From the NCBI GenBank assembly GCA_039915685.1, contig JBDSMU010000069.1:2394-66393 (forward strand): 64,000 nt of DNA, given 5' to 3'. The DNA comes from Gemmatimonadales bacterium (GTDB taxonomy: Bacteria; Gemmatimonadota; Gemmatimonadetes; Gemmatimonadales; GWC2-71-9). The notes beneath the pieces were generated by a model. That model ran no database searches and was not told where the DNA came from. It worked only from the letters and a program-made list of their open reading frames with translations. Position numbers and translations under genes: made by a program. This document shows positions 1-64,000 of this stretch, piece after piece; position 1 is the stretch's first letter; every line of letters begins with the position of its first letter.

Positions 1-233
1 TTCCCAGTCCCTTTTCCGCCACGCGATACCACGCACTCGTGGTGCGCGACGAGGGTTTGCCGAATTGCCTGGTGGTCACGGCGAGGGCGACAGACGACGG
101 CGAGATCATGGGAATCCGCCACCGCACTCATCCGGTGGAAGGGGTCCAGTTTCATCCCGAATCGGTGTTGACCCAACACGGGCATGCCTTGGTCGAGAAC
201 TTCCTGTCGCGTGTCGGCACCGAGTACGCTTGA
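1..233 (+). CDS. trpG: Glutamine amidotransferase, anthranilate/aminodeoxychorismate synthase component II (C-terminal fragment; 5' end outside window)
   Basis: Frame 3 is open from the window edge (..ATRYHALVV precedes the listed Met at 39). Carries the class-I GATase C-terminal motifs RYHxLVV and GVQFHPES. Confidence 0.85.
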
Positions 234-237
234 CCGC

Positions 238-759
238 CTAGAGGTCGCGGTTTCGCCGTCGTTCGCGTCGCCATGAATCCATGCCGGCCACCTCGCCGGC
301 CCGGCCCAGGATGAACGAAACGCAGAGCGCCACCAAAAGAATGTATTGGCGCGCGTCCAGTGGCCCCCGTGACGACGCTGCGATCGCAAGCGTGATCGCG
401 ATCACGATCCCGAGCAGCGACGCCAAGTTCGTGAACGCCCCCACGACCAAGAGCACGCCGGTTACCGTCTGTCCCCACGCGACCACCGCTGCCACCACGA
501 TCCCATGCGGCATCAGGAGGTCGCGCACCACAGCCGCCATCGGCCCCGATGGATGAGTGGCAAGCCAAGTCGCCAAGCGTGCCGGCAACTCAAGCTGCCA
601 CTGCAACGACGTTACCGGCACAGGCAGGAAGTCGACCATGTTGTACAGCGTGAGCTTGCCAACCCCGGCGTAGAGAAAGATGCCGCCGACCACCACGCGC
701 AGCATCACCAGGCCGCGTGCCGCGGCGGCGCCGCGCGCCCGGTACGGTGGATCAATCAC
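238..759 (-). CDS. DoxX family membrane protein
   Basis: 173-aa ORF with four hydrophobic segments and the DoxX-like N-terminal motif RVVVGGIFLYAGVGKL. Overlaps the pfk stop by 8 nt; a start at the internal Met (MLRVVVGG) is also possible. Confidence 0.65.
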   Translation of the reverse strand: MIDPPYRARGAAAARGLVMLRVVVGGIFLYAGVGKLTLYNMVDFLPVPVTSLQWQLELPARLATWLATHPSGPMAAVVRDLLMPHGIVVAAVVAWGQTVTGVLLVVGAFTNLASLLGIVIAITLAIAASSRGPLDARQYILLVALCVSFILGRAGEVAGMDSWRRERRRNRDL

Positions 760-1831
760 CGAACGAGATCCCGAGATGGCGCGCGGTCAGGATAATGCCG
801 GAGTCGAGGGGAACGGTCTTCAGTCGGCCGATTACCTCATCGAACGGCACTCGCGACACATTGGGCGGTGTGTAAGCGATCATCACGCCGAACTCGCCAT
901 CGGCGATGGAACGGATCGCCGCCGATCCGAATCGCAGCGCCAGCAGGCGATCAAACGTGGTGGGTGAACCGCCCCGCTGGAGATGGCCGAGCACCAGCGA
1001 ACGTGTCTCCTTGCCGGTGCGTTGCGCGATGCCGCGCGCCACCTGCTCACCGACGCCGCCAAAGCGGTCGCTGGTCCCGACTTGTCGGCGTTCCGCGTAC
1101 ACCGCATCGCCGTCCACCGGTCGCGCGCCCTCGGCAACAACCACAATCGCGAAGTGCCGACCCACCCGCTCACGCTCGCGAACCTTGTCGCACACCTTGT
1201 CCATGCTGAATGGGATCTCCGGGATCAGGATCACGTCAGCGGTGCCCGAGATGCCGGTGTGAAGTGCGATCCACCCGGCATCGCGACCCATCAGTTCCAC
1301 CACCATCACACGATCATGCGCCTCGGCGGTGGTATGCAGCTTGTCGAGCGCGTCAGTGGCCGTTGAGACCGCCGTGTCGAATCCGAACGTCGTCTCGGTG
1401 CCCCACACGTCATTGTCGATCGTCTTGGGAACGCCGACGACGGGCAAGCCCCGCCGGCCCAACTCCGCAGCAATACTTAGCGAACCGTCGCCACCGATCG
1501 ACACCAGGGCGTCGATGCCCTCGCGACGGAATGCGCTGATCAGCTCGTCGCAACGATCGATCTCGACGACGCTGCCATCGGGCTGCAGCTTTGGCCAGCG
1601 AAGTGGGTTGCCCCGATTGGTGGTGCCGAGGATCGTCCCGCCGAGATGGGTGATGCCCCGCACCTGTTCCACACCGAGCGGCATCAAACCGGTACCGTCG
1701 TAGATGCCATGGAATCCGCGGCGAATACCGACGCACTCCCAACCGCGATCAACCGCCGTGAGTACCACGGCGCGGATCACCGCATTGAGACCTGGCGCGT
1801 CGCCGCCGCCGGTCGAAATGGCAATCTTCAC
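752..1831 (-). CDS. pfkA: 6-phosphofructokinase
   Basis: Motifs IAISTGGGDAPGLNAVIRA, SIGGDGS, VPKTIDNDV, MGRDAGWIA. Start refined to GTG at 1831-1829, preceded by AGGGG (SD-like). The longer listed N-terminus is Arg-rich and non-conserved. Confidence 0.9.
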   Translation of the reverse strand: MKIAISTGGGDAPGLNAVIRAVVLTAVDRGWECVGIRRGFHGIYDGTGLMPLGVEQVRGITHLGGTILGTTNRGNPLRWPKLQPDGSVVEIDRCDELISAFRREGIDALVSIGGDGSLSIAAELGRRGLPVVGVPKTIDNDVWGTETTFGFDTAVSTATDALDKLHTTAEAHDRVMVVELMGRDAGWIALHTGISGTADVILIPEIPFSMDKVCDKVRERERVGRHFAIVVVAEGARPVDGDAVYAERRQVGTSDRFGGVGEQVARGIAQRTGKETRSLVLGHLQRGGSPTTFDRLLALRFGSAAIRSIADGEFGVMIAYTPPNVSRVPFDEVIGRLKTVPLDSGIILTARHLGISFGD

Positions 1832-1981
1832 GCAACCCCTGTCGTTGACCTGCCGAGCTCGACCGGCAGGACGCCGGCCATGCACCTGCGGCAGCATGCC
1901 TGCGCAAAGTATAGGGGTACGGATGGATGGTGCCGAACCGCTGGTCCCTTCGCTGGCATTGGGGCGCCGTTATCATTCGCC

Positions 1982-2917
1982 ATGATCAGTATTCGTTATG
2001 CATTAAGCGCCCTCCTCTTCGGTGCAAGTGCCCAACTGGCGGCACAGGCGCCGGTGGTTCCAGCCGTTCCGTCGGTCAGTCCCGCGGCGGCCCCCATTGA
2101 TTCCGCGCGACCGCCTCACGCTTCGCGCACCCTCGCCGTGCTACCCGGCTCCATGCTCCCCGCCAACCGCATCATCGCGTACTACGGCACGCCGCTGTCG
2201 AAGCGCATGGGCATTCTGGGCGAGATCCCGCCGGCGCAGATGCTCGCACGGCTCGATTCTACGGCCCGGGAATGGGAGAAAGCCGACAGCACGACGCCGG
2301 TCAAGCGGGCGCTTCACATGATCGTCACGGTGGCCCAGGCATCGCCCGGTCGTGACGGCATGTACCGCGGGCGCACGGGAGATCAAGTCATCGCAACCGT
2401 GGCGCAATGGGCCGAGGAGCATGACTACCTGCTCTTCCTGGATATCCAGCCTGGTCGGAGCTCGATCGAGGCAGAGTTGCCCCGGTTGCTCCCCTGGCTC
2501 CGGAAACCCTACGTCCACCTCGGGCTCGACCCCGAATTCGCGATGTCGGCCACCGGGATTCCCGGGAGGCGCATCGGGACCCTTGATGCGCGGAACGTCA
2601 ATCATGCCATCGGCGTTCTTGCGAAGCTGGTCGAAGAGCACGGGCTACCGCCGAAGGTGCTGGTGGTCCATCGGTTCACCGAGAAGATGCTGACGAATCA
2701 CCAGAATATCCGGACCGACCCGCGAGTTCAGGTGGTGATTCACGCGGACGGTTTCGGAGCTCCGGCACTCAAGAAGAACATCTTCGACCTGGTCGTGACC
2801 CGCAGGCCGGTCCAGTACGCCGGCCTCAAGATCTTCTACAGGAATGACAAGCCGAGGATGACGATGGCTCAGGTTTTGGCACTCAGGCCGATTCCCCTCT
2901 ACATCCAGTACCAGTGA
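1982..2917 (+). CDS. Secreted hypothetical protein (signal peptide; no family recognised)
   Basis: Start refined to ATG 1982 (MISIRYALSALLFGASAQLAAQA is a signal peptide). The listed upstream 112 aa are antisense to pfk. High GC3 throughout. Confidence 0.6.
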   Translation: MISIRYALSALLFGASAQLAAQAPVVPAVPSVSPAAAPIDSARPPHASRTLAVLPGSMLPANRIIAYYGTPLSKRMGILGEIPPAQMLARLDSTAREWEKADSTTPVKRALHMIVTVAQASPGRDGMYRGRTGDQVIATVAQWAEEHDYLLFLDIQPGRSSIEAELPRLLPWLRKPYVHLGLDPEFAMSATGIPGRRIGTLDARNVNHAIGVLAKLVEEHGLPPKVLVVHRFTEKMLTNHQNIRTDPRVQVVIHADGFGAPALKKNIFDLVVTRRPVQYAGLKIFYRNDKPRMTMAQVLALRPIPLYIQYQ

Positions 2918-3330
2918 GCCCGATGCTCATCCGCTGCGCCGCGGGCAGCGTCGTGGCGCTTGTGCTGGCAGCGGCCCCGTATCCCATTGCCGCGCAAGCT
3001 CAGGCCCAGGTCGCCGATTCGGCCCAGCTCGCACTGGGGCGGAAGGTGTTCGAGTCGAAAGGCCTCTGCTTTTCCTGTCACGGCAAGAGTGGCGATGGCC
3101 TGCTCGGCCCGACCACGAATCTCGTGAGCCGAACGTTCACGCACACCAAGGGCAGTGTGGCCGAGCTGGTGGCGCTGATCAAGGCGGGGATCTCGGCAGA
3201 CCAATCGGCCAGTAAGCAGGTCATGCCCGCTCGCGGTGGCTCACGGATAAGCGACCGCGAACTGGCAGCAGTTGCGGCGTACGTCAAGCATATGAATTCC
3301 ATGGCGCGTGCCCCGTCGAGCATTTTATGA
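2914..3330 (+). CDS. c-type cytochrome (class I, mono-haem), secreted
   Basis: Signal peptide, haem-binding CFSCHG, distal Met (QVMPA). GTGA overlap with the upstream stop; ATG 2923 is an alternative start. Confidence 0.8.
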   Translation: MSPMLIRCAAGSVVALVLAAAPYPIAAQAQAQVADSAQLALGRKVFESKGLCFSCHGKSGDGLLGPTTNLVSRTFTHTKGSVAELVALIKAGISADQSASKQVMPARGGSRISDRELAAVAAYVKHMNSMARAPSSIL

Positions 3331-3341
3331 TTGGTATCAAC

Positions 3342-3486
3342 TAGTACTACGCCATAAGCCCCCCGAAGTTTTTTAGTAGTACATGTCACGAATACTACAC
3401 ATCATGCCGCGTTGTAGCGCCGTTATCCCTTGAAAAACGGTCGCTGACGTAGTATACTCCACAACCTCAGGCCTGACCCTACTACA
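3342..3486. promoter_or_regulatory. Cluster of five GTACTAC/GTAGTAC heptads (candidate operator array) in an AT-rich gap
   Basis: GTACTAC 3344-3350, GTAGTAC 3376-3382, ATACTAC 3392-3398, GTAGTAT 3449-3455, CTACTAC 3479-3485, in alternating orientation. Includes 8-bp palindromes TAGTACTA 3342-3349 and AGTATACT 3451-3458. Confidence 0.5.
3430..3458 (+). promoter_or_regulatory. Sigma70-like promoter, TTGAAA-17 bp-TATACT
   Basis: -35 TTGAAA at 3430-3435, exact 17-bp spacer, -10 TATACT at 3453-3458. Each hexamer matches the consensus at 5 of 6 positions. Oriented towards the 3494/3536 CDS. Confidence 0.5.
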
Positions 3487-3535
3487 ATCGCTCTTGTTGG
3501 CTGCTACATTGTCCTCTCTGCAGGGCTTTCGCATC

Positions 3536-4666
3536 ATGCGCGCACGCGAGGAGTTGCACCTGGATCTCCCCACCTCCCATCGAATCCCGCTCACCTGGCT
3601 GCTCCATCATGGCGGCCCGTCGGTGCGGTTCCGTACCCTGTCGGAGCTTTCCCCCAAGGGAAGCGTCGACCGGGCGACCATGACGGAGGCCCTGACTGCC
3701 GCCGTCCTCTCCTCCCCGGTATCGGCCGTCACCACCCGGCAGCAGGAAAACGGGATGTGGGGAACCAACTTCCTGGGATACGGCCCGTCTCCGCGGGACA
3801 AGATCGAGGAAGCCGGCACGGTCGCGCAGTATCGCCGCCTGATCGAGCTCGGTTTGCCTCGTACCACGCGCCCGTTTCGTCTCGCCGAACGCTTGATGTT
3901 CCGTACCCTGTCGCGCGACCCCGATCTGCTGCTCTACGGGGAGTTCGCCGATGCTGCGGAGGAGGATCCCCGGTACGCCGAGTGGTATAGGTATCAGGTG
4001 CGGGAAGGAGTGAGCGCGGCGCTGGCGGAGGCGGGACACCAGGACGATCCCCGATTACGGGGGTCGGCACACAAGGTGGCGACTGCGGTTTCGGCCTTCC
4101 TTCGCTCGCCGCAGGCCGATGACGCGCTGATCAAGCGGTCGGGCGGATGGCAACTTCCCCCCGACGTGACGCCGCCAAGCTGGTGGTCACTCTCGCTCTT
4201 CGCGGCAATGCCTGCGCTGCAGCGCGAGCGCGCGGGTTTCATGGATCGACTCGGGCAGTATCTGGCGCAGCCCTGCGAGCGCCGAAGCTTCATGATCGGG
4301 ATTGGTTCGCGGACGTGGAAGCCGGTGCATCTGGTGCTGGGTGATCCGATCGATGTCGACAACAAGGGGCAGCCGAAGGATTTGCCGCTCGCGTTGCACT
4401 TCATAGAGTTGCTCGCGAACATGGGTCAGATCGCGGCGGTCGAGAGTGCGCACACCCTCTTTCTCCAGCTTCTCGGCGACCTCGATGCCGATGGCGTGTG
4501 GCATCCGAAGAATCTGCGTTCGCAACCGAAGGCGCTGTCGCCGATCACGTACCATTGCTGGCCCCTCTCGGCGGACGACAACTCGCTCGAGTCCCGGCAA
4601 GCGGACATCACGTTCCGCCTTGCCCTGATCGCCAAACAGCTGGGATGGAGCCTCGAGTACTCCTGA
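3536..4666 (+). CDS. Hypothetical protein (possibly an alpha/alpha-repeat fold; QxxNGxW- and DGxW-like motifs)
   Basis: Long high-GC3 ORF. The start is either ATG 3536 or TTG 3494. No family assigned with confidence. First gene of a tightly packed three-gene unit. Confidence 0.6.
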   Translation: MRAREELHLDLPTSHRIPLTWLLHHGGPSVRFRTLSELSPKGSVDRATMTEALTAAVLSSPVSAVTTRQQENGMWGTNFLGYGPSPRDKIEEAGTVAQYRRLIELGLPRTTRPFRLAERLMFRTLSRDPDLLLYGEFADAAEEDPRYAEWYRYQVREGVSAALAEAGHQDDPRLRGSAHKVATAVSAFLRSPQADDALIKRSGGWQLPPDVTPPSWWSLSLFAAMPALQRERAGFMDRLGQYLAQPCERRSFMIGIGSRTWKPVHLVLGDPIDVDNKGQPKDLPLALHFIELLANMGQIAAVESAHTLFLQLLGDLDADGVWHPKNLRSQPKALSPITYHCWPLSADDNSLESRQADITFRLALIAKQLGWSLEYS

Positions 4667-4667
4667 C

Positions 4668-5354
4668 ATGGGCACAGCCATTGACCTGACGCCCTTCGGC
4701 TTCACGCCGACGGAGAGCCTGATCTACGAGGTGCTGCTCACCAGCGGCCCCGGCACCGGATACACGATCGCTCGTGAAGCCGGTCTGGCCCGGGCAAATG
4801 TGTACGCGGCGCTTGAGGGCTTGGTGACCAAGGGCGCCTCGCGGGTGGAGGACGGGCGGCCTCGCCGGTTTCGCCCGGAACCGCCGAGCACCCTGCTGGC
4901 GCGCCTCACCGATCGGCAGGGCGAGGCAATCGACCGACTGAGCGCCGCGCTGTCAGCACTTGCGGCGCCCACCACAGCCACGCTCGTCGAACTCACATCT
5001 TCGCGAGGAGCTGTTCAACTGATGGGGCATGAGATAGCTCGCGCAGAGCGAAGCGTCGACCTGCTGGCACCGCCTGATGGGTGTCTGGCGCTGGCTCCTC
5101 AACTTCGGCGAGCCATGAACGCACAGCTCGTGCTGTCGGTTTCGTCCACTGCGGCGGTCTCGCTGGGAACGATGATTGTCGACGTGGTGGAGCGTGGTGG
5201 GTGGCCGGGTGAGCCAGTGATCATGGTCGTCGACTCCCGCGCCGCGGTAATCGGCAGCCGAGATAGCGATCACTTTAGCGGGCACTGGGGGAGCGGCGAC
5301 GCATTCGTCGCAGCCGCCGCCCATGCGCTGGCGCAAATTCGGAGTGGGACATGA
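4668..5354 (+). CDS. TrmB-family helix-turn-helix transcriptional regulator
   Basis: The N-terminal winged HTH (LTPFGFTPTESLIYEVLLTSGPGTGYTIAREAGLARANVYAALEGLVTKG) is typical of TrmB-like regulators. Starts 1 nt after the upstream stop. Confidence 0.8.
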   Translation: MGTAIDLTPFGFTPTESLIYEVLLTSGPGTGYTIAREAGLARANVYAALEGLVTKGASRVEDGRPRRFRPEPPSTLLARLTDRQGEAIDRLSAALSALAAPTTATLVELTSSRGAVQLMGHEIARAERSVDLLAPPDGCLALAPQLRRAMNAQLVLSVSSTAAVSLGTMIVDVVERGGWPGEPVIMVVDSRAAVIGSRDSDHFSGHWGSGDAFVAAAAHALAQIRSGT

Positions 5355-6970
5355 GCACCGGCGCGATGGAGGAAATGGATCCGGCGTTCGTGGCTTTGCA
5401 GCGCGACTACCTGCGTGAGGCGCCCGCCCGGTTGGCTGAGCTGCGCAAGGACCTGGCGGCGTTCCGTGCCGGCGAACCCGATGCGCTCGAGTCGCTGCGC
5501 CAGCGATTCCACCGCCTCGCGGGCTCCGGTGGCTCATATGGCTTTCCGCGGGTCACCGAGGTGGCAAGGGCGCAGGAACACCGGATCATGACGCCACCCG
5601 AACCGGTCCCCACGGCCGTCGCCGACTCCGACGCGTTCGACACCGCGATCAACGACCTGAAGGCGGCATTCGACGAAGCAGCGGTCGATATGGGAGTTCC
5701 GCTCGTGCTGGGGCGTCTCCCGGGCTTCGGCTGGCGCGCTCTCGTCCTGATGGGCGATTCCGAGCCGCGCCGCGCGATCGTGCAGGCCCTCGAGGAAACG
5801 GGATTTGTCGCATCGTCACACGACGCTCCGGTCGATCCGTGGGACGTCGCACCTTCGGAGCGTCCCGACCTCGTGATCATTGGGGCGGAGGCAGGTGACG
5901 ACCCGCTCGCGCTCGCCCGGTACTGGGCCGCCCCGACACCCGAGCGGCCGCGCGCGGTTGTCCTCGCCGACCCGGACAATCGTTTCGACCGCCTGCGCAT
6001 TGCAGCGGCCGGGGTCGACGCGGTATTCGGCCCCACGACGTTGCCGCGCGGGTTGGCGCAATACGCCTGTGCGCTTGCCCAGATCGGCGCACCGCCCGCG
6101 AATGTCCTCGTGGTGGAAGATGATCCCCAGCAGGCGCAGCTTCTGGCCACGTGGCTCGGCCAGCTGAATGCCCAGGTCTCAATCTGCGAGAGCGCACAAG
6201 TCGCGCGTGAAGCGCTCGCGCACGAAACCCCCGACCTCGTCCTGCTCGATGTCGACCTTCCCGACGTCGATGGCTACGCCCTGGCGAGGCTGATCCGTCA
6301 AGACCCGCGCCTCGGACTGGTGCCAATCGTTTTCCTCACCGCGCGCCACTCGCTTGCCGATGAAATGGAGGGCCTGCGCGCCGGTGGCGATGACTTCATC
6401 GCGAAGCCGATCGACCGAAGTCACCTTCTGCAGGTTGTCCTGACACGCACCGAGCGCGGGCGCCGGATCCGGGATCTCGTGCACCGCGACGGCCTCACCG
6501 GCGTGCTCAACCATGCGACGCTCATGGCAGAGCTCGAGCATGCCCTCGCGTTCGCGACCCGACACGGCGAGGCGCTGACGTTCCTGATGCTCGACCTCGA
6601 TCACTTCAAGCGCGTCAACGACACGCATGGTCACCTTGTCGGTGATCAGGTCCTGATGCATGTGGCGCGCATCTTCAGGAAGGTGATCCGCGGGTCGGAC
6701 ATGCTGGGCCGCTACGGAGGGGAGGAGTTCGGGATCATTCTGCGCCGCTGCCCGCCCGCAAACGGACGCGCCATCGCCGAAAAGCTGCGGCAGGCGCTTT
6801 CCGATGCGCCGATCGCGATCGGCGGCCCTGATCCGATTGCACTGCGGGTGAGCATCGGCGTTGCGTCGTTCCCGGGATCCGGGATGACAGCTACCGACGT
6901 GGCCTCGACCGCGGATCGGGCCCTCTACCGCGCCAAGGCGTCGGGCCGCGATCGGGTGGAGATGGCGTAG
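5351..6970 (+). CDS. Hpt / degenerate receiver / receiver / GGDEF diguanylate cyclase response regulator
   Basis: Hpt motif HRLAGSGGSYGF. REC: VLVVEDD..DLVLLDVDLPDVDG..FLTA..AKP. GGDEF: RYGGEEFGIIL, with the RxxD I-site RGSD 5 residues upstream. ATGA overlap with trmB. Confidence 0.9.
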   Translation: MSTGAMEEMDPAFVALQRDYLREAPARLAELRKDLAAFRAGEPDALESLRQRFHRLAGSGGSYGFPRVTEVARAQEHRIMTPPEPVPTAVADSDAFDTAINDLKAAFDEAAVDMGVPLVLGRLPGFGWRALVLMGDSEPRRAIVQALEETGFVASSHDAPVDPWDVAPSERPDLVIIGAEAGDDPLALARYWAAPTPERPRAVVLADPDNRFDRLRIAAAGVDAVFGPTTLPRGLAQYACALAQIGAPPANVLVVEDDPQQAQLLATWLGQLNAQVSICESAQVAREALAHETPDLVLLDVDLPDVDGYALARLIRQDPRLGLVPIVFLTARHSLADEMEGLRAGGDDFIAKPIDRSHLLQVVLTRTERGRRIRDLVHRDGLTGVLNHATLMAELEHALAFATRHGEALTFLMLDLDHFKRVNDTHGHLVGDQVLMHVARIFRKVIRGSDMLGRYGGEEFGIILRRCPPANGRAIAEKLRQALSDAPIAIGGPDPIALRVSIGVASFPGSGMTATDVASTADRALYRAKASGRDRVEMA

Positions 6971-6977
6971 GGAGCGG

Positions 6978-9509
6978 TTAGTGCGGAAAATGCCGTGACA
7001 GCGGCACCACGTCCCGCGGGTTTTCATCACCGAAGAGCAGCTTCCCCTCCGTGTACCGGACGTCCTTGAGCGCCAGCGCCAATACCTCGCCCAGCTCCTC
7101 CACCAGGTGAATCTCGAGCCGCTTGCGCGCCTCGGCCGGCAGGTCGTCGAGGTCGGACTCGTTCTGTTTCGGCACGATCACCCGGGTAATCCCGGCGCGC
7201 AGTGCGCCCAGCAGCTTCTCCTTCACGCCACCGATTGGCAGCACTCGTCCGCGGAGCGTCACCTCACCGGTCATCGCGATATCGTGACGGACCTCGCGGC
7301 CCGACAGCGACGACACCAGCGCCGTGGACATGGTGATGCCGGCGCTCGGGCCATCCTTGGGAATCGCCCCGGCTGGCACGTGGATGTGCACGTCGTGGTT
7401 GAACATCTCATCGCCGATGTGCAGTGCGGCCGCGTGCGCGCGAGCATAAGTCCAGGCAGCGCGCGCCGACTCCTTCATGACGTCGCCCAACTGCCCGGTC
7501 AAGACCAGTTCACCTTTGCCACGCATCGTGGACGCCTCGACGAACATGATGTCGCCACCCATCGGCGTGTAATACATTCCGGTCGCGAGCCCGACCTGGT
7601 CGACGCCCGACTTCTCCTCGGGGTGCAGCTTCGGCCGACCGAGGAGCTCTCGGACCATCGGCGCGGTGACCGACACATGTTCGTCGGTGCTGTCGGCGAG
7701 CCGACGAGCCACCTTGCGGGCGACCCGCCCGATCTCACGCTCGAGTTGGCGGACCCCTGCCTCGCGAGTGTATCGCTGCACCAACTCCAATAACGCCGGA
7801 CCGGTGAAGTCGAGGAATTCCTCACTGAGTCCGTTGTCGGCAACCTGCCGCGGGACCAGATACCGCTCGGCGATCGCGACCTTCTCGACCTCGATGTACC
7901 CGCTGAACTCGACCACTTCCATGCGGTCAAGGAGCGGCGCGGGGATGTTCTGAATGAAGTTCGCGGTCGCGACGAACATCACCTCGCTCAGGTCGAACGG
8001 CAGCCCGAGGTAATGGTCGGTAAAGGAGTCGTTTTGGGCCGGGTCGAGCACCTCGAGGAGGGCTGATGCGGGGTCGCCCTGGAACGACACACCGAGCTTG
8101 TCGATCTCGTCGAGCAGGAAGACCGGATTGCGGGTGCCCGCCTGCTTCAGGCCCTGGATGATGCGCCCCGGCATGGCACCCACGTACGTGCGGCGATGGC
8201 CGCGGATGTCGGCCTCGTCCCGGGCGCCACCGAGCGACACGCGCACGTACTTGCGACCCATGGCTCGGGCGATGCTCTTGGCCACTGATGTCTTGCCGAC
8301 GCCCGGCGGGCCAACAAACAGCAGGATCGGCGAGCGCTTCCGCGCCTCGTCCGCTGCATCCACGGCCGGCGGTGGAATCTCGGCCGCACCAGGCACCACC
8401 CCATCGGTGTTGGCGGGCACGTCGCCTGCCTTCTGTGACGGCGGAGCGTCCATCTGCGGGGCCGGTTGCGATGCATCCCGGCGGGCGCGCATCGCGCGAA
8501 CCGCGAGGAACTCCAGCACGCGGTCCTTCACGTCGCCGAGTGCGTAGTGATCCGCATCGAGAATGGCCGCAGCCTCGGGCAATGCCAGTCGCTCGTCACT
8601 GCGCTCGTTCCATGGCAACTCGGCGACGTGCTCGAGGAAGGTGCGGATCACCTGCGCCTCCATCGATTCCCGGCCGGTGCGCCGAAGACGACCCAGCTCG
8701 CGATCGACTTCTTTTCGTGCCTGCTCCGAAAGCTCAAGCTCCTCGAGGCGTGCCTCGAGGTCTTCGACCTCACCGGCATCGTCCTCATCGCCCAGCTCAC
8801 GGCGAATCGTCTTGAGCTGCTCGCGGAGGTAGATCTCGCGCTGGCGATCGCCCAACTCCTCCTGGACCTGCGACTTGATCTCCTCCTGCGCATCGAGAAC
8901 GGCCACCTGGCGCTGCACGTGCACGAGCACGCGTCGGAGACGCTCATCGACCGCCAGCGCCTCGAGCAGCCCCTGTCGTTCAACGGTCGAAAGGTCAAGG
9001 TAGCCCGCGACCAGGTCGGCGAAGCGACCCGGCTCCTCAACACCGTTGAGCACCTGCTGCACCACTTCCTCGGGGAGGCCCGACTTCTGACCCAGCTCGG
9101 CGGCCTTGGCACGCAACTCACGGTGTAGCGCCACGAACGATGCGTCAGTAGCGTCTACCGGCGGAAGATCCTCCATCGGTCGCACGGTGGCGACGAGGTA
9201 GCCATCCTCCTCGGTCATCTGAAGCGCCATTCCCCGGCGTTCGCCGTGGAGGAGCAGCTGCATGCCCGACATGCCGCGCTGCAACTGCCCGATGCGCGCG
9301 ATGGTGCCGACAGTGTGGAGCCCGTCTGCCGAAACTGCCTCGATGTTCTCCTTCTGGGCAACGGCAAGCACCAGCTTGTCGGGGGACGCGAGGGCGGCCT
9401 CAATGGCCTTGAGGGTCATCGAACGACCTGCGCCGATCGGCGAGGTCACGCCAGGGAAGAGCACGACATCCCGAAGGGGAAGCACGGGCAGCGAGAGGAT
9501 TTCAGTCAA
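6978..9509 (-). CDS. lon: ATP-dependent Lon protease
   Basis: LPVLPLRDVVLFPG N-terminal domain, Walker A GPPGVGKTS, protease motif DGPSAGITM. Start refined to TTG 9509-9507 (LTEILSLPVLPL). The listed longer N-terminus is non-conserved. Confidence 0.95.
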   Translation of the reverse strand: MTEILSLPVLPLRDVVLFPGVTSPIGAGRSMTLKAIEAALASPDKLVLAVAQKENIEAVSADGLHTVGTIARIGQLQRGMSGMQLLLHGERRGMALQMTEEDGYLVATVRPMEDLPPVDATDASFVALHRELRAKAAELGQKSGLPEEVVQQVLNGVEEPGRFADLVAGYLDLSTVERQGLLEALAVDERLRRVLVHVQRQVAVLDAQEEIKSQVQEELGDRQREIYLREQLKTIRRELGDEDDAGEVEDLEARLEELELSEQARKEVDRELGRLRRTGRESMEAQVIRTFLEHVAELPWNERSDERLALPEAAAILDADHYALGDVKDRVLEFLAVRAMRARRDASQPAPQMDAPPSQKAGDVPANTDGVVPGAAEIPPPAVDAADEARKRSPILLFVGPPGVGKTSVAKSIARAMGRKYVRVSLGGARDEADIRGHRRTYVGAMPGRIIQGLKQAGTRNPVFLLDEIDKLGVSFQGDPASALLEVLDPAQNDSFTDHYLGLPFDLSEVMFVATANFIQNIPAPLLDRMEVVEFSGYIEVEKVAIAERYLVPRQVADNGLSEEFLDFTGPALLELVQRYTREAGVRQLEREIGRVARKVARRLADSTDEHVSVTAPMVRELLGRPKLHPEEKSGVDQVGLATGMYYTPMGGDIMFVEASTMRGKGELVLTGQLGDVMKESARAAWTYARAHAAALHIGDEMFNHDVHIHVPAGAIPKDGPSAGITMSTALVSSLSGREVRHDIAMTGEVTLRGRVLPIGGVKEKLLGALRAGITRVIVPKQNESDLDDLPAEARKRLEIHLVEELGEVLALALKDVRYTEGKLLFGDENPRDVVPLSRHFPH

Positions 9510-9794
9510 CGCGGGTCTCCAGTTGAACCAGTGTGTCGGCCATGCCCACGAAACGGGATGGTCACGACTGCTGGTTCCTGAGGGGCATCGTGCATGCCAC
9601 AAATCTGGGGGGATCCCCTGCCTCTGTGGCGGGACTGAGGCGAGCTTCCCGCCATCGGGGCACCCCGGCATCCGTCCGGCTTCCGCCACCTGTCGGGTCG
9701 GCAGGGATCACTGGCACGTTGCCCGCATGCGCATCCATGTGCAGATTAAGGGGTTAGTGACCAATCTTCGACCCGCCCATGATAAGGATCCCGA

Positions 9795-11756
9795 ATGAGA
9801 GATCCCGCAGGCCATTCCTTGCCAACCCTCCTCAAGGACGCCCTCGGTGAGGCGTATACGATTGAGGGCGAGATTGGACGTGGTGGGATGGGCGTGGTCT
9901 TCCGGGCACGCGATGAACGACTGCAGCGTCGCGTGGCGATCAAGGTGTTGCCGCCGGAGCTGGCGTTTTCGGGCGAGATCCGCGAGCGATTCACGCGCGA
10001 GGCCCAGACAGCGGCCCGACTGGCCCACCCACACATCGTGCCGATTCACGATGTTGGTCAGGGTGAGGGAATCGTGTACTTCGTAATGGGCCTGATCGAG
10101 GGAGAGTCACTGGCAGCAAGGATCAGGCGTCGCGGGCGGGTCCCCATCGACGATACTCGTCGCATCATGAAGGAGACAGCCGACGCGCTGTCCGCCGCCC
10201 ATGCCATGTCGGTGATCCATCGCGACATCAAGCCCGACAACATCCTGCTTGAAGGAACGCGTGGCCGTGTGGTCGTGACCGATTTCGGCATCGCCAAGGC
10301 CCTGTCAGGGGCGAGTGGCGCGACGCTCACAAGTGCCGGCATGGCAATCGGGACGCCCTCGTACATGAGCCCTGAGCAGGCTGCGGGTGAGCGCGACATC
10401 GACGGACGCAGCGATGTCTACTCGCTGGGTGTGGTGGCATTTCAGATGCTGTCCGGGGAGCTGCCCTTCAATGCACCGACAGTCGCCGGCATCCTGATGA
10501 AGCACATTACCGAACCGGCGGCACTGCTGCACGAGATGCACTCCGACATCCCGGAAGACTTGTCTCTCGCGGTGGCCCGCTGTCTAGAGAAAGATCCTGA
10601 GAACCGCTGGCCGTCGGCCGATGCATTGAGGCGATCGCTCGAGAGCCGCAACGTCGCGGGTTACCGTCCCACCGGGCTGGGCTGGAAGGCGCAGACCCGT
10701 CCCGAGACGGCTCGTTCACCAACCTCTGCGCGCCCGACCCGCCCGCTCACCGATCGCGCTCCATCGACCTCGCGTCCACCGCGACCGCTCGCGGGAACCC
10801 GACCGGCGCCTCGCGCGCCGTTGGGCGAGCGAGTTGGCCGCAGCAACCTCCCGGCAGCGCGCTCTGCAGGTACTCCCCTCTCCCGCCACGAGGCGCGCCG
10901 TGCCGCGCGCGACAAGGCAAAAAACGAGGCTGCCCTGCCGGAAACCGGGGAGCCAATCATCATCCGGCAGACCCGGGCGGAGTTCGCCAAGACAGTAGCA
11001 GTGTCGGGCGGCTGCTTCCTGATCAATGCAATTGCACCGGGCCTCGACACCCCGTGGTTTCTGTTCGTGCTCGGCGGGATGTCGTTCGGATTGTTCAAAC
11101 GCTACTCCGACCTCTGGCAGGCTGGATACTCCTGGCGCGATGTGCTCAATCGCCCCGACGCACCGGATGCGGTTTCGTCCAATTCGACGAAGCGATTCAA
11201 GGGCGTGAAGGCGGTGCTCGACCCCAAACCCGACGACCTCGGGAAGCACTTCGGGCGGGTGCGCATGGTCCACGGCGATCGCGCGGCGATTCTCGGGCTC
11301 ATGGCCAAGTTGTCGGAGGCAGACCGCGAAATGCTTCCCGAAATTGTGCCCACGGTGGAGAACCTGTACCAGCGGGCGCATGACCTCGGACAGGCGCTGC
11401 ACGCCATGGATCAATCGATGGGCGAGAACGGTGGCGAGATGACTCGGATTGATCTGCGACTCATGGATCTCCGGCAGCGGCCAGACACGGAAGAGCGCAA
11501 CCGGCAGCTCGCTCTGCTCGAGCGGCAGCGCCAGGCCTGCATCGAGCTGGAGCAGCGCCGCGCAGAGCTCGCCGAACGGTTCGAGAGCTGTGCGTTGTCC
11601 ATGCAGAACGTGAGGTTCGAGATCCTGCGGCTGCGCGAGAAGGGCGTCGGTGCGATGGTCGACGAACTCGCGCAGGCCACGCAGCAGGCGAGGGCGCTCA
11701 GCCGCGACGTCGACCATGCGATTGCCGCGGCGGCTGAGGTCCGGGACGCGATCTAG
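9795..11756 (+). CDS. Ser/Thr protein kinase with a Pro/Arg-rich linker, hydrophobic segments and a coiled-coil C-terminal domain
   Basis: GRGGMGVVFRA, VAIKVL, HRDIKPDNILL, DFGIAK and SPEQ are all intact. Hydrophobic stretch VAVSGGCFLINAIAPGLDTPWFLFVLGGMSFGLF, followed by heptad-like EQ/R-rich sequence. Confidence 0.9.
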   Translation: MRDPAGHSLPTLLKDALGEAYTIEGEIGRGGMGVVFRARDERLQRRVAIKVLPPELAFSGEIRERFTREAQTAARLAHPHIVPIHDVGQGEGIVYFVMGLIEGESLAARIRRRGRVPIDDTRRIMKETADALSAAHAMSVIHRDIKPDNILLEGTRGRVVVTDFGIAKALSGASGATLTSAGMAIGTPSYMSPEQAAGERDIDGRSDVYSLGVVAFQMLSGELPFNAPTVAGILMKHITEPAALLHEMHSDIPEDLSLAVARCLEKDPENRWPSADALRRSLESRNVAGYRPTGLGWKAQTRPETARSPTSARPTRPLTDRAPSTSRPPRPLAGTRPAPRAPLGERVGRSNLPAARSAGTPLSRHEARRAARDKAKNEAALPETGEPIIIRQTRAEFAKTVAVSGGCFLINAIAPGLDTPWFLFVLGGMSFGLFKRYSDLWQAGYSWRDVLNRPDAPDAVSSNSTKRFKGVKAVLDPKPDDLGKHFGRVRMVHGDRAAILGLMAKLSEADREMLPEIVPTVENLYQRAHDLGQALHAMDQSMGENGGEMTRIDLRLMDLRQRPDTEERNRQLALLERQRQACIELEQRRAELAERFESCALSMQNVRFEILRLREKGVGAMVDELAQATQQARALSRDVDHAIAAAAEVRDAI

Positions 11757-11774
11757 GCGGGCCGCGTCACCACA

Positions 11775-13892
11775 TCAGTACGCCAGGATCTCCTCCATCG
11801 CCCGCCGAAGGCTCTCGACTTGCGGCAGGATGACGTCCTCCAGTTCGGGGGCGTACGCCACGAAGGTGTCGGTCGCGGCAACCCGGCGCACCGGCGCATC
11901 CAGCCAATGAAACATCTCGTCGGCAATCCGTGCAGCGATCTCCGCGCCGTATCCCCACGACATCGAATCCTCGTACGCCACGATCACCCGTGAGGTCTTC
12001 CGCACCGATGCAGCGATCGTGTCCCAGTCGACCGGGTTGAGCGAGCGAAGATCGATCACTTCGACGCTGACGCCGGTGGCCTCGTGCAGGTCTCGGGCTG
12101 CCTGCACGGTGCGCTGCACCACCGCGCCATACGTGACCACCGTGAGGTCGGTGCCCTCACGTACCACGTTCGCCTTGCCGAACGGGATCATGAAGTTGGG
12201 ACCCGGATAGGCGCCCTTGTTGTAAGCCTGGCGGTAGAGGTGCTTGTGCTCGAGGAAGAGCACCGGGTCGTCGCACCGGATCGCGGTGCGGAGCAAGCCG
12301 TTCGCGTCGAGCGCCGTGCTCGGGCAGATCACCCGCAGGCCGGGAATGCCCGTGAAGATCGCCGCGCCGGTTTGCGAGTGGTACACCGCACCGCCCTTCA
12401 GGTATCCGCCATACGTCACACGCACGACCACCGGCGCGGAATTGGCATTGTTCGACCGCCAACGCATCAGCGCGAGTTCGTTGCGGATCTGCATGTAGGC
12501 CGGCCAGATGTAGTCGAAGAACTGGATTTCGACAACCGGTTTCATGCCGCGGGTGGCGAGGCCGATCGCTCGGCCGACAATGTTGGCCTCGGCGAGCGGC
12601 GAGTTGTAGACACGGTTGCCGCCGAACTGCTTCTGCAGCCCCCACGTCACCTTGAAGACGCCACCCTTGCCCTTTACGTCTGAGAGGCTGGCCTCGCGCG
12701 ATACGTCGGCCACGTCCTGCCCGAAGACGAGAATCCGCGGGTCGCGGGCCATCTCGTCCTTCATGCAGGAATTCAGCAGGTCGACCATCGTCGTCGGTTC
12801 GCCGCTGAACTGCGGATCGTCCTCGGTGTCGAACTGCTCAGCCGTCGGGTCCACGTCGGGCGAGTATACAAAGTCATGAATGGTATCAAGCGCGGGCTGC
12901 GGCGAGGCCAGGGCAACGTCGGTGGCGACGTTGACCTCGTCGTCAGCCTGGTCCCGCACCATCTCGAGCTCAGCTTCGGTGGCCACGCCCTGGTCAAGAA
13001 GGTACCGCGGGAAGGTGACCAAGGGGTCGCGGGCCGCATCGGCCTCTCGCTCGGCACTCGTGCGGTAATGCACCTCATCATCTGACAGCGAATGCGAGTA
13101 GGGCCGAATCACCTTTGCATGCACCAGCGCCGGCCCCTTGCGGAGGCGGCAGTGATCATGAGCCTTCATCAACGCGTCATACGAGGCGAGCGGATCGCAG
13201 CCGTCGACCTCGAGCACCAGCATGTCGGGGAATCCACGCACCAGCTTGGAGATCGACCCACCCGCAGTATTCACCTCGACCGGGACCGAGATCGCGTAGC
13301 CGTTGTCCTCGACGAGGAAGACCACCGGGAGCTTGAGGTTGCTGGCGCTGTTCAGCGCCTCCCAGAACTCGCCCTCACTCGTGGTACCCTCACCCGTAGT
13401 GCAGAGCACGACTTCGTCGCCCGGTGTCATGTCGGCGGTCCGTTCGTCGGCGGAGGCCCGCAGCCACGTCTCGGCGCAGCCCACTGCCTGGAGGAACTGC
13501 GTCCCGGTAGGACTCGACGTCGAGACGATGTTCAGGTCTTTGTGACCCCAGTGCGACGGCATCTGCCGCCCGCCGGAGTTGGGGTCATCGGCAGCGGCGA
13601 CGGCCGAAAGGAGCTGCTCGGCGGGGGTCATCCCGAGCCCGAGGCAAATGGCCCGATCACGGTAATAAAAGTAGAACCAGTCGTGTGCGGCACGGAACAC
13701 CCGTGAGGCCGCTGCGAGCACTGCTTCGTGGCCGGCGCCGGAAATCTGGAAGAAAATCCGGTTCTGGCGCTTTAACTGGATTTCCTTGTCATCGAGCCGG
13801 CGTGAGAGATACATCAGCCGATAGAGATCGACGAGATCTGCCTTGTCGAGCTTGGCGGCAGTGCGTGGACGCGATGCGGTTCGAGTGGACAT
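11775..13892 (-). CDS. Fused alpha/beta E1 component of a 2-oxoacid (branched-chain/pyruvate-type) dehydrogenase
   Basis: Alpha part with ThDP motif [24 protein letters not shown]. Beta part [26 protein letters not shown]. Start refined to ATG 13892 (MSTRTASRP). Confidence 0.9.
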
Positions 13893-13995
13893 GCAGGGAA
13901 AATGGCCCGGGACCGGCCGGAGCGCCAATGGGTATGCCAGAACGGCGCGCCCTTTGGCTAAATTGACGGGAACTGACTCCATCCGGGACATACCG

Positions 13996-16380
13996 ATGCC
14001 CAAGATCCTCCCCGCCGCCAGTATGGCCGCGCTGCTGCTCTCGCTCCCGCTCCCCGCTTCCGCCCAGGAACCGAACTTCGGTCGTGCGATCGTGATGACT
14101 GAGACCGACCTCGTCATCGGGCAACCGGTGAATTGGTACGGACCGGGCGTGGTGTATACCTACCGCCTCGATGCGTCCGGTTCGTGGCGAGAGCGATCGC
14201 GGTTGAGTGCGCCGGACACCAGCCGCATGGACGACTTCGGTCGCACCGTGGCACTCGACGGCAACACGCTGGTCGTGGGGGCGCCGCGCAAGCGAGGAAC
14301 GTCGGGTGTCGCGTACGCCTTCCATCGCGCGACGGCAGGGGCGTCATGGGATCTCACCAGCACCATCGAACCGACCGGGTCGGGTAACCACGCCGAGTTT
14401 GCCAGTGCGGTCCTCGTGCACGGCGACGACATGCTGGTGGGATCGCCCGCGGTCGACTCCGCTGGCGTGGTATACCAGTACAAAAGGACCGGCGGTTCAT
14501 GGGGTGTGCACGACACCATCCGGCCCCCCTTGCCATCTGGACCAACTGGGTTTGGACGCACGCTCAGCATGGAGGGCGACTTGTTGCTGATTGGTGCGCC
14601 GGCTTCAGACTCGGGAGCCGGGCGGGTTTATGCGGCGGTTCGCGGGTCGGATGGTCACTGGTCGGAACCGGTGCTGGTCCCGACGCGACGGCCGGTTTCG
14701 GCCACCGCAGCCGGGATAGGCGGGGCGATCCTGTTGGACGGCGGCCGCGCATACCTCGGTGCACCGGGCGCCGGAGCAGTGTTGGTGATGGACCGCGAAG
14801 GTGCCGATGGATGGCGACAGGTCGGCGAGCTCCGACCCTTCGACGCGCCGCGTGCATCGCAGTTCGGCTTCGCGATTGCCGCCGTGGGCGGCGAGGTGTG
14901 GGTCGGAGCACCAGGTGCGAATAGCGGAAGCGGCCGGGTGTACCGATTCCTCACCGACGGCAGCGGTGGATGGCAAAGCGCAATCGCGATCGACCCCGAT
15001 TCGGCGACGGGGACATCGTGGCCCTACACCTTCGGCTACGCGATCGGTGCCACCGCACAGCGGGCAGCGATCGGGATGCCGCAGCGCGACTTCGGTGAGG
15101 GAAGGGTACTGATATCTCGGCACACGACCGCCGGTTGGCGGCGCACGCAGCAACTTGAGGGACGCATCTACGCGATCGGCACGAACGTCACGCCGGGTGC
15201 GCGCTGCCAGGACGGCCATATCGGCGAGTTCACCTGCGCCAACATGGAGTTGGTGGCGCACCTGCCGGTGAGTGCGCTCGGCGGCGAACGGGGCGTATGG
15301 GTCAACGACGTCTGGGGGTGGACCGATCCACTCACCGCGCGCGATTACGCACTGGTTGCGCGCCGAGACGGCGCCTCGTTTGTCGACGTCACCAACCCCT
15401 CAGCACCACGCCTCGTCGGGACGCTGTCGCGCACTCGCGGCGTGCCACCGTCGGTCTGGCGGGACATCAAGGTCGTTAACAATCACGCCTACATCGTCGC
15501 CGATGGCGCTGGGCCGCACGGGATGCAGGTCTTCGACCTCAGGCGGCTGCGCGCCGTGCGGGGGGCGCCGGTCGCGTTCTCTCCCGACACGACATACCAC
15601 GAAGTCTTCAGCGCGCACAACGTCGTTGCGGACACATCGAACGCGTTCGTGTACATCGTCGGCAGCAACAGCGGTGGCCAGACCTGCGGAGGCGGCCTCC
15701 ACATGGTCGACGTGCGGGAGCCCAAGCGGCCTGCCTTTGCAGGCTGCTACAACGATCGCTCCGGCTCCAACCCGCGCGGTTACACCCACGACGCCCAATG
15801 CCTCACCTATCGGGGGCCGGATACCCGGTACAGGGGGCGGCAGATCTGCGTGGGATCAAACGAGACTGAAATCAACATCGCGGATGTCACCGACAAGGCC
15901 CGACCGACGACCATCGGCCGCAACAGCTATCCCAACGTGTCGTACGCTCACCAGGGCTGGTTCGATGACGAGCAGCGCTACTTCTACATGAACGACGAGG
16001 GCGATGAGCTCGCCGGTGTCGTGGCAGGAACCCGAACCATCGTCTGGGACCTGGCCGAACTCGATGACCCAGTGGTCGCGCGCGAGTATATCGCGCCAGT
16101 CAAGTCGTCGGACCACAACCTGTTCGTCAAGGGCGACCGGGTGTACGAGGCCAACTACGGGAGTGGCCTGCGGGTTCTGGACATTCGCGACCGGACGAAC
16201 CCTCGCGAAATCGGATACTTCGACAGCGCACCGTTCAATGATGATGGCCCCGGACATAGCGCGACCCAGAGCGGCGCCTGGAGCAACTATCCTTTCTTCA
16301 AGAGCGGAGTGATCATCTTCACCAGCGTCCGTGAGGGACTGTTCATCGTGAAGGTCATCGATGGTGCGCCGATAAGCTGA
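13996..16380 (+). CDS. Secreted protein: FG-GAP-like beta-propeller plus a choice-of-anchor-B / LVIVD-repeat domain
   Basis: Signal peptide [23 protein letters not shown]. Six or more repeats of the form FG.x..l.G..l.vGAP.....G.vY. C-terminal half VNDVWGWTD...[25 protein letters not shown] is typical of choice-of-anchor B proteins. Confidence 0.75.
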
Positions 16381-16464
16381 GCCACCACGGCAGGGGTGGT
16401 GCGTGCCGGGAATGACCGCCCGTTCGTCTGGAGGGAGGATGCTCCCCATCACCCCGAGCAACGC

Positions 16465-17349
16465 ATGATCGTCGTGATCACGAACAAGGCCGCAGGAACG
16501 GAGGAAGGCGACCGGGTCGCCCTGATCAAGGCAGCCTTTGAGGGGTCCGGCGTCACGCCCCGCATCGTCGAGGCGGAAGGCCCCGACCTGACCGACGCAG
16601 CGCGGGTTGCGATCACCTCGGGGGCCCGCATTGTTGTCGCGGCGGGAGGCGACGGTACCGTAAATGCGATCGCCACCGCCGTCATCGATTCGGAGGCAGC
16701 GCTCGGCGTGCTCCCAATGGGCACCCTTAACCACTTCGCGAAAGACGCCGGGATCCCGCTCGAGCTTCCTGATGCAGCCCGACTGATCGCCATCGGAGAA
16801 ACAAGCGCGGTAGACATCGCCACGGTGAACGATCGGATTTTCCTCAACAACTCATCGATTGGTGTATATCCGCTGATGGTGCGCGAGCGCGACCGCCAAC
16901 GCTCCCGCCTGTCGCGCTCGAAGTGGTGGGCGATGGTCCGGGCATCGCTGGATTTGTTCCGTCGGTTCCCCACATTCACCGTCGGCGTCACCGCCGACGG
17001 TCGAACCAGCAAGGCCCGAACCCCAGCGGTACTCGTCGGCAACAACACCTACGAGTTCTCATCCCGCGGCCTGGGGACCCGGGCCGCGCTCGACGCTGGC
17101 GAACTCAGCCTCTTCGTAGTGAAGACCCGGACGCCATGGATGACGGTCAAACTCCTCCTGAACGCCCTCCTCCGGCGACTCGATGCCGACGGTCTCTGCG
17201 ACGTATCGGCTTGCAAATCGGTGGGACTCGAGCCAGAGGTCAAGTCCGTCGACGTCTCCCTCGACGGTGAGGTCGTCAAGCTTCAGGCACCGCTCGAGTA
17301 TCAGATCAAGCCGAAAGCGCTCCGACTCATTCGCCCGATTGCGGTGTGA
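16465..17349 (+). CDS. Diacylglycerol/lipid kinase family protein (YegS-like)
   Basis: MIVVITNKAAG..., catalytic GGDGTVN, LGVLPMGTLNHFA. GTG 16396 is an alternative start. Confidence 0.8.
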   Translation: MIVVITNKAAGTEEGDRVALIKAAFEGSGVTPRIVEAEGPDLTDAARVAITSGARIVVAAGGDGTVNAIATAVIDSEAALGVLPMGTLNHFAKDAGIPLELPDAARLIAIGETSAVDIATVNDRIFLNNSSIGVYPLMVRERDRQRSRLSRSKWWAMVRASLDLFRRFPTFTVGVTADGRTSKARTPAVLVGNNTYEFSSRGLGTRAALDAGELSLFVVKTRTPWMTVKLLLNALLRRLDADGLCDVSACKSVGLEPEVKSVDVSLDGEVVKLQAPLEYQIKPKALRLIRPIAV

Positions 17350-18125
17350 CGACGATCGTCCACCTCTCCGATCTGCATTTCGGAACGGACTTGCCTCGAA
17401 TCGCCGACGCCCTGGTTTCCGACGTGATCACCCAACATCCTGATCTCGTGGCATTCAGCGGGGACGCCACGCAACGGGCACTCGGTCCGCAGTACGAGGC
17501 TGCCCGGGCCTATCTCGGACGTTTACCCGCGCCCCTGCTCTCCGTACCGGGCAACCACGACATTCCGCTCTACAACCCGATCGCGCGCGCGCTGCATCCG
17601 TTGGGCGCTTATCGCGAGTACATCGCAACGGACATCGAGCCATCACATTTCGACGATCAGCTCTCACTGGTGTCAATCAGCACGGCGCGGCACTACCTCT
17701 GGAAGGATGGCACCGTCTCCACGTCGCAGATTCGCCGCATGCAGCGCGAGTTTCGCAAGGCCGCACCGACTGCGTGCCGAGTGGTGATGATGCACCACCC
17801 GTGTCTCGTGCCGCCGGAGTTTCCGGTGCACAACACTGTGGGGAACGCCAAGGCGGCGCTGGGCGCATTCAGCCGGGCGAAGGTCGACGTGGTGTTGGCG
17901 GGTCACATGCACGATGCGTTTGTCGTGCGGGTCGAACCGGGCCCGCGTCGTCCGCATCCGGTGGTGCTGTCGCAAGCGGGAACCGCAATCTCGAGTCGGC
18001 GGCGTAGCCAGCCGAACAGCTACAACATCGTGACGATCACCGAAGAAACGGTGATCGTCACGATTCGGATGTGGGGCGGGAACGCCTTCGCCGACGCCGG
18101 CGCATACCGTTTCCCGCGCGGGTGA
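17346..18125 (+). CDS. Metallophosphoesterase
   Basis: IVHLSDLHFG, SGDATQ, VPGNHD, MHHP, GHMH motifs. GTGA overlap with the upstream stop. Confidence 0.8.
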   Translation: MTTIVHLSDLHFGTDLPRIADALVSDVITQHPDLVAFSGDATQRALGPQYEAARAYLGRLPAPLLSVPGNHDIPLYNPIARALHPLGAYREYIATDIEPSHFDDQLSLVSISTARHYLWKDGTVSTSQIRRMQREFRKAAPTACRVVMMHHPCLVPPEFPVHNTVGNAKAALGAFSRAKVDVVLAGHMHDAFVVRVEPGPRRPHPVVLSQAGTAISSRRRSQPNSYNIVTITEETVIVTIRMWGGNAFADAGAYRFPRG

Positions 18126-18153
18126 CGCCAACACGTGCTCGCCGCCCGCCGGG

Positions 18154-19797
18154 CTACCGCTCGAACACGACCTTGCCTCCGACAACGGTGAGCATCACCC
18201 GGGCAGCAGCAATACTGTCGACCGGCACGGTCCGAATATCACGATCGAGGATCACCACATCTGCGAGTGCGCCCGGTCGGAGGATACCCCGCCGCTGCTC
18301 GGCGAACACGCCCCTGGCGTTGGCAGAGGTGTAGGCCCGGAGCGCGTCGTCGATGGATATCCGCTGCTCGGGGACCCATCCCCCGGGGTTCAGGCCATCA
18401 AGGGTTTTCCGGGTAACCGCCGCCCAGATTCCCAGAAGCGGATTGAGTGGGGCGACCACCCAGTCGGAACCGAACATCAGCGTGGCACCTGCATCAAGCA
18501 GCGATCGGAACGCGTAGGTCCCGGCGATCTGGGGCGGCCGGATCCGCTTGGCCGCCCAACGCCCATCGTCAGCGGCGTGGTAGGGTTGCATCGATGGCAG
18601 CACACCGAGTGCGGCGATGCGGGTGATGTCGGCAGGCGTGAGGTGCTGGGCGTGCTCGATGCGGAATCGTCGATCTCGGGCGCCGTGCGTGGTGGCGACT
18701 GAGTCGTAAATATCGAGCAACAGTCCATTGGCGCGGTCACCGATCGCATGCACGATCACCTGCAGGCCCGAGGAATCCGCGGCGCCTATCCACTGCCTCA
18801 GCGAGTCCTCTGGCGTCACGAACAGTCCGCTCTGGGTGGGCTCGTCGAGGTACGGATCGAAGAAAAGCGCCGTGGTCGACCCGAGCGACCCGTCAACAAA
18901 TCCCTTCACACCGGCGAGGCGGATCCAGTCGTCGCCAGCGCCCTCCACGCCCATCGTGTCGGCAACACGCCGCCAGTCGGCCAAGGGCGGATAGAGTGCC
19001 ACGCGGACGGTTTGCGTCCCAGCCTGCCGCGCTCGCCGGAAGGCTGCCACCTCCGCCCATGACGCCGAAACCGCAGAGACCGCGGTAATTCCAAGCGAGT
19101 TGGCGTGGTGCATCGCCTTGGAGACCGCCGAATCGACCTGATCCGGACGGGGCGCCGGCATGATCATGAACACGGGACCCATTGCCTCGTCTTTCAGGAC
19201 GCCAGTGAGCGCCCCGTCGGCATCGCGGACGATCGTTCCGCCGGCGATTTCACTCGACGAGCTCGAAAGCCCAGCGAGCATGAGGGCGCGGGAGTTTGCC
19301 AGGCCCATGTGCCCGTCGAGTCGCTGGATGAAGACCGGATTGTCGGGCGTGACCGAGTCGATCCACTGCCGCCGCGGCAGCGGTGCGCCAGGCCATCGTT
19401 CGTGATCCCAGGTGCCTCCAAGTATCCATTCACCCGGCTTGAGTGTCGCGGCGTACACCCGGATTCGACGCACAAATTCCTCGGGTGTCGCCGCATCGCG
19501 CAGGTCGACGAACCCCAGCTGGAAACCGCCGTCGGAAAAGTGGACATGACCATCGGCGAAAGCCGGGAGTATCAGGCCGGCGCCCGCCATGATGACCCGG
19601 GTCCTCGGTCCGACGTGCTCCGCGATCTCGGCACTGTCCCCGACGGCCAGCACGGTATCCCCGCGGATCGCGATTGCCCGTGACTCGGCGCGACTGGAGT
19701 TACCGCTCCACACGGTCCCATAAATCGCGAGGTCGGCGGAACCGCCGCCGGGCTCGCAGGCTGCGGCGGCGATGGCGAGGAGCAGGGTCGCGCGCAT
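18154..19797 (-). CDS. Amidohydrolase family protein (YtcJ-like, secreted)
   Basis: N-terminal signal/lipobox-like sequence, metal-binding ADGHVHF, HAIGD, and a C-terminal ..GALADVVILDRD motif. Confidence 0.85.
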   Translation of the reverse strand: MRATLLLAIAAAACEPGGGSADLAIYGTVWSGNSSRAESRAIAIRGDTVLAVGDSAEIAEHVGPRTRVIMAGAGLILPAFADGHVHFSDGGFQLGFVDLRDAATPEEFVRRIRVYAATLKPGEWILGGTWDHERWPGAPLPRRQWIDSVTPDNPVFIQRLDGHMGLANSRALMLAGLSSSSSEIAGGTIVRDADGALTGVLKDEAMGPVFMIMPAPRPDQVDSAVSKAMHHANSLGITAVSAVSASWAEVAAFRRARQAGTQTVRVALYPPLADWRRVADTMGVEGAGDDWIRLAGVKGFVDGSLGSTTALFFDPYLDEPTQSGLFVTPEDSLRQWIGAADSSGLQVIVHAIGDRANGLLLDIYDSVATTHGARDRRFRIEHAQHLTPADITRIAALGVLPSMQPYHAADDGRWAAKRIRPPQIAGTYAFRSLLDAGATLMFGSDWVVAPLNPLLGIWAAVTRKTLDGLNPGGWVPEQRISIDDALRAYTSANARGVFAEQRRGILRPGALADVVILDRDIRTVPVDSIAAARVMLTVVGGKVVFER

Positions 19798-19808
19798 GAT
19801 GCCTCCTA

Positions 19809-20096
19809 TTACCGGCGGGTCAGTCGCCGAAACGACTCGAGTTGCTCGAGCGCCGTCTTGCCGGTCGACGCCGGCGCGGCTGGGGTGACGGAGAAGAGGT
19901 CGCGAATATCGAGCAGGATCTCCAGCATGAGCTGATCGCGCATGAAGCCGTTGTCGAGTTCGACCATGCGGTGCTCGTCGCTGCCAGACCGCGCGCGTTC
20001 GTAAGATTCGCGGTAAATCTGCTCAAGATTGTTGAGTATCCGTTCCCTGTTGCGCATGCTGGTCTCGTCGAGGTGGGACTGCCAATATGTGCGCAC
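19809..20096 (-). CDS. Small hypothetical protein (helical, 95 aa)
   Basis: Only a reasonable ORF with coding-like composition between two supported genes. No family recognised. Confidence 0.4.
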   Translation of the reverse strand: MRTYWQSHLDETSMRNRERILNNLEQIYRESYERARSGSDEHRMVELDNGFMRDQLMLEILLDIRDLFSVTPAAPASTGKTALEQLESFRRLTRR

Positions 20097-20169
20097 GGAG
20101 CGGATGGATGAAGGGCGCGAACGCGCCGCCTGCGCCAGCCGTTAGCTTTCAGGGTACCCTGGAGGTGCC

Positions 20170-20685
20170 ATGTCGCTTTCGAATCGCCGAATCCTGTTCT
20201 TTGCCGCTCCGTACTATGAAGATCTGGAGCTCTGGTATCCCAAGCTCCGACTCGAGGAGGAAGGCGCCACCACGGTCGTTGCCGGCCTCGGCGAGGCCAC
20301 CTATCAGGGCAAGCGCGGCTACCCGCTCACTGTCGACACCTCAGTCGATCATGTCGACGCGGCCGACTTTGATGCCTTGGTGATCCCTGGCGGCTGGGCC
20401 CCCGACATCATGCGCCGGAACGCGCGCCTGCTGGACATAACCCGTGCGTTCCACGAGGCTGAGAAGCCGATCGCGTTCATCTGTCACGCCGGTTGGGTTC
20501 CGATTTCCGCTGGCATTGTGCGGGGCCGGCGCGGGACATCGGTCAGCGCCATTCGGGACGACCTCGTCAACGCGGGCATGCACTGGGAAGACAGTCCCGT
20601 GGTTGTCGATGGCAACCTGATTTCGTCTCGCACGCCCGCTGACCTCGGAGACTTCTGCAAGGCGCTGATCGCCGCGCTGCGATGA
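20170..20685 (+). CDS. DJ-1/PfpI family protein (type-1 glutamine amidotransferase-like)
   Basis: ALVIPGGWAPD and the nucleophile elbow AFICHAGW. Confidence 0.9.
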   Translation: MSLSNRRILFFAAPYYEDLELWYPKLRLEEEGATTVVAGLGEATYQGKRGYPLTVDTSVDHVDAADFDALVIPGGWAPDIMRRNARLLDITRAFHEAEKPIAFICHAGWVPISAGIVRGRRGTSVSAIRDDLVNAGMHWEDSPVVVDGNLISSRTPADLGDFCKALIAALR

Positions 20686-21005
20686 CCGGCGCGCTCGGCG
20701 ATCGGCAGCAACAGGTCGATACCTGGATTTCCCAGTTCGAGGCCGGCTACTTCGACCCGCTCACCAACACGGCCCGGTTGGCCGAAGAGGTCGGCGAGCT
20801 CGCCCGCGAGGTGAACCATCGGTTCGGGCAGAAGACGAAGAAACCGACCGAGGCCGCCGGCGACCTCGCGATGGAGATGGCCGACATCCTCTTCGTCATC
20901 ATCTGCATGGCGAACCGCGAGGACATCGATCTCGATGAGGCGTTTGACCGGATGATGGACAAGGTGGCACAACGCGACGACTCCAGATGGAAGAAGAAAT
21001 CATGA
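20682..21005 (+). CDS. MazG-like nucleotide pyrophosphohydrolase
   Basis: EEVGELAREV ... EMADILFVIICMAN motifs. ATGA overlap with the upstream gene. Confidence 0.85.
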   Translation: MTGALGDRQQQVDTWISQFEAGYFDPLTNTARLAEEVGELAREVNHRFGQKTKKPTEAAGDLAMEMADILFVIICMANREDIDLDEAFDRMMDKVAQRDDSRWKKKS

Positions 21006-22255
21006 AACTCCACGGGTTGTTGGTTGCCGCGTGGATCCTGACGGCGTGTTCGCCGCTCACGCCACAGGAACTCGGGCCACGAATCGACAAGCTCGCGGCG
21101 GCTGGCGACACCGCGGCGCTGGCGAGCCTCGCCCATGATCACTGCCGCGCCACGTCCGGCGACGACCGGCAGGCGTGCCTCGAGGACTACTTCCTGACCC
21201 TTGCAGCGGGCCATCGAGTGCGCCTCGCGCTGGGGGCGCTGGAACGCCTCGGAGCAAGCGAGGACGAGGTCGCGCGCGAGGGCCATGGCTACACGCACGT
21301 GATCGGCATCCGTGCATGGAAGCCGGGTGACGACGTGGCGGACGTGTTTCGCAGTTGCACCGGACTCTATCAATCGGGCTGCTATCACGGCGTGATTCAG
21401 GCCTATCTCACCGAGGGTGGCGTGCTCGATTCGGCCCGCGCCACCAGCCTCTGCGACCAGGTGGCCGCGGCACCGGAAGACCGGTGGCTGCGCTTCCAGT
21501 GCGTGCACGGGCTCGGCCACGGGTTCGAGATGGCGCTTGCGTGGGAGCTCCCGCGTGCCCTCTCAAGTTGCGACTGGCTGGCGACCTGGTGGGACCGCGA
21601 GTCGTGCTACGGTGGAGCGTTCATGGAGAACGCTGTGGCATCGCAACCTGGACGCCATCACACGTCGGCGCGCGCGCTTGCGGCGTCCGCCGAACCGGTG
21701 CCCGCCGGGCACGCAGGACACGGCGGCCACATGCCCGACCCGGGCGTGATCTCTTTCCGGATGCGCGATTCCACTGATGCGCTCTATCCCTGCACGGTGC
21801 TTGACCAGCGTTACCTGCGCTCGTGTTTCCAGGTACAGGGCGGGATCATCCTCAACGCCTCCGGTCAGGACTTCGGGAAAGCAGCAACGGAGTGCAACCG
21901 TGCACCGGAGGGGTTCCGTCGGGAGTGCTACCTGAGTCTCGGCACGAACGCCAGCGGATCCACCGGGCAATCGACCGACGAGTCGATCAAGCAGTGTCGC
22001 AAGGGGGATCCGACGTACCAGCCGTGGTGCTTCGTGGGAGCGGTCAAGAATTTCATCGACGTGACGGCGCGACCCGAGGATGGCATCAGGTTTTGCCGAG
22101 ACGTGGCACCGGGAGAAAACCGGGTTCAGTGCTGGCGGGCGGTGGGCGAACAGATCGCCACGCTGTATCCAACCGACCCGATGCGCCGCACGGCTGCATG
22201 TGCGCTCGCTGCGGCCGATGGTGTGGCGCCCTGCAGACTCGGCGCGCTGCTGTAG
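21002..22255 (+). CDS. Cys-repeat lipoprotein, hypothetical, with a His-rich insert
   Basis: Lipobox LTAC after MKLHGLLVAAWI. About seven spaced C-x2-G-type repeats (GCYHGV, QCVHGLGHG, SCYGGA, SCFQVQGG, ECYLSLG, WCFVGA, QCWRAVG). PAGHAGHGGHMP stretch. ATGA overlap with mazG. Confidence 0.6.
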   Translation: MKLHGLLVAAWILTACSPLTPQELGPRIDKLAAAGDTAALASLAHDHCRATSGDDRQACLEDYFLTLAAGHRVRLALGALERLGASEDEVAREGHGYTHVIGIRAWKPGDDVADVFRSCTGLYQSGCYHGVIQAYLTEGGVLDSARATSLCDQVAAAPEDRWLRFQCVHGLGHGFEMALAWELPRALSSCDWLATWWDRESCYGGAFMENAVASQPGRHHTSARALAASAEPVPAGHAGHGGHMPDPGVISFRMRDSTDALYPCTVLDQRYLRSCFQVQGGIILNASGQDFGKAATECNRAPEGFRRECYLSLGTNASGSTGQSTDESIKQCRKGDPTYQPWCFVGAVKNFIDVTARPEDGIRFCRDVAPGENRVQCWRAVGEQIATLYPTDPMRRTAACALAAADGVAPCRLGALL

Positions 22256-22264
22256 CGCCGGTCT

Positions 22265-23173
22265 TCACTCCCAGTCGCGCGGCATTGCCTCGAGTTCCTC
22301 GAGAATCGCGAGGTAACTGGCGTAGCGAACCTCACCCACCGTCCCTGACCTGACCAGTTCCCGCACTGCACAACCGGGTTCGGTGCGGTGCAGGCAGTCC
22401 CCGAAACGGCACTCGCCATGCACCGGCCGGAACTCCGGGAAGCAATCAGCAAGTCCCGGCAGCTCGACATCCCACACACCCACATCGCTGAATCCCGGTG
22501 TGTCGACGACGAACCCGCCCACCGCCAGCGGCACCATCTCGGCGGTGACGGTGGTATGCGTGCCGCGACCAACCTTGCGGGAGACCTCTCCCACTCGCAG
22601 GCCGAGCCCGGGTTCAAGGGCGTTGAGGAGGGAGGACTTGCCCGCGCCGCTGGGCCCGGTGAACACCGACACATGATCGGCCAGCAGATTGCGCAAGGCA
22701 TCGATCCCGGTGCCCGCCTTGGCGGCGGTGTCGAAGATGGGGTATCCGGTGCCTGCCAAGTGATGCCGCACTGACTCCGACGACGCGATGTCGACCTTGT
22801 TGACCACTACCGACGCCGCGATGCTATTCGCCTCCGCCACAACCAGCAGTCGGTCGATGAGCTGCGGAATCGGCTCCGGCGTGGCGGCGGCAGTCACGAC
22901 AACAACCTGTTCGACATTGGCCGCTACCGGCCTCGTGCCGCGGCCATCGGGGACACGCCGCGCCAGCAGCGTGCTGCGCTCCTCGACCGCGTCGATACCG
23001 AGGACCTCGGCGTCGAGGGTGGTCGGATCGATCCGAACCCTGTCGCCTGCCACTGCCCGCTCGACTTGGCGCTTCGCCTTGCCGCGCAACACGGCGGCGC
23101 GCTCGCGTCCATCGATGAGGACGCGATAGGTACCGCCGTCGCGGGCCAGTACGATGCCGATGGGTTCAGTCAG
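22265..23173 (-). CDS. rsgA: Ribosome small-subunit-dependent GTPase A
   Basis: G-domain motifs NKVD, GPSGAGKSSL, DTPG and the C-terminal zinc knuckle C..C.H...C. The OB-fold N-terminus GIVLARDGGTYRVLIDGRERAAVLRG lies upstream of the first canonical start (GTG 23092). Start proposed at CTG 23173-23171. Confidence 0.8.
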   Translation of the reverse strand: MTEPIGIVLARDGGTYRVLIDGRERAAVLRGKAKRQVERAVAGDRVRIDPTTLDAEVLGIDAVEERSTLLARRVPDGRGTRPVAANVEQVVVVTAAATPEPIPQLIDRLLVVAEANSIAASVVVNKVDIASSESVRHHLAGTGYPIFDTAAKAGTGIDALRNLLADHVSVFTGPSGAGKSSLLNALEPGLGLRVGEVSRKVGRGTHTTVTAEMVPLAVGGFVVDTPGFSDVGVWDVELPGLADCFPEFRPVHGECRFGDCLHRTEPGCAVRELVRSGTVGEVRYASYLAILEELEAMPRDWE

Positions 23174-23460
23174 AAGTCCCCCGGCCGACCGGCGGCGATC
23201 AGTTCATCAAGCGTCGCCTTGACGTCATAAAGCGAGAGTGCGCCGAGGCGCTGTTCGGCCTCGCCCGGCGTGCGTCCCCACACGATGTAATCACTCTCGT
23301 GATGACCATCTGGATTGTCGCCCGACGCATTCCACCGGACGAACAGCAACGCCCCACCATAGCGGGCCTGCGAGTCGGGTTCTTCGTCGACCCAAAGCGC
23401 AACTGAATAGGCGTTACCGTCACTGCCAGTGAACGCGGCGGCGCGATCGTGAAGCGCCAT
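23170..23460 (-). CDS. Hypothetical protein (96 aa)
   Basis: ORF with high GC3. ATG 23460 is preceded by GGTGGG. Its stop overlaps the proposed rsgA start (CTGA). Confidence 0.45.
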   Translation of the reverse strand: MALHDRAAAFTGSDGNAYSVALWVDEEPDSQARYGGALLFVRWNASGDNPDGHHESDYIVWGRTPGEAEQRLGALSLYDVKATLDELIAAGRPGDF

Positions 23461-23483
23461 GTACCCACCGAGTGTGACCTCGC

Positions 23484-24413
23484 TCACGAACGGCTCATGC
23501 CTTCCTTGATCACGTTGCCCAGGATGAACGTGATGTTGGCCGGCCGTTCCGCCAGCCGGCGCATGAGGTACGGGTACCACTGTGAGCCGAACGGGAGATA
23601 GATGCGCATCCGGAATCCTTCGCGCACCAGCGCGTCTTGCAGGTCGCGACGCACGCCGTAGAGCATCTGGAACTCGAAGCGATCAGGGGCGATGCCATTC
23701 TCGGCGACAAAGCGGCGCGCGTGCTCGATCATGGCCTCGTCGTGGGTCGCGATTCCGGGAAAGTTGCCGTCGGTGAGGAGGCGCTCCATCAGCCGGATAT
23801 AGTGGGCATCGACGTCCTTCTTGTCCGGATACGCCACCGAGGGCGGCTCGAGATAGGCACCCTTGCAAAGTCGTACCCGCGCGCCGAGCGCGATCAGGCG
23901 CTCGATGTCGGCGGTGGAGCGCCGTAATGCGGCTTGGATCACCACGCCTGTCTGACCGATGAACGCGGGTGCCAACTCCTCAAAGAAATCGAGGGTACGC
24001 TGGGTGTAGGCGCTGCTCTCCATGTCGATGCGGACGAATCCATCTGTCTCGCGAGCGACGTCGAGAATCGCGCGAATGCTCGCCTGATAGAGTGCCGGGT
24101 CGATGTCGAGGCCCATCTGGGTGGGCTTGAGCGAAGCGTTGACCTCAAATCCCTCCCGCTGCATCGCGCGCAAGATGTCGATGTAGGTGTCGCGCGCCGC
24201 TTCGGCCTCGGCCGGGCTCTCGACGCTCTCACCGAGCAAGTCGAGGGTGACCGCGATTCCGCGAGACTGGAGGTCGCGGGTCACGGCGAGCGCCTCGTCG
24301 AGCGTCTCGCCGGGCACGAATCGCGATGCAAAGCCCCGGGCAAGCCGGTTGCGGCGGACGAAGTTGAAGATCGATTGCTGGCGGGAGAGCCACAGCAGGG
24401 TGGTACGCATCAT
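23484..24413 (-). CDS. Proline dehydrogenase (monofunctional)
   Basis: Family-typical sequence throughout (..VTLDLLGE.., ..RLCKGAY.., ..IATHD.., ..FQMLYGV..). Start refined to ATG 24413 (MMRTTLLW). Confidence 0.85.
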   Translation of the reverse strand: MMRTTLLWLSRQQSIFNFVRRNRLARGFASRFVPGETLDEALAVTRDLQSRGIAVTLDLLGESVESPAEAEAARDTYIDILRAMQREGFEVNASLKPTQMGLDIDPALYQASIRAILDVARETDGFVRIDMESSAYTQRTLDFFEELAPAFIGQTGVVIQAALRRSTADIERLIALGARVRLCKGAYLEPPSVAYPDKKDVDAHYIRLMERLLTDGNFPGIATHDEAMIEHARRFVAENGIAPDRFEFQMLYGVRRDLQDALVREGFRMRIYLPFGSQWYPYLMRRLAERPANITFILGNVIKEGMSRS

Positions 24414-24555
24414 CTCGTCGTGGCGCCCTCGATGGGGTGAGCGGATCGATTGTCGTTTCCGGCGGGAAAGGTAGACGCTTGCGCTCATCGGCGGGACTCG
24501 CGACACTCTGCATGCCCCGCTCACGGGCTCCGTCCGTTCGCACCTTGGAGGCACC

Positions 24556-25887
24556 CTGCCGGACATCCACAACGCGTCGGTCACCTACCAGCGCCAACTC
24601 GGCCTCTTCTCTGCAACCATGATGGTGGTGGGCGGAATCATCGGCTCGGGAATATTCCTGAACCCATCGGTCGTTGCCGAGCGCGTGGGCACGGCTGGTG
24701 GGACAATGGCGGTGTGGGTTGGCGGCGCCGTGATCGCGATGATGGGTGCGTTTGTGTTCGCCGAGCTCGGACAGCGACGACCGCGGGTCGGTGGGGGCTA
24801 TGCGTACCTGCGAGAAGCCTTCGGCCCGATGGTCGGGTTCCTGTACGCGTGGGGGCTTCTACTCATCATCGCGACCGGGGCGATCGCAGCGGTCGCCATG
24901 ACGTTCGCATCGTATGCCGTACCGCTCTTCGGCTGGACGGATGCGACCCGGCAGCCGCTGGCCGGCGCCGCCATCGCGCTGCTCACGCTGGTGAACATCG
25001 TTGGTGTGCGGCCCGGTGCATGGACCCAGAACATCTTCACCATCCTGAAGCTGGCAGCGATCGCGGCGCTGGTGGCGGCGGCATTCACGGGCGCTGGCGC
25101 GCTGCCGCTTGCATCGGCCGTTGCCCTCCCGAACGCCGGCAACCCGCTGGTGGTGTTCGGAGCCGCGCTCGTGCCGGTACTGTTCGCGTTTGGCGGATGG
25201 CAGCAGACCAACTTTGTCGCCGAAGAGATGATCGACGCCGAGCGCAATCTCCCCCGCGCGCTGGTGCTGGGCGTACTGGTGGTGGTTGCGGCCTACCTGT
25301 TGGTCAACCTCGCCTACCTGCGTGCGCTTGGTATCGACGGACTCGCCGCGAGCAGCGCCCCGGCATCGGCAACGATGGCCGCCGTGTCCGGCGACACGGG
25401 CCGGCGACTGATCGCAGCCGGCATCGTCGCATCGACCTTCGGCTTCCTGAATCTCGTCATCCTTGTCTCACCCCGGGTTTACCAGGCGATGGCCCGCGAC
25501 GGGCTCTTCTTCAGTCGGTTTGCGCGACTGCATCCCAAGTGGCGCACACCGGTGTCGGCGCTGGTGATGCAGGGCGCGTGGGCCGTCGTGTTGCTGCTCT
25601 CGGGCACTTACGGTGACCTGCTCGACTACGTGGTCTTCGCCGACTGGATTTTCTTCGGCCTCACCGCCGCAACGCTCTTCGTGCTGCGGCGCCGCGATGG
25701 AGGAGCTGGCCAGGGATTCCGTGTTCCTTTCCATCCGTGGACAACCATCGCGTTCATCGCCGCATCAGCCTATGTCGTCGTGGGGTCGGTGCTTTCCAAT
25801 CCGGCCAATGCCTTGCGTGGTTCGGCGCTGCTGGCCCTCGGCATCCCCGTCTTCCTTCACTGGCGCCGGCGCGCCGTGGGAACCTGA
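24556..25887 (+). CDS. APC-family amino acid permease
   Basis: 12-TM permease with the VGGIIGSGIF signature. The conserved R-Q-LGLFSAT segment is encoded upstream of the listed ATG 24619. Start proposed at CTG 24556, 4 nt after GGAGG. Confidence 0.8.
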   Translation: MPDIHNASVTYQRQLGLFSATMMVVGGIIGSGIFLNPSVVAERVGTAGGTMAVWVGGAVIAMMGAFVFAELGQRRPRVGGGYAYLREAFGPMVGFLYAWGLLLIIATGAIAAVAMTFASYAVPLFGWTDATRQPLAGAAIALLTLVNIVGVRPGAWTQNIFTILKLAAIAALVAAAFTGAGALPLASAVALPNAGNPLVVFGAALVPVLFAFGGWQQTNFVAEEMIDAERNLPRALVLGVLVVVAAYLLVNLAYLRALGIDGLAASSAPASATMAAVSGDTGRRLIAAGIVASTFGFLNLVILVSPRVYQAMARDGLFFSRFARLHPKWRTPVSALVMQGAWAVVLLLSGTYGDLLDYVVFADWIFFGLTAATLFVLRRRDGGAGQGFRVPFHPWTTIAFIAASAYVVVGSVLSNPANALRGSALLALGIPVFLHWRRRAVGT

Positions 25888-27269
25888 TGTTCCAGCCACG
25901 CACGATCATCGAGCCATTCCGCATCAAGAGCGTCGAGCCGATCCGGCAGACCACGCGGGACGAGCGCGGCGATGCGCTCCGGCGCGCGCATTACAATCTG
26001 TTCCAGCTCCGTGCGCGTGACGTGCTGATCGACCTCCTGACTGACTCGGGCACCGGTGCGATGTCATCGCGACAGTGGGCCGGGATGATGAGGGGCGATG
26101 AGTCCTACGCTGGCGCGGATTCGTGGTTCCGGTTCCGCGATGCCGTACATGGCATCACCGGTCTCGAGCACGTGATCCCGACACACCAGGGCCGTGCTGC
26201 CGAGCGGATTCTGTTCGGTGCGCTGTGCACTCCCGGGGACATCGTCCCGAACAACACGCATTTCGATACCACGCGCGCGAATGTCGAGGCGCGTGGTGCC
26301 ACTGCGCTCGATATCCCCATCTCGGAGGGACGCGAACCGGCGACGTACCACCCCTTCAAGGGGAACATGGACCTCGACGCCCTGGAACGCGTTCTCGCCG
26401 ACAACCCGGGGCGCGTTCCCGTGGTGATGATGACGGTGACCAACAACTCCGGAGGCGGCCAGCCGGTTTCGCTGGAGAACCTGCGCGGGGCGAAGGCGAT
26501 CTGTCGCCGCCACGGTGTGCCGTTGTTTCTCGACGCGTGCCGGTTTGCAGAGAACTCCTGGTTCATCCGTGAGCGGGAGGTCGGGCACGCATCCGAGACC
26601 CCGCGGGAGATTGCACGCGCGATGTTCGCGGAGGTTGATGGCGCAACGATGAGCGCGAAAAAGGACGGGATGGCCAACATCGGCGGGTTCCTCGCGCTCA
26701 ACGACGACGATCTCGCGCGCCGCTGCCGCGACAACCTCATCCTGACGGAAGGCTTTCCGACTTACGGCGGTCTCGCGGGGTATGATCTGGAGGCGATCGC
26801 TGTCGGGCTCGACGAAGCGCTCGACGAGGACTACCTCCGCTACCGGGTGCGGTCGGTTGCGTACCTGGCCGATCGACTCGCGGCCGCCGGGATTCCGATG
26901 GTGACCCCCCCGGGCGGCCACGCGCTCTACATCGACGCCGCGGCGATGCTTCCCCATATCGCGCCCGCTGCCTACCCGGCTTGGGCCCTTTCGTGCGCAC
27001 TCTACCTCGAGGGTGGCATTCGGTCGGTCGAAATCGGGACCGTGATGTTCGGCCAGCAGCCGGATGGCACCGAGAAGCCGGCCGCAATGGAACTCGTGCG
27101 CCTCGCTTTTCCCCGGCGGGTCTACACTCAGAGCCATGTCGACTATCTGGCCGAGGTGCTGCTGTACGTCCACGAGCGGAAGGACCGGATCGGGGGATAC
27201 CGCATTCTCAGCCAGCCTCCAGCGCTGCGCCATTTCAGCGCTGAATTGGAGCCCATCGGCGGCAGCTGA
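25887..27269 (+). CDS. tnaA: Tryptophanase / tyrosine phenol-lyase family beta-eliminating lyase
   Basis: MFQPRTIIEPFRIKSVEP..., DLLTDSGTGAMS, PLP-lysine region MSAKKDGMANIGGF. Start ATG 25887 overlaps the permease stop by 1 nt. TnaA versus TPL cannot be decided by eye. Confidence 0.88.
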   Translation: MFQPRTIIEPFRIKSVEPIRQTTRDERGDALRRAHYNLFQLRARDVLIDLLTDSGTGAMSSRQWAGMMRGDESYAGADSWFRFRDAVHGITGLEHVIPTHQGRAAERILFGALCTPGDIVPNNTHFDTTRANVEARGATALDIPISEGREPATYHPFKGNMDLDALERVLADNPGRVPVVMMTVTNNSGGGQPVSLENLRGAKAICRRHGVPLFLDACRFAENSWFIREREVGHASETPREIARAMFAEVDGATMSAKKDGMANIGGFLALNDDDLARRCRDNLILTEGFPTYGGLAGYDLEAIAVGLDEALDEDYLRYRVRSVAYLADRLAAAGIPMVTPPGGHALYIDAAAMLPHIAPAAYPAWALSCALYLEGGIRSVEIGTVMFGQQPDGTEKPAAMELVRLAFPRRVYTQSHVDYLAEVLLYVHERKDRIGGYRILSQPPALRHFSAELEPIGGS

Positions 27270-27772
27270 ATTCTCTATTTTGGCTGCAGGTGCTGATCGG
27301 GCCAGACACCGTTTATTTCGTGCAGCGCCCAACCCCTCTCGCGGACGGGACGAATTCGACAGGCCGCCGGCCTTCTGGCTCACCGATGGATCACGCCCAG
27401 CATGACTGACCCGAGCGGGCAACAATGACCATCCCCCGGGTCGCTGAATCCAGGACTGGCCTTTTTGCGTACGGGTCGCCTGATTAACGTGTGTCGTACG
27501 CCTCGCTGCGACGTCCTCTCCACCAGACACGATGGCCGGCAACCGATTGATGCAGCACAGCGGTACGACCCGGAGCGCATGACGCCCGTCGCCGCCCATC
27601 CACATTACGCCGTACGTTCGACCACCCGTTGCTGCGGGCCCCAACAGGGCGACTGCGACGACAACCCTTGCACTCATTCCAGGAATGCGATGTCCATCCC
27701 CCTGCCGATAGTGGCGCCCACCAGCCTCAGCGCGGAGTTTTCCATTTCGTCGTTCCTCTCATCGGTGTCGCA

Positions 27773-29011
27773 ATGAGCGAACCGCGCGGTCGCCCATCGA
27801 GGCGTCGAGGACGGGGTCGAGGTCGTTCGGGGGGATCGCGTGAGGGAACGGTCGCGGGTGGTAATGGGGGTGTCGGCACTGCCCTTGAGACCCCTGACGG
27901 CGCAAGCGGCACTGTGCAGCGAGTTCCCGCCGAAGGGGTGCTCGAACTGGTCGAACGAGGTGGGGGATTCCTCCGACGCCGATCCGCCAGCTACCTCCCG
28001 GGCAATGGCGACGTGTTCGTGCCGCAAGCGATCATCGCACGAAACAAGTTGCGGCCCGGCGACGAGATCGTGGGAGAGGCCAACCCTTCGCGCAACGGCA
28101 AGGGCCCGGCGCTGGAGCGGGTCACATCGATCTTCGGTCGGGACCCAGCCGACTGCCTTGAGCGGATTGATTTCGGACGCCTCCCGGCGACTCATCCGAC
28201 CTCACCGCTCCGGCTGACGGTCTCGACACCTCTCTCGCGAAACTCCGACCTCACCGCCGCCATCGTTGACCTGATGATTCCCCTTGGGAAGGGTCAACGC
28301 GCGCTCGTGGTGGCCCCCGCGAAAGCTGGAAAGACCACGCTGCTCACCACCCTCGCCAAAGGGGTGGCGGCCAACCATCCCGATGCCACCCTCTATATCC
28401 TCCTGGCTGACGAGCGTCCAGAAGAGGTGACCGAGATGGAGATGGCAGTCACCGCCGAGGTGATCGCGTCGAGCTTCGACCACGGTGCGGCCCGCCATGT
28501 CGCCGTCGCCGAGACCACGCTAGAGCGTGCCCGTCGTCGGGTAGAGCTGGGCGAGGACGTGGTCATCATTCTCGATTCCCTCACCCGACTGGCCCGCGCG
28601 TACAACAACATCGACAAGGGCTCTGGACGCACCCTGTCGGGCGGCATCGGGGCAGAGGCAATGGAGCGACCAAAGCGGTTTTTCGGCAGCGCCCGCGCGA
28701 TCGATCCCCGTCACGGCGCCGGATCACTCACGATCATCGCGACGGCACTCAAGGACACCGGATCGAAGGCCGACGAAGTGATCTTCGAGGAGTTCAAGGG
28801 CACCGGCAACGCCGAGATCGTGCTGAGTCGCGAGCTCGCCGACCGCCGGGTCTTTCCCGCGATCGACATTGCCGCGAGTGGTACCCGTCGCGAGGAGCTG
28901 CTGCTCGACCCCGAAACGCTGGCTCGAGCCCACGCCCTACGGCAGCAGACTGCCGGCCTGCCTGCGACCAAGCAGATCGAGGTGGTGAAGGACGCCATCC
29001 AGCGGGGGTGA
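27773..29011 (+). CDS. rho: Transcription termination factor Rho (Arg/Gly-rich N-terminus)
   Basis: GVLELVERGGGFLR (CSD-like RNA-binding domain), Walker A APAKAGKTTLL, LDSLTRLARAYN, FPAIDI. Start refined to ATG 27773. Confidence 0.95.
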   Translation: MSEPRGRPSRRRGRGRGRSGGSREGTVAGGNGGVGTALETPDGASGTVQRVPAEGVLELVERGGGFLRRRSASYLPGNGDVFVPQAIIARNKLRPGDEIVGEANPSRNGKGPALERVTSIFGRDPADCLERIDFGRLPATHPTSPLRLTVSTPLSRNSDLTAAIVDLMIPLGKGQRALVVAPAKAGKTTLLTTLAKGVAANHPDATLYILLADERPEEVTEMEMAVTAEVIASSFDHGAARHVAVAETTLERARRRVELGEDVVIILDSLTRLARAYNNIDKGSGRTLSGGIGAEAMERPKRFFGSARAIDPRHGAGSLTIIATALKDTGSKADEVIFEEFKGTGNAEIVLSRELADRRVFPAIDIAASGTRREELLLDPETLARAHALRQQTAGLPATKQIEVVKDAIQRG

Positions 29012-29119
29012 CCTGCTGGCTGTGCCTCCCGGCATGTGAACGGTCGTCACTTAGGATGTCGGCATGACCGGCACGCGCTGCTTGGACGGCGGCGCTCCAC
29101 ACTCGGAGGTGAATTCAAC

Positions 29120-29416
29120 ATGACCATGTTCCGCAATGCAGTAACTCTGGCCGGTCTGGCGATTGGTTGCCTGGCCCTCTCCGTCGCCCCGGCCGCCGCG
29201 CAGGCACCGACCAGCGCCGTCGTTGCGCCCACTCCGGCTCCGGTTGAGGCGCAGCGAGCCGGCCCGCGCCTAGCTCCCCGATGGGAGCCCGCGCCAGTGC
29301 TCCTCCCCGGTCAAACCGAGGGGCGTGAAATCAACGCCGCCGCCCGTGGTACGGTGACGATCCCGGTCGTGACCCTCCTCTTGGGCATCATCATCCTGAT
29401 CCTGTTGGTGGGTTGA
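29120..29416 (+). CDS. Small secreted/membrane-anchored hypothetical protein
   Basis: ATG 29120 lies 10 nt after GGAGGTG. Signal peptide ..LSVAPAAAQA and a C-terminal hydrophobic helix VVTLLLGIIILILLVG. Confidence 0.5.
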   Translation: MTMFRNAVTLAGLAIGCLALSVAPAAAQAPTSAVVAPTPAPVEAQRAGPRLAPRWEPAPVLLPGQTEGREINAAARGTVTIPVVTLLLGIIILILLVG

Positions 29417-29417
29417 A

Positions 29418-29675
29418 ATGGACATCCTGACGTGGATCATCGTGGGCCTGATCGCTGGCGTGCTCGCATCATTCGTGATGGGCGGCATTGGCTACGGCCT
29501 GATCGGTGACATCATCGTGGGTATCGTCGGTGCCGTACTTGGCGGTTGGCTCTTTTCGGCACTCGGCGTCGCGTCGCCGTTCGGCGGGCTGGCCGGCGTC
29601 ATCTTTGTGGCCTTCGTCGGTGCAGTGGTGTTGCTGCTGATCCTTCGCGCGCTCCGTCCTCGCCGGGCACACTGA
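29418..29675 (+). CDS. GlsB/YeaQ/YmgE family stress-response membrane protein
   Basis: 85-aa Gly-rich three-helix membrane protein, IIVGLIAGVLASFV..GDIIVGIVGAVLGGWLF. Confidence 0.85.
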   Translation: MDILTWIIVGLIAGVLASFVMGGIGYGLIGDIIVGIVGAVLGGWLFSALGVASPFGGLAGVIFVAFVGAVVLLLILRALRPRRAH

Positions 29676-29695
29676 CGCCTCCGGTATGAATCAGT

Positions 29696-29739
29696 CTGGG
29701 GGGAGCAGCGCACACGCGCTCCTCCCCCCAGGTTTTTTT
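29696..29739 (+). terminator. Rho-independent terminator
   Basis: 16-bp stem (CTGGGGGGAGCAGCGC / GCGCTCCTCCCCCCAG, one mismatch), ACAC loop, then G + T7 (29733-29739). Begins 21 nt after the stop at 29675. Confidence 0.8.
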
Positions 29740-29759
29740 CGGGCTGCATCCCACCGTCG

Positions 29760-30941
29760 TCAATGCTGTGCCAATGCGCCCTGCATCGCATCGGACAGCG
29801 CGGCCACCGTGATCGGCTTCATGAGGACCCGCCGGATTCCGGAGGCCTCCAGCGCGGAAAGCGGAAAGTCTTCGACGTATCCGGTGAGCAGCAGGATCGG
29901 TAGCTCGGGCCGCTGACGGTGGAACTCGCGGGCGAGCTCGATGCCGTTCATTCGCGGCATGGAATAATCGGTGATCACGAGGTCGATGCCCGCACCGCGC
30001 TCCCGAAACACCTCGAGCGCGGCATGGGGTTCGGTGAATCCGACGACGTCGTATCCGAGATCCTGCATCCTCCGCTCACCGAGCCGGATGAGCGAGGGTT
30101 CATCGTCTACCAGCATCACGGTCTTGCGCGGTTCTGGCGTCGTCGTGTACAGATCGAGCCGGAGGTCCGTCGGGGCACCCGACACCGGGAAAAGGCAGCA
30201 AACCGTGGTCCCGAGCCCAGGCTCGCTGTCAAGCCACATCGTCCCACCTTGCTCGCGCACCACGCCATGAGCCATCGAAAGCCCAAGTCCGGTACCGCGC
30301 TCCGACGCCTTGGTGGTGAAAAACGGCTCGATGGCACGCTGGCGCGTTGCTACGTCCATCCCGTGCCCGTCGTCACGAATGGTCAGCAGGACAAACGACC
30401 CCTGCTGGATCTCCGGATGTGCCCTGACAAAAGCGTCGTTGGCCGCGAACGACTCAAGCGCCACCTCGAGCGTGCCGCCTTGCGGCATCGCGTGCACCGC
30501 ATTGTTCGCCAGGTTCATCATCAGGTGATGCACGCCGGTGGCGTTGCCCACCACCGGCGGAAGGTACCCCTCGTGACGCAGCCGAATATCTATGCCCGCC
30601 GGGATGGTGGCGCGCAGGAGCCGAACTGCATCAGCCACCACGGTATCGAGATGGATCGCCTCCGGCACCACCTGCTCGCGGCGAGAGAACCGAAGGATCC
30701 GCTCCACCAGCTCCTTGCCCCGCTCGGCCGCGCGCAGCACCTCGTCCAGATCGGTCACGACGCCCGGGGCGGTCTCACGGGCCGATGACCGGGCCAGCTC
30801 GGTAAAGCCGATGATCATCCCCAGGATGTTGTTGAAATCATGAGCGATGCCACCAGCCAGCCGGCCCATTGCTTCCATTTTCTGCGACTGCCGGCGCTGT
30901 TCGGCCTGCTCCCGAGCCGCATCATCCACGACATCACTCAT
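29760..30941 (-). CDS. Hybrid histidine kinase (HisKA-HATPase-REC) without a recognisable sensor domain
   Basis: H-box GGIAHDFNNIL, N/G boxes NLANNAVHAM, DDGHGM, GTGLGLS. C-terminal REC VMLVDDE..DLVITDYSMPRMNG..LLTGY..MKP. Start refined to ATG 30941, preceded by GGAGGG. Confidence 0.9.
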   Translation of the reverse strand: MSDVVDDAAREQAEQRRQSQKMEAMGRLAGGIAHDFNNILGMIIGFTELARSSARETAPGVVTDLDEVLRAAERGKELVERILRFSRREQVVPEAIHLDTVVADAVRLLRATIPAGIDIRLRHEGYLPPVVGNATGVHHLMMNLANNAVHAMPQGGTLEVALESFAANDAFVRAHPEIQQGSFVLLTIRDDGHGMDVATRQRAIEPFFTTKASERGTGLGLSMAHGVVREQGGTMWLDSEPGLGTTVCCLFPVSGAPTDLRLDLYTTTPEPRKTVMLVDDEPSLIRLGERRMQDLGYDVVGFTEPHAALEVFRERGAGIDLVITDYSMPRMNGIELAREFHRQRPELPILLLTGYVEDFPLSALEASGIRRVLMKPITVAALSDAMQGALAQH

Positions 30942-31004
30942 GTACCCTCCAGGTTCGGGGGGTGACGACCCAGCGGTGCGGTGCCCACACTCCACAACCG
31001 GCAA

Positions 31005-32081
31005 TCAGGTGAGAAATTCGTGCAACAAGCCGTGAAAATGGTGCACCCCGTTCTCGCGGGTGGGGGAGTAACGGCCCCGATCGTATGCCCGCGAACGCAG
31101 GTTGTGCTGCACCGTTTCACAGATGGCGATGTCTTCGTCCTGGATCTCGTCGCTGAATTCCACCAAGCTCGACCATTCCCGATCATTGGCCGCATCCGCC
31201 GGGGGATTGGCAGCGAACCATTCGAACACAACCTCGCACCGATCCACCCCCCTCGGAATCACGAGATTCGTCTGCATCTGACCTTGGTAGACGTTCAGCA
31301 TCATGTTGGGGAAGAGCCAGTAGTACTGCGCGTCGCGCGATGCCTCGGTGGCGATATATCGGCGTTTCTCGGGGCCCGGCGCCACGGGGCGCAGCGGAGC
31401 GTGCTGCAACGACCAGTACCGGTGAGGCTCGACACGGTATTCCGCATAGTCGAGCTCGCGGTGCAACCCGGGGTGTACCATCGGCAGGTGGTAGCCCTCG
31501 AGATAGTTGTCGATGTACACTTTCCAGTTGCACGCGACTGTCCACGCCTTGCGCATCACGTGGCGCATCGCGTGCGGTTCAAACGACGCCGTTCGGGCGT
31601 CGATTCCTTCCCAGAATGCAGCAAGCGGCGGTGCCTTGAGGTCAAGGTTCGCGAGAACCAGCGGCCCCCATGTCGCGACCTGGACCGGCAGCAGGTGCAT
31701 CTCCTCCGGACGGAATCCGGCCGACTCTTCCATTTCGGGGGCGCGCATCAAGGTGCCGTCGAGCCGGTAGGTCCAGCCATGGTAGGCACACTGCAGTGAC
31801 TTGCGGACGCCGCATCCAGACGCCACGGGGCCAGCGCGGTGCAGACAGATGTTGTGAAACGCGCGCAGTGTGTCGCCGTCGCGGAGCACGACCACGGATT
31901 CTCCGGCATTTTCCGCGGTGAAAAACTGACCGTGTTCGGCAACCTGGTCGGTGCGACCAACCAGTTGCCAGGTCCGGCCGAAGATCCGCTCATCCTCGAG
32001 CGCCAGGTACACGGGATCGGTGTACAGGCGCGACGGAATCGTGGCAGCCCGGCTGATGTCGGCATCGAAAGAGAAGATCAT
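31005..32081 (-). CDS. Rieske [2Fe-2S] non-haem-iron oxygenase alpha subunit (choline-monooxygenase-like)
   Basis: Rieske motif CLHRAG...CAYHGW. Mononuclear iron region NYLEGYHLPMVHP. Confidence 0.9.
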   Translation of the reverse strand: MIFSFDADISRAATIPSRLYTDPVYLALEDERIFGRTWQLVGRTDQVAEHGQFFTAENAGESVVVLRDGDTLRAFHNICLHRAGPVASGCGVRKSLQCAYHGWTYRLDGTLMRAPEMEESAGFRPEEMHLLPVQVATWGPLVLANLDLKAPPLAAFWEGIDARTASFEPHAMRHVMRKAWTVACNWKVYIDNYLEGYHLPMVHPGLHRELDYAEYRVEPHRYWSLQHAPLRPVAPGPEKRRYIATEASRDAQYYWLFPNMMLNVYQGQMQTNLVIPRGVDRCEVVFEWFAANPPADAANDREWSSLVEFSDEIQDEDIAICETVQHNLRSRAYDRGRYSPTRENGVHHFHGLLHEFLT

Positions 32082-33422
32082 TCAGACTCCCAGAGCAATG
32101 GCGGCAAGAATCCCGGCGATACCGACCAGCGTCATCAGCACCCATCCTCCGATCGCAAAACGCAGCCAGCGCTGCAGCGGCACGCCGGCGGCAAGGAGCA
32201 CCGCGAGCAGTGCCCCGTTCGTCGGCGTGATCATGTCGCACAACCCGGCACCCGTCTGATAGGCCAGCACCGCCACCTGTCGGGACAACCCGATGAGATC
32301 GGCGAGCGGTGCCATGATCGGCATCGTAAGCGCGGCCTGTCCGCTCACACTCGACACCGGGACGTGGAGAATAGTGTGAAACGGCACCATCAGCAGTGCC
32401 GCAGCCGTCGGCGGTGCCGATGCGAGGGGCATTGCGAGCCCGTTGAGGATCGTGTCGATCACCTTGCCGTCGGCCAACACCACTGAAATGCTGCGTGCCG
32501 CCGCCACGAGCATCGCCGCCGGGAGCAACGCCTGCATTCCCTCGACATAGTTCCGGATCGTGCCATCGACACCCAGACCTCCGACCAGGCCGGCAGCGAT
32601 CGCACCGATGAAGAACGCCCCAGAGAGTTCGTTGAATCCCCAACCCAGTGCCAGCGCCCCGTAGACATAGGCGGCAAGCGGGAGGATCATGAAGGAGAGA
32701 ATCAGCGCGTCGCGCCCGGTAAACGCTGCGGTGCCCGCATCCCCGGACAACACTGGCACCACGCGATGCTTGGTCGCGTGACGCAACGTCCACCCCGTCC
32801 ACACGGCGACCCCTACACCGAGCATGCCAAGGCGAAGCGCCGCGCCCGACAGCAGCGGCAACTCGGCGAGCTTGAGCGCGATACCTGCCTGGAACGGGTT
32901 GGTCGGACCAAACGCACTCCCGACGATTGCTGCACCGGCGCTCATCGCCACCACTGTCACCGGATCCACGCCCAGCCGCAGGCCTAGAATGAGCAGGACC
33001 GGGATGAGGGGGATGATCTCCTCCTGCATATTCTCGATCGCGCCCATTGCTGCAAAGAGGACGACCACCAGCGGAATCGCGATCATGACGCGACCGCCGA
33101 GTCGGTTGACAAATGCACCAATCCCGCGTCCCAGCGTCCCGAGCCGCTCGACCACCACCCACGCGCCGCCCACGAGCAGGATCGCGATGACGACCTCCGC
33201 TCCCTCGACGAAGCCCTGTGCGATTGCAACAGCTGCCCGGAAGGGACCGACGCCCTGCGCGTCCACCGCTTGATAGGTTCCGGGAATGACCACCGTGCGG
33301 CCAGTCGCGGCGTCCAGGTGTCTGGCGTACTCTCCAGCGGGGAGCACCCAAGTGAGCGCGGCGGCCAGCGCGACGCCGATGAGCAGGAGGATGTACGGAT
33401 GCGGGAGCCGGAACCGGGGCAC
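32082..33422 (-). CDS. YfcC/DcuC-like (C4-dicarboxylate anaerobic carrier family) transporter
   Basis: Polytopic; C-terminal SGQAALTMPIMAPLADLIGLSRQVAVLAYQ matches the YfcC family. GTG start preceded by GAGGAG. Confidence 0.85.
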   Translation of the reverse strand: MPRFRLPHPYILLLIGVALAAALTWVLPAGEYARHLDAATGRTVVIPGTYQAVDAQGVGPFRAAVAIAQGFVEGAEVVIAILLVGGAWVVVERLGTLGRGIGAFVNRLGGRVMIAIPLVVVLFAAMGAIENMQEEIIPLIPVLLILGLRLGVDPVTVVAMSAGAAIVGSAFGPTNPFQAGIALKLAELPLLSGAALRLGMLGVGVAVWTGWTLRHATKHRVVPVLSGDAGTAAFTGRDALILSFMILPLAAYVYGALALGWGFNELSGAFFIGAIAAGLVGGLGVDGTIRNYVEGMQALLPAAMLVAAARSISVVLADGKVIDTILNGLAMPLASAPPTAAALLMVPFHTILHVPVSSVSGQAALTMPIMAPLADLIGLSRQVAVLAYQTGAGLCDMITPTNGALLAVLLAAGVPLQRWLRFAIGGWVLMTLVGIAGILAAIALGV

Positions 33423-33454
33423 GGACGCTCCTCATGCAACGAGTGGGTGATGCA

Positions 33455-33491
33455 GAGCGGGTGGCCCGCGCTTCGCGCAAGCCACCCGCTC
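33455..33491 (-). other. Intercistronic stem-loop (11-bp perfect stem) between the DinB gene and the YfcC-like gene
   Basis: GAGCGGGTGGC (33455-33465) / GCCACCCGCTC (33481-33491) with a 15-nt loop. No U-tract follows. Confidence 0.35.
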
Positions 33492-33511
33492 ATGAACGAG
33501 TTAACCGGAAA

Positions 33512-34039
33512 TCAGCCGCCCTGGCTGGACGGCGGCGTCATCCCCTTCATGCGCATGTACGTGACGATGTTGCCGTAATGCTCGGCGTTGTGCGCGATGT
33601 TGAACGTGAGCGCCCAGAGACGGCTCCCCTTCATCCCGAACAAGTCGACCTGGTCGTGCTCCTTGCCATGGGGCATCGCATACGCCGTCTCGCAGTAGGC
33701 CATCGCGCCCTTGATCGCCGCGACAAGCGCCGCCTTGTCGGTCACCTTCTCGAAATCGACTTTCGACGGGGTATCCTCGGACTTGGCCGCAGAGCAGAAG
33801 GTGTAGTTGGCCCCGGCGACGTGCCCGACCAGTTCACCGAAGCTGCGCACACCCGCCGTCGGGCGGTAAACGTAATCAGCTTCAGGCATCTGCTCGGCAG
33901 CAGCAGCCACCCACCCGAGAAACTGGGAGTGCAGCGGCTTGATGTCGGCGAACCCGCCGCCCATCATCTCGTGCTCCTGGGCAGCGAGAGGTGTCACAAC
34001 AACGAGTGCGAATAGTGCGAGCGTGGCAGTGGTGCGCAT
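33512..34039 (-). CDS. DinB-family protein with signal peptide
   Basis: Signal peptide; His triad context FGELVGHVAG ... AHNAEHYGNIVTYMR. Confidence 0.8.
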   Translation of the reverse strand: MRTTATLALFALVVVTPLAAQEHEMMGGGFADIKPLHSQFLGWVAAAAEQMPEADYVYRPTAGVRSFGELVGHVAGANYTFCSAAKSEDTPSKVDFEKVTDKAALVAAIKGAMAYCETAYAMPHGKEHDQVDLFGMKGSRLWALTFNIAHNAEHYGNIVTYMRMKGMTPPSSQGG

Positions 34040-34062
34040 GATTCCTTCCGTGATGAGGTTTA

Positions 34063-35493
34063 TCAGTTGATCCCGACCCGGCCCTTGACCGATTCGATCA
34101 GCAGGGCGGGATCATACCCGACGCCATCCTTGAACACCACCACGGTGTTCTTGATCTGACGCGGTTCTTTCACGATGTCGCCCTTGATGACCACGAGATC
34201 GGCGAGCTTCCCCACGGCGATCGTTCCGAGTTCCTTGTCGACCCCCAGCACCCGGGCGCCGTTGAGCGTCATGATCTGCAGTGCGACCGAAGGCGAGAAG
34301 CCCGCTTCGATGAGCAGGTCATAATTGCGCTGGTCGCCGAACCCCGGCAGGGCGCCGCCGATCCCGGTCGGGTCCACACCCGCGGCCAGCAGGCCACCGG
34401 CGGCCACAAATGCCCGCTCGAACGCCATGGCCGTCTTGAGGCGGGCGTCGGTAAGCGCCGGGTTGGGGTTCTCGTCGATCTGCTTCCGCTGCGCCAGATA
34501 GGCTTCTCGTACCTCGGGTGCCATGGCGGTGGAGGTGCGCTCATCGAGCGGCGCGCGACCGGGGAAAATGGTTTCGTAGATCGCGAGCGTGGAGGTCATC
34601 GAAACCTTGTGATCGACCATCGCCTTGATGGTGGCATTCCACGCCGCCGCGTCGGGATTCGCGTTCTCGTGCGAGGTGGCGGTGACCAGGATGTTGGTCG
34701 GGCAGTTGTCCGCCTTCTTGCCCGGCGCGAAGTCACTCGCCGTGAACAATCCGTGCTCCAGATTGTCGATGCCGAGTGCCACCGCTTCCTGAAACGAGAC
34801 GGAGCAGATGTGTCCCGTGACTTTCATGCCCCGGGCGTGCGCTGCGTCGATGGCGGCCTTGAGGTCGGCACTGCGGATCTCGGTGTACGACTTGAGCCAA
34901 GTCGCGCCTTCGTCGCCCCAGTAATTCACAAACCGGCGGGCCTGCTCGGGTGAGCCGATAGCTGTCATGTAACCCGCACCGTCAGTGCCCGTCATGTAGG
35001 GCGCCGTGATGTGGATGCGCGGGCCGACCTGCTCACCGGCTTCCACCGCCGCCTTCAGGTTGATGTCGGCGTACGCGCTGTTGCTCCCGGTGGTGCGCAC
35101 TGTCGTGACACCAGACGCGAGATAGAGGCGTGGTGCGGTGAAGCTCGCCTGCACCCGGCGACCACCAGCGGCCGTGTAGAAGAGGTGATTGTGTGCGCCG
35201 ACGATACCGGGGATCACGGTGTGTCCCGGCAGGTCCATCACCCGGGCTCCCGCCGGCACTGTCGTGCGCCCGGTCGGACCGGTCGCGGCGATCCGCCCGT
35301 TGGCGATGACCACCGTCTGGCCGATACGCGCCGCCGCTCCGGTGCCGTCGAGCACCGTGACGTTGGTAAGCGCCACCACCGGCTCGGCGACCGACACGAA
35401 ACGCTTCACGCCTGGCGAAAGCGATGTGGCCGCTTGCGCGGTGAGCGGGCCCGCCATGCAGAGTGCCAGCGCGGGAACCAGAGTGAGTTTCAT
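34063..35493 (-). CDS. Amidohydrolase family protein (secreted)
   Basis: Signal peptide, GIVGAHNHLF metal site, KVTGHICS, C-terminal GKLADLVVIKGD. Confidence 0.85.
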   Translation of the reverse strand: MKLTLVPALALCMAGPLTAQAATSLSPGVKRFVSVAEPVVALTNVTVLDGTGAAARIGQTVVIANGRIAATGPTGRTTVPAGARVMDLPGHTVIPGIVGAHNHLFYTAAGGRRVQASFTAPRLYLASGVTTVRTTGSNSAYADINLKAAVEAGEQVGPRIHITAPYMTGTDGAGYMTAIGSPEQARRFVNYWGDEGATWLKSYTEIRSADLKAAIDAAHARGMKVTGHICSVSFQEAVALGIDNLEHGLFTASDFAPGKKADNCPTNILVTATSHENANPDAAAWNATIKAMVDHKVSMTSTLAIYETIFPGRAPLDERTSTAMAPEVREAYLAQRKQIDENPNPALTDARLKTAMAFERAFVAAGGLLAAGVDPTGIGGALPGFGDQRNYDLLIEAGFSPSVALQIMTLNGARVLGVDKELGTIAVGKLADLVVIKGDIVKEPRQIKNTVVVFKDGVGYDPALLIESVKGRVGIN

Positions 35494-37595
35494 CGAGACT
35501 CCACAGTGAGGGTGGTCATCATGCCGCTTTCAACGTGTTCGGCGATGTGGCAGTGCAGCATCCAGCGGCCGGGATTGTCGAACTCCACGAGGATGTCGGC
35601 GACGGCGCCCGCGGGAAGGAGTATGGTGTCCTTCCACACCCGCGCGGCCGGTGCGACGCCATTGACGGACAGCACCATGAACCGCTGGCCGTGCAAATGA
35701 ATCGGGTGATGCATCGCGTGCACCGAGCCACGCTGGTTCACCAGCCGAATGCGGCGGCGGTCACCCTGCCGGACCCGGTAGTCGATTGCCTCGTTCTCGC
35801 GGCCGCTTGCGACGTCGCGGACGAACCAGTGCGCTTGCGAGCCGGTGGTCGCCCAGTTCATCCCCACCATCGTGCCGCTCCACTCGACCGGATGGAAGTA
35901 CGCCGAATCGAGAAGCATCATGCGGGACGTCACGTACGGGAGGTCGGTCATCCGAACACCGAACGCCAATGTGAGGTCGGGTTCGCCCGTCGGCACGGTG
36001 AGCGGAACCGTTGCCGTCGATCGCGATACCGGCGCTTCCGCGCGCGCTGACCCACCCACCCGCACCACACCCAGCGTGTCGACCTGGGGGATGAACCGTC
36101 CGAAGACATGGTCCAGCGCCCGCACCCGATTCTCCACCGCTGCCACCCCGCCACCGAACGTGACGTCCACCGCATACCGCTCGGCGGGCGCGATCACGAC
36201 GCTCTCCACCGGTACCGGTTGATCATACGCCCCGAGATCGGATGCCACCAGTCGCATCGTCGCATTGGTGACGGAAAGGTTGAAGGTGCGGGTGTTGGCG
36301 GCGTTGGTGAACCAGAACCGGACCGTCTCCCCAGCACGAGCCGAGCCGGCCCATCGGGGCTCGCCATTGACGAGGAAGACGTTGCCGAATCGCCCCATCA
36401 ACGCGTGTGTCGCGTGTTCGGCACCGAACGGGACCAACCCATCCTCACCCACGAGCAGATCGTCGAGCATCACAATCTCCTCGCGCCCGGTGGCCGGGGC
36501 AGACCGTACCAGAATGTTGCCCGCGAGGCCGAGGTCCTGCTGCATGTCCTCGCGCACATGGGGGTGGTACCAGTACACACCGTCATCGGGGAAGGTGAGC
36601 GTGTAGGTGAAGTGCCCTCCCGGCGGGACCGGCTCTTGCGACAGGTGCGGCACGCCATCCATCCGCCAGTCGAGGCGCAGGCCGTGCCAGTGCACCGTCG
36701 TGGGCACATCAAGCGCGTTGGTGAACTGCACAGTCACCGTGGCGCCACGCGTGACTGAGAGCAACGGTCCTGGCGACTCACCGTTGAAGGCGTACATCGT
36801 GTACTCACGGCCGTGGATCTGGCGCTGCACGCGACCCGCAACCAGCGACAGCGTGTCGCCGTTCGCGAGACGCAGCACCGTCGAACGTCGCGACGTGACG
36901 GCCAATCCTGCCGGAGCGGGAAGCATTGGCGCAACGGGCGGGCGAAGTGCCATTTCCGACGGCAGCATCGCGATGCCGGCGGGCATTGGCACCCCGGGCC
37001 ATCGGAGCGGGTCGCCCGGCTTGCCAGCGGCGTGATCGTGCCCGGTCATCGTGTCGGCGTTGCCGGTGACCGCCAGGGCAAACTGTTGGATGTCCGGCGG
37101 CTGGAGCCGCGTGCTCGGGCTCCCGCCCCGCAACACGATCCGGCCGGTGCGCTCCCGTACCTCCGCCGAGGACTCCGCGCTCACGACGATCACGAACTGG
37201 TCGAACTCGACGGGTGAGAGCACGCTCGAACCATTGGTGACCGCGCCGAGATTCACGAACTCGGCGTAGCGCGGCGTCGTCACCCACGCAACGTACGTAG
37301 TCGCGGTCGAATCGAGCACGGAAGGTTGCGGGAGTCCGGCAATCACGATCGTGGGCCGATACCGCTGCACACCATCGCGCGTGACGCTGATCGTGAACGG
37401 ACCGGGCACGAAATCGAGCACCACGTGCCCGGAGACTGAGTCGACACCGGGGGCCGCGATGAGATGGATGCAGTAGAGATCGGGACTGGCCGAATCAGGC
37501 AGCGGTTCGGTGCAACGGTCGCCAGGCCCAGCGCCGGGGCTCCACGCCAGTGCGGCGAGCACGAAACATCCAACGGCCCGCGCATTCAACCGCAC
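35490..37595 (-). CDS. Multicopper oxidase with an extra ~200-aa N-terminal domain
   Basis: Copper sites VHWHGL, YWYHPH, HPIHLHG, MLHCHIAEHVESGMM. ATGA overlap with the downstream gene. Confidence 0.9.
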   Translation of the reverse strand: MRLNARAVGCFVLAALAWSPGAGPGDRCTEPLPDSASPDLYCIHLIAAPGVDSVSGHVVLDFVPGPFTISVTRDGVQRYRPTIVIAGLPQPSVLDSTATTYVAWVTTPRYAEFVNLGAVTNGSSVLSPVEFDQFVIVVSAESSAEVRERTGRIVLRGGSPSTRLQPPDIQQFALAVTGNADTMTGHDHAAGKPGDPLRWPGVPMPAGIAMLPSEMALRPPVAPMLPAPAGLAVTSRRSTVLRLANGDTLSLVAGRVQRQIHGREYTMYAFNGESPGPLLSVTRGATVTVQFTNALDVPTTVHWHGLRLDWRMDGVPHLSQEPVPPGGHFTYTLTFPDDGVYWYHPHVREDMQQDLGLAGNILVRSAPATGREEIVMLDDLLVGEDGLVPFGAEHATHALMGRFGNVFLVNGEPRWAGSARAGETVRFWFTNAANTRTFNLSVTNATMRLVASDLGAYDQPVPVESVVIAPAERYAVDVTFGGGVAAVENRVRALDHVFGRFIPQVDTLGVVRVGGSARAEAPVSRSTATVPLTVPTGEPDLTLAFGVRMTDLPYVTSRMMLLDSAYFHPVEWSGTMVGMNWATTGSQAHWFVRDVASGRENEAIDYRVRQGDRRRIRLVNQRGSVHAMHHPIHLHGQRFMVLSVNGVAPAARVWKDTILLPAGAVADILVEFDNPGRWMLHCHIAEHVESGMMTTLTVESR

Positions 37596-37604
37596 GTCAT
37601 GCCC

Positions 37605-38531
37605 CTACCGTGGTTCGGCACCGAACAGGAGCATCAGCGTTTGCGGGTCAACCGGCTTCACCCAGTGATCGTCGAAGCCCACCTCGCGAGAGAGCTTGCG
37701 GGCCTCGTCCTGACCCCAGCCCGTGAGGGCCACAAGCCGGAGACCATTGTGGTTGTCGCGCTGTCGCATCTGGCGCGCGACTTCGTACCCGTCCATCCCC
37801 GGCATCCCGATGTCGAGCAGCGCGGCGTGTGGGCGAAACGTGTCGAGCGCATCAAGGGCGCCGGCACCGTCGTACACCACACGCACCGTCGCGCCCATCA
37901 ATTCGAGGATTGTGCCGAGACTGTCGGCGGCGTCACGGCTGTCATCCACCACCATGATGCGACGTTCTGCGCCACCCATCTGAGGAATCGACGGATGCGA
38001 TCCCGTGTCCCGCACCGTGGAAGGGTTCAGATCGGCATCGGCATCGGCATCGGCACCCGCCATCGCCACGAGCGCGTCGCCCGACAACCGGAAGTCAGTC
38101 CAGCCGTGTGTCGGCTCCGCGCCGATCGAGTGATAGAATCCGATCGCGAGTTCATTCCAGTCGAGGACCGACCATTTGATCCGCGCACAGCCGCGTTCCT
38201 GCGCAATGGACGCAATCCGCCCCAGCAGGCGCTTGCCCACGCCGTGCCCCCGGAACACGGGATCGACGAAGAGATCCTCCAGCCAGATACCCCGTTTTGC
38301 CAGGAAGGTCGAGTAATTGTGGTGGAAGAGTGCGAACCCTGCCGGTGCGCCGTCCACCTCGGCAATCAGCACCTCCGCCGCCGGTTCGGCGCCGAATAAT
38401 GACTCCCGCACCCCTGCCTCGGTTGCAACGCATTGGTCGCCAAGCTTCTCATACTGGGCGAGCCCCGCAATGAACCGTCGGATCACCGGTACGTCGGACA
38501 CTGTTGCGTTCCGGACCACGGGCTCCGTCAT
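37605..38531 (-). CDS. GNAT N-acetyltransferase (diamine/SSAT-like) fused to a C-terminal receiver domain
   Basis: GNAT core IWLEDLFVDPVFRGHGVGKRLL. Linker GADADADADLN. REC IMVVDDS..ALLDIGMPGMDG..ALTGWG..VKP. Confidence 0.85.
   Translation of the reverse strand: MTEPVVRNATVSDVPVIRRFIAGLAQYEKLGDQCVATEAGVRESLFGAEPAAEVLIAEVDGAPAGFALFHHNYSTFLAKRGIWLEDLFVDPVFRGHGVGKRLLGRIASIAQERGCARIKWSVLDWNELAIGFYHSIGAEPTHGWTDFRLSGDALVAMAGADADADADLNPSTVRDTGSHPSIPQMGGAERRIMVVDDSRDAADSLGTILELMGATVRVVYDGAGALDALDTFRPHAALLDIGMPGMDGYEVARQMRQRDNHNGLRLVALTGWGQDEARKLSREVGFDDHWVKPVDPQTLMLLFGAEPR
38031..38054. repeat. Hexanucleotide microsatellite (ATCGGC)x4 encoding (Ala-Asp)4 in the GNAT-REC linker
   Basis: Read directly: atcggc atcggc atcggc atcggc. 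In frame on the minus strand as GCC GAT x4. Confidence 0.9.
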
Positions 38532-38540
38532 GGGACCTGC

Positions 38541-39617
38541 TCAGCGAAGGATGAGCGATGCGCCCGCCCATCCGAGGGCCAGCGCGAGGGAGATCAGCTT
38601 TCCAGCCCTGGTCCACCAAGGCCAGGAGAGGGTCATGCCGAGAACCACCATGACGCTGAGGATCACGACGAGCGGAAAGACCTCCGCCACGACTGGATCA
38701 GGCGCCCCGCGCACCAGCAGCGATCTCGCGATCATTCCTGCTGCCAGGCACGCGGCCGTAATACCCAGGGCCTCGAAAAGCTGCCGTGCGGTCCGGGAAG
38801 GTGTCATCTGGCGAATCGATCGCCGCCACGACACTGCGAGCAGCGCGATGACAATCAGCGTCATGTCGGCGACGATCAGCCATCGCAACCCCCCTGCCTT
38901 TACCCCCGGCGCCAGATGGTCGCCCAGGACACGGCCGATCGCGCCGAGCGCCCCGTCGATGTGCCCCCTCCAGCCCAATGATACGCCAGACGGCCATGCG
39001 TCAGTTCCCACCCACGGGAGTACCGCGATTGCCACCGCCAAGGGTGCCAGTGCGAGCGCCACCCGACGCCAGCGTCTGCGGCCACGCCGCTGGGCGTGGA
39101 GCACTGTCCAGATTCCCGCAGCGATGGGCAGCCCAATTGCCGTCGGCGAGATGAAGACCGCCATCACCGCCGCAAGGCCACCATATGCGAACGAGAATCG
39201 GGGCGCGTGCACCATCACCGCGATCATGAAAAGCATCACGGCGAGGAGCGGGGGCCCGCGCACCGATTCTCGGTGCACCTCGACGAACGCGGGAAGGAGC
39301 ACTAGCGTCAGCGCGCCCACCACTCCTGCCAGCCGGCCCGCCGCCGCTTCGAGCAACGAGAGAACGAGGGCGCCAGTGACGCCCGCGGCGAGCGCGGGAA
39401 GGAGCGGTCCGACCAGGGCCGACGCCGGCCCGTCGAGGCCGACCACATAGAACACGTCGCTACGCCGCGCGATCCACCACACCAATGCCGCTGTAACAAC
39501 GAAGGCGGTCAACGGACGGCGGATGGCGGTTAGCGAGCGTTGCTGGACGGGTACCAGCGTCCCCCCGTCCGCGCCATCTCCTCGAGCACGGGTGCCGGTG
39601 TGAAGCGTGGCCCGCAA
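38541..39617 (-). CDS. Polytopic membrane protein, hypothetical
   Basis: Eight or more hydrophobic segments. The listed ATG 39617 overlaps the fadJ 3' end by 88 nt, so a TTG at 39512 (18 nt past the fadJ stop) is a plausible alternative start. Confidence 0.5.
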   Translation of the reverse strand: MRATLHTGTRARGDGADGGTLVPVQQRSLTAIRRPLTAFVVTAALVWWIARRSDVFYVVGLDGPASALVGPLLPALAAGVTGALVLSLLEAAAGRLAGVVGALTLVLLPAFVEVHRESVRGPPLLAVMLFMIAVMVHAPRFSFAYGGLAAVMAVFISPTAIGLPIAAGIWTVLHAQRRGRRRWRRVALALAPLAVAIAVLPWVGTDAWPSGVSLGWRGHIDGALGAIGRVLGDHLAPGVKAGGLRWLIVADMTLIVIALLAVSWRRSIRQMTPSRTARQLFEALGITAACLAAGMIARSLLVRGAPDPVVAEVFPLVVILSVMVVLGMTLSWPWWTRAGKLISLALALGWAGASLILR

Positions 39618-41671
39618 CTCACCACGAGTCGCTCAAGCCGAGCCACCACCTCGGCGGCTCCCATGCCGTCCAACGTGCGCAACGGCCCGCCCCGGAATGG
39701 CGGATAACCGATCCCGAACACCGCGCCGATGTCGGCGTCGCGCGGCGTCCGCACCACGCCCTCGCTCATCGCGAGCGCCGCCTCATTGAGCATCGCGAAC
39801 ACGAGTCGGTCCTGCACCCGCTGCTCATCGACCTCACCCTGCGGACGCACGCCCAGCAACTGGAAGACGCTGGCATCGGCACCGCTTTTGTGCCCATCCT
39901 TGTAGAAATAGAAGCCTCGCCCGTTCTTGCGCCCCATCCGATCGTCGGAGCGCATCACGCTGATCACGCGTGAAGGCGCGAGTCGATCGCCAAACGCCTC
40001 GTGCATCACCTTTCCCGCTTTCTCGGCCACGTCGAGTCCGACTTCATCGAACAACGCCGCTGGCCCGACCGGGAAGCCCCAGTTGGTCATCACCCGGTCG
40101 AGCACCTCGATCGGTATGCCATCCTCAAGGAGGAAGCCCGCCTCGTTGAGGTATGGGGACAGGATGCGATTCACCCAGAACCCAGGCGAATCAGCCACGA
40201 CGATCACGGTCTTCCCCATCCGGCGTCCGAACTGCACCGCCGTCACGAGCGCATCGACACTTGTATGGTCCGTCGGAATGACCTCAAGGAGTGGCATCCG
40301 CGCCACCGGCGAGAAGAAGTGCATCCCCAGCACGCGCTCGCCATGCCGTGCGGCGGCGGCAATCTCACCGATCGGGATCGTCGAGGTGTTGGTGCCGATC
40401 ACGGTGGTGGCTGGGACCGCTGCTTCGATTTCGGCGAGCACCTGGCGCTTGACACCGAGTTCCTCGAATACCGCCTCGATGACCAGTTCGGTGCGCGCGA
40501 AGCCGTCGTAGCCACCGGTGCCGGAGATGAGCGCCTTTTGGCGCTCGAATTCCCAGCGTGTCAATCGGCGGCGCTTGAGTCGCTCGGCCAGCACATCGAC
40601 CGCGACCTTCACACCGCGCCCCACGCGCGACAGGTCGGAGTCTTTCATCCGAACCTCGACGCCGGCCACCAGTGCCGCAGTGCCGGCGATACCGGCGCCC
40701 ATGAATCCGCTGCCGATTACGCCGAGACGGTGCACGGGACGTGCGCGACCGGTTCCTGAGGGGACACCATCATCCTTCTTGAGCGCATTGGTCGCGAAGA
40801 AGATCTCGACCAGGCGTTGGGAGACATCGGTCATGGCGAGTTCGCCGAACGCCTGCGCCTCGGCCACGAGCCCCTTTGTTATACCCTCTTCCATCGAACA
40901 ACGCACCACCTCGATCGCACGCGGCAACGCTGGGTAATTGCCTCCCGACTTGGCGTCTACACTTTCGCGCGCCTTGCGATACACCACCATCCGACCGATT
41001 GGCGTGCCGTCAATTGCGGCGGCCACGAACCCGCGTCCGCCTCGCTTGGGCGACCATCCACCGGCGATGCGTTCGGCCGCGGCAAGCACTGTGTCGAGCA
41101 GTATCGACTCGGGAACCATCTCGTCGACCAGCCCGATTCGCAGTGCCTTGCGCGCCGCCACCGGCTTGCCAGTGAGGATCATATCGAGCGCCGCCCGTGC
41201 GCCCACGAGGCGCGGCAGGCGATTCGAGCCGCCGGCACCCGGGATCAACCCGAGCTGCGTCTCGGGAAGGCCGAGGTTGGTCTTCGTATGATCCGTGGCG
41301 ACACGATAGCGGCAGGCGAGTGCGAGTTCGAGCCCGCCGCCCATACATGCGCCGTGGATCGCGGCGATCACCGGTGTCTTCGAGTCGGCCACGGCCTGCA
41401 TCAGAAGTTGCCCGTCTTTCGAGAGCCGCACCGCTTCCTCGACCGAACGGAGTTGCAGGAACTCCTCGATGTCGGCGCCGGCGATGAACGTGTCGGGTTT
41501 ACCCGACCGCAGCACGATGGCGTGCACCTGCTCGTTGGCATCGAGCACCCGCAGGAGTTCCTCGAGTTCCCAACCCACGGCCTTGCTCAGTTTGTTGACC
41601 GACTCGAACGGGAGGTCGAAGGTGACGATCGCGGTGCGGTCGCGATACTCGGTACGAAACGCGGCGGTCAT
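39530..41671 (-). CDS. fadJ: Bifunctional enoyl-CoA hydratase / 3-hydroxyacyl-CoA dehydrogenase (FadB/FadJ type)
   Basis: Crotonase N-terminal half (IAAIHGACMGGGLELALAC), NAD-binding GVIGSGFMGAGIA, C-terminal HCDH domains. ATG 41671 overlaps the thiolase stop (ATGA). Confidence 0.9.
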   Translation of the reverse strand: MTAAFRTEYRDRTAIVTFDLPFESVNKLSKAVGWELEELLRVLDANEQVHAIVLRSGKPDTFIAGADIEEFLQLRSVEEAVRLSKDGQLLMQAVADSKTPVIAAIHGACMGGGLELALACRYRVATDHTKTNLGLPETQLGLIPGAGGSNRLPRLVGARAALDMILTGKPVAARKALRIGLVDEMVPESILLDTVLAAAERIAGGWSPKRGGRGFVAAAIDGTPIGRMVVYRKARESVDAKSGGNYPALPRAIEVVRCSMEEGITKGLVAEAQAFGELAMTDVSQRLVEIFFATNALKKDDGVPSGTGRARPVHRLGVIGSGFMGAGIAGTAALVAGVEVRMKDSDLSRVGRGVKVAVDVLAERLKRRRLTRWEFERQKALISGTGGYDGFARTELVIEAVFEELGVKRQVLAEIEAAVPATTVIGTNTSTIPIGEIAAAARHGERVLGMHFFSPVARMPLLEVIPTDHTSVDALVTAVQFGRRMGKTVIVVADSPGFWVNRILSPYLNEAGFLLEDGIPIEVLDRVMTNWGFPVGPAALFDEVGLDVAEKAGKVMHEAFGDRLAPSRVISVMRSDDRMGRKNGRGFYFYKDGHKSGADASVFQLLGVRPQGEVDEQRVQDRLVFAMLNEAALAMSEGVVRTPRDADIGAVFGIGYPPFRGGPLRTLDGMGAAEVVARLERLVVSCGPRFTPAPVLEEMARTGGRWYPSSNAR

Positions 41672-42966
41672 GCCACACGCTCCAACACCATCGCGTATCC
41701 CATACCGCCCTGCGCGCAAATGGAAACGAGGCCGAACTCCACATCGCGGCGCACCATCTCGTTGGCCAGCGTGGTGACGATGCGCGCACCGGTTGCAGCA
41801 AACGGGTGACCGATCGCAATGCTGCCGCCCATCACGTTGGTCCGGCTCCAGTCGACCTCACCGACAGCACCACTGAGTCCGAGTCGGCGGGCCCATTCGG
41901 TCGAACCCCAGGCCTGCACGTTCGACAGGACCTGCGAGGCGAATGCCTCGTGAATCTCCACGAGTCCGAGATGCTGCCAGGTGATGCCTGCACGTCGCAG
42001 TGCAGTCGGCACTGCATACGCTGGCCCCATCAACAATTGCCAACCGGGATCGACCGCTGCCACCGCATAGCTCCGCACTGCCACCAGCGGGCGATAACCA
42101 AGCGCAGCGGCCTTCTCCTCGCTCATCATGATCACCGTCGCGGCGCCGTCGGTGAGTGGCGATGCGTTGCCAGCGGTCACGCTGCCGTAACGTCGGTCGA
42201 AGACCGGCTTGAGCGTCGACAGTTGTTCCAGAGTGGTGTCGGAACGGATCAGGTTGTCGCTGCTCACAACCTGGTCCATGTCACGACCGCCAAACCACGG
42301 GACGATCTCGTCGGTGAGGCGGCCATCTGCAGTGCCTGCCGCGGCGCGCTGGTGACTCATCAGTGCGAAGGCATCCTGGTCCTGGCGAGAGATGCCGTTC
42401 TCTTTCGCCATTTTCTCTGCCGACTGCCCCATCGACTCGCCGGTCGACGGCTCGGCGATCGCCGGTGACACCGGCTTGAGATCGCGAGGCCGGACGGCCG
42501 CGAACGCGCTGAGGCGCGCGCCCAGTGACCGTGCCTTGCTGGCCGCCACAAGCGACCGAGAAAATCGGCGAGTGTGCAGGATCGGCACGTCGGATAGCGT
42601 CTCGACACCGCCCGCCAGGATCACGTCGGCGTGCCCCGCGATGATCTGGTCGGTGGCATTGCAGATCGCCTGGGCACCCGACGCACACGCGCGGTTGAGC
42701 GAGTAGCCAGGTACGGTGCGCGGCATCTGCGGCAACAGCGCGATCTCACGCGCGACGTTGCCGACCAGCGGCGACACCACGACCTGTCCGTAGATGACCT
42801 CATCCACCTCGTTGCCCGGTAGCTCGGTGCGGTAGAGCAGTTCCCGGGTACAGTGACGGGCCAAGTCGGTGGCGGAGGCATCGACGAGTGTGGTGCCGGC
42901 CTTGGCAAAGGGCGTGCGGAGGCCGGCGATGACAACTGCTCGGCGGCCGGGGCGCGGGGTGATCAT
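41668..42966 (-). CDS. fadI: Acetyl-CoA C-acyltransferase (thiolase, FadA/FadI type)
   Basis: Active-site LNRACASGAQAI, C-terminal GGSIAIGHPFAATG and CAQGGMG. Confidence 0.9.
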   Translation of the reverse strand: MITPRPGRRAVVIAGLRTPFAKAGTTLVDASATDLARHCTRELLYRTELPGNEVDEVIYGQVVVSPLVGNVAREIALLPQMPRTVPGYSLNRACASGAQAICNATDQIIAGHADVILAGGVETLSDVPILHTRRFSRSLVAASKARSLGARLSAFAAVRPRDLKPVSPAIAEPSTGESMGQSAEKMAKENGISRQDQDAFALMSHQRAAAGTADGRLTDEIVPWFGGRDMDQVVSSDNLIRSDTTLEQLSTLKPVFDRRYGSVTAGNASPLTDGAATVIMMSEEKAAALGYRPLVAVRSYAVAAVDPGWQLLMGPAYAVPTALRRAGITWQHLGLVEIHEAFASQVLSNVQAWGSTEWARRLGLSGAVGEVDWSRTNVMGGSIAIGHPFAATGARIVTTLANEMVRRDVEFGLVSICAQGGMGYAMVLERVA

Positions 42967-43030
42967 CCCCGAAAGCTAAGGGGAACCGGGGATCGCGCGA
43001 GAGCGGTCGTGTATCTTTGCACCGTTACCC

Positions 43031-46000
43031 ATGAGGGAGCTTGTCGTGGCAGCGATCGATCCCGAGCAGCCAGAATTCGGCATCCCCGCCGAGGCGGTGT
43101 ACACCGCGGTGCTCGAAGCCCAGTCCGCCGTTGCATTCGAGGCCGTGCCAACGAGCAATGGCTCGGGGCCCATCGCGGCGGCACCCGCCGCGCCGCCCAG
43201 CCCGCCTGCACCGCCGGTGCCCGAGGGCGCGGTCCAGCTCAAGGGGCCACCGCTTCGGTTGGCGCAAAACATGGACGCATCGCTCTCGATGCCCACCGCC
43301 ACAACCTTCCGCGAGCTGCCGGTCCAGGCACTCGAGGCCCGTCGAGCCGAGATCAACGCCGCCCTGAAAGCAGCGGGTCGAAGCGAGAAGCTGTCATTCA
43401 CCCATCTGATCGCGTGGGCGCTGGTGCGCGGCAGCCGTGAGTTCCCGGTTATGGGCACAAGCGTGCTGCAGTCTGGCGGCAGCACCTACCGGATCGATCC
43501 GAAGCACGTGAACCTCGGGTTGGCCGTCGACGTCGAACGGAAGGATGGCTCGCGGGGCCTGGTGGTCCCGGTTCTCAAACAGGCCGACACGATGGACTTC
43601 GCCGGATTTCTCGCCGCGTACGAGACGATCGTCGACAAGGCGCGCAACAACCGGCTGATGCCCGACGATTTCGCCGGCGCCACCATGACGCTTACCAACC
43701 CGGGAGGGCTGGGCACGGTGGGCTCCGTGCCACGGCTGATGATGGGACAGGGAACGATCTTCGCCACCGGCGCGATCGCCTTCCCACCGGCCTTCGCCAC
43801 CGCCGACATGGCCACAATTCGCCAGCTCGGCATTTCCAAGGTGATGATGCTCACCAGCACCTACGATCACCGCGTGATTCAGGGTGCCGAATCGGGGAGC
43901 TTCCTGCGGCTCGTCGAACAGTTGCTACGCGGCGAACAGGCCTTCTACGAAGAAGTTGCCGGCTCGATCGGGATCGCCCTCGGATCGACTTCAGCCGCCA
44001 CACCGGTAACTCCGCCTGCGCAGCCGATCGTGCTCACCCCCGGTTCCGCCGTTGCCACCACGGCGCAGGTCGACGCCGTCGCCGCGGCGATGATGCTTGT
44101 CAACGCGTATCGCACTCACGGGCACCTTGCCGCATCGCTCGACCCGCTCGGTACCGACCCGGTGGGCGATCCGGCGCTTGATCCTGCATCGGTCGGCCTG
44201 ACTCCGGAGCTGATGGCGGCGATACCAGCTGCGCCGCTGCGGGTGGCGGTCCCGGGGACCACCCTGGCTGATGCGTTGGCAAACCTTCGCGCCACCTACT
44301 GCGGAACGATCGCCTACGAAGTCGAGCACATCGCGTCGCACGAGCGCCGTGCATGGCTGCGCGAGCAGATCGAGTCAGGGGCCAATCGTGTCAGGCTGAG
44401 CGACGACGACAAGAAGGCAGTACTCACCCGGCTCACCCAGGTCGAGGGCCTCGAACGCTTTCTCGGCAAGGCATATCTCGGGCAGAAACGGTTCTCGATC
44501 GAAGGCGTCGACATGATGGTGCCGATGCTCGACCGCGCCTTCGAGATCGCCTCCGAGGCGGGAGTGCGCGACGTGGTGCTGGGCATGGCCCACCGCGGGC
44601 GGCTCAACGTGCTATCACACACGGTCGGTCGTCCGTATGAAACGCTCTTCGCGGAGTTCGAGGGTGCACGGCATGAATCACAGACGTCTGCACCGGATGG
44701 TGGCACCGGCGACGTGAAATATCACGCCGGTGCATCGGGTGCGTTCGCGGCGCGAAACGGCAAGTCGCTGGGCGTGACGCTGCTGCCCAACCCGAGTCAC
44801 CTGGAGTTCGTCGGTGCCGTGGTGGACGGCCGCACCCGCGCGCTGCAGACCAACCGTCGCGGACGCGATGCGCATTTCGACTCGACGATCGCGCTGCCGG
44901 TAGTGATCCACGGCGATGCGGCATTCCCGGGGCAAGGTATCGTGGCCGAGACGCTCAACCTGGGAGGACTGGAAGGCTACCGCACGGGCGGCACGGTGCA
45001 CCTGATAGCCAACAATCAGGTTGGCTTCACCACCGATCCGGGCGAGGCCCGTTCGACCCGATATGCGTCTGACCTCGCCAAGGGATTCGACATCCCGATC
45101 ATCCACGTCAACGCCGACGACCCCGAGGCATGCCTCTCGGCGATCGAGCTCGCGATGGCATATCGCATCACTTTCCACGACGACGTGGTGATCGACCTTG
45201 TCGGCTATCGCCGCCATGGGCACAACGAGGGCGATGAGCCCAGCTACACCCAGCCGACGATGTACAATCGGATTCGTGACCTGCCAACGGTGCGAGAGCG
45301 CTACGCCACAGCGCTTGAGGCGGATGGTACGATCGCCGCTGGTGAGGGCGATGTGATGGCCGAGGCGACGTACCAGAACTTCGTCGAGATCCAAACATCG
45401 TTCAAGGCGTCGCTGGCCAGCAATCGCCCGCGCGAAGAGACGCCGCGCGAACCCGGTTCGGTCGAATACACCGATACTGCTGTTGACGCAGAAACGCTCA
45501 CGGCACTCAACGAGCAACTGCTGGCGTTTCCGGCAGGGTTCGCGGTACATCCCAAGCTCGCCCGCCAGCTCGAACGGCGGCGGGGTACGCTGCAGGATGC
45601 ACACGGAATCGAATGGGGCCACGCCGAGGCCCTGGCGTTCGCCTCACTCCTCGTGGAGGGCACACCGCTCCGACTCACCGGGCAGGATGTGCAGCGTGGC
45701 ACGTTCTCGCACCGGCATTTGATGCTGCACGACGTGAACACCAATGCCCAGTGGGCACCGCTGCAGTCACTGCCAGGCGCGCAAGCACCGATCGAGGCGT
45801 ACAACTCACCGCTCTCCGAGTTGGCCGCTATCGGCTTCGAGTATGGCTATGCAACCGCAGCGCCCGAAGCCTTGGTGCTGTGGGAGGCGCAGTTCGGCGA
45901 CTTTGTCAACGGCGCGCAGGTGATGCTCGACCAGTTCGTGGCGGCCGGATACAGCAAATGGGGCGTCACGTCACGCCTCACGCTGTTGCTGCCCCATGGC

Positions 46001-46630
46001 TACGAGGGACAGGGTCCGGAGCACTCCAGCGGTCGGGTCGAACGGTTCCTGCAGTCAGCGGCCGAAGGGAACATGCGGGTGGTGAACTGCTCAACGTCGG
46101 CACAGTACTTCCATGTGCTCCGCAGGCAGGCGCGCTGGTCGATGCAGCGCCCGCTGGTGATCATGACCCCCAAGTCGCTGCTGCGCCTCCCGGCTGCGAG
46201 CTCGTCGCTCGACGACCTGGCGCAAGGACGATTCCACACCGTGATCGACGACAAGCGCTCCGACGACGACGCAGCGACGGCGAAGTCGATCGTGCTCTGC
46301 AGCGGCAAGATCTACTACGACCTGATGGATGAAGCGGGCGCGGGCGCGGTGCCGGTTGTGCGGGTCGAACAGCTCTACCCCTACCCCGAGCACGAACTAC
46401 GGGAATTGCTCAATCGGTATCCAGCCGTCACGGACGTGGTGTGGGCGCAGGAGGAACCACGCAACATGGGCGGATGGACGTTTATCGAACCTCGCCTCCG
46501 CGCGACGCTGGCCGACAGAGCACAGCTCCGCTATGTGGGACGGCCGGAACGAGCCTCGCCCGCCGAGGGTTATCCGGGGGCGCACAAGGCCGAGCAGGCG
46601 CGAATTGTGTCGGAGGCGAGGGGCGGCTGA
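43031..46630 (+). CDS. odhA: Multifunctional 2-oxoglutarate dehydrogenase E1 with an N-terminal E2-type acyltransferase domain (OdhA/Kgd type)
   Basis: 1199 aa. N-terminal catalytic-domain motif TSTYDHRVIQGAESGSFL, followed by the E1o sequence (GMAHRGRLNVL, GDVKYH, HGDAAFPGQG, HGYEGQGPEHSS). No lipoyl domain. Confidence 0.9.
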   Translation: MRELVVAAIDPEQPEFGIPAEAVYTAVLEAQSAVAFEAVPTSNGSGPIAAAPAAPPSPPAPPVPEGAVQLKGPPLRLAQNMDASLSMPTATTFRELPVQALEARRAEINAALKAAGRSEKLSFTHLIAWALVRGSREFPVMGTSVLQSGGSTYRIDPKHVNLGLAVDVERKDGSRGLVVPVLKQADTMDFAGFLAAYETIVDKARNNRLMPDDFAGATMTLTNPGGLGTVGSVPRLMMGQGTIFATGAIAFPPAFATADMATIRQLGISKVMMLTSTYDHRVIQGAESGSFLRLVEQLLRGEQAFYEEVAGSIGIALGSTSAATPVTPPAQPIVLTPGSAVATTAQVDAVAAAMMLVNAYRTHGHLAASLDPLGTDPVGDPALDPASVGLTPELMAAIPAAPLRVAVPGTTLADALANLRATYCGTIAYEVEHIASHERRAWLREQIESGANRVRLSDDDKKAVLTRLTQVEGLERFLGKAYLGQKRFSIEGVDMMVPMLDRAFEIASEAGVRDVVLGMAHRGRLNVLSHTVGRPYETLFAEFEGARHESQTSAPDGGTGDVKYHAGASGAFAARNGKSLGVTLLPNPSHLEFVGAVVDGRTRALQTNRRGRDAHFDSTIALPVVIHGDAAFPGQGIVAETLNLGGLEGYRTGGTVHLIANNQVGFTTDPGEARSTRYASDLAKGFDIPIIHVNADDPEACLSAIELAMAYRITFHDDVVIDLVGYRRHGHNEGDEPSYTQPTMYNRIRDLPTVRERYATALEADGTIAAGEGDVMAEATYQNFVEIQTSFKASLASNRPREETPREPGSVEYTDTAVDAETLTALNEQLLAFPAGFAVHPKLARQLERRRGTLQDAHGIEWGHAEALAFASLLVEGTPLRLTGQDVQRGTFSHRHLMLHDVNTNAQWAPLQSLPGAQAPIEAYNSPLSELAAIGFEYGYATAAPEALVLWEAQFGDFVNGAQVMLDQFVAAGYSKWGVTSRLTLLLPHGYEGQGPEHSSGRVERFLQSAAEGNMRVVNCSTSAQYFHVLRRQARWSMQRPLVIMTPKSLLRLPAASSSLDDLAQGRFHTVIDDKRSDDDAATAKSIVLCSGKIYYDLMDEAGAGAVPVVRVEQLYPYPEHELRELLNRYPAVTDVVWAQEEPRNMGGWTFIEPRLRATLADRAQLRYVGRPERASPAEGYPGAHKAEQARIVSEARGG

Positions 46631-46642
46631 GCCGCCCCTCGT

Positions 46643-47074
46643 TCAGCTCGGCGGGAGCAGCGGACGCTCGCTCGCCTGACGGGCAAGTTGCTTGAGCGGG
46701 TCTGACAAGTGTTCGCCGTAGTGCAGTAGGAACACGCCCCGGGCGCGGCGGGCCATCAAGAATGCCATCAACGGTGTATCGGCCTTCGCGGCGTTGCACG
46801 GCCGGCACGCGAGCACCAGATTGTCCGCGCGATCGTACGCGGACTGGCCGCGTCGCGGGCGGACATGGTCCAACGTGATGGTTTCAGCGGGAACGCGGGT
46901 ACCGCAGTAAGCGCACACTGATCCGTGGCGCGCGAGCAGCCATTCACGGTGCGATCCGTAGGCACGACCCGGCGATCGGCGAAGCCCACCACCCTTCTGC
47001 GCTGTTCCTGTCTCTTCTGCTTCTTCCACTGGCGGGGCAACGGCAGTGCCGCCCCGGCGTCTCGAACGTGCCAC
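46643..47074 (-). CDS. Stand-alone HNH endonuclease
   Basis: CAYCG...LDHVRPR...DNLVLACRPCNAAK. GTG start 5 nt after AAGGA. Convergent with odhA, 12 nt apart. Confidence 0.8.
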   Translation of the reverse strand: MARSRRRGGTAVAPPVEEAEETGTAQKGGGLRRSPGRAYGSHREWLLARHGSVCAYCGTRVPAETITLDHVRPRRGQSAYDRADNLVLACRPCNAAKADTPLMAFLMARRARGVFLLHYGEHLSDPLKQLARQASERPLLPPS

Positions 47075-47124
47075 GTAGATCCTTCTCGGTTACTGGGTCC
47101 AGCGCGGAAAGATAGTCGGAGAAA

Positions 47125-47244
47125 GGTTGAAGGGTTGAAGGGTTGAAGGGTTGAAGGGTTGAGGGGTTGAGGGGTTGAGGGGTTGAAAGGTTGAAAGGTT
47201 GAAAGGTTGAAGGGTTGAAAGGTTGAAGGGTTGAAAGGTTGAAG
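47125..47244. repeat. 15-copy 8-bp tandem repeat GGTTGARR (G-rich on plus strand, G-free on minus strand)
   Basis: Units read directly: GGTTGAAG x4, GGTTGAGG x3, GGTTGAAA x3, then AAG/AAA/AAG/AAA/AAG. Contiguous, with no spacers. Confidence 0.95.
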
Positions 47245-47263
47245 GGCAAATGGAGAGAGGGGG

Positions 47264-47325
47264 ATGACGGATGACCGACTCACCGTTTGTCGGTCATCGG
47301 TCATCGGTCATCGGTCATCGGTCAA
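47264..47325. repeat. Heptamer array (CGGTCAT x4 + CGGTCAA) with two inverted copies, forming a 10-bp hairpin
   Basis: ATGACGG ATGACCG AC (47264-47279) / loop tcaccgttt / GTCGGTCATC (47289-47298). Direct heptamers span 47291-47325. The last unit contains the stop codon of the 47322-48155 gene. Confidence 0.9.
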
Positions 47326-48155
47326 CCGCCCACAGCCACCAACCAGGCCGCCAGCAGAATCGCCGCGACCGCCACCAAAACCCGCGTCGTCACCGACTGC
47401 GGGAGCCGAGCGCCGTGTTCGGCCCCGTCGAGGAACGACGGAATCAGCATCGGATGGCGGGCACGAACGGCATCCAGGGACCCGAGCACCTGCTCGGCCC
47501 GTGTCGGGCGGCGGGAGACATCGGGGTCGACCATGCTGTCGATCAGGTGATGCAGCTCGGGCGGAAGCGCCCGGCGGTGGCGTGACAACGGCAGTGGTGT
47601 CCCGGCCGGGAGATCGCCGGCAAGGAGCGCATAGGCCACTTGGCCCAGTGCGTCGAGGTCATCCCGGACAGTTCCGGTACCGGCGGTGTCGACCCCGCCC
47701 AGCACCGCACCACGATCGGTCAGGTAGACCGCATCGAGGCCGAGCGCGCCGTGGGTCAAGTTGCGACGATGAAGTGAGGCCAGCGCTCTGGCGAGGTCCC
47801 GCAGCGCCGCGATAGCCTCGGGAACCGGAAGGGCCGACCGTCGAGCCAGCCGCTCTCGTAGCGTGAGTCCCTCGGGGCGGGCGGTGACGAGGCAGGCGTG
47901 ACCGTCGACCTCGGCGGTGTCCCCGGGGGCTACGAGCGCCGCATGCTGCGCTGCTCGAAAGCGGTCGACCATGCTTCTCAATGCTTCAGGCGTGGGACCG
48001 ATTGGTGCGCGCGGGTAGACCGTCACGAGGGCGGCGTCGCGGCCCCGGGTCGCCGCATAGCGGTACGACCCATCGGGAGAAGGGAGTCGATCGCCGATCA
48101 TCAAGTCGCCGCCAATCGCCAGGCGGATGCGTGCACGCAAGCTGTCATTGCTCAT
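47322..48155 (-). CDS. Membrane-anchored protein-kinase-like protein (predicted pseudokinase)
   Basis: Kinase-fold spacing, but the Gly loop, VAIK Lys, HRD (HRRNLTHGA) and DFG (LGG) are all degenerate. C-terminal TM helix VLVAVAAILLAAWLVAV. Confidence 0.65.
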   Translation of the reverse strand: MSNDSLRARIRLAIGGDLMIGDRLPSPDGSYRYAATRGRDAALVTVYPRAPIGPTPEALRSMVDRFRAAQHAALVAPGDTAEVDGHACLVTARPEGLTLRERLARRSALPVPEAIAALRDLARALASLHRRNLTHGALGLDAVYLTDRGAVLGGVDTAGTGTVRDDLDALGQVAYALLAGDLPAGTPLPLSRHRRALPPELHHLIDSMVDPDVSRRPTRAEQVLGSLDAVRARHPMLIPSFLDGAEHGARLPQSVTTRVLVAVAAILLAAWLVAVGG

Positions 48156-48439
48156 ACCGGCCCGTTGAGGTCATGGTCAGGGGGATCGGGGCCGCTCAAA
48201 GCGACCGGAGCAAACCATCCATGCATCACGCGTGCCGGAACCCAAGTACCCGGGCTGGGTGGAAACCGGCGGGGGGCCGGGCTCCCGGATCCCAATCGGG
48301 GCGCCATGTCCACGCTCTGTGTGTCACGACTGCCACATTAAGCCGGTGACAGGCGGAGCTCGGCCGCCCATCTTGCCTGCCGTCCGCCTTGCCGGCGCCC
48401 ACAGCCCGGTAACACCGTTGATCGCACCGCGCGGGGCCC

Positions 48440-50092
48440 ATGAGCCGCACCAAGAAGAAGCCGACAACGCCGATCCGGACCCCGACCCCCACGCGCGCGG
48501 CGGCCGTTCGCTTGGTGGAGATCGACATCCTCGCCGCGATCACCGTGGTGGTTTGCGTCGTCCTTGCCTACGCGACGCACAACAGCATCAACCCCGATGG
48601 GGTGTCTTACCTCGATCTCGCCGCTGCACTCCGCCGCGGCGACTGGAGATCCTTCGTGCAGGGTTATTGGTCGCCGCTCTATCCGGCGCTCCTGGCCGTT
48701 GTGGGTAGCGCGTCGTCGTTCGAGGGCAACGCCTTCCTCCCCACGGTCCATTATCTCAACGCCGCCATCGCCGGCCTCGGTGTGGCGGCGATCTGGCGGT
48801 GGGGCCATCGCACACGCGATCGAATCATTGCCCGCGCCGGCATGGCCACGTTCATCATGGCTGCTGCCCGACCATTGCGAATCGAGTCCGTGACCCCTGA
48901 CCTGCTTCTCCTCTCGCTGATGGCATGGACAGCGTACGAACTCATTGTGCACCGCGGCGAACGCTGGATCCGTCTCGGTTTGCTGCTCGGCGTGCTGTTT
49001 CTCACCAAGACCAGTGTCTGGCCTTGGCTCATTGTGTTCACGCTGGTGCGCGTGGCCGACAACGACGGCCGCCTGGCGCGCACGGTTGCCCTGCGTGCAG
49101 GTGGAGTGATGATGCTGGTGGTGGCACCGTGGATCATCGCGATGAGCAGCAGCGTCAACCATTTCACGATGTCATCGGCCGGTCGACTCAACATCTGCTG
49201 GTATCTGGAGTCCTGTGACGGTCGTACCCCCGACACCCACGTCGGTGACCACCAGCTGTACGGGCAGATTCCACTGGAAAGCGGCGAGGCTGTTGTTGTC
49301 GCCGGCATCGATGACAAACACCGCTGGACCTACCTGCCGTGGTCTGATCCGACGACATGGGGAGCGGGCGTCATCAGACAGAACACCACGCCGCCCACCA
49401 TCGGCAGCCTTATGTCTTACTGGGCGAAGCAGGGGTACTACGCCGTCGGATACTGGATCTCGCCGGTTGTATTGCTGGTGCTCGTGCCGTTCGCCCTGGT
49501 GCATCGGCGGCGGCCTGAGGGTCGCATACCCGATCCCGCACAGGGCAAGATGCTGGTGCTCGCCGCGCTGGGCCTGGCTGGGATCGCGCAGTTCATTGCC
49601 GTGCACGCCGAGCCGCGGCTGATCGCGCCGTTCGTGATGCTGATGGTCATGGCGCTGCTGGCGTGGCTGCGGATGAGGGCGCCCACCGATGACTCGATTA
49701 CGGTGCCCGCGCGACGATGGCGGGACGGTGTGACGGCGGCGATGGCGGCCATCGCGCTGATACTCGGCGCCGGTCGGGTCAGCGGCGAAATGGAGGCGAG
49801 CGGCGAGGTGGCGCGGCGATTCGCAGTGATCGAGTCACGTTTCCGCGTGATCGACACCGGCGTCGACCGGCGCGTTGCGCTGATTGGGTACGCCATGCCT
49901 GCCCTGGGCGACCTGTGGAGGGCAGGGGCGCGCGTAGTGGCCCAGATACCACCCTATGCAGCAGTCCTGATCGGCCAACTCCCCGCCGACAAGCAGGCGG
50001 AGGAGTTGCGTCGGATGTTCGGGGGCACTGCCCACGCCGCCTGGTTGGTCAATCCAGACGGCCGGTTCCAGTGGGTAAACTTGGGCGAATAG
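48440..50092 (+). CDS. Large polytopic membrane protein, possibly a GT-C-type (ArnT/PMT-like) glycosyltransferase
   Basis: Ten or more TM segments, basic N-terminus, and a first periplasmic loop with NPDGVSYLDLA. The family call is tentative. Confidence 0.5.
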   Translation: MSRTKKKPTTPIRTPTPTRAAAVRLVEIDILAAITVVVCVVLAYATHNSINPDGVSYLDLAAALRRGDWRSFVQGYWSPLYPALLAVVGSASSFEGNAFLPTVHYLNAAIAGLGVAAIWRWGHRTRDRIIARAGMATFIMAAARPLRIESVTPDLLLLSLMAWTAYELIVHRGERWIRLGLLLGVLFLTKTSVWPWLIVFTLVRVADNDGRLARTVALRAGGVMMLVVAPWIIAMSSSVNHFTMSSAGRLNICWYLESCDGRTPDTHVGDHQLYGQIPLESGEAVVVAGIDDKHRWTYLPWSDPTTWGAGVIRQNTTPPTIGSLMSYWAKQGYYAVGYWISPVVLLVLVPFALVHRRRPEGRIPDPAQGKMLVLAALGLAGIAQFIAVHAEPRLIAPFVMLMVMALLAWLRMRAPTDDSITVPARRWRDGVTAAMAAIALILGAGRVSGEMEASGEVARRFAVIESRFRVIDTGVDRRVALIGYAMPALGDLWRAGARVVAQIPPYAAVLIGQLPADKQAEELRRMFGGTAHAAWLVNPDGRFQWVNLGE

Positions 50093-50097
50093 CGCTC

Positions 50098-50583
50098 CTA
50101 CTTCTTCTTGCTCGCCGCCGCGCTCTTCGTGGCCGCTGCCTTTGCCTTCCTGGCCTTCACAGCACGGGTGACCACTCGTCCCACTAGTGCGGCCGTGGCA
50201 ACGCCCGCGGCCACCTTCATGACCGTGACACGCTTTGCCTTCTTCTTGTCTTCCTGCCGTTCAGCCACCTTGGTCTTGACCTGCCGGGCAACCGCAACGG
50301 CAACTGCGGCGGCAGCGGCACGTGCGCCGGACTTGGCGCCGGCCCGCGCCAGGTTACCTAGGACACGCCCCACAACGGCGGTTTTCGATGGCTTCGTCGC
50401 AGCCCTGGTGGACTTGGTTGATTTGGTCGCCTTGGTCGACGCCTGCTTCGTGCCGGTGGTCCGGCGGACCGTTGCCTTCTTCGCGGACTTCCGGCGCGCG
50501 CGGGCCGGGGCCTTGGCTGCGGAAGCATCGGGAGCGTCGGGAGCGTCGGTGGTGGTCGAATCAGTTTCGTCGGTCGTGGCCAT
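50098..50583 (-). CDS. Lys/Ala-rich basic protein (histone-H1-like low-complexity) with an acidic N-terminus
   Basis: [19 protein letters not shown] followed by AKK/KAT/KSTK repeats and a C-terminal [19 protein letters not shown]. Start refined to ATG 50583. Confidence 0.55.
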
Positions 50584-50749
50584 CGTGTCCCCATCGGTGT
50601 CGGGAGAAGTGTGCAACTGTTCCACAAATGGTGACGATCGAGCGGTGAGCGCTGGCACCGGGGCTCCGGATGACCGCAATACTCCCCGGTTCCGGCTCCC
50701 CATTTACCTTTCCCCGCCGACATCAATCTGCACCTCAGCCTCGAGTCCC

Positions 50750-52735
50750 GTGAGCCAGCCCTCCAGCACCCCGATCTCGACTCCTGCCGCGTGGCAGGCG
50801 ATCAACTCCCTCCGGGTCCTCGCGATGGACGCGGTGGAACGCGCCAACAGCGGCCATCCGGGAACACCGATGGCGCTCGCCCCAGCGGCCTACGTGCTCT
50901 GGCGTCACCATCTGATGTACGATCCGGCACACCCGCTGTGGGCCAATCGCGACCGGTTCGTACTCTCCTGCGGCCACGCATCGATGTTGCTCTACGGACT
51001 GCTGCACCTGTCGGGATACGATCTCCCTCTCGAGGAGATCAAGAACTTTCGGCAATGGGGTTCGCTGACCCCGGGGCACCCGGAGCGGGGCCACACAGTT
51101 GGGGTCGAAACCACCACCGGGCCGCTGGGGCAGGGTTTCGGCAACTCGGTCGGCATGGCGATCGCCGAACGGCTGCTCGCCAGCCAGCACAACGCCGACG
51201 GCGCAATCGTTGACCATCATACATGGGTGTTCGCGAGTGATGGCGACATGATGGAAGGTCTATCGAGCGAGGCCGCGTCGTTGGCCGGCCACCTCAAGCT
51301 CGCCAAGCTCACCGTCGTGTATGACGACAACCACATCACCATCGACGGTCGCACCGATCTCGCATTCACCGAAGATGTCGGAATGCGCTTCACGGCGTAC
51401 GACTGGACCGTGCTGCACGTGCATGACGGCAACGACCTCGATGCAATCGATGCCGCGTACCGTACGGCACGCGAATCCGATCGGCCGACCCTGATCGTGC
51501 TCCGCACAGTGATCGCCGACCCCGCTCCCACGAAGCGCGACACCTCGGAAGCCCACGGCGCTCCGCTCGGCAAAGAAGAGATCGCCCGCACCAAGGAAAT
51601 CCTCGGTTGGCCGTCGGATCCGTTTCACGTGCCGGATGGCGCGTACACCGAGATGCAGCCGGCGGCGGAACGAGGCGCGAGCGCGAGGGCCAGGTGGGAA
51701 GCAGCAATGGCGCAGCATCCACGGGCCGATGCATTTCGCGCACAGCTCAGCGGCGCATTGCCCGACGGGTGGGATGCTGCGCTTCCTGATCTTGCAACCG
51801 AGTCGCTCGCCAGTCGCCAGGCATCACAGAAGGCGTTGGCCGCCCTCGCGCCGATCATTCCCGGCCTTGCCGGCGGATCAGCCGACTTGGGCGGCAGCAA
51901 CGGCACCAACATCAAGTTCGGCGACACCTTCGGCCCCGAGTCCACCGGACCGCGACTCCACTGGGGTGTGCGCGAGCACGCGATGTGCGCCGCGCTCAAC
52001 GGCATGGCCGCACACGGCGGGGTACGTCCGTACGGCGCGACATTCCTGGTCTTTTCCGACTACTGCAAGCCGTCGATCCGCCTCGCGTCGTTGATGAAGT
52101 TGCCGGTGATCTATGTGTTCACGCATGACTCGATCGGTGTTGGCGAGGACGGACCGACCCACGAGCCGATCGAGCATCTCGCGATGCTGCGCGGCATCCC
52201 CGGTCTGGTGACAATTCGTCCCGCCGATGCCGCCGAAACCGTCGAGGCATGGCGCACCGCGGTTACCCGGACATCCGGCCCCACCGCCCTGATCCTCACG
52301 CGGCAGAAACTTCCCGCCCTGACGCGTTCGGCCGACAGCGTGCGTGAACTGTCGCGGGGCGGTTACATCCTGTACGAGCCCGCCGAGGCACCACTCGGCG
52401 TGATCATCGCCACGGGGTCAGAGGTTTCCGTTGCCATGGACGCGGCAAAGCGCCTTGCCGACGAATCGTTCCCGTTGCGGGTGGTGTCGATGCCGTCGTG
52501 GGAACTTTTTGCTGCGCAGGACGATGCGTGGCGCCATCGCGTGCTGCCGCTGTCGCTCACCGCGCGTGTGTCAATCGAGGCAGCCGCCACGTTCGGCTGG
52601 CGTCAGTGGATCGGCGATCGCGGCGTCGCGATCGGGATTGACCACTACGGTCAGTCTGCGCCCGGTGAGCGACTTTTCAAGGAGTTCGGCTTCACGCCGG
52701 ACCATGTTGTCGACGCGATCCGTTCGATCGCCTGA
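50750..52735 (+). CDS. tkt: Transketolase
   Basis: [47 protein letters not shown]. Start refined to GTG 50750, giving a 661-aa protein of typical length. Confidence 0.95.
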
Positions 52736-52749
52736 CGTTCGAGGCTGAC

Positions 52750-53862
52750 ATGACGCGACATCCATTGGTCCGACTGTGTGATCTCGGCCAGAGTCCCTGG
52801 TACGACTTCATCACCCGCGACCTGGTGCGCTCGGGCGAGTTGGCTCGGCTCATTCGCGATGAAGGGCTGCGGGGGATGACGTCCAACCCGACGATTTTCG
52901 AGAAGGCCATTGCGTCGAGCAGCGACTACGACGAGGACATTGCGGCGCTGGCCGCTGGCGGTGCCACACCGAGCGAGATCGCCGAGTCGATCGCTGTGGC
53001 CGATGTACAGGCGGCCTGTGATGTGTTCCGGCCGGTGTACGACGCCAGTGGGCACGGCGACGGGACTGTTTCGCTGGAGGTGGCGCCGACCCTGGCGAAT
53101 GACACCGCAGGCACCATTGCCGAGGCCGAGCGACTCTGGACGCGCCTCGATCGGCCCAACGTGATGATCAAGATTCCCGGCACGCTGGCCGGCCTCCCCG
53201 CGATCACGCATTGCCTGGCGCAGGGCATCAACGTCAACGTCACCCTGCTCTTCTCGGTGGGGCGCTATCGACGTGTTATCGACGCATTCATGAGTGGCCT
53301 CGAGCAGCGCGCCGCGGCCGGTGGCGCAATCGACGCCCTGCACTCGGTGGCGTCATTCTTCGTGAGCCGAGTCGACGGCCAGACTGACTCCGCGCTCGCA
53401 CAGGTTGGCGCAACCGGTGAGCCGTTTCTCCACCGGATCGCGATCGCGAATGCGGTGCATGCGTACGACGCGTTCGGACAGTCGCTCAACACACCCCGCT
53501 GGCAGGCACTCGCCGCGCTCGGTGCGCGGGCGCAGCGCCCGCTCTGGGCCTCGACCAGCACCAAGGATCCGTCGCTCCCCGACACATGGTACGTTGAGGC
53601 ACTGATCGCACCCGATACTGTCAACACCCTCCCGCCCGACACCTTCCGTGCCTACGCCGACCATGGAGATCCGCACGTCCGGATCACCGTCGATGCGGAG
53701 CGCGACGCCGCGGCAATGCTGGCGGCCTACGAAGCGCTCAACGTGGCGCCGCTGGCCGAACGGACCGTCTTCCTTGAAGAGGACGGGGTCGCCAAATTCG
53801 CAGCAAGCTGGACCGAATTGCTGGATAGCATCGAAGCCAAGGGCCGGGCGCTCACCGGCTGA
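52750..53862 (+). CDS. tal: Transaldolase (long form)
   Basis: GQSPWYDFITR, TSNPTIFEKAI, MIKIPGT, VASFFVSRVD. Confidence 0.95.
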   Translation: MTRHPLVRLCDLGQSPWYDFITRDLVRSGELARLIRDEGLRGMTSNPTIFEKAIASSSDYDEDIAALAAGGATPSEIAESIAVADVQAACDVFRPVYDASGHGDGTVSLEVAPTLANDTAGTIAEAERLWTRLDRPNVMIKIPGTLAGLPAITHCLAQGINVNVTLLFSVGRYRRVIDAFMSGLEQRAAAGGAIDALHSVASFFVSRVDGQTDSALAQVGATGEPFLHRIAIANAVHAYDAFGQSLNTPRWQALAALGARAQRPLWASTSTKDPSLPDTWYVEALIAPDTVNTLPPDTFRAYADHGDPHVRITVDAERDAAAMLAAYEALNVAPLAERTVFLEEDGVAKFAASWTELLDSIEAKGRALTG

Positions 53863-53884
53863 CCCTCCGCACGACGAGGATTGC

Positions 53885-55120
53885 ATGATCGGAGTCATCA
53901 AGCGGGTCGGCCTCACGGGGTGGATCTTCATCGGGATGGGAGCGGGCATCCTGATCGGCTGGCTTGCTCCCGAGTTCGGGGCCAGCCTCAAGCCATTCTC
54001 AACCCTGTTCCTCCGGATGATCAAGATGATCGTGGTGCCGATCCTCTTCGGCACGCTGGTTGTCGGGATCGCGGGGCACGGCGACGACATGAAGCGGATC
54101 GGACGTCTCGCCGCCAAGGCGATGATCTACTTCACCGTCATGACCTCAATCGCCCTGGTGATCGGTCTCGTGGCCGGTAACCTCGCCCAGCCAGGCATCG
54201 GTGTCGTGCTGCCGCCACCGGACCCCGGCGCTGCGCTGCCGCAGGCCGCGCCCACCACCCTCGGCGGCTTCCTCGAACACCTCGTGCCGCTCTCGTTCTT
54301 CGAGGCCGCCTCGAAGAACAGCGTGCTCCAGGTGGTGTTCTTCTCGGTGATGTTCGCGATCGGTCTGTCGCAGGTCCCGGCGGGCAAGGCGAAGGAGACG
54401 GTGCTCAACTTCGCTGAGGGTCTAGCGGAGACGGTGTTCAAGATGGTCAATGTGATCATGAAGTACGCCCCGATCGGTATCGGCGCGGCGATGGCGGTAA
54501 CCGTCTCGCACAGCGGCATCGGCGTGATCGCCAACCTCGCCAAACTAGTCGGCACGCTCTACGTCGCCTTGATCGTGTTCGCGCTGGTGGCGCTGATTCC
54601 GTCGATGCTGATCTTCCGGGTCCCCATCCGAAAGTTCTTCGCCACCGTGAAGGAACCGGCGATCATCGCCTTCACCACCACGTCGTCCGATGCCGCACTG
54701 CCACTCGCGATGCAGCGGATGACGGAATTCGGCGTGCCCCGACGGATCGTGGCGTTCGTGATGCCCACGGGGTACTCGTTCAACCTCGATGGTTCGACCC
54801 TCTACCTCGGCGTCGCATCGCTCTTCGTGGCCCAGGCCGCAGGCGTGCACCTTTCCCTCGGCCAGCAACTGCTGATGATGCTCACTCTGCTGATCACCTC
54901 GAAGGGGATCGCCGCAGTACCGCGCGCTTCGCTGGTGGTACTCGCAGGTACGTTGTCGTCGTTTGGCCTTCCACTCGAGGGGATCGCTGTGATCCTGGGC
55001 GTCGATGAGCTGATGGACATGGCACGCACCATGACGAACCTCATTGGCAACTGTCTCGCGACCGCCGTGGTCGCGCGCTGGGAAGGCGAAGCCGAATGGG
55101 ATGTTCCGCTTACCACATGA
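53885..55120 (+). CDS. Dicarboxylate/amino acid:cation symporter (DAACS, GltP/DctA-like)
   Basis: MIKMIVVPILF, TSSDAALP, and GVDELMDMARTMTNLIGN at the C-terminus. Start refined to ATG 53885. Confidence 0.9.
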   Translation: MIGVIKRVGLTGWIFIGMGAGILIGWLAPEFGASLKPFSTLFLRMIKMIVVPILFGTLVVGIAGHGDDMKRIGRLAAKAMIYFTVMTSIALVIGLVAGNLAQPGIGVVLPPPDPGAALPQAAPTTLGGFLEHLVPLSFFEAASKNSVLQVVFFSVMFAIGLSQVPAGKAKETVLNFAEGLAETVFKMVNVIMKYAPIGIGAAMAVTVSHSGIGVIANLAKLVGTLYVALIVFALVALIPSMLIFRVPIRKFFATVKEPAIIAFTTTSSDAALPLAMQRMTEFGVPRRIVAFVMPTGYSFNLDGSTLYLGVASLFVAQAAGVHLSLGQQLLMMLTLLITSKGIAAVPRASLVVLAGTLSSFGLPLEGIAVILGVDELMDMARTMTNLIGNCLATAVVARWEGEAEWDVPLTT

Positions 55121-57381
55121 GACGGCAATCCGCATTGGCCATCACGGCGGTGCTGCTCGCCGCACCGATGTGCGCGCAGTCGCCGCTACACGACATCGAG
55201 CGCGCCCTCGACGCCGGTCAGGCATGGCAGGCCACTCAACTCGCCGCACCACTGCTGGCGCGGGCTGATACTCGCACGCCCGACGCGATCATGCTTGCGG
55301 CGCGTGCTGCCGCGGGATGGGAGGGGTGGTCGACGGTGCGTTCGCTACTCGAGAAGGAACCGTGGCTCGATTCACGGTTCGACCGTCTCGGCCGGCGTCT
55401 TCTCGCAGAGGCAGCGCTCGGCACCCAGCGCAACGCCGATGCGTTGATCGAGGCGCGGGCTGCAGTCGCGGAGCGCGCTGGCCGCGACGACGTTGAGCAG
55501 GGATTCCGGTTGGTCCTGCTCGCTCGCGCGCTCGATCGCAGCGATCAACGCGACAGCGCCGCCGCAACCTATCGCGACGCGGCGGCCCTCCTTCCAGATG
55601 CGGCGGAGTGGCTCTGGCTCCGCGCCGCAGGCGTGACGGCCGACGCCGGCGGAAGGCAGACACTCTACCGGGGCGTGAAGTCACCGGCGGCGCTGCCGCG
55701 GGTTGTGTGGACAGAGGCGCAGACGCTGGAGCGTTTTGGGAACGCAGCGGCGGCGGCGGCCCTGTATGGGAGCATCGGTGCCACCGCCGCGTCGCTCCGA
55801 CTCCGCTGGAACGCCGCGCGCACCGACGCCGAGCGCGCCACGGTTCGCACCGCGCTGGTGGCGGAACTGCGTCCGGGTGTCAGTGCGGGAGCCGCGCGCG
55901 ACGCCTTGATCTTGATCGAGCGCACACCCGTTGCAGTGATCGGCGCAGATCGGTTGACCGTTGCTCGTCGGGCCGCGGAAGTCGGCCGTGCCGCGCAAGC
56001 CGCCGATGCATTCGCCGCGGCCGCAAAAACAATCCCATTATCGGGCGCCGACCGCTTTACCTACGCCAAGGCACTCACCGACTTGGGCCGGTGGCCCGAC
56101 GCTGCGGTCCAGTTCCGAGGTGTAAGCGACCCGTCGCTTGCCGGTCACGCGGCGTATCTCAATGCCCGAGCGTTGCTTCGGAGCGGCAACGGGAGTGCCG
56201 CGGTCACGGCACTCGAACGGGTCGTGACCAACTTCCCGCGAGACACCCTCGCGACCGGCACTGCGCTGTTCCTGCTTGGTGATCTGGCCATCGACGGTGG
56301 CGACGTAGAGAGGGCCCGCAGGTGGTTCAGCCAGCTTGGCACTCGTTATCCCACGAGTACCTTCGCGCCCAGGGGTGCACTGCTCGCCGCACTGATCCCG
56401 CTGGCGCGGAACGACCCGGCGACAGCCGCGCGTGAGCTCCGTCGGGCACTGGGCACATATGCCACGCGTGGTGAGGCGGATGCGATTCGATATTGGCTGG
56501 CGCGCGCGACAGCCGCCACCGGCCAGCAGGGCGCTGCCGATTCGATCCTCAGGACGTTGCTGGCGCGCGGACCGGAGAGCTACTACGCGACCCGTGCCGC
56601 GATCCGACTCGACACCGTGCCGTGGAGTGCGTCGGAGCCGCCGCTCTCGTCGTCGGATTCGCTTACGACGACATTCACACGTGTCGCCCTCCTGGAGCGA
56701 ATCGGGCTCGATACCGAGGCCCGCCTTGAACTCGACTATCTGGGTACGCGTTCAAGTACGGCATCGACGTTGCTCGTGATGGCCGAGGCGATGCGGGAGC
56801 GGGGGTACACCGCGCGGGCATCTCAGCTTGGCCAACGTGCGATCGCCGCGGGCGCCCCGCGCGATGCGCGCACCTTTCGTTTGCTCTACCCCTTGCCGTG
56901 GGCGGACGCGCTGCTCACAGCTGGAGAGCGCGAAGATGTTGATGCGCTGCTTGCGGCATCGGTGATTCGCCAGGAGTCGGCGTTCCAGCCGCATGCCACG
57001 TCGCGCACCGACGCCCGCGGACTGATGCAAGTGATGCCGTCGGTCGGCAAGGAACTCGGTCGGAACTTCGGGTTTACCGATCTCGATCCCGCGCTGCTCT
57101 GGCAGCCGGAACTCAACATCTCGCTGGGCATGAGGCACTTTGGCAACGCGCTCAAGCGCTATCCCGAACCGGAACGCGCCCTCGCGGCGTATAACGCCGG
57201 TCAGTCTCGCGTCAATCGATGGACCGCCACGCTGCTGAGCGGTACCAACAACCGCCCAGTCACGGCACCACTCGATGATGTCGAGTTGTTTGTCGAGCGT
57301 ATCCCGTTCGTCGAGACGCGCGACTATGTGCGGATCGTGATCCGAAATGCGGCGATGTACCGGATGCTGTACGGCGGCTGA
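55117..57381 (+). CDS. Soluble lytic murein transglycosylase (Slt70-like)
   Basis: Signal peptide, long superhelical repeat N-terminal domain, catalytic VIRQESAFQP...ARGLMQVMP...AYNAG. ATGA overlap with the upstream stop. Confidence 0.85.
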   Translation: MRRQSALAITAVLLAAPMCAQSPLHDIERALDAGQAWQATQLAAPLLARADTRTPDAIMLAARAAAGWEGWSTVRSLLEKEPWLDSRFDRLGRRLLAEAALGTQRNADALIEARAAVAERAGRDDVEQGFRLVLLARALDRSDQRDSAAATYRDAAALLPDAAEWLWLRAAGVTADAGGRQTLYRGVKSPAALPRVVWTEAQTLERFGNAAAAAALYGSIGATAASLRLRWNAARTDAERATVRTALVAELRPGVSAGAARDALILIERTPVAVIGADRLTVARRAAEVGRAAQAADAFAAAAKTIPLSGADRFTYAKALTDLGRWPDAAVQFRGVSDPSLAGHAAYLNARALLRSGNGSAAVTALERVVTNFPRDTLATGTALFLLGDLAIDGGDVERARRWFSQLGTRYPTSTFAPRGALLAALIPLARNDPATAARELRRALGTYATRGEADAIRYWLARATAATGQQGAADSILRTLLARGPESYYATRAAIRLDTVPWSASEPPLSSSDSLTTTFTRVALLERIGLDTEARLELDYLGTRSSTASTLLVMAEAMRERGYTARASQLGQRAIAAGAPRDARTFRLLYPLPWADALLTAGEREDVDALLAASVIRQESAFQPHATSRTDARGLMQVMPSVGKELGRNFGFTDLDPALLWQPELNISLGMRHFGNALKRYPEPERALAAYNAGQSRVNRWTATLLSGTNNRPVTAPLDDVELFVERIPFVETRDYVRIVIRNAAMYRMLYGG

Positions 57382-57394
57382 CAGGCCACCCGTC

Positions 57395-58297
57395 TCACGC
57401 TGAGTTCACGTGGGTCATCGCGGCTGCCACCACATCGTCCGACGTCATTCCCCGCTCCCGCATCGAGGCCAATGTCTCGCTGTGGTCGCGCTTGCTGAGC
57501 TTCCGCCCATCAGGTGCCAACACAAGCGGATGATGCAGAGTGACGGCTGGCACGGTTCGTCCCAGCAGTTCTCCAAGAAGTTGCTGACGTCCGGTCGACG
57601 TTGCCAGATCCTCACCGCGCACGATCAGGTCGATCCCGTCACGAATGTCGTCGACCACCACGCAGAGTTGGTAGGTCCACTGCCCACGTGCGTCGCGGAT
57701 CACCACGTCGCCCCCCTCTCGAACCGGATGCTGCTTGATCTCGCCCATCAGCAGATCCGTGGTATGTACCGCCACATCGGGGATGCGGACTCGCCACGAC
57801 GCCGGTTCGCCACGATCGCGGGGCATGCCGCGACAGGTCCCCGGATAGTTCCGCTCACCCGATTCGTCAGCGGGGCCCAAGTCTGCACGGGTGCAGGTGC
57901 AGCCATACACCGACGCTGACTTCTCCAGTTGCTCCGCAGCCGTAGCGTATAACTCCGCGTGGTCGCTTTGTCGCCACGGTGACGGACACGCCGACCGCAG
58001 CGACTGAAGGGAATCTGCGTCTGGGTGCAATCCCAGCCACTCCATGTCGTCGAGTATTCGCCGCTCGCTGTCGCGACTGCTGCGGGTCTGGTCGTGGTCC
58101 TCGATTCGTACGATCACCCTGCCGTCGAGTTCGCGGGCCATGCCCCAGACCCAAAGCGCGTGGACCACGTGACCGAAGTGCAGATCGCCGGTGGGCGACG
58201 GGGCGAACCGTGTTACCGGGTGCGCCGCAGCTCCAGACAGCTTGCGGTAGCGGTCCGCGATGGCCCTGAAGACTGGGGAGGATGGAACTCCTGGCAG
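57395..58297 (-). CDS. gluQ: Glutamyl-Q tRNA(Asp) synthetase (truncated GluRS paralogue)
   Basis: RFAPSPTGDLHFGH (HIGH) ... RIEDHD ... YGCTCTR ... LSKRD. The HIGH motif lies upstream of the first canonical start (GTG 58168). Start proposed at CTG 58297 (or 58300), after GGAGG. Confidence 0.75.
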   Translation of the reverse strand: MPGVPSSPVFRAIADRYRKLSGAAAHPVTRFAPSPTGDLHFGHVVHALWVWGMARELDGRVIVRIEDHDQTRSSRDSERRILDDMEWLGLHPDADSLQSLRSACPSPWRQSDHAELYATAAEQLEKSASVYGCTCTRADLGPADESGERNYPGTCRGMPRDRGEPASWRVRIPDVAVHTTDLLMGEIKQHPVREGGDVVIRDARGQWTYQLCVVVDDIRDGIDLIVRGEDLATSTGRQQLLGELLGRTVPAVTLHHPLVLAPDGRKLSKRDHSETLASMRERGMTSDDVVAAAMTHVNSA

Positions 58298-58558
58298 CAG
58301 TACCTCCGGGGTGGCAAGTCGTAGTAGGTGCGTCGGTCGTCACGTGCGAGACGGCGCAGGCCGCGAGTTGGAGCCGAGGATGGTGGAGTCTCCGATCTAG
58401 CCCGCCGGCGCAGGCCCCGCCCCGGGCCGCGGCGGGACGATCCGTCACGCGGCTCGGTCACCGGGCCCACCAACCGTCGGCTCGGAAGCCCGTCCATTCG
58501 GCGCCCGTATAGTCCGAGCCTCCTCTGGCGGGCCCGTCGCACCTCGCCGCAATAACGG

Positions 58559-60430
58559 TTACGGCTTACGGCTACCGGCAGTGCGCTGTATCCAGTCCAC
58601 CACCCCGCGCTCCGTTTCGATCCCACTCCACGGTCCGTCGTTGTCGGTGGCCCACCACGTTGTTGGAGTCCGCCGCAGCAGCAGCTCCCGATGGAATGCT
58701 GCGCGTTGATCCGCAGGAGTGAGCACCGCCGACGACTCCACCAGGAACAGCGTCGGGGTCCGGATCCTTGCCACATCCCGCAGCGGCGACGTCGCCAGCC
58801 ATTCGAGCGGGTCGGCACGGAAGGGCAGCATGAACGTGGCGTCGTCCGGCACGGCGAGTTCACGGCCAGCGAGGAAATCCCAGGGACCCTCCAGGATTGC
58901 GCCGGCAAAGCGTGTGGTACGCTCGAGCGCCGCGAGTGCAATCACGGCGCCACTGCCGCGGCCGCGCAGCAGCACCCTGTTGCTGTCGACGAGTCCGACC
59001 CGGATCAATTCATCGACACCGGCAATCACGTCGCCCACATCATCATCGGGAAAGGTGGTGAGACGATTGCCGTGATCGGTGCCGTAGCCGGTGGACTCGC
59101 GAACGTTGGGGCGGAAGACCGCGAACCCGGCGTTGGTAAGCCGAGTGACGCGCGGGTCGAATCCGGCGTCGTGCATCCCATGGGGGCCGTCGTGCAGCAT
59201 CACCACCAGCGGCACACGCTCGGCGGGGTCGAAGATCGCCGGGCGCGATACCCAGCCGTGAATCAGCGTTCCATCGTTTGCACGGTACTCGACTTCTTCG
59301 GATTCGCCGGCCGGAAGGGCGTCGGCCAGCAAGGCGTTGATCGTGGTGACCGGCGCGAGATCCCAAGGCTTTCCGAGGGGGAAGCGCACCAATTCGTCGG
59401 GCCGCGAGATCGTCGAGCGGATTGCCACACCAATGGCGCGATTGCCGTTCACGTCGCCGAGCAGCATGCGATGCGCGCCGTTCGATGCCGGCTTCACCCG
59501 TCCCGAGCGAGTGCTGATGGTGAATGTGTTGACGGTGCCACGTTCCTGGGCGCTGAACCAGAGCGTCGTTTTGTCGGACCAGCGTACGCTTACGGGATCG
59601 CGATCAAAACCGATACTCAGCAGCCGGTCACGACTTCCGTCGGGCTGCATCACACGCAGGTCCTGGGTGCGATACGACGCGCTGGTCGGTGGAAAGCCGA
59701 GGTAGGCCACGGACTTGCGATCGGGTGCGGTCACTGGTGAATGCCAGAAACCGGGCTGCACTGTCAGGCGGCGGAGCTCACCGCCACTCGCGAGCACGCG
59801 GTAGAGCTGCGAGGCGAAGTAATCACCAGCTACCAGCGAATCGCTCCCGGCCACGACGAGCGCTCCGGTGTCGAGCCAGTCAAACGACACCGGATCTGGG
59901 AGACCGGTGTCCCGGCCGGCGAGGCGAAATCCCGCAGGAGTGACCCGCTGGGCCGTCCCGCCAGTGGATGGCACCACGTGCAGCTGCATGGCTGTGCCGA
60001 GGTCGGACTCGACGCCGGCACCCGCCATCACAAATGCGAGCTGTTTACCGTCGGGCGACCAGCGCAATGCACCGATCGCGGTTCCCGCGGCGATCACCCG
60101 TTCGGCGCCGTCGCGGTCCACTGCGCGCACAAACAGTCGAGTGCCGTCGGCGCTGCGGTACGCCACTTCGTCGCCGTCGGGCGACCACTCGGCGTGGGAC
60201 CCCTCGGCCAGCATTCGCACTGCACCGCCACTCACATCGATGACTGCTATCTGTGGCATGCCGGCATTCGCGCGGGTAAACGCCACGCGTCGTCCATCGG
60301 GCGACAGTCTCGGCGCACGTAACCGTTCGACGCGAACAAGCGCCGAGTCGACGGCGGCGAACTGAGCTCGCACAGCTTGCGGGGCGACCGAAGCGATCGC
60401 GAGGGCCACACTGATCGTCAGGGTTCTCAT
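58559..60430 (-). CDS. S9 (prolyl oligopeptidase) family protein: beta-propeller plus alpha/beta-hydrolase domain, catalytic triad apparently degenerate
   Basis: Signal peptide; TolB/DPP-like repeats (SPDG..VAF); C-terminal hydrolase fold. It carries RGRGSGA instead of GGSxGG, and no clear Asp/His partners. Confidence 0.75.
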   Translation of the reverse strand: MRTLTISVALAIASVAPQAVRAQFAAVDSALVRVERLRAPRLSPDGRRVAFTRANAGMPQIAVIDVSGGAVRMLAEGSHAEWSPDGDEVAYRSADGTRLFVRAVDRDGAERVIAAGTAIGALRWSPDGKQLAFVMAGAGVESDLGTAMQLHVVPSTGGTAQRVTPAGFRLAGRDTGLPDPVSFDWLDTGALVVAGSDSLVAGDYFASQLYRVLASGGELRRLTVQPGFWHSPVTAPDRKSVAYLGFPPTSASYRTQDLRVMQPDGSRDRLLSIGFDRDPVSVRWSDKTTLWFSAQERGTVNTFTISTRSGRVKPASNGAHRMLLGDVNGNRAIGVAIRSTISRPDELVRFPLGKPWDLAPVTTINALLADALPAGESEEVEYRANDGTLIHGWVSRPAIFDPAERVPLVVMLHDGPHGMHDAGFDPRVTRLTNAGFAVFRPNVRESTGYGTDHGNRLTTFPDDDVGDVIAGVDELIRVGLVDSNRVLLRGRGSGAVIALAALERTTRFAGAILEGPWDFLAGRELAVPDDATFMLPFRADPLEWLATSPLRDVARIRTPTLFLVESSAVLTPADQRAAFHRELLLRRTPTTWWATDNDGPWSGIETERGVVDWIQRTAGSRKP

Positions 60431-61062
60431 GCGCGCTCCTGCAACTCGCGTTGCACTCGCGCGATCACCATTTCAACTCCGATCCGGTTGTGCCCCCCCT
60501 CCGGCAGGATCACATCGGCCCAGCGTTTCGACGGCTCCACAAACTCGAGGTGCATTGGCCGCACCGTGGCGAGGTATTGCCGGATCACATCGTCCATCGA
60601 CCGGCCACGATCCTCGACGTCGCGCACCAGTCGACGGATGAAGCGCACGTCATCGGCCACGTCGACAAACACCTTTATGTCGAAGAGCTCACGGAGGCGG
60701 CGGTCAGCAAAGAGGAGTATCCCCTCGACGATGATGATGTCGCGGGGCTCCATCGGCACGGTGGCCGTGGCCCGGGTATGGAGCGCAAAGTCATAGGTCG
60801 GCTTCTCGATGGCGCGCCCCGCCGACAGTGCCTCGAGGTGATCGACCAAGAGGTCGTTGTCGAGCGAGTCGGGGTGGTCGAAATTGACCTGCCGGCGTTC
60901 GTTGAGGGAGAGATGCGCGAGATCCTTGTAGTAGGCGTCGTGGTCGATGATGCTCGCGACGCCAGTGGCGTCAACGATCGCGTGCGCTACCGTCGTTTTG
61001 CCCGAACCGGACCCGCCGACGATGCCGATGATGAGCGGACGGGAGGTTGCAGGACGCTCCAC
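60427..61062 (-). CDS. udk: Uridine kinase
   Basis: IIGIVGGSGSGKTTVA, FDHPDSLD, IIVEGILLF. ATGA overlap with the downstream gene. Confidence 0.95.
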   Translation of the reverse strand: MERPATSRPLIIGIVGGSGSGKTTVAHAIVDATGVASIIDHDAYYKDLAHLSLNERRQVNFDHPDSLDNDLLVDHLEALSAGRAIEKPTYDFALHTRATATVPMEPRDIIIVEGILLFADRRLRELFDIKVFVDVADDVRFIRRLVRDVEDRGRSMDDVIRQYLATVRPMHLEFVEPSKRWADVILPEGGHNRIGVEMVIARVQRELQERA

Positions 61063-63216
61063 TCAGCGCTCCGGAACGATGTCGAGACGCAGTTCGTACC
61101 AGCCATCAAGCTGCAGGTGTTCGACCCTGAACTTGTGTTTGCCCATCGACGCGAATGACGTCTCCCGCACTCGCGATTCACCCGGCGTCCAGTCGTCGAT
61201 CAACAATTTGTCATCGATGTACACCCTGACGGCATCGTCGGCGATTGTCCGGAGAACGTACCGTCCTGCAGGCAGCGTAACATCAGAGGTCGCACCGGTC
61301 AGCACGTTGCCCTGCGGCACCCGCTTGTCGGGTGGCCGATACCAGGTGAGATCGAGCATGCTGGTGTCGCTGCTGGCCAACGGCTCGCCGCCCAGCGCGC
61401 GGGTGATCGCCACGGCGTCCGTACGCGGCGTTGTAGCCGAATCCCACGCCACGTGCACGAGATGCCAGGTGATCGCAGGGACCCAGCGGCGCCAAGTGAA
61501 CCGCGCCGGGCCTCCCGGCGCAATCCGGTCGCCGAACGGCGTCGTGACCACGCCACCGCGGTACTCCAGCTCGACACTCCAGTCGCCCATGTAATCGGCT
61601 TCGGGAGTCACGGTCAGGGTGTCGCCAACCCTCCCCGATCGGGCGGAGAGGGTGGCGACGTTCCGCTGATCGACCACCCGCCACGTGCCTGCGGGGCCGA
61701 GCACCCGCAGCCGCTGCGGGTTGGCGTCGGAACGCCCCACCGGCCACAGCTTCGGACTTCGCCAATCGTACGGCCCCCATTCGTCGACGATGATCGTTTT
61801 CCGCCCGCGCATGGCCCCGGACGGGATCATCGCATCGATGCCGCCTTTCCGTTTCGCCACCCGATACCGGGCGGGAATGGTGACTGGCATCGCGGCCCTC
61901 TGATCCAGTGTCATCGTCCAACCCACGGTGTCGCCGCTCACGCGGGTGAGTGAATCCACGCCGACAAACGCGTTGCCGTCGACCCGCACCCGCTGGGTGT
62001 TGTCGATCCGGAGCGCGAGCCGATTGTTGGCGAAGGTGTTGCCCAGTATGACGACATCGCGCGAGCGGGTGTCGCGATACTTCGGGTAGCCCCAGTCGGA
62101 GGGCTCGACGCGGTTCCACCAGAGTCGGATCGCGGTGGTGTCGCCCCGGAAGGTGTTGCCGACGATACGGTTGTCCTGGCCGTGCTCGATGGCGATCGCC
62201 TCGACGTTGTTGCGGAAGTCGTTGCCGATGTACACCGTCTCGTACGAGTAGCCGCCCCACACCCCGTGCCAGTTCTCCTCGACCCGGTTGCCCGCGAACA
62301 CATTCCGGGAAAAGGTGGTCTCGATACCGTTGGTGGGGGCGTGCGAAAAATCGTTGGCGTAGAAGAGATTGTCGTTGGCGCCACCTTTTCCGCTGTCCAT
62401 CGTAGACTGACCAGCCCAGAGGAAGAGTCCGTCCCCGGAATGGGTCACCGAATTGTATGCCACCACGTTGTGGCAACTCTGCTCGTACATCAGCAGACCC
62501 GCGGAGTCCTGGCCACGGTTGTAGAAACCGTGGGAGTAGCCACGGACATTCCAGTCGATCCGGTTGTGCATCAGGGTGTTGTACGACGCGCGGTACATCC
62601 CGATGCCGAGCCCGGAGTTGAAGGAGAAGTCGTTGTTCCAGATGAGGAGGCTGTCGGTACGGGTCATCAGCAGCGCGTTCTGCCCCTGCCTGACCCGGTT
62701 GCCCTCGAGCTCGCCCCCGCGCACGTCGATGAGGTAGATCGCCGCGGCGTGCTTGAGCCACTCGTCTTTCTCGTTCTGGTGGTACGACATCCAGTCGACC
62801 AGCGATTCCTTCTCGATCCCGCTCATCAGACGGGTCTTCCAGTTGTAAGAAAGGTCGTTGTCGAGGAGGCGGAGGTTGCGCACGCCGCGCGCGATCAGGC
62901 CGATTCGGTAACCGCTAATGGTGGCGCCGCGAACGGTAATGTTGCTGCCACCATCAATCCGGACAGCCGTGCCGGTGAATCGGTCGGGGCGGTCGCGCTG
63001 ATCGCTCCCGACAAGCTCCACGCCGCGCATGTCGACGGTGAGGTTGCTGCCACGAATCGTGAGGATGCCCGAATCACCGGCGGGCGCCTGGTAGGCGCCG
63101 GGGCGGATCCGGACCGACGACGTGACCACCATTCCGGGGGTGAACGGGATCGTGGGCGCCTGGGCGGCGAGGGGTGCGGTCAGTACCAACGCGGCAACAA
63201 CACAAAGGTGGCGCAT
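61063..63216 (-). CDS. Secreted right-handed parallel beta-helix repeat protein with a C-terminal PA14-like domain
   Basis: Signal peptide MRHLCVVAALVLTAPLAAQA. Repeated N..xxN / G.xxxxSxxNxxxxN beta-helix units. C-terminal ..YVLRTIADDAVRVYIDDKLLIDDW.. is PA14-like. Confidence 0.7.
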   Translation of the reverse strand: MRHLCVVAALVLTAPLAAQAPTIPFTPGMVVTSSVRIRPGAYQAPAGDSGILTIRGSNLTVDMRGVELVGSDQRDRPDRFTGTAVRIDGGSNITVRGATISGYRIGLIARGVRNLRLLDNDLSYNWKTRLMSGIEKESLVDWMSYHQNEKDEWLKHAAAIYLIDVRGGELEGNRVRQGQNALLMTRTDSLLIWNNDFSFNSGLGIGMYRASYNTLMHNRIDWNVRGYSHGFYNRGQDSAGLLMYEQSCHNVVAYNSVTHSGDGLFLWAGQSTMDSGKGGANDNLFYANDFSHAPTNGIETTFSRNVFAGNRVEENWHGVWGGYSYETVYIGNDFRNNVEAIAIEHGQDNRIVGNTFRGDTTAIRLWWNRVEPSDWGYPKYRDTRSRDVVILGNTFANNRLALRIDNTQRVRVDGNAFVGVDSLTRVSGDTVGWTMTLDQRAAMPVTIPARYRVAKRKGGIDAMIPSGAMRGRKTIIVDEWGPYDWRSPKLWPVGRSDANPQRLRVLGPAGTWRVVDQRNVATLSARSGRVGDTLTVTPEADYMGDWSVELEYRGGVVTTPFGDRIAPGGPARFTWRRWVPAITWHLVHVAWDSATTPRTDAVAITRALGGEPLASSDTSMLDLTWYRPPDKRVPQGNVLTGATSDVTLPAGRYVLRTIADDAVRVYIDDKLLIDDWTPGESRVRETSFASMGKHKFRVEHLQLDGWYELRLDIVPER

Positions 63217-63312
63217 GCTGTAAGCTAACGCGGCATACGGTGCGGACGGCTGCTCCGGCGGCCGCACCGCCATCGCGCTCAGCGTCGGGAATGCCGGGCG
63301 CGCCACAATTCG

Positions 63313-63725
63313 TGATATCGAGTTTGGTGCGTCGTTGGCGGTGGCGCCGCGGGCGCGAGTCGAGGGTAATCTCTCGTTGCTCGACTTTGACCTGAAGGAG
63401 GCGACGTTAGCGGACGGTGGCAGTCAACGCGAGGTTTTAAGACAGCTTAGCAAGCCAGTTGTTCCCGGAAATCGCACGCTCACCATGAACCAAATTGCTC
63501 AACACGAGGGAGGGACGCCACGTGCCCCGGTCGTCGTTCTGCACCACCCCACGTATCTGGCAAACCTCTCAGCCCAGCTCCGCCACCAACGGCACGTCGT
63601 GACTCTCCCCGTGATCCCAGTTCGGACCATTTTGTCGTACTAGAAAGGCAAGCTCGACTCGCGGGCGCTCTGGCTCCCGTACCGGAATGCAACGCCCCCA
63701 CGTTGATCGGCCAACGATATCGAGT
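63313..63725. other. Lower-GC segment bounded by a 10-bp direct repeat and containing nested CGAGTCGAG-type inverted repeats (ncRNA, MITE or operator cluster; unresolved)
   Basis: GATATCGAGT at 63313-63322 and 63716-63725. CGCGAGTCGAG at 63354-63364 versus CTCGACTCGCG at 63652-63662. Local hairpin AGTCGAG 63358-63364 / CTCGACT 63380-63386. Confidence 0.3.
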
Positions 63726-63750
63726 CTCCAGACTTTCCCCCGAGGCAGCC

Positions 63751-64000
63751 ATGTCCCGTATCCCTTTGTCACCATCGACGATGCCGTGGGTTGTCCGCGC
63801 GCCTTTGCTGTTCATGCTCCTGCTTGTGCCCGCGTGCGGCGGCGGCAACTCCCCTGGTGGACCCACGGGCCCCGTTGATGGCGTCGCAATCCTCTCCGGC
63901 TACGTCCGTTCGGCAGGGTCGTCCTCATTGCTCGCCAACGCGACCGTCAAGATCGGCGCCAACATCGCGACGACGGATGCAAACGGACACTTCGAGCTGA
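63751..64000 (+). CDS. Lipoprotein with a carboxypeptidase-regulatory-like (CarboxypepD_reg) N-terminal domain; 3' end outside window
   Basis: Absent from the ORF track because it has no stop inside the window. ATG 63751 lies 6 nt after GAGG. Lipobox LLLVPAC. ..GYVRSAGSSSLLANATVKIGANIATTDANGHFEL is typical of this domain. Confidence 0.6.
   Translation, partial: MSRIPLSPSTMPWVVRAPLLFMLLLVPACGGGNSPGGPTGPVDGVAILSGYVRSAGSSSLLANATVKIGANIATTDANGHFEL

Follow-up and report, generated by a model that had tools for sequence, protein, structure and literature searches.

The DNA under study is a window of 64,000 nucleotides (64 kb) from the genome of a Gemmatimonadales bacterium, and the feature of interest is a tandem array of 8-bp units in a 247-bp spacer between two genes of the minus strand, each with domain support. 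Downstream of this non-coding spacer lies a gene for an HNH endonuclease (46643..47074, minus strand; 143 aa, GTG start, Pfam HNH E 2.5e-8). Upstream lies a kinase-like gene (47322..48155, minus strand), the product of which has a C-terminal hydrophobic tail and matches Ser/Thr-kinase domains below threshold; a PDB sequence search with this protein returned no relative. An earlier note on this DNA had called it a pseudokinase. The kinase-like half of that name agrees with the domain matches, all of them sub-threshold, and the other half depends on reading its catalytic motifs as missing, on which basis the protein is probably a pseudokinase. The same note had placed both flanking genes on the minus strand, with the G-rich strand of the array as template, and the ORFs and Pfam matches bear this out. 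The HNH protein is conserved across the Gemmatimonadales, with 469 homologues and 330 loci in species-representative genomes, and the arrangement with a kinase-like gene upstream is kept in many species. On its other side, the HNH gene is convergent with a 2-oxoglutarate dehydrogenase E1 (sucA-like) gene (43031..46630, plus strand), from which it is separated here by a spacer of 12 bp.

Tandem Repeats Finder places the array at 47121-47246 (minus strand; period 8, 15.8 copies, 92% matches, score 189) and ranks it as the top array of the window. It contains 15 full units at 47125-47244, set head to tail, which read GGTTGARR on the plus strand and YYTCAACC on the minus strand, the gene-sense strand. 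The variants occur in the order AAG x4, AGG x3, AAA x3 and then AAG/AAA/AAG/AAA/AAG, and the alternating AAG/AAA tail behaves as a 16-bp super-unit, of the kind to which multi-unit slippage gives rise. The number of units and the exact variant blocks had been given in the earlier note, and both are reproduced by the repeat search and by the sequence itself. The blocks are of the slippage type, as described there; the slippage-driven expansion that they were taken to reflect is a mechanism that we infer from them. A two-unit GGTTGARR pattern has 14 matches in the 64-kb window, all of them at the array, compared with 0.4 expected from shuffles, and no second GGTTGARR array occurs elsewhere in the window. 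The count of 15 units comes from one assembly; L006, an independent assembly of SRR26386584 from Logan, agrees with it at the HNH-proximal start of the array and then breaks off within the repeats. Short-read contigs from several samples terminate within the arrays of these spacers. A 178-aa ORF (46768-47304, minus strand) crosses the array, and the possibility of a coding repeat was considered and rejected on account of the 8-bp unit, the out-of-frame overlap with the HNH gene and the unrelated arrays found in orthologues. Because the array does not lie in a coding frame, the argument that a unit length that is not a multiple of 3 could make it a switch falls away.

Between the two genes, the sense RNA is predicted to begin with a hairpin and to continue with 18 nt of pyrimidine linker and about 120 nt of G-free repeat that is unpaired; the last 50 nt before the GTG form a leader with GAGAAGGA. 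The hairpin (47263..47324, minus strand) begins at the TGA stop of the kinase-like gene and is itself made of heptamers, five copies of TGACCGA at 47290-47324 (TCGGTCA on the plus strand) pairing with GTCGGTCATCCGTCATC at 47263-47279. It folds at a predicted -31 to -34 kcal/mol (z -3.7) and is terminator-like; its stem is strong, yet the sequence 3' of it is CCCCCUCUCUCC rather than the U-run of an intrinsic terminator. The linker, CCCCTCTCTCCATTTGCC (47245..47262, minus strand), is pyrimidine-rich and unique. The HNH leader (47075..47124, minus strand) is conserved in the window clade and holds the Shine-Dalgarno-like GAGAAGGA at 47080-47087 and, at 47107-47114, TATCTTTC, a putative promoter element of the HNH gene, which falls in line with promoter elements (TAnnTTTG-like or CGTT) of other Gemmatimonadales in the alignment. 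The array itself takes up the region in which other species carry a -33/-35-like promoter element. A scan of 46400-48400 for consensus promoters and terminators found none, and an Rfam search of the whole window matched no family. The leader of the window clade gave 0 matches when scanned against JGI metagenomes, which means that the clade is absent from that collection.

The composition of the array is extreme. Its sense RNA contains 0% G, 48% C, 28% U and 24% A, in keeping with the earlier description of the read-through RNA as G-free and C-rich. A 78-nt sense stretch in the array has 40 C and 0 G, a C/G ratio of 40 where the 99th percentile for the window is 1.9, and by a wide margin this is the most C>G-skewed 78-nt stretch in the 64 kb. 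The array is unpaired in predicted folds of the sense RNA, where the region has less structure than its shuffled versions (z +1.4). Neither Shine-Dalgarno-like motifs nor the triplets ATG, GTG and TTG occur on the sense strand of the array; GAGG and AAGG motifs, as well as TTG and TGA, are found on the G-rich strand. On that strand, which is antisense to the HNH gene, there is also a potential G-quadruplex (G4) motif (47132..47182, plus strand) of seven consecutive G3-4 tracts with TTGA/TTGAA loops of 4-5 nt. Across both strands of the 64 kb, just two other regions fit the pattern G3+N1-7 x4. For the motif, the candidate oligonucleotide forms are (GGGTTGAA)4 and (GGGGTTGA)4.

The most informative evidence comes from the same spacer in related species. 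In the three closest species of the genome collection (L008, L009, and L010), the flanks are collinear with the window at 87%, 83%, and 84% DNA identity, respectively (82-87%), and the alignment fails inside the spacer. Read in the HNH sense, the window spacer has the (TGACCGA)5 hairpin and then (YYTCAACC)15. That of L008 has (TCATCSG)4 (TTCTCCG)6 (TAGTCTC)5, and that of L009 has (CTAGAGA)4.4 followed by a decayed CCCTTCAA array, which is the unit of the window with 3 perfect copies. In L010 there are (AAGCCGT)5.7, a small core hairpin, (TCCGTTC)4.4, and (TCCAGTC)5-7. The spacers of these three loci are built almost wholly of 7/8-bp arrays. The L010 arrangement is repeated in two MAGs (L242 and L243), and a Logan contig (L244) has one TTTCCAG unit more than these two and L010. 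In a further Logan contig (L245), with an identical HNH protein (P0002), a CCCTTCAA array abuts the leader, so that this single protein occurs beside two kinds of array, TCYAGTC and CCCTTCAA. The two recurrences of the GGTTGARR unit, in L009 (within 890 kb of Gemmatimonadales DNA) and in L245, are both at orthologous sites.

Since relatives differ in units, copy number, and type of array at the same site, the spacer is a hotspot where arrays arise, expand, decay, and get replaced. The variable copy number foreseen in the earlier note is in this sense real: the spacer is hypervariable, with different arrays in related species and a one-unit difference between samples of a sister lineage. The unit sequence differs between species, and the G4 motif is therefore not conserved at the spacer; the motif that had been claimed is present in the window as a sequence motif, and no G3 tract occurs in the arrays of L008, L010, and L242-L244. 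A conserved role for a G4 is, from this pattern of units, unlikely. What the four array-bearing spacers have in common is tandem 7/8-mers, a passage from purine-rich to pyrimidine-rich sequence on the way from the upstream stop codon to the start of the HNH gene, and a C>G skew of the sense strand. In the orthologous array-bearing spacers, the best 78-nt C/G ratio is 3-5, against the window-wide 99th percentile of 1.9, and the array-free spacer of another locus (L246) is without such a skew. The earlier note had likened the composition of the array to that of a Rho utilization (rut) site, and a rut-like composition, C>G and unstructured, is found in all four array-bearing spacers.

A survey of 81 Gemmatimonadales sequences (890 kb) places these arrays in a wider class. 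Period 7 is the modal period of tandem repeats, with 34 arrays of at least 4 copies against 11 for period 8, and the period-7 arrays are intergenic in 35/40 cases by a crude GC3-based gene call. Nearly every locus has a repeat unit of its own, most of the 7/8-mer arrays are without G-runs, and many are inverted pairs that form long terminator-like hairpins. Such pairs are seen in the convergent HNH/sucA spacer of about 11 species, where a GC-rich core hairpin is flanked by complementary arrays (z about -4 to -15). The arm pairs, among them GAGAAGG/TCTCCCT, GCGACAG/TGTCGCC, GCGAACA/GTTCGCC, GGCTGAT/AGCCATC, and GGTTGAT/ATCAACC, vary in unit from species to species while both arms remain complementary. 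Nearly all convergent spacers, with arrays or without, have a purine-rich 5' half and a pyrimidine-rich 3' half. In the window clade, the HNH/sucA spacer is just 11-12 bp long, and the arrays are found instead on the opposite side of the HNH gene. Around that gene the arrays are clustered, 29/52 of them lying within 300 bp, a concentration that would not be expected from a purely neutral process acting genome-wide. The idea of the array as a special element of this locus has to be given up: it is a member of a general class of 7/8-nt intergenic repeats (PMC4692102). A search of the literature on tandem repeats in Gemmatimonadetes/Gemmatimonadota found no description of this class, and the array is a further case of it in a phylum for which we found no earlier report.

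The GGTTGARR unit itself has no special standing. Arrays of three such units (GGTTGARR x3) were found in 10 contigs from viruses and in at least 120 from metagenomes, with GC contents from 0.33 to 0.72 and with human-gut samples among the sources. Permuted control units are about as frequent in the viral contigs (GGAGTTRR 8, GGTGTARR 12, and GGATTGRR 4, against 10 for GGTTGARR), and for this reason the unit cannot be called special. A recurrent, sequence-specific GGTTGA/TCAACC motif, for which the occurrence in at least 130 unrelated contigs might have spoken, was rejected on the same three controls; arbitrary 8-mer arrays are simply common in very large collections. The other arrays at the GGTTGARR-bearing metagenome and viral loci have period 7 or 8 in 105/161 cases. 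An inverted partner accompanies 37/130 of the GGTTGARR arrays found elsewhere (30 purine-first and 7 pyrimidine-first), and 93/130 are solo. At 15 copies, the array of the window is near the top of the size range, 129/130 of the others having 3-15 copies.

Placement is another matter. For the GGGAATC/GGGGA(C/T)T repeats of Xanthomonas and Nostoc a rule has been published, whereby arrays up to about 50 bp upstream of an ORF have their G-rich strand antisense, and those that closely follow a stop codon have it in sense (PMC4692102). Plain ORF calls confound a count of orientations, since stops (TGA) and starts (TTG) occur within the array itself. The array was masked, and flanking ORFs of 150 aa or more were used, the gene boundaries being crude ORF calls. 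Of the GGTTGARR arrays with the C-rich strand in sense, 22/40 lie up to 40 nt from a start codon, and of those with the G-rich strand in sense, 3/35 do. Past stop codons, the strand bias is reversed. The rule is thus reproduced on the 130 GGTTGARR loci, and the array of the window obeys it, being C-rich in the sense direction and ending 50 nt ahead of the HNH GTG.

We consider it probable that the array is a long simple sequence repeat (SSR) generated by slippage in a dispensable spacer, its sequence arbitrary and its orientation filtered by composition. On this account, it would have been born by replication slippage and would still be changing, the variant blocks and the 16-bp super-unit recording successive expansions. 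The site would be a spacer that can be dispensed with, between the heptamer hairpin of the kinase gene and the conserved HNH leader. The sequence of the unit would have no specific function, and constraint would act on strand polarity and composition, purine-rich arrays adjoining stop codons and pyrimidine-rich, G-poor arrays adjoining start codons on the mRNA-sense strand; selection is the presumed cause of this polarity. In the sense orientation, the transcript would be expected neither to fold nor to form an RNA G4, and it would offer neither a Shine-Dalgarno-like motif nor a start codon, for which reasons the array would be tolerated directly before a gene. Any effect on the HNH gene would be exerted through length and composition, whether as the spacing between signal and leader, as a long unstructured leader, or as possible Rho entry, and not through the GGTTGARR sequence or its G4 potential. 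The persistence of arrays at this spacer in four species, always with C>G in the sense strand, could reflect selection for Rho loading or for a spacer rather than tolerance.

Several other explanations were weighed. The array might be an insulator that loads Rho, its 120-nt G-free RNA acting as a rut site that ends kinase-gene read-through past the hairpin or attenuates the HNH leader at times when the HNH gene is not translated. We judge this unlikely, albeit with a good deal on its side: the array, with 48% C and 0% G in sense and a predicted lack of pairing, has the most extreme C/G ratio of the 64 kb and the roughly 80 nt of C>G-rich, unstructured RNA of a rut site; the skew recurs in the orthologous array spacers and is missing from the array-free one; and a hairpin without a U-run may be leaky. 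However, a constitutive rut site just before the HNH gene would silence that gene too, unless its promoter lies downstream of the array. Nor can Rho explain the class in general, because the repeat class and its placement rule are also found in Nostoc (PMC4692102), and all Cyanobacteriota examined lack Rho (PMC11347177, PMC13289151). Gemmatimonadota are absent from the phyla listed as being without Rho (PMC11347177). By analogy with phase-variable repeats, the array might instead be a rheostat, in which gain or loss of 8 bp would shift the distance or phase of an upstream signal relative to the HNH leader, or the length of the 5'-UTR, and so tune HNH expression. It would suit such a role that the array is pyrimidine-rich in sense and stops 50 nt short of the GTG, in the manner of the hmw1A repeat (PMC12721329), that it occupies the zone of the -33/-35-like element of other species, and that array length (by one unit) and array type vary among strains sharing the HNH protein. 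We are nonetheless doubtful, and think a rheostat quite unlikely: in the predicted folds the repeats form no long hmw-like hairpin with a G-rich partner, the HNH gene is conserved and does not belong to the surface or contingency genes, and Rehm et al. saw no link of such repeats to phase-variable gene classes (PMC4692102). Pairing of the array with the purine-rich 5' end of the HNH coding sequence, as a hairpin of the hmw1A kind, was tried and rejected, the last unit alone pairing in the best fold and not in the centroid.

Two further readings call on structure. Terminator-like hairpins in this order grow arms of tandem 7/8-mers, and the solo pyrimidine-rich array might be an orphan or extended 3' arm or tail of such a repeat-built terminator; it would give a weak rPyrimidine:dPurine hybrid and so help transcript release. 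That it comes after a repeat-built hairpin of -31 kcal/mol, that the HNH/sucA spacers of about 11 species are hairpins with complementary array arms (z about -4 to -15), and that a purine-first polarity dominates in these folded convergent spacers would all be in line with such an origin; against it, the sense strand has no complementary GGTTGAAG-type arm, and GGTTGARR arrays elsewhere are also solo in 93/130 cases. We find this reading very doubtful. The remaining one, a G4 roadblock between the two genes in which the unwound G-rich template would fold into G4 DNA and stall RNA polymerase or the replisome, strikes us as highly improbable. The seven consecutive G3-4 tracts, with their short loops and their rarity in the window, invite it, as does the fact that similar repeats, GGGAATC and GGGGAYT, adopt a G4 fold in vitro (PMC4692102). 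However, 8/15 units lie outside 47132-47182, five of them AAA units with GG only and three separated AAG units with an isolated GGG, and no G3 tract occurs in the corresponding units of L008, L010, and L242-L244, which read GAGACTA, GAGAACG, and GACTGGA on the plus-equivalent strand. Most Gemmatimonadales arrays of the 7/8-nt class are, moreover, without G-runs, and the permuted control units are equally common.

Beyond the favoured account of a slippage-made spacer filtered by composition, a wider proposal can be made, which we put forward tentatively and hold to be rather unlikely as it stands. Arrays of 7-8 nt would form a self-renewing intergenic module, the function of which resides in polarity and composition, and the 15-unit array would be its pyrimidine-rich half, insulating the HNH gene. 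The module may have purine-rich sequence from stop codons onward, pyrimidine-rich, G-poor sequence up to start codons, and complementary pairs serving as extendable terminator hairpins, both arms of which may change together between species. Insulation of the HNH gene may come about by Rho entry or through a weak RNA:DNA hybrid. Such a module may extend across the Gemmatimonadales, and probably to many other environmental bacteria. In a bolder variant, the HNH nuclease promotes arrays in its own flanks, the sole hint being the 29/52 arrays within 300 bp, which suggests as much.

The array alone matters little, its class and placement rule having already been published. Its value is as part of a comparative series, in which collinear genomes carry unrelated 7/8-nt arrays in one and the same spacer, with polarity and C>G skew kept. 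This series amounts to a natural experiment on whether the object of selection is composition and polarity, and not the sequence or its G4 potential. To our knowledge, the function of heptamer-class repeats and their preference for 7 nt have been a standing question since the STRR were described. More interesting than the array are the replacement of arrays at a fixed site, the hairpin arms that change together, and the concentration of arrays beside the HNH gene. There is a practical side as well, in that the arrays break short-read assemblies on both sides of this gene.

Among known systems, the closest is that of the heptameric SSRs, which Rehm et al. in 2015 described, with credit to Mrazek and colleagues, as over-represented in many bacteria and particularly in large, GC-rich genomes of non-pathogens (PMC4692102). 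The explanation of their origin cited by the same authors is slippage related to the polymerase footprint (PMC4692102). The GGGAATC/GGGGAYT repeats of Xanthomonas and Nostoc are mainly intergenic, include inverted pairs, show extensive variation in length and sequence among close relatives, form G4 in vitro, and have no known function (PMC4692102). The array of the window resembles them (2 to 26 units of GGGAATC/GGGGA(C/T)T) as an intergenic tandem repeat that shares their placement rule, variation, and G4 potential (PMC4692102). It differs from them in its unit of 8 nt, in G3 tracts confined to just part of the array, and in that its unit is unique in 64 kb, with no dispersed family, units being locus-specific in Gemmatimonadales.

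The heptameric STRR of cyanobacteria are also intergenic and often form hairpins, and roles in transcript stability or translational coupling have been proposed for them (PMC2670836). Short tandem units between genes and a capacity for hairpins are shared with the present case (PMC2670836). Unlike STRR, which comprise a few unit families with many copies per genome, the units in the order of the window are locus-specific and are replaced between species. In Geobacter metallireducens, 3-5 tandem units of 7-8 nt (such as TCTCCGTS, GTTGCTYN, and MTYCTGA) occur mostly as opposite-strand intergenic pairs (PMC2700814); these are multicopy families read as binding sites of global regulators, again in contrast to locus-specific units (PMC2700814). 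With rut sites the array shares, by prediction, at least about 80 nt of C-rich, G-poor, unstructured RNA, and it departs from them in being a tandem repeat, whereas rut sites are not normally perfect tandem repeats. Among the relevant repeats, the one functionally dissected case is (ATCTTTC)n in the 5'-UTR of hmw1A/hmw2A in Haemophilus influenzae, which forms a long hairpin with a G-rich region that is cleaved by RNase III in the control of the adhesin (PMC12721329). That repeat is transcribed and varies in length. Like it, the array is a pyrimidine-rich, heptamer-class SSR on the sense strand upstream of a start codon; unlike it, the array has no predicted long 5'-UTR hairpin (it is unpaired, z +1.4), and the gene that it precedes encodes a conserved HNH nuclease. 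The same unit dispersed through the genome, as in STRR1-3 and GGGAATC, is not seen for GGTTGARR in 64 kb, and its recurrences, in L009 within the 890 kb and in L245, are at orthologous sites. In its near-perfect iteration of a unit within the 7-9-nt range, its non-coding site, its variation between genomes, and its adherence to the placement rule, the array is of one kind with the STRR-like and heptameric SSRs.

Short tandem arrays of period 7 or 8 are crowded around the HNH nuclease gene. In an 890 kb sample of Gemmatimonadales DNA (81 sequences, comprising loci L008-L087 and the window), 29 of the 52 such arrays lie within 300 bp of this gene as a raw count, and these come from 17 of the 81 loci. 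The terminator of the neighboring sucA-like gene, the HNH nuclease itself or chance may each account for the crowding.

On the downstream side, the spacer that separates the convergent HNH and sucA genes forms a long hairpin in many Gemmatimonadales, with folding z-scores of about -4 to -15. Complementary arrays of 7/8-nt units lie on both sides of a GC-rich core stem, as at L016:6415-6520, L017:6418-6550, L024:6418-6570, L029:6415-6560, L032:6445-6620, L033:6425-6570 and L246:1378-1505. The units themselves vary from species to species, and the complementarity of the two arms is nevertheless kept, so that compensatory change affects whole arrays. The sucA-like gene of the window (43031-46630; 2-oxoglutarate dehydrogenase E1, 1199 amino acids) encodes an N-terminal, E2-like 2-oxoacid_dh domain fused to E1, as judged from precomputed Pfam matches on the orthologue in L001.

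Where a purine-rich array starts at a stop codon, each of its 7-nt units often contains TGA, TAA or TAG, which places stops in all three frames immediately 3' of the gene. Judged by eye, approximately 7 of 14 cases have a stop in every unit. Purine-rich arrays of this kind are found at 47290-47324 of the window and at L010:5805-5850, L032:6445-6495, L033:6425-6470 and L246:1378-1410.

Arrays also differ between strains that share one HNH protein. Identical copies of the HNH protein P0002 are accompanied by one or the other of two types of array adjoining the leader, built of TCYAGTC-type or CCCTTCAA-type units, in a comparison of L242, L243 and L010 with L244 and L245, and within this group of assemblies L244 has one TTTCCAG unit more than three others. 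Short-read contigs (L002-L007, L244, L245 and L247), in addition, break off exactly within the arrays, and several HNH homologues (P0004, P0005, P0009 and P0013) are known solely from contigs of 500-560 bp that barely exceed the gene. Metagenome assemblies are thus broken by repeats on both sides of HNH.

Multi-array clusters look widespread beyond Gemmatimonadales, because in unrelated metagenome contigs other arrays of 7/8-nt units often directly adjoin GGTTGARR arrays downstream (for example in L108, L110, L115, L118, L120, L134, L140, L141, L151 and L154), with a neighboring array no more than 300 nt away at 26 of 119 loci. Units of the adjoining arrays include CGGAGAAG, GACTTTT, GAAATCT, ATCTATT and GCAGAAT. 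Some GGTTGARR matches in metagenome contigs (L114, L124 and L125) are surrounded by telomere-like sequence; L114, for example, has AACCCTA x59. A eukaryotic origin is probable for these matches, so that the metagenome match set is not purely prokaryotic. Elsewhere in the window, a perfect hexamer repeat, (ATCGGC)x4.2, at 38031-38055 (TRF score 50) has a 6-bp period compatible with coding sequence.

Across the order, the region upstream of HNH contains two promoter-like designs, located ~95 nt upstream of the gene in L011-L041. The window clade retains TATCTTTC (window 47107-47114, minus strand), and the upstream (-33/-35) zone is taken up there by repeat arrays. The first design, CGGAAC-N14-TTAGCGTT, resembles an ECF sigma promoter, and the second, TTTG-N19-TAnnTTTG, a Bacteroidota promoter.
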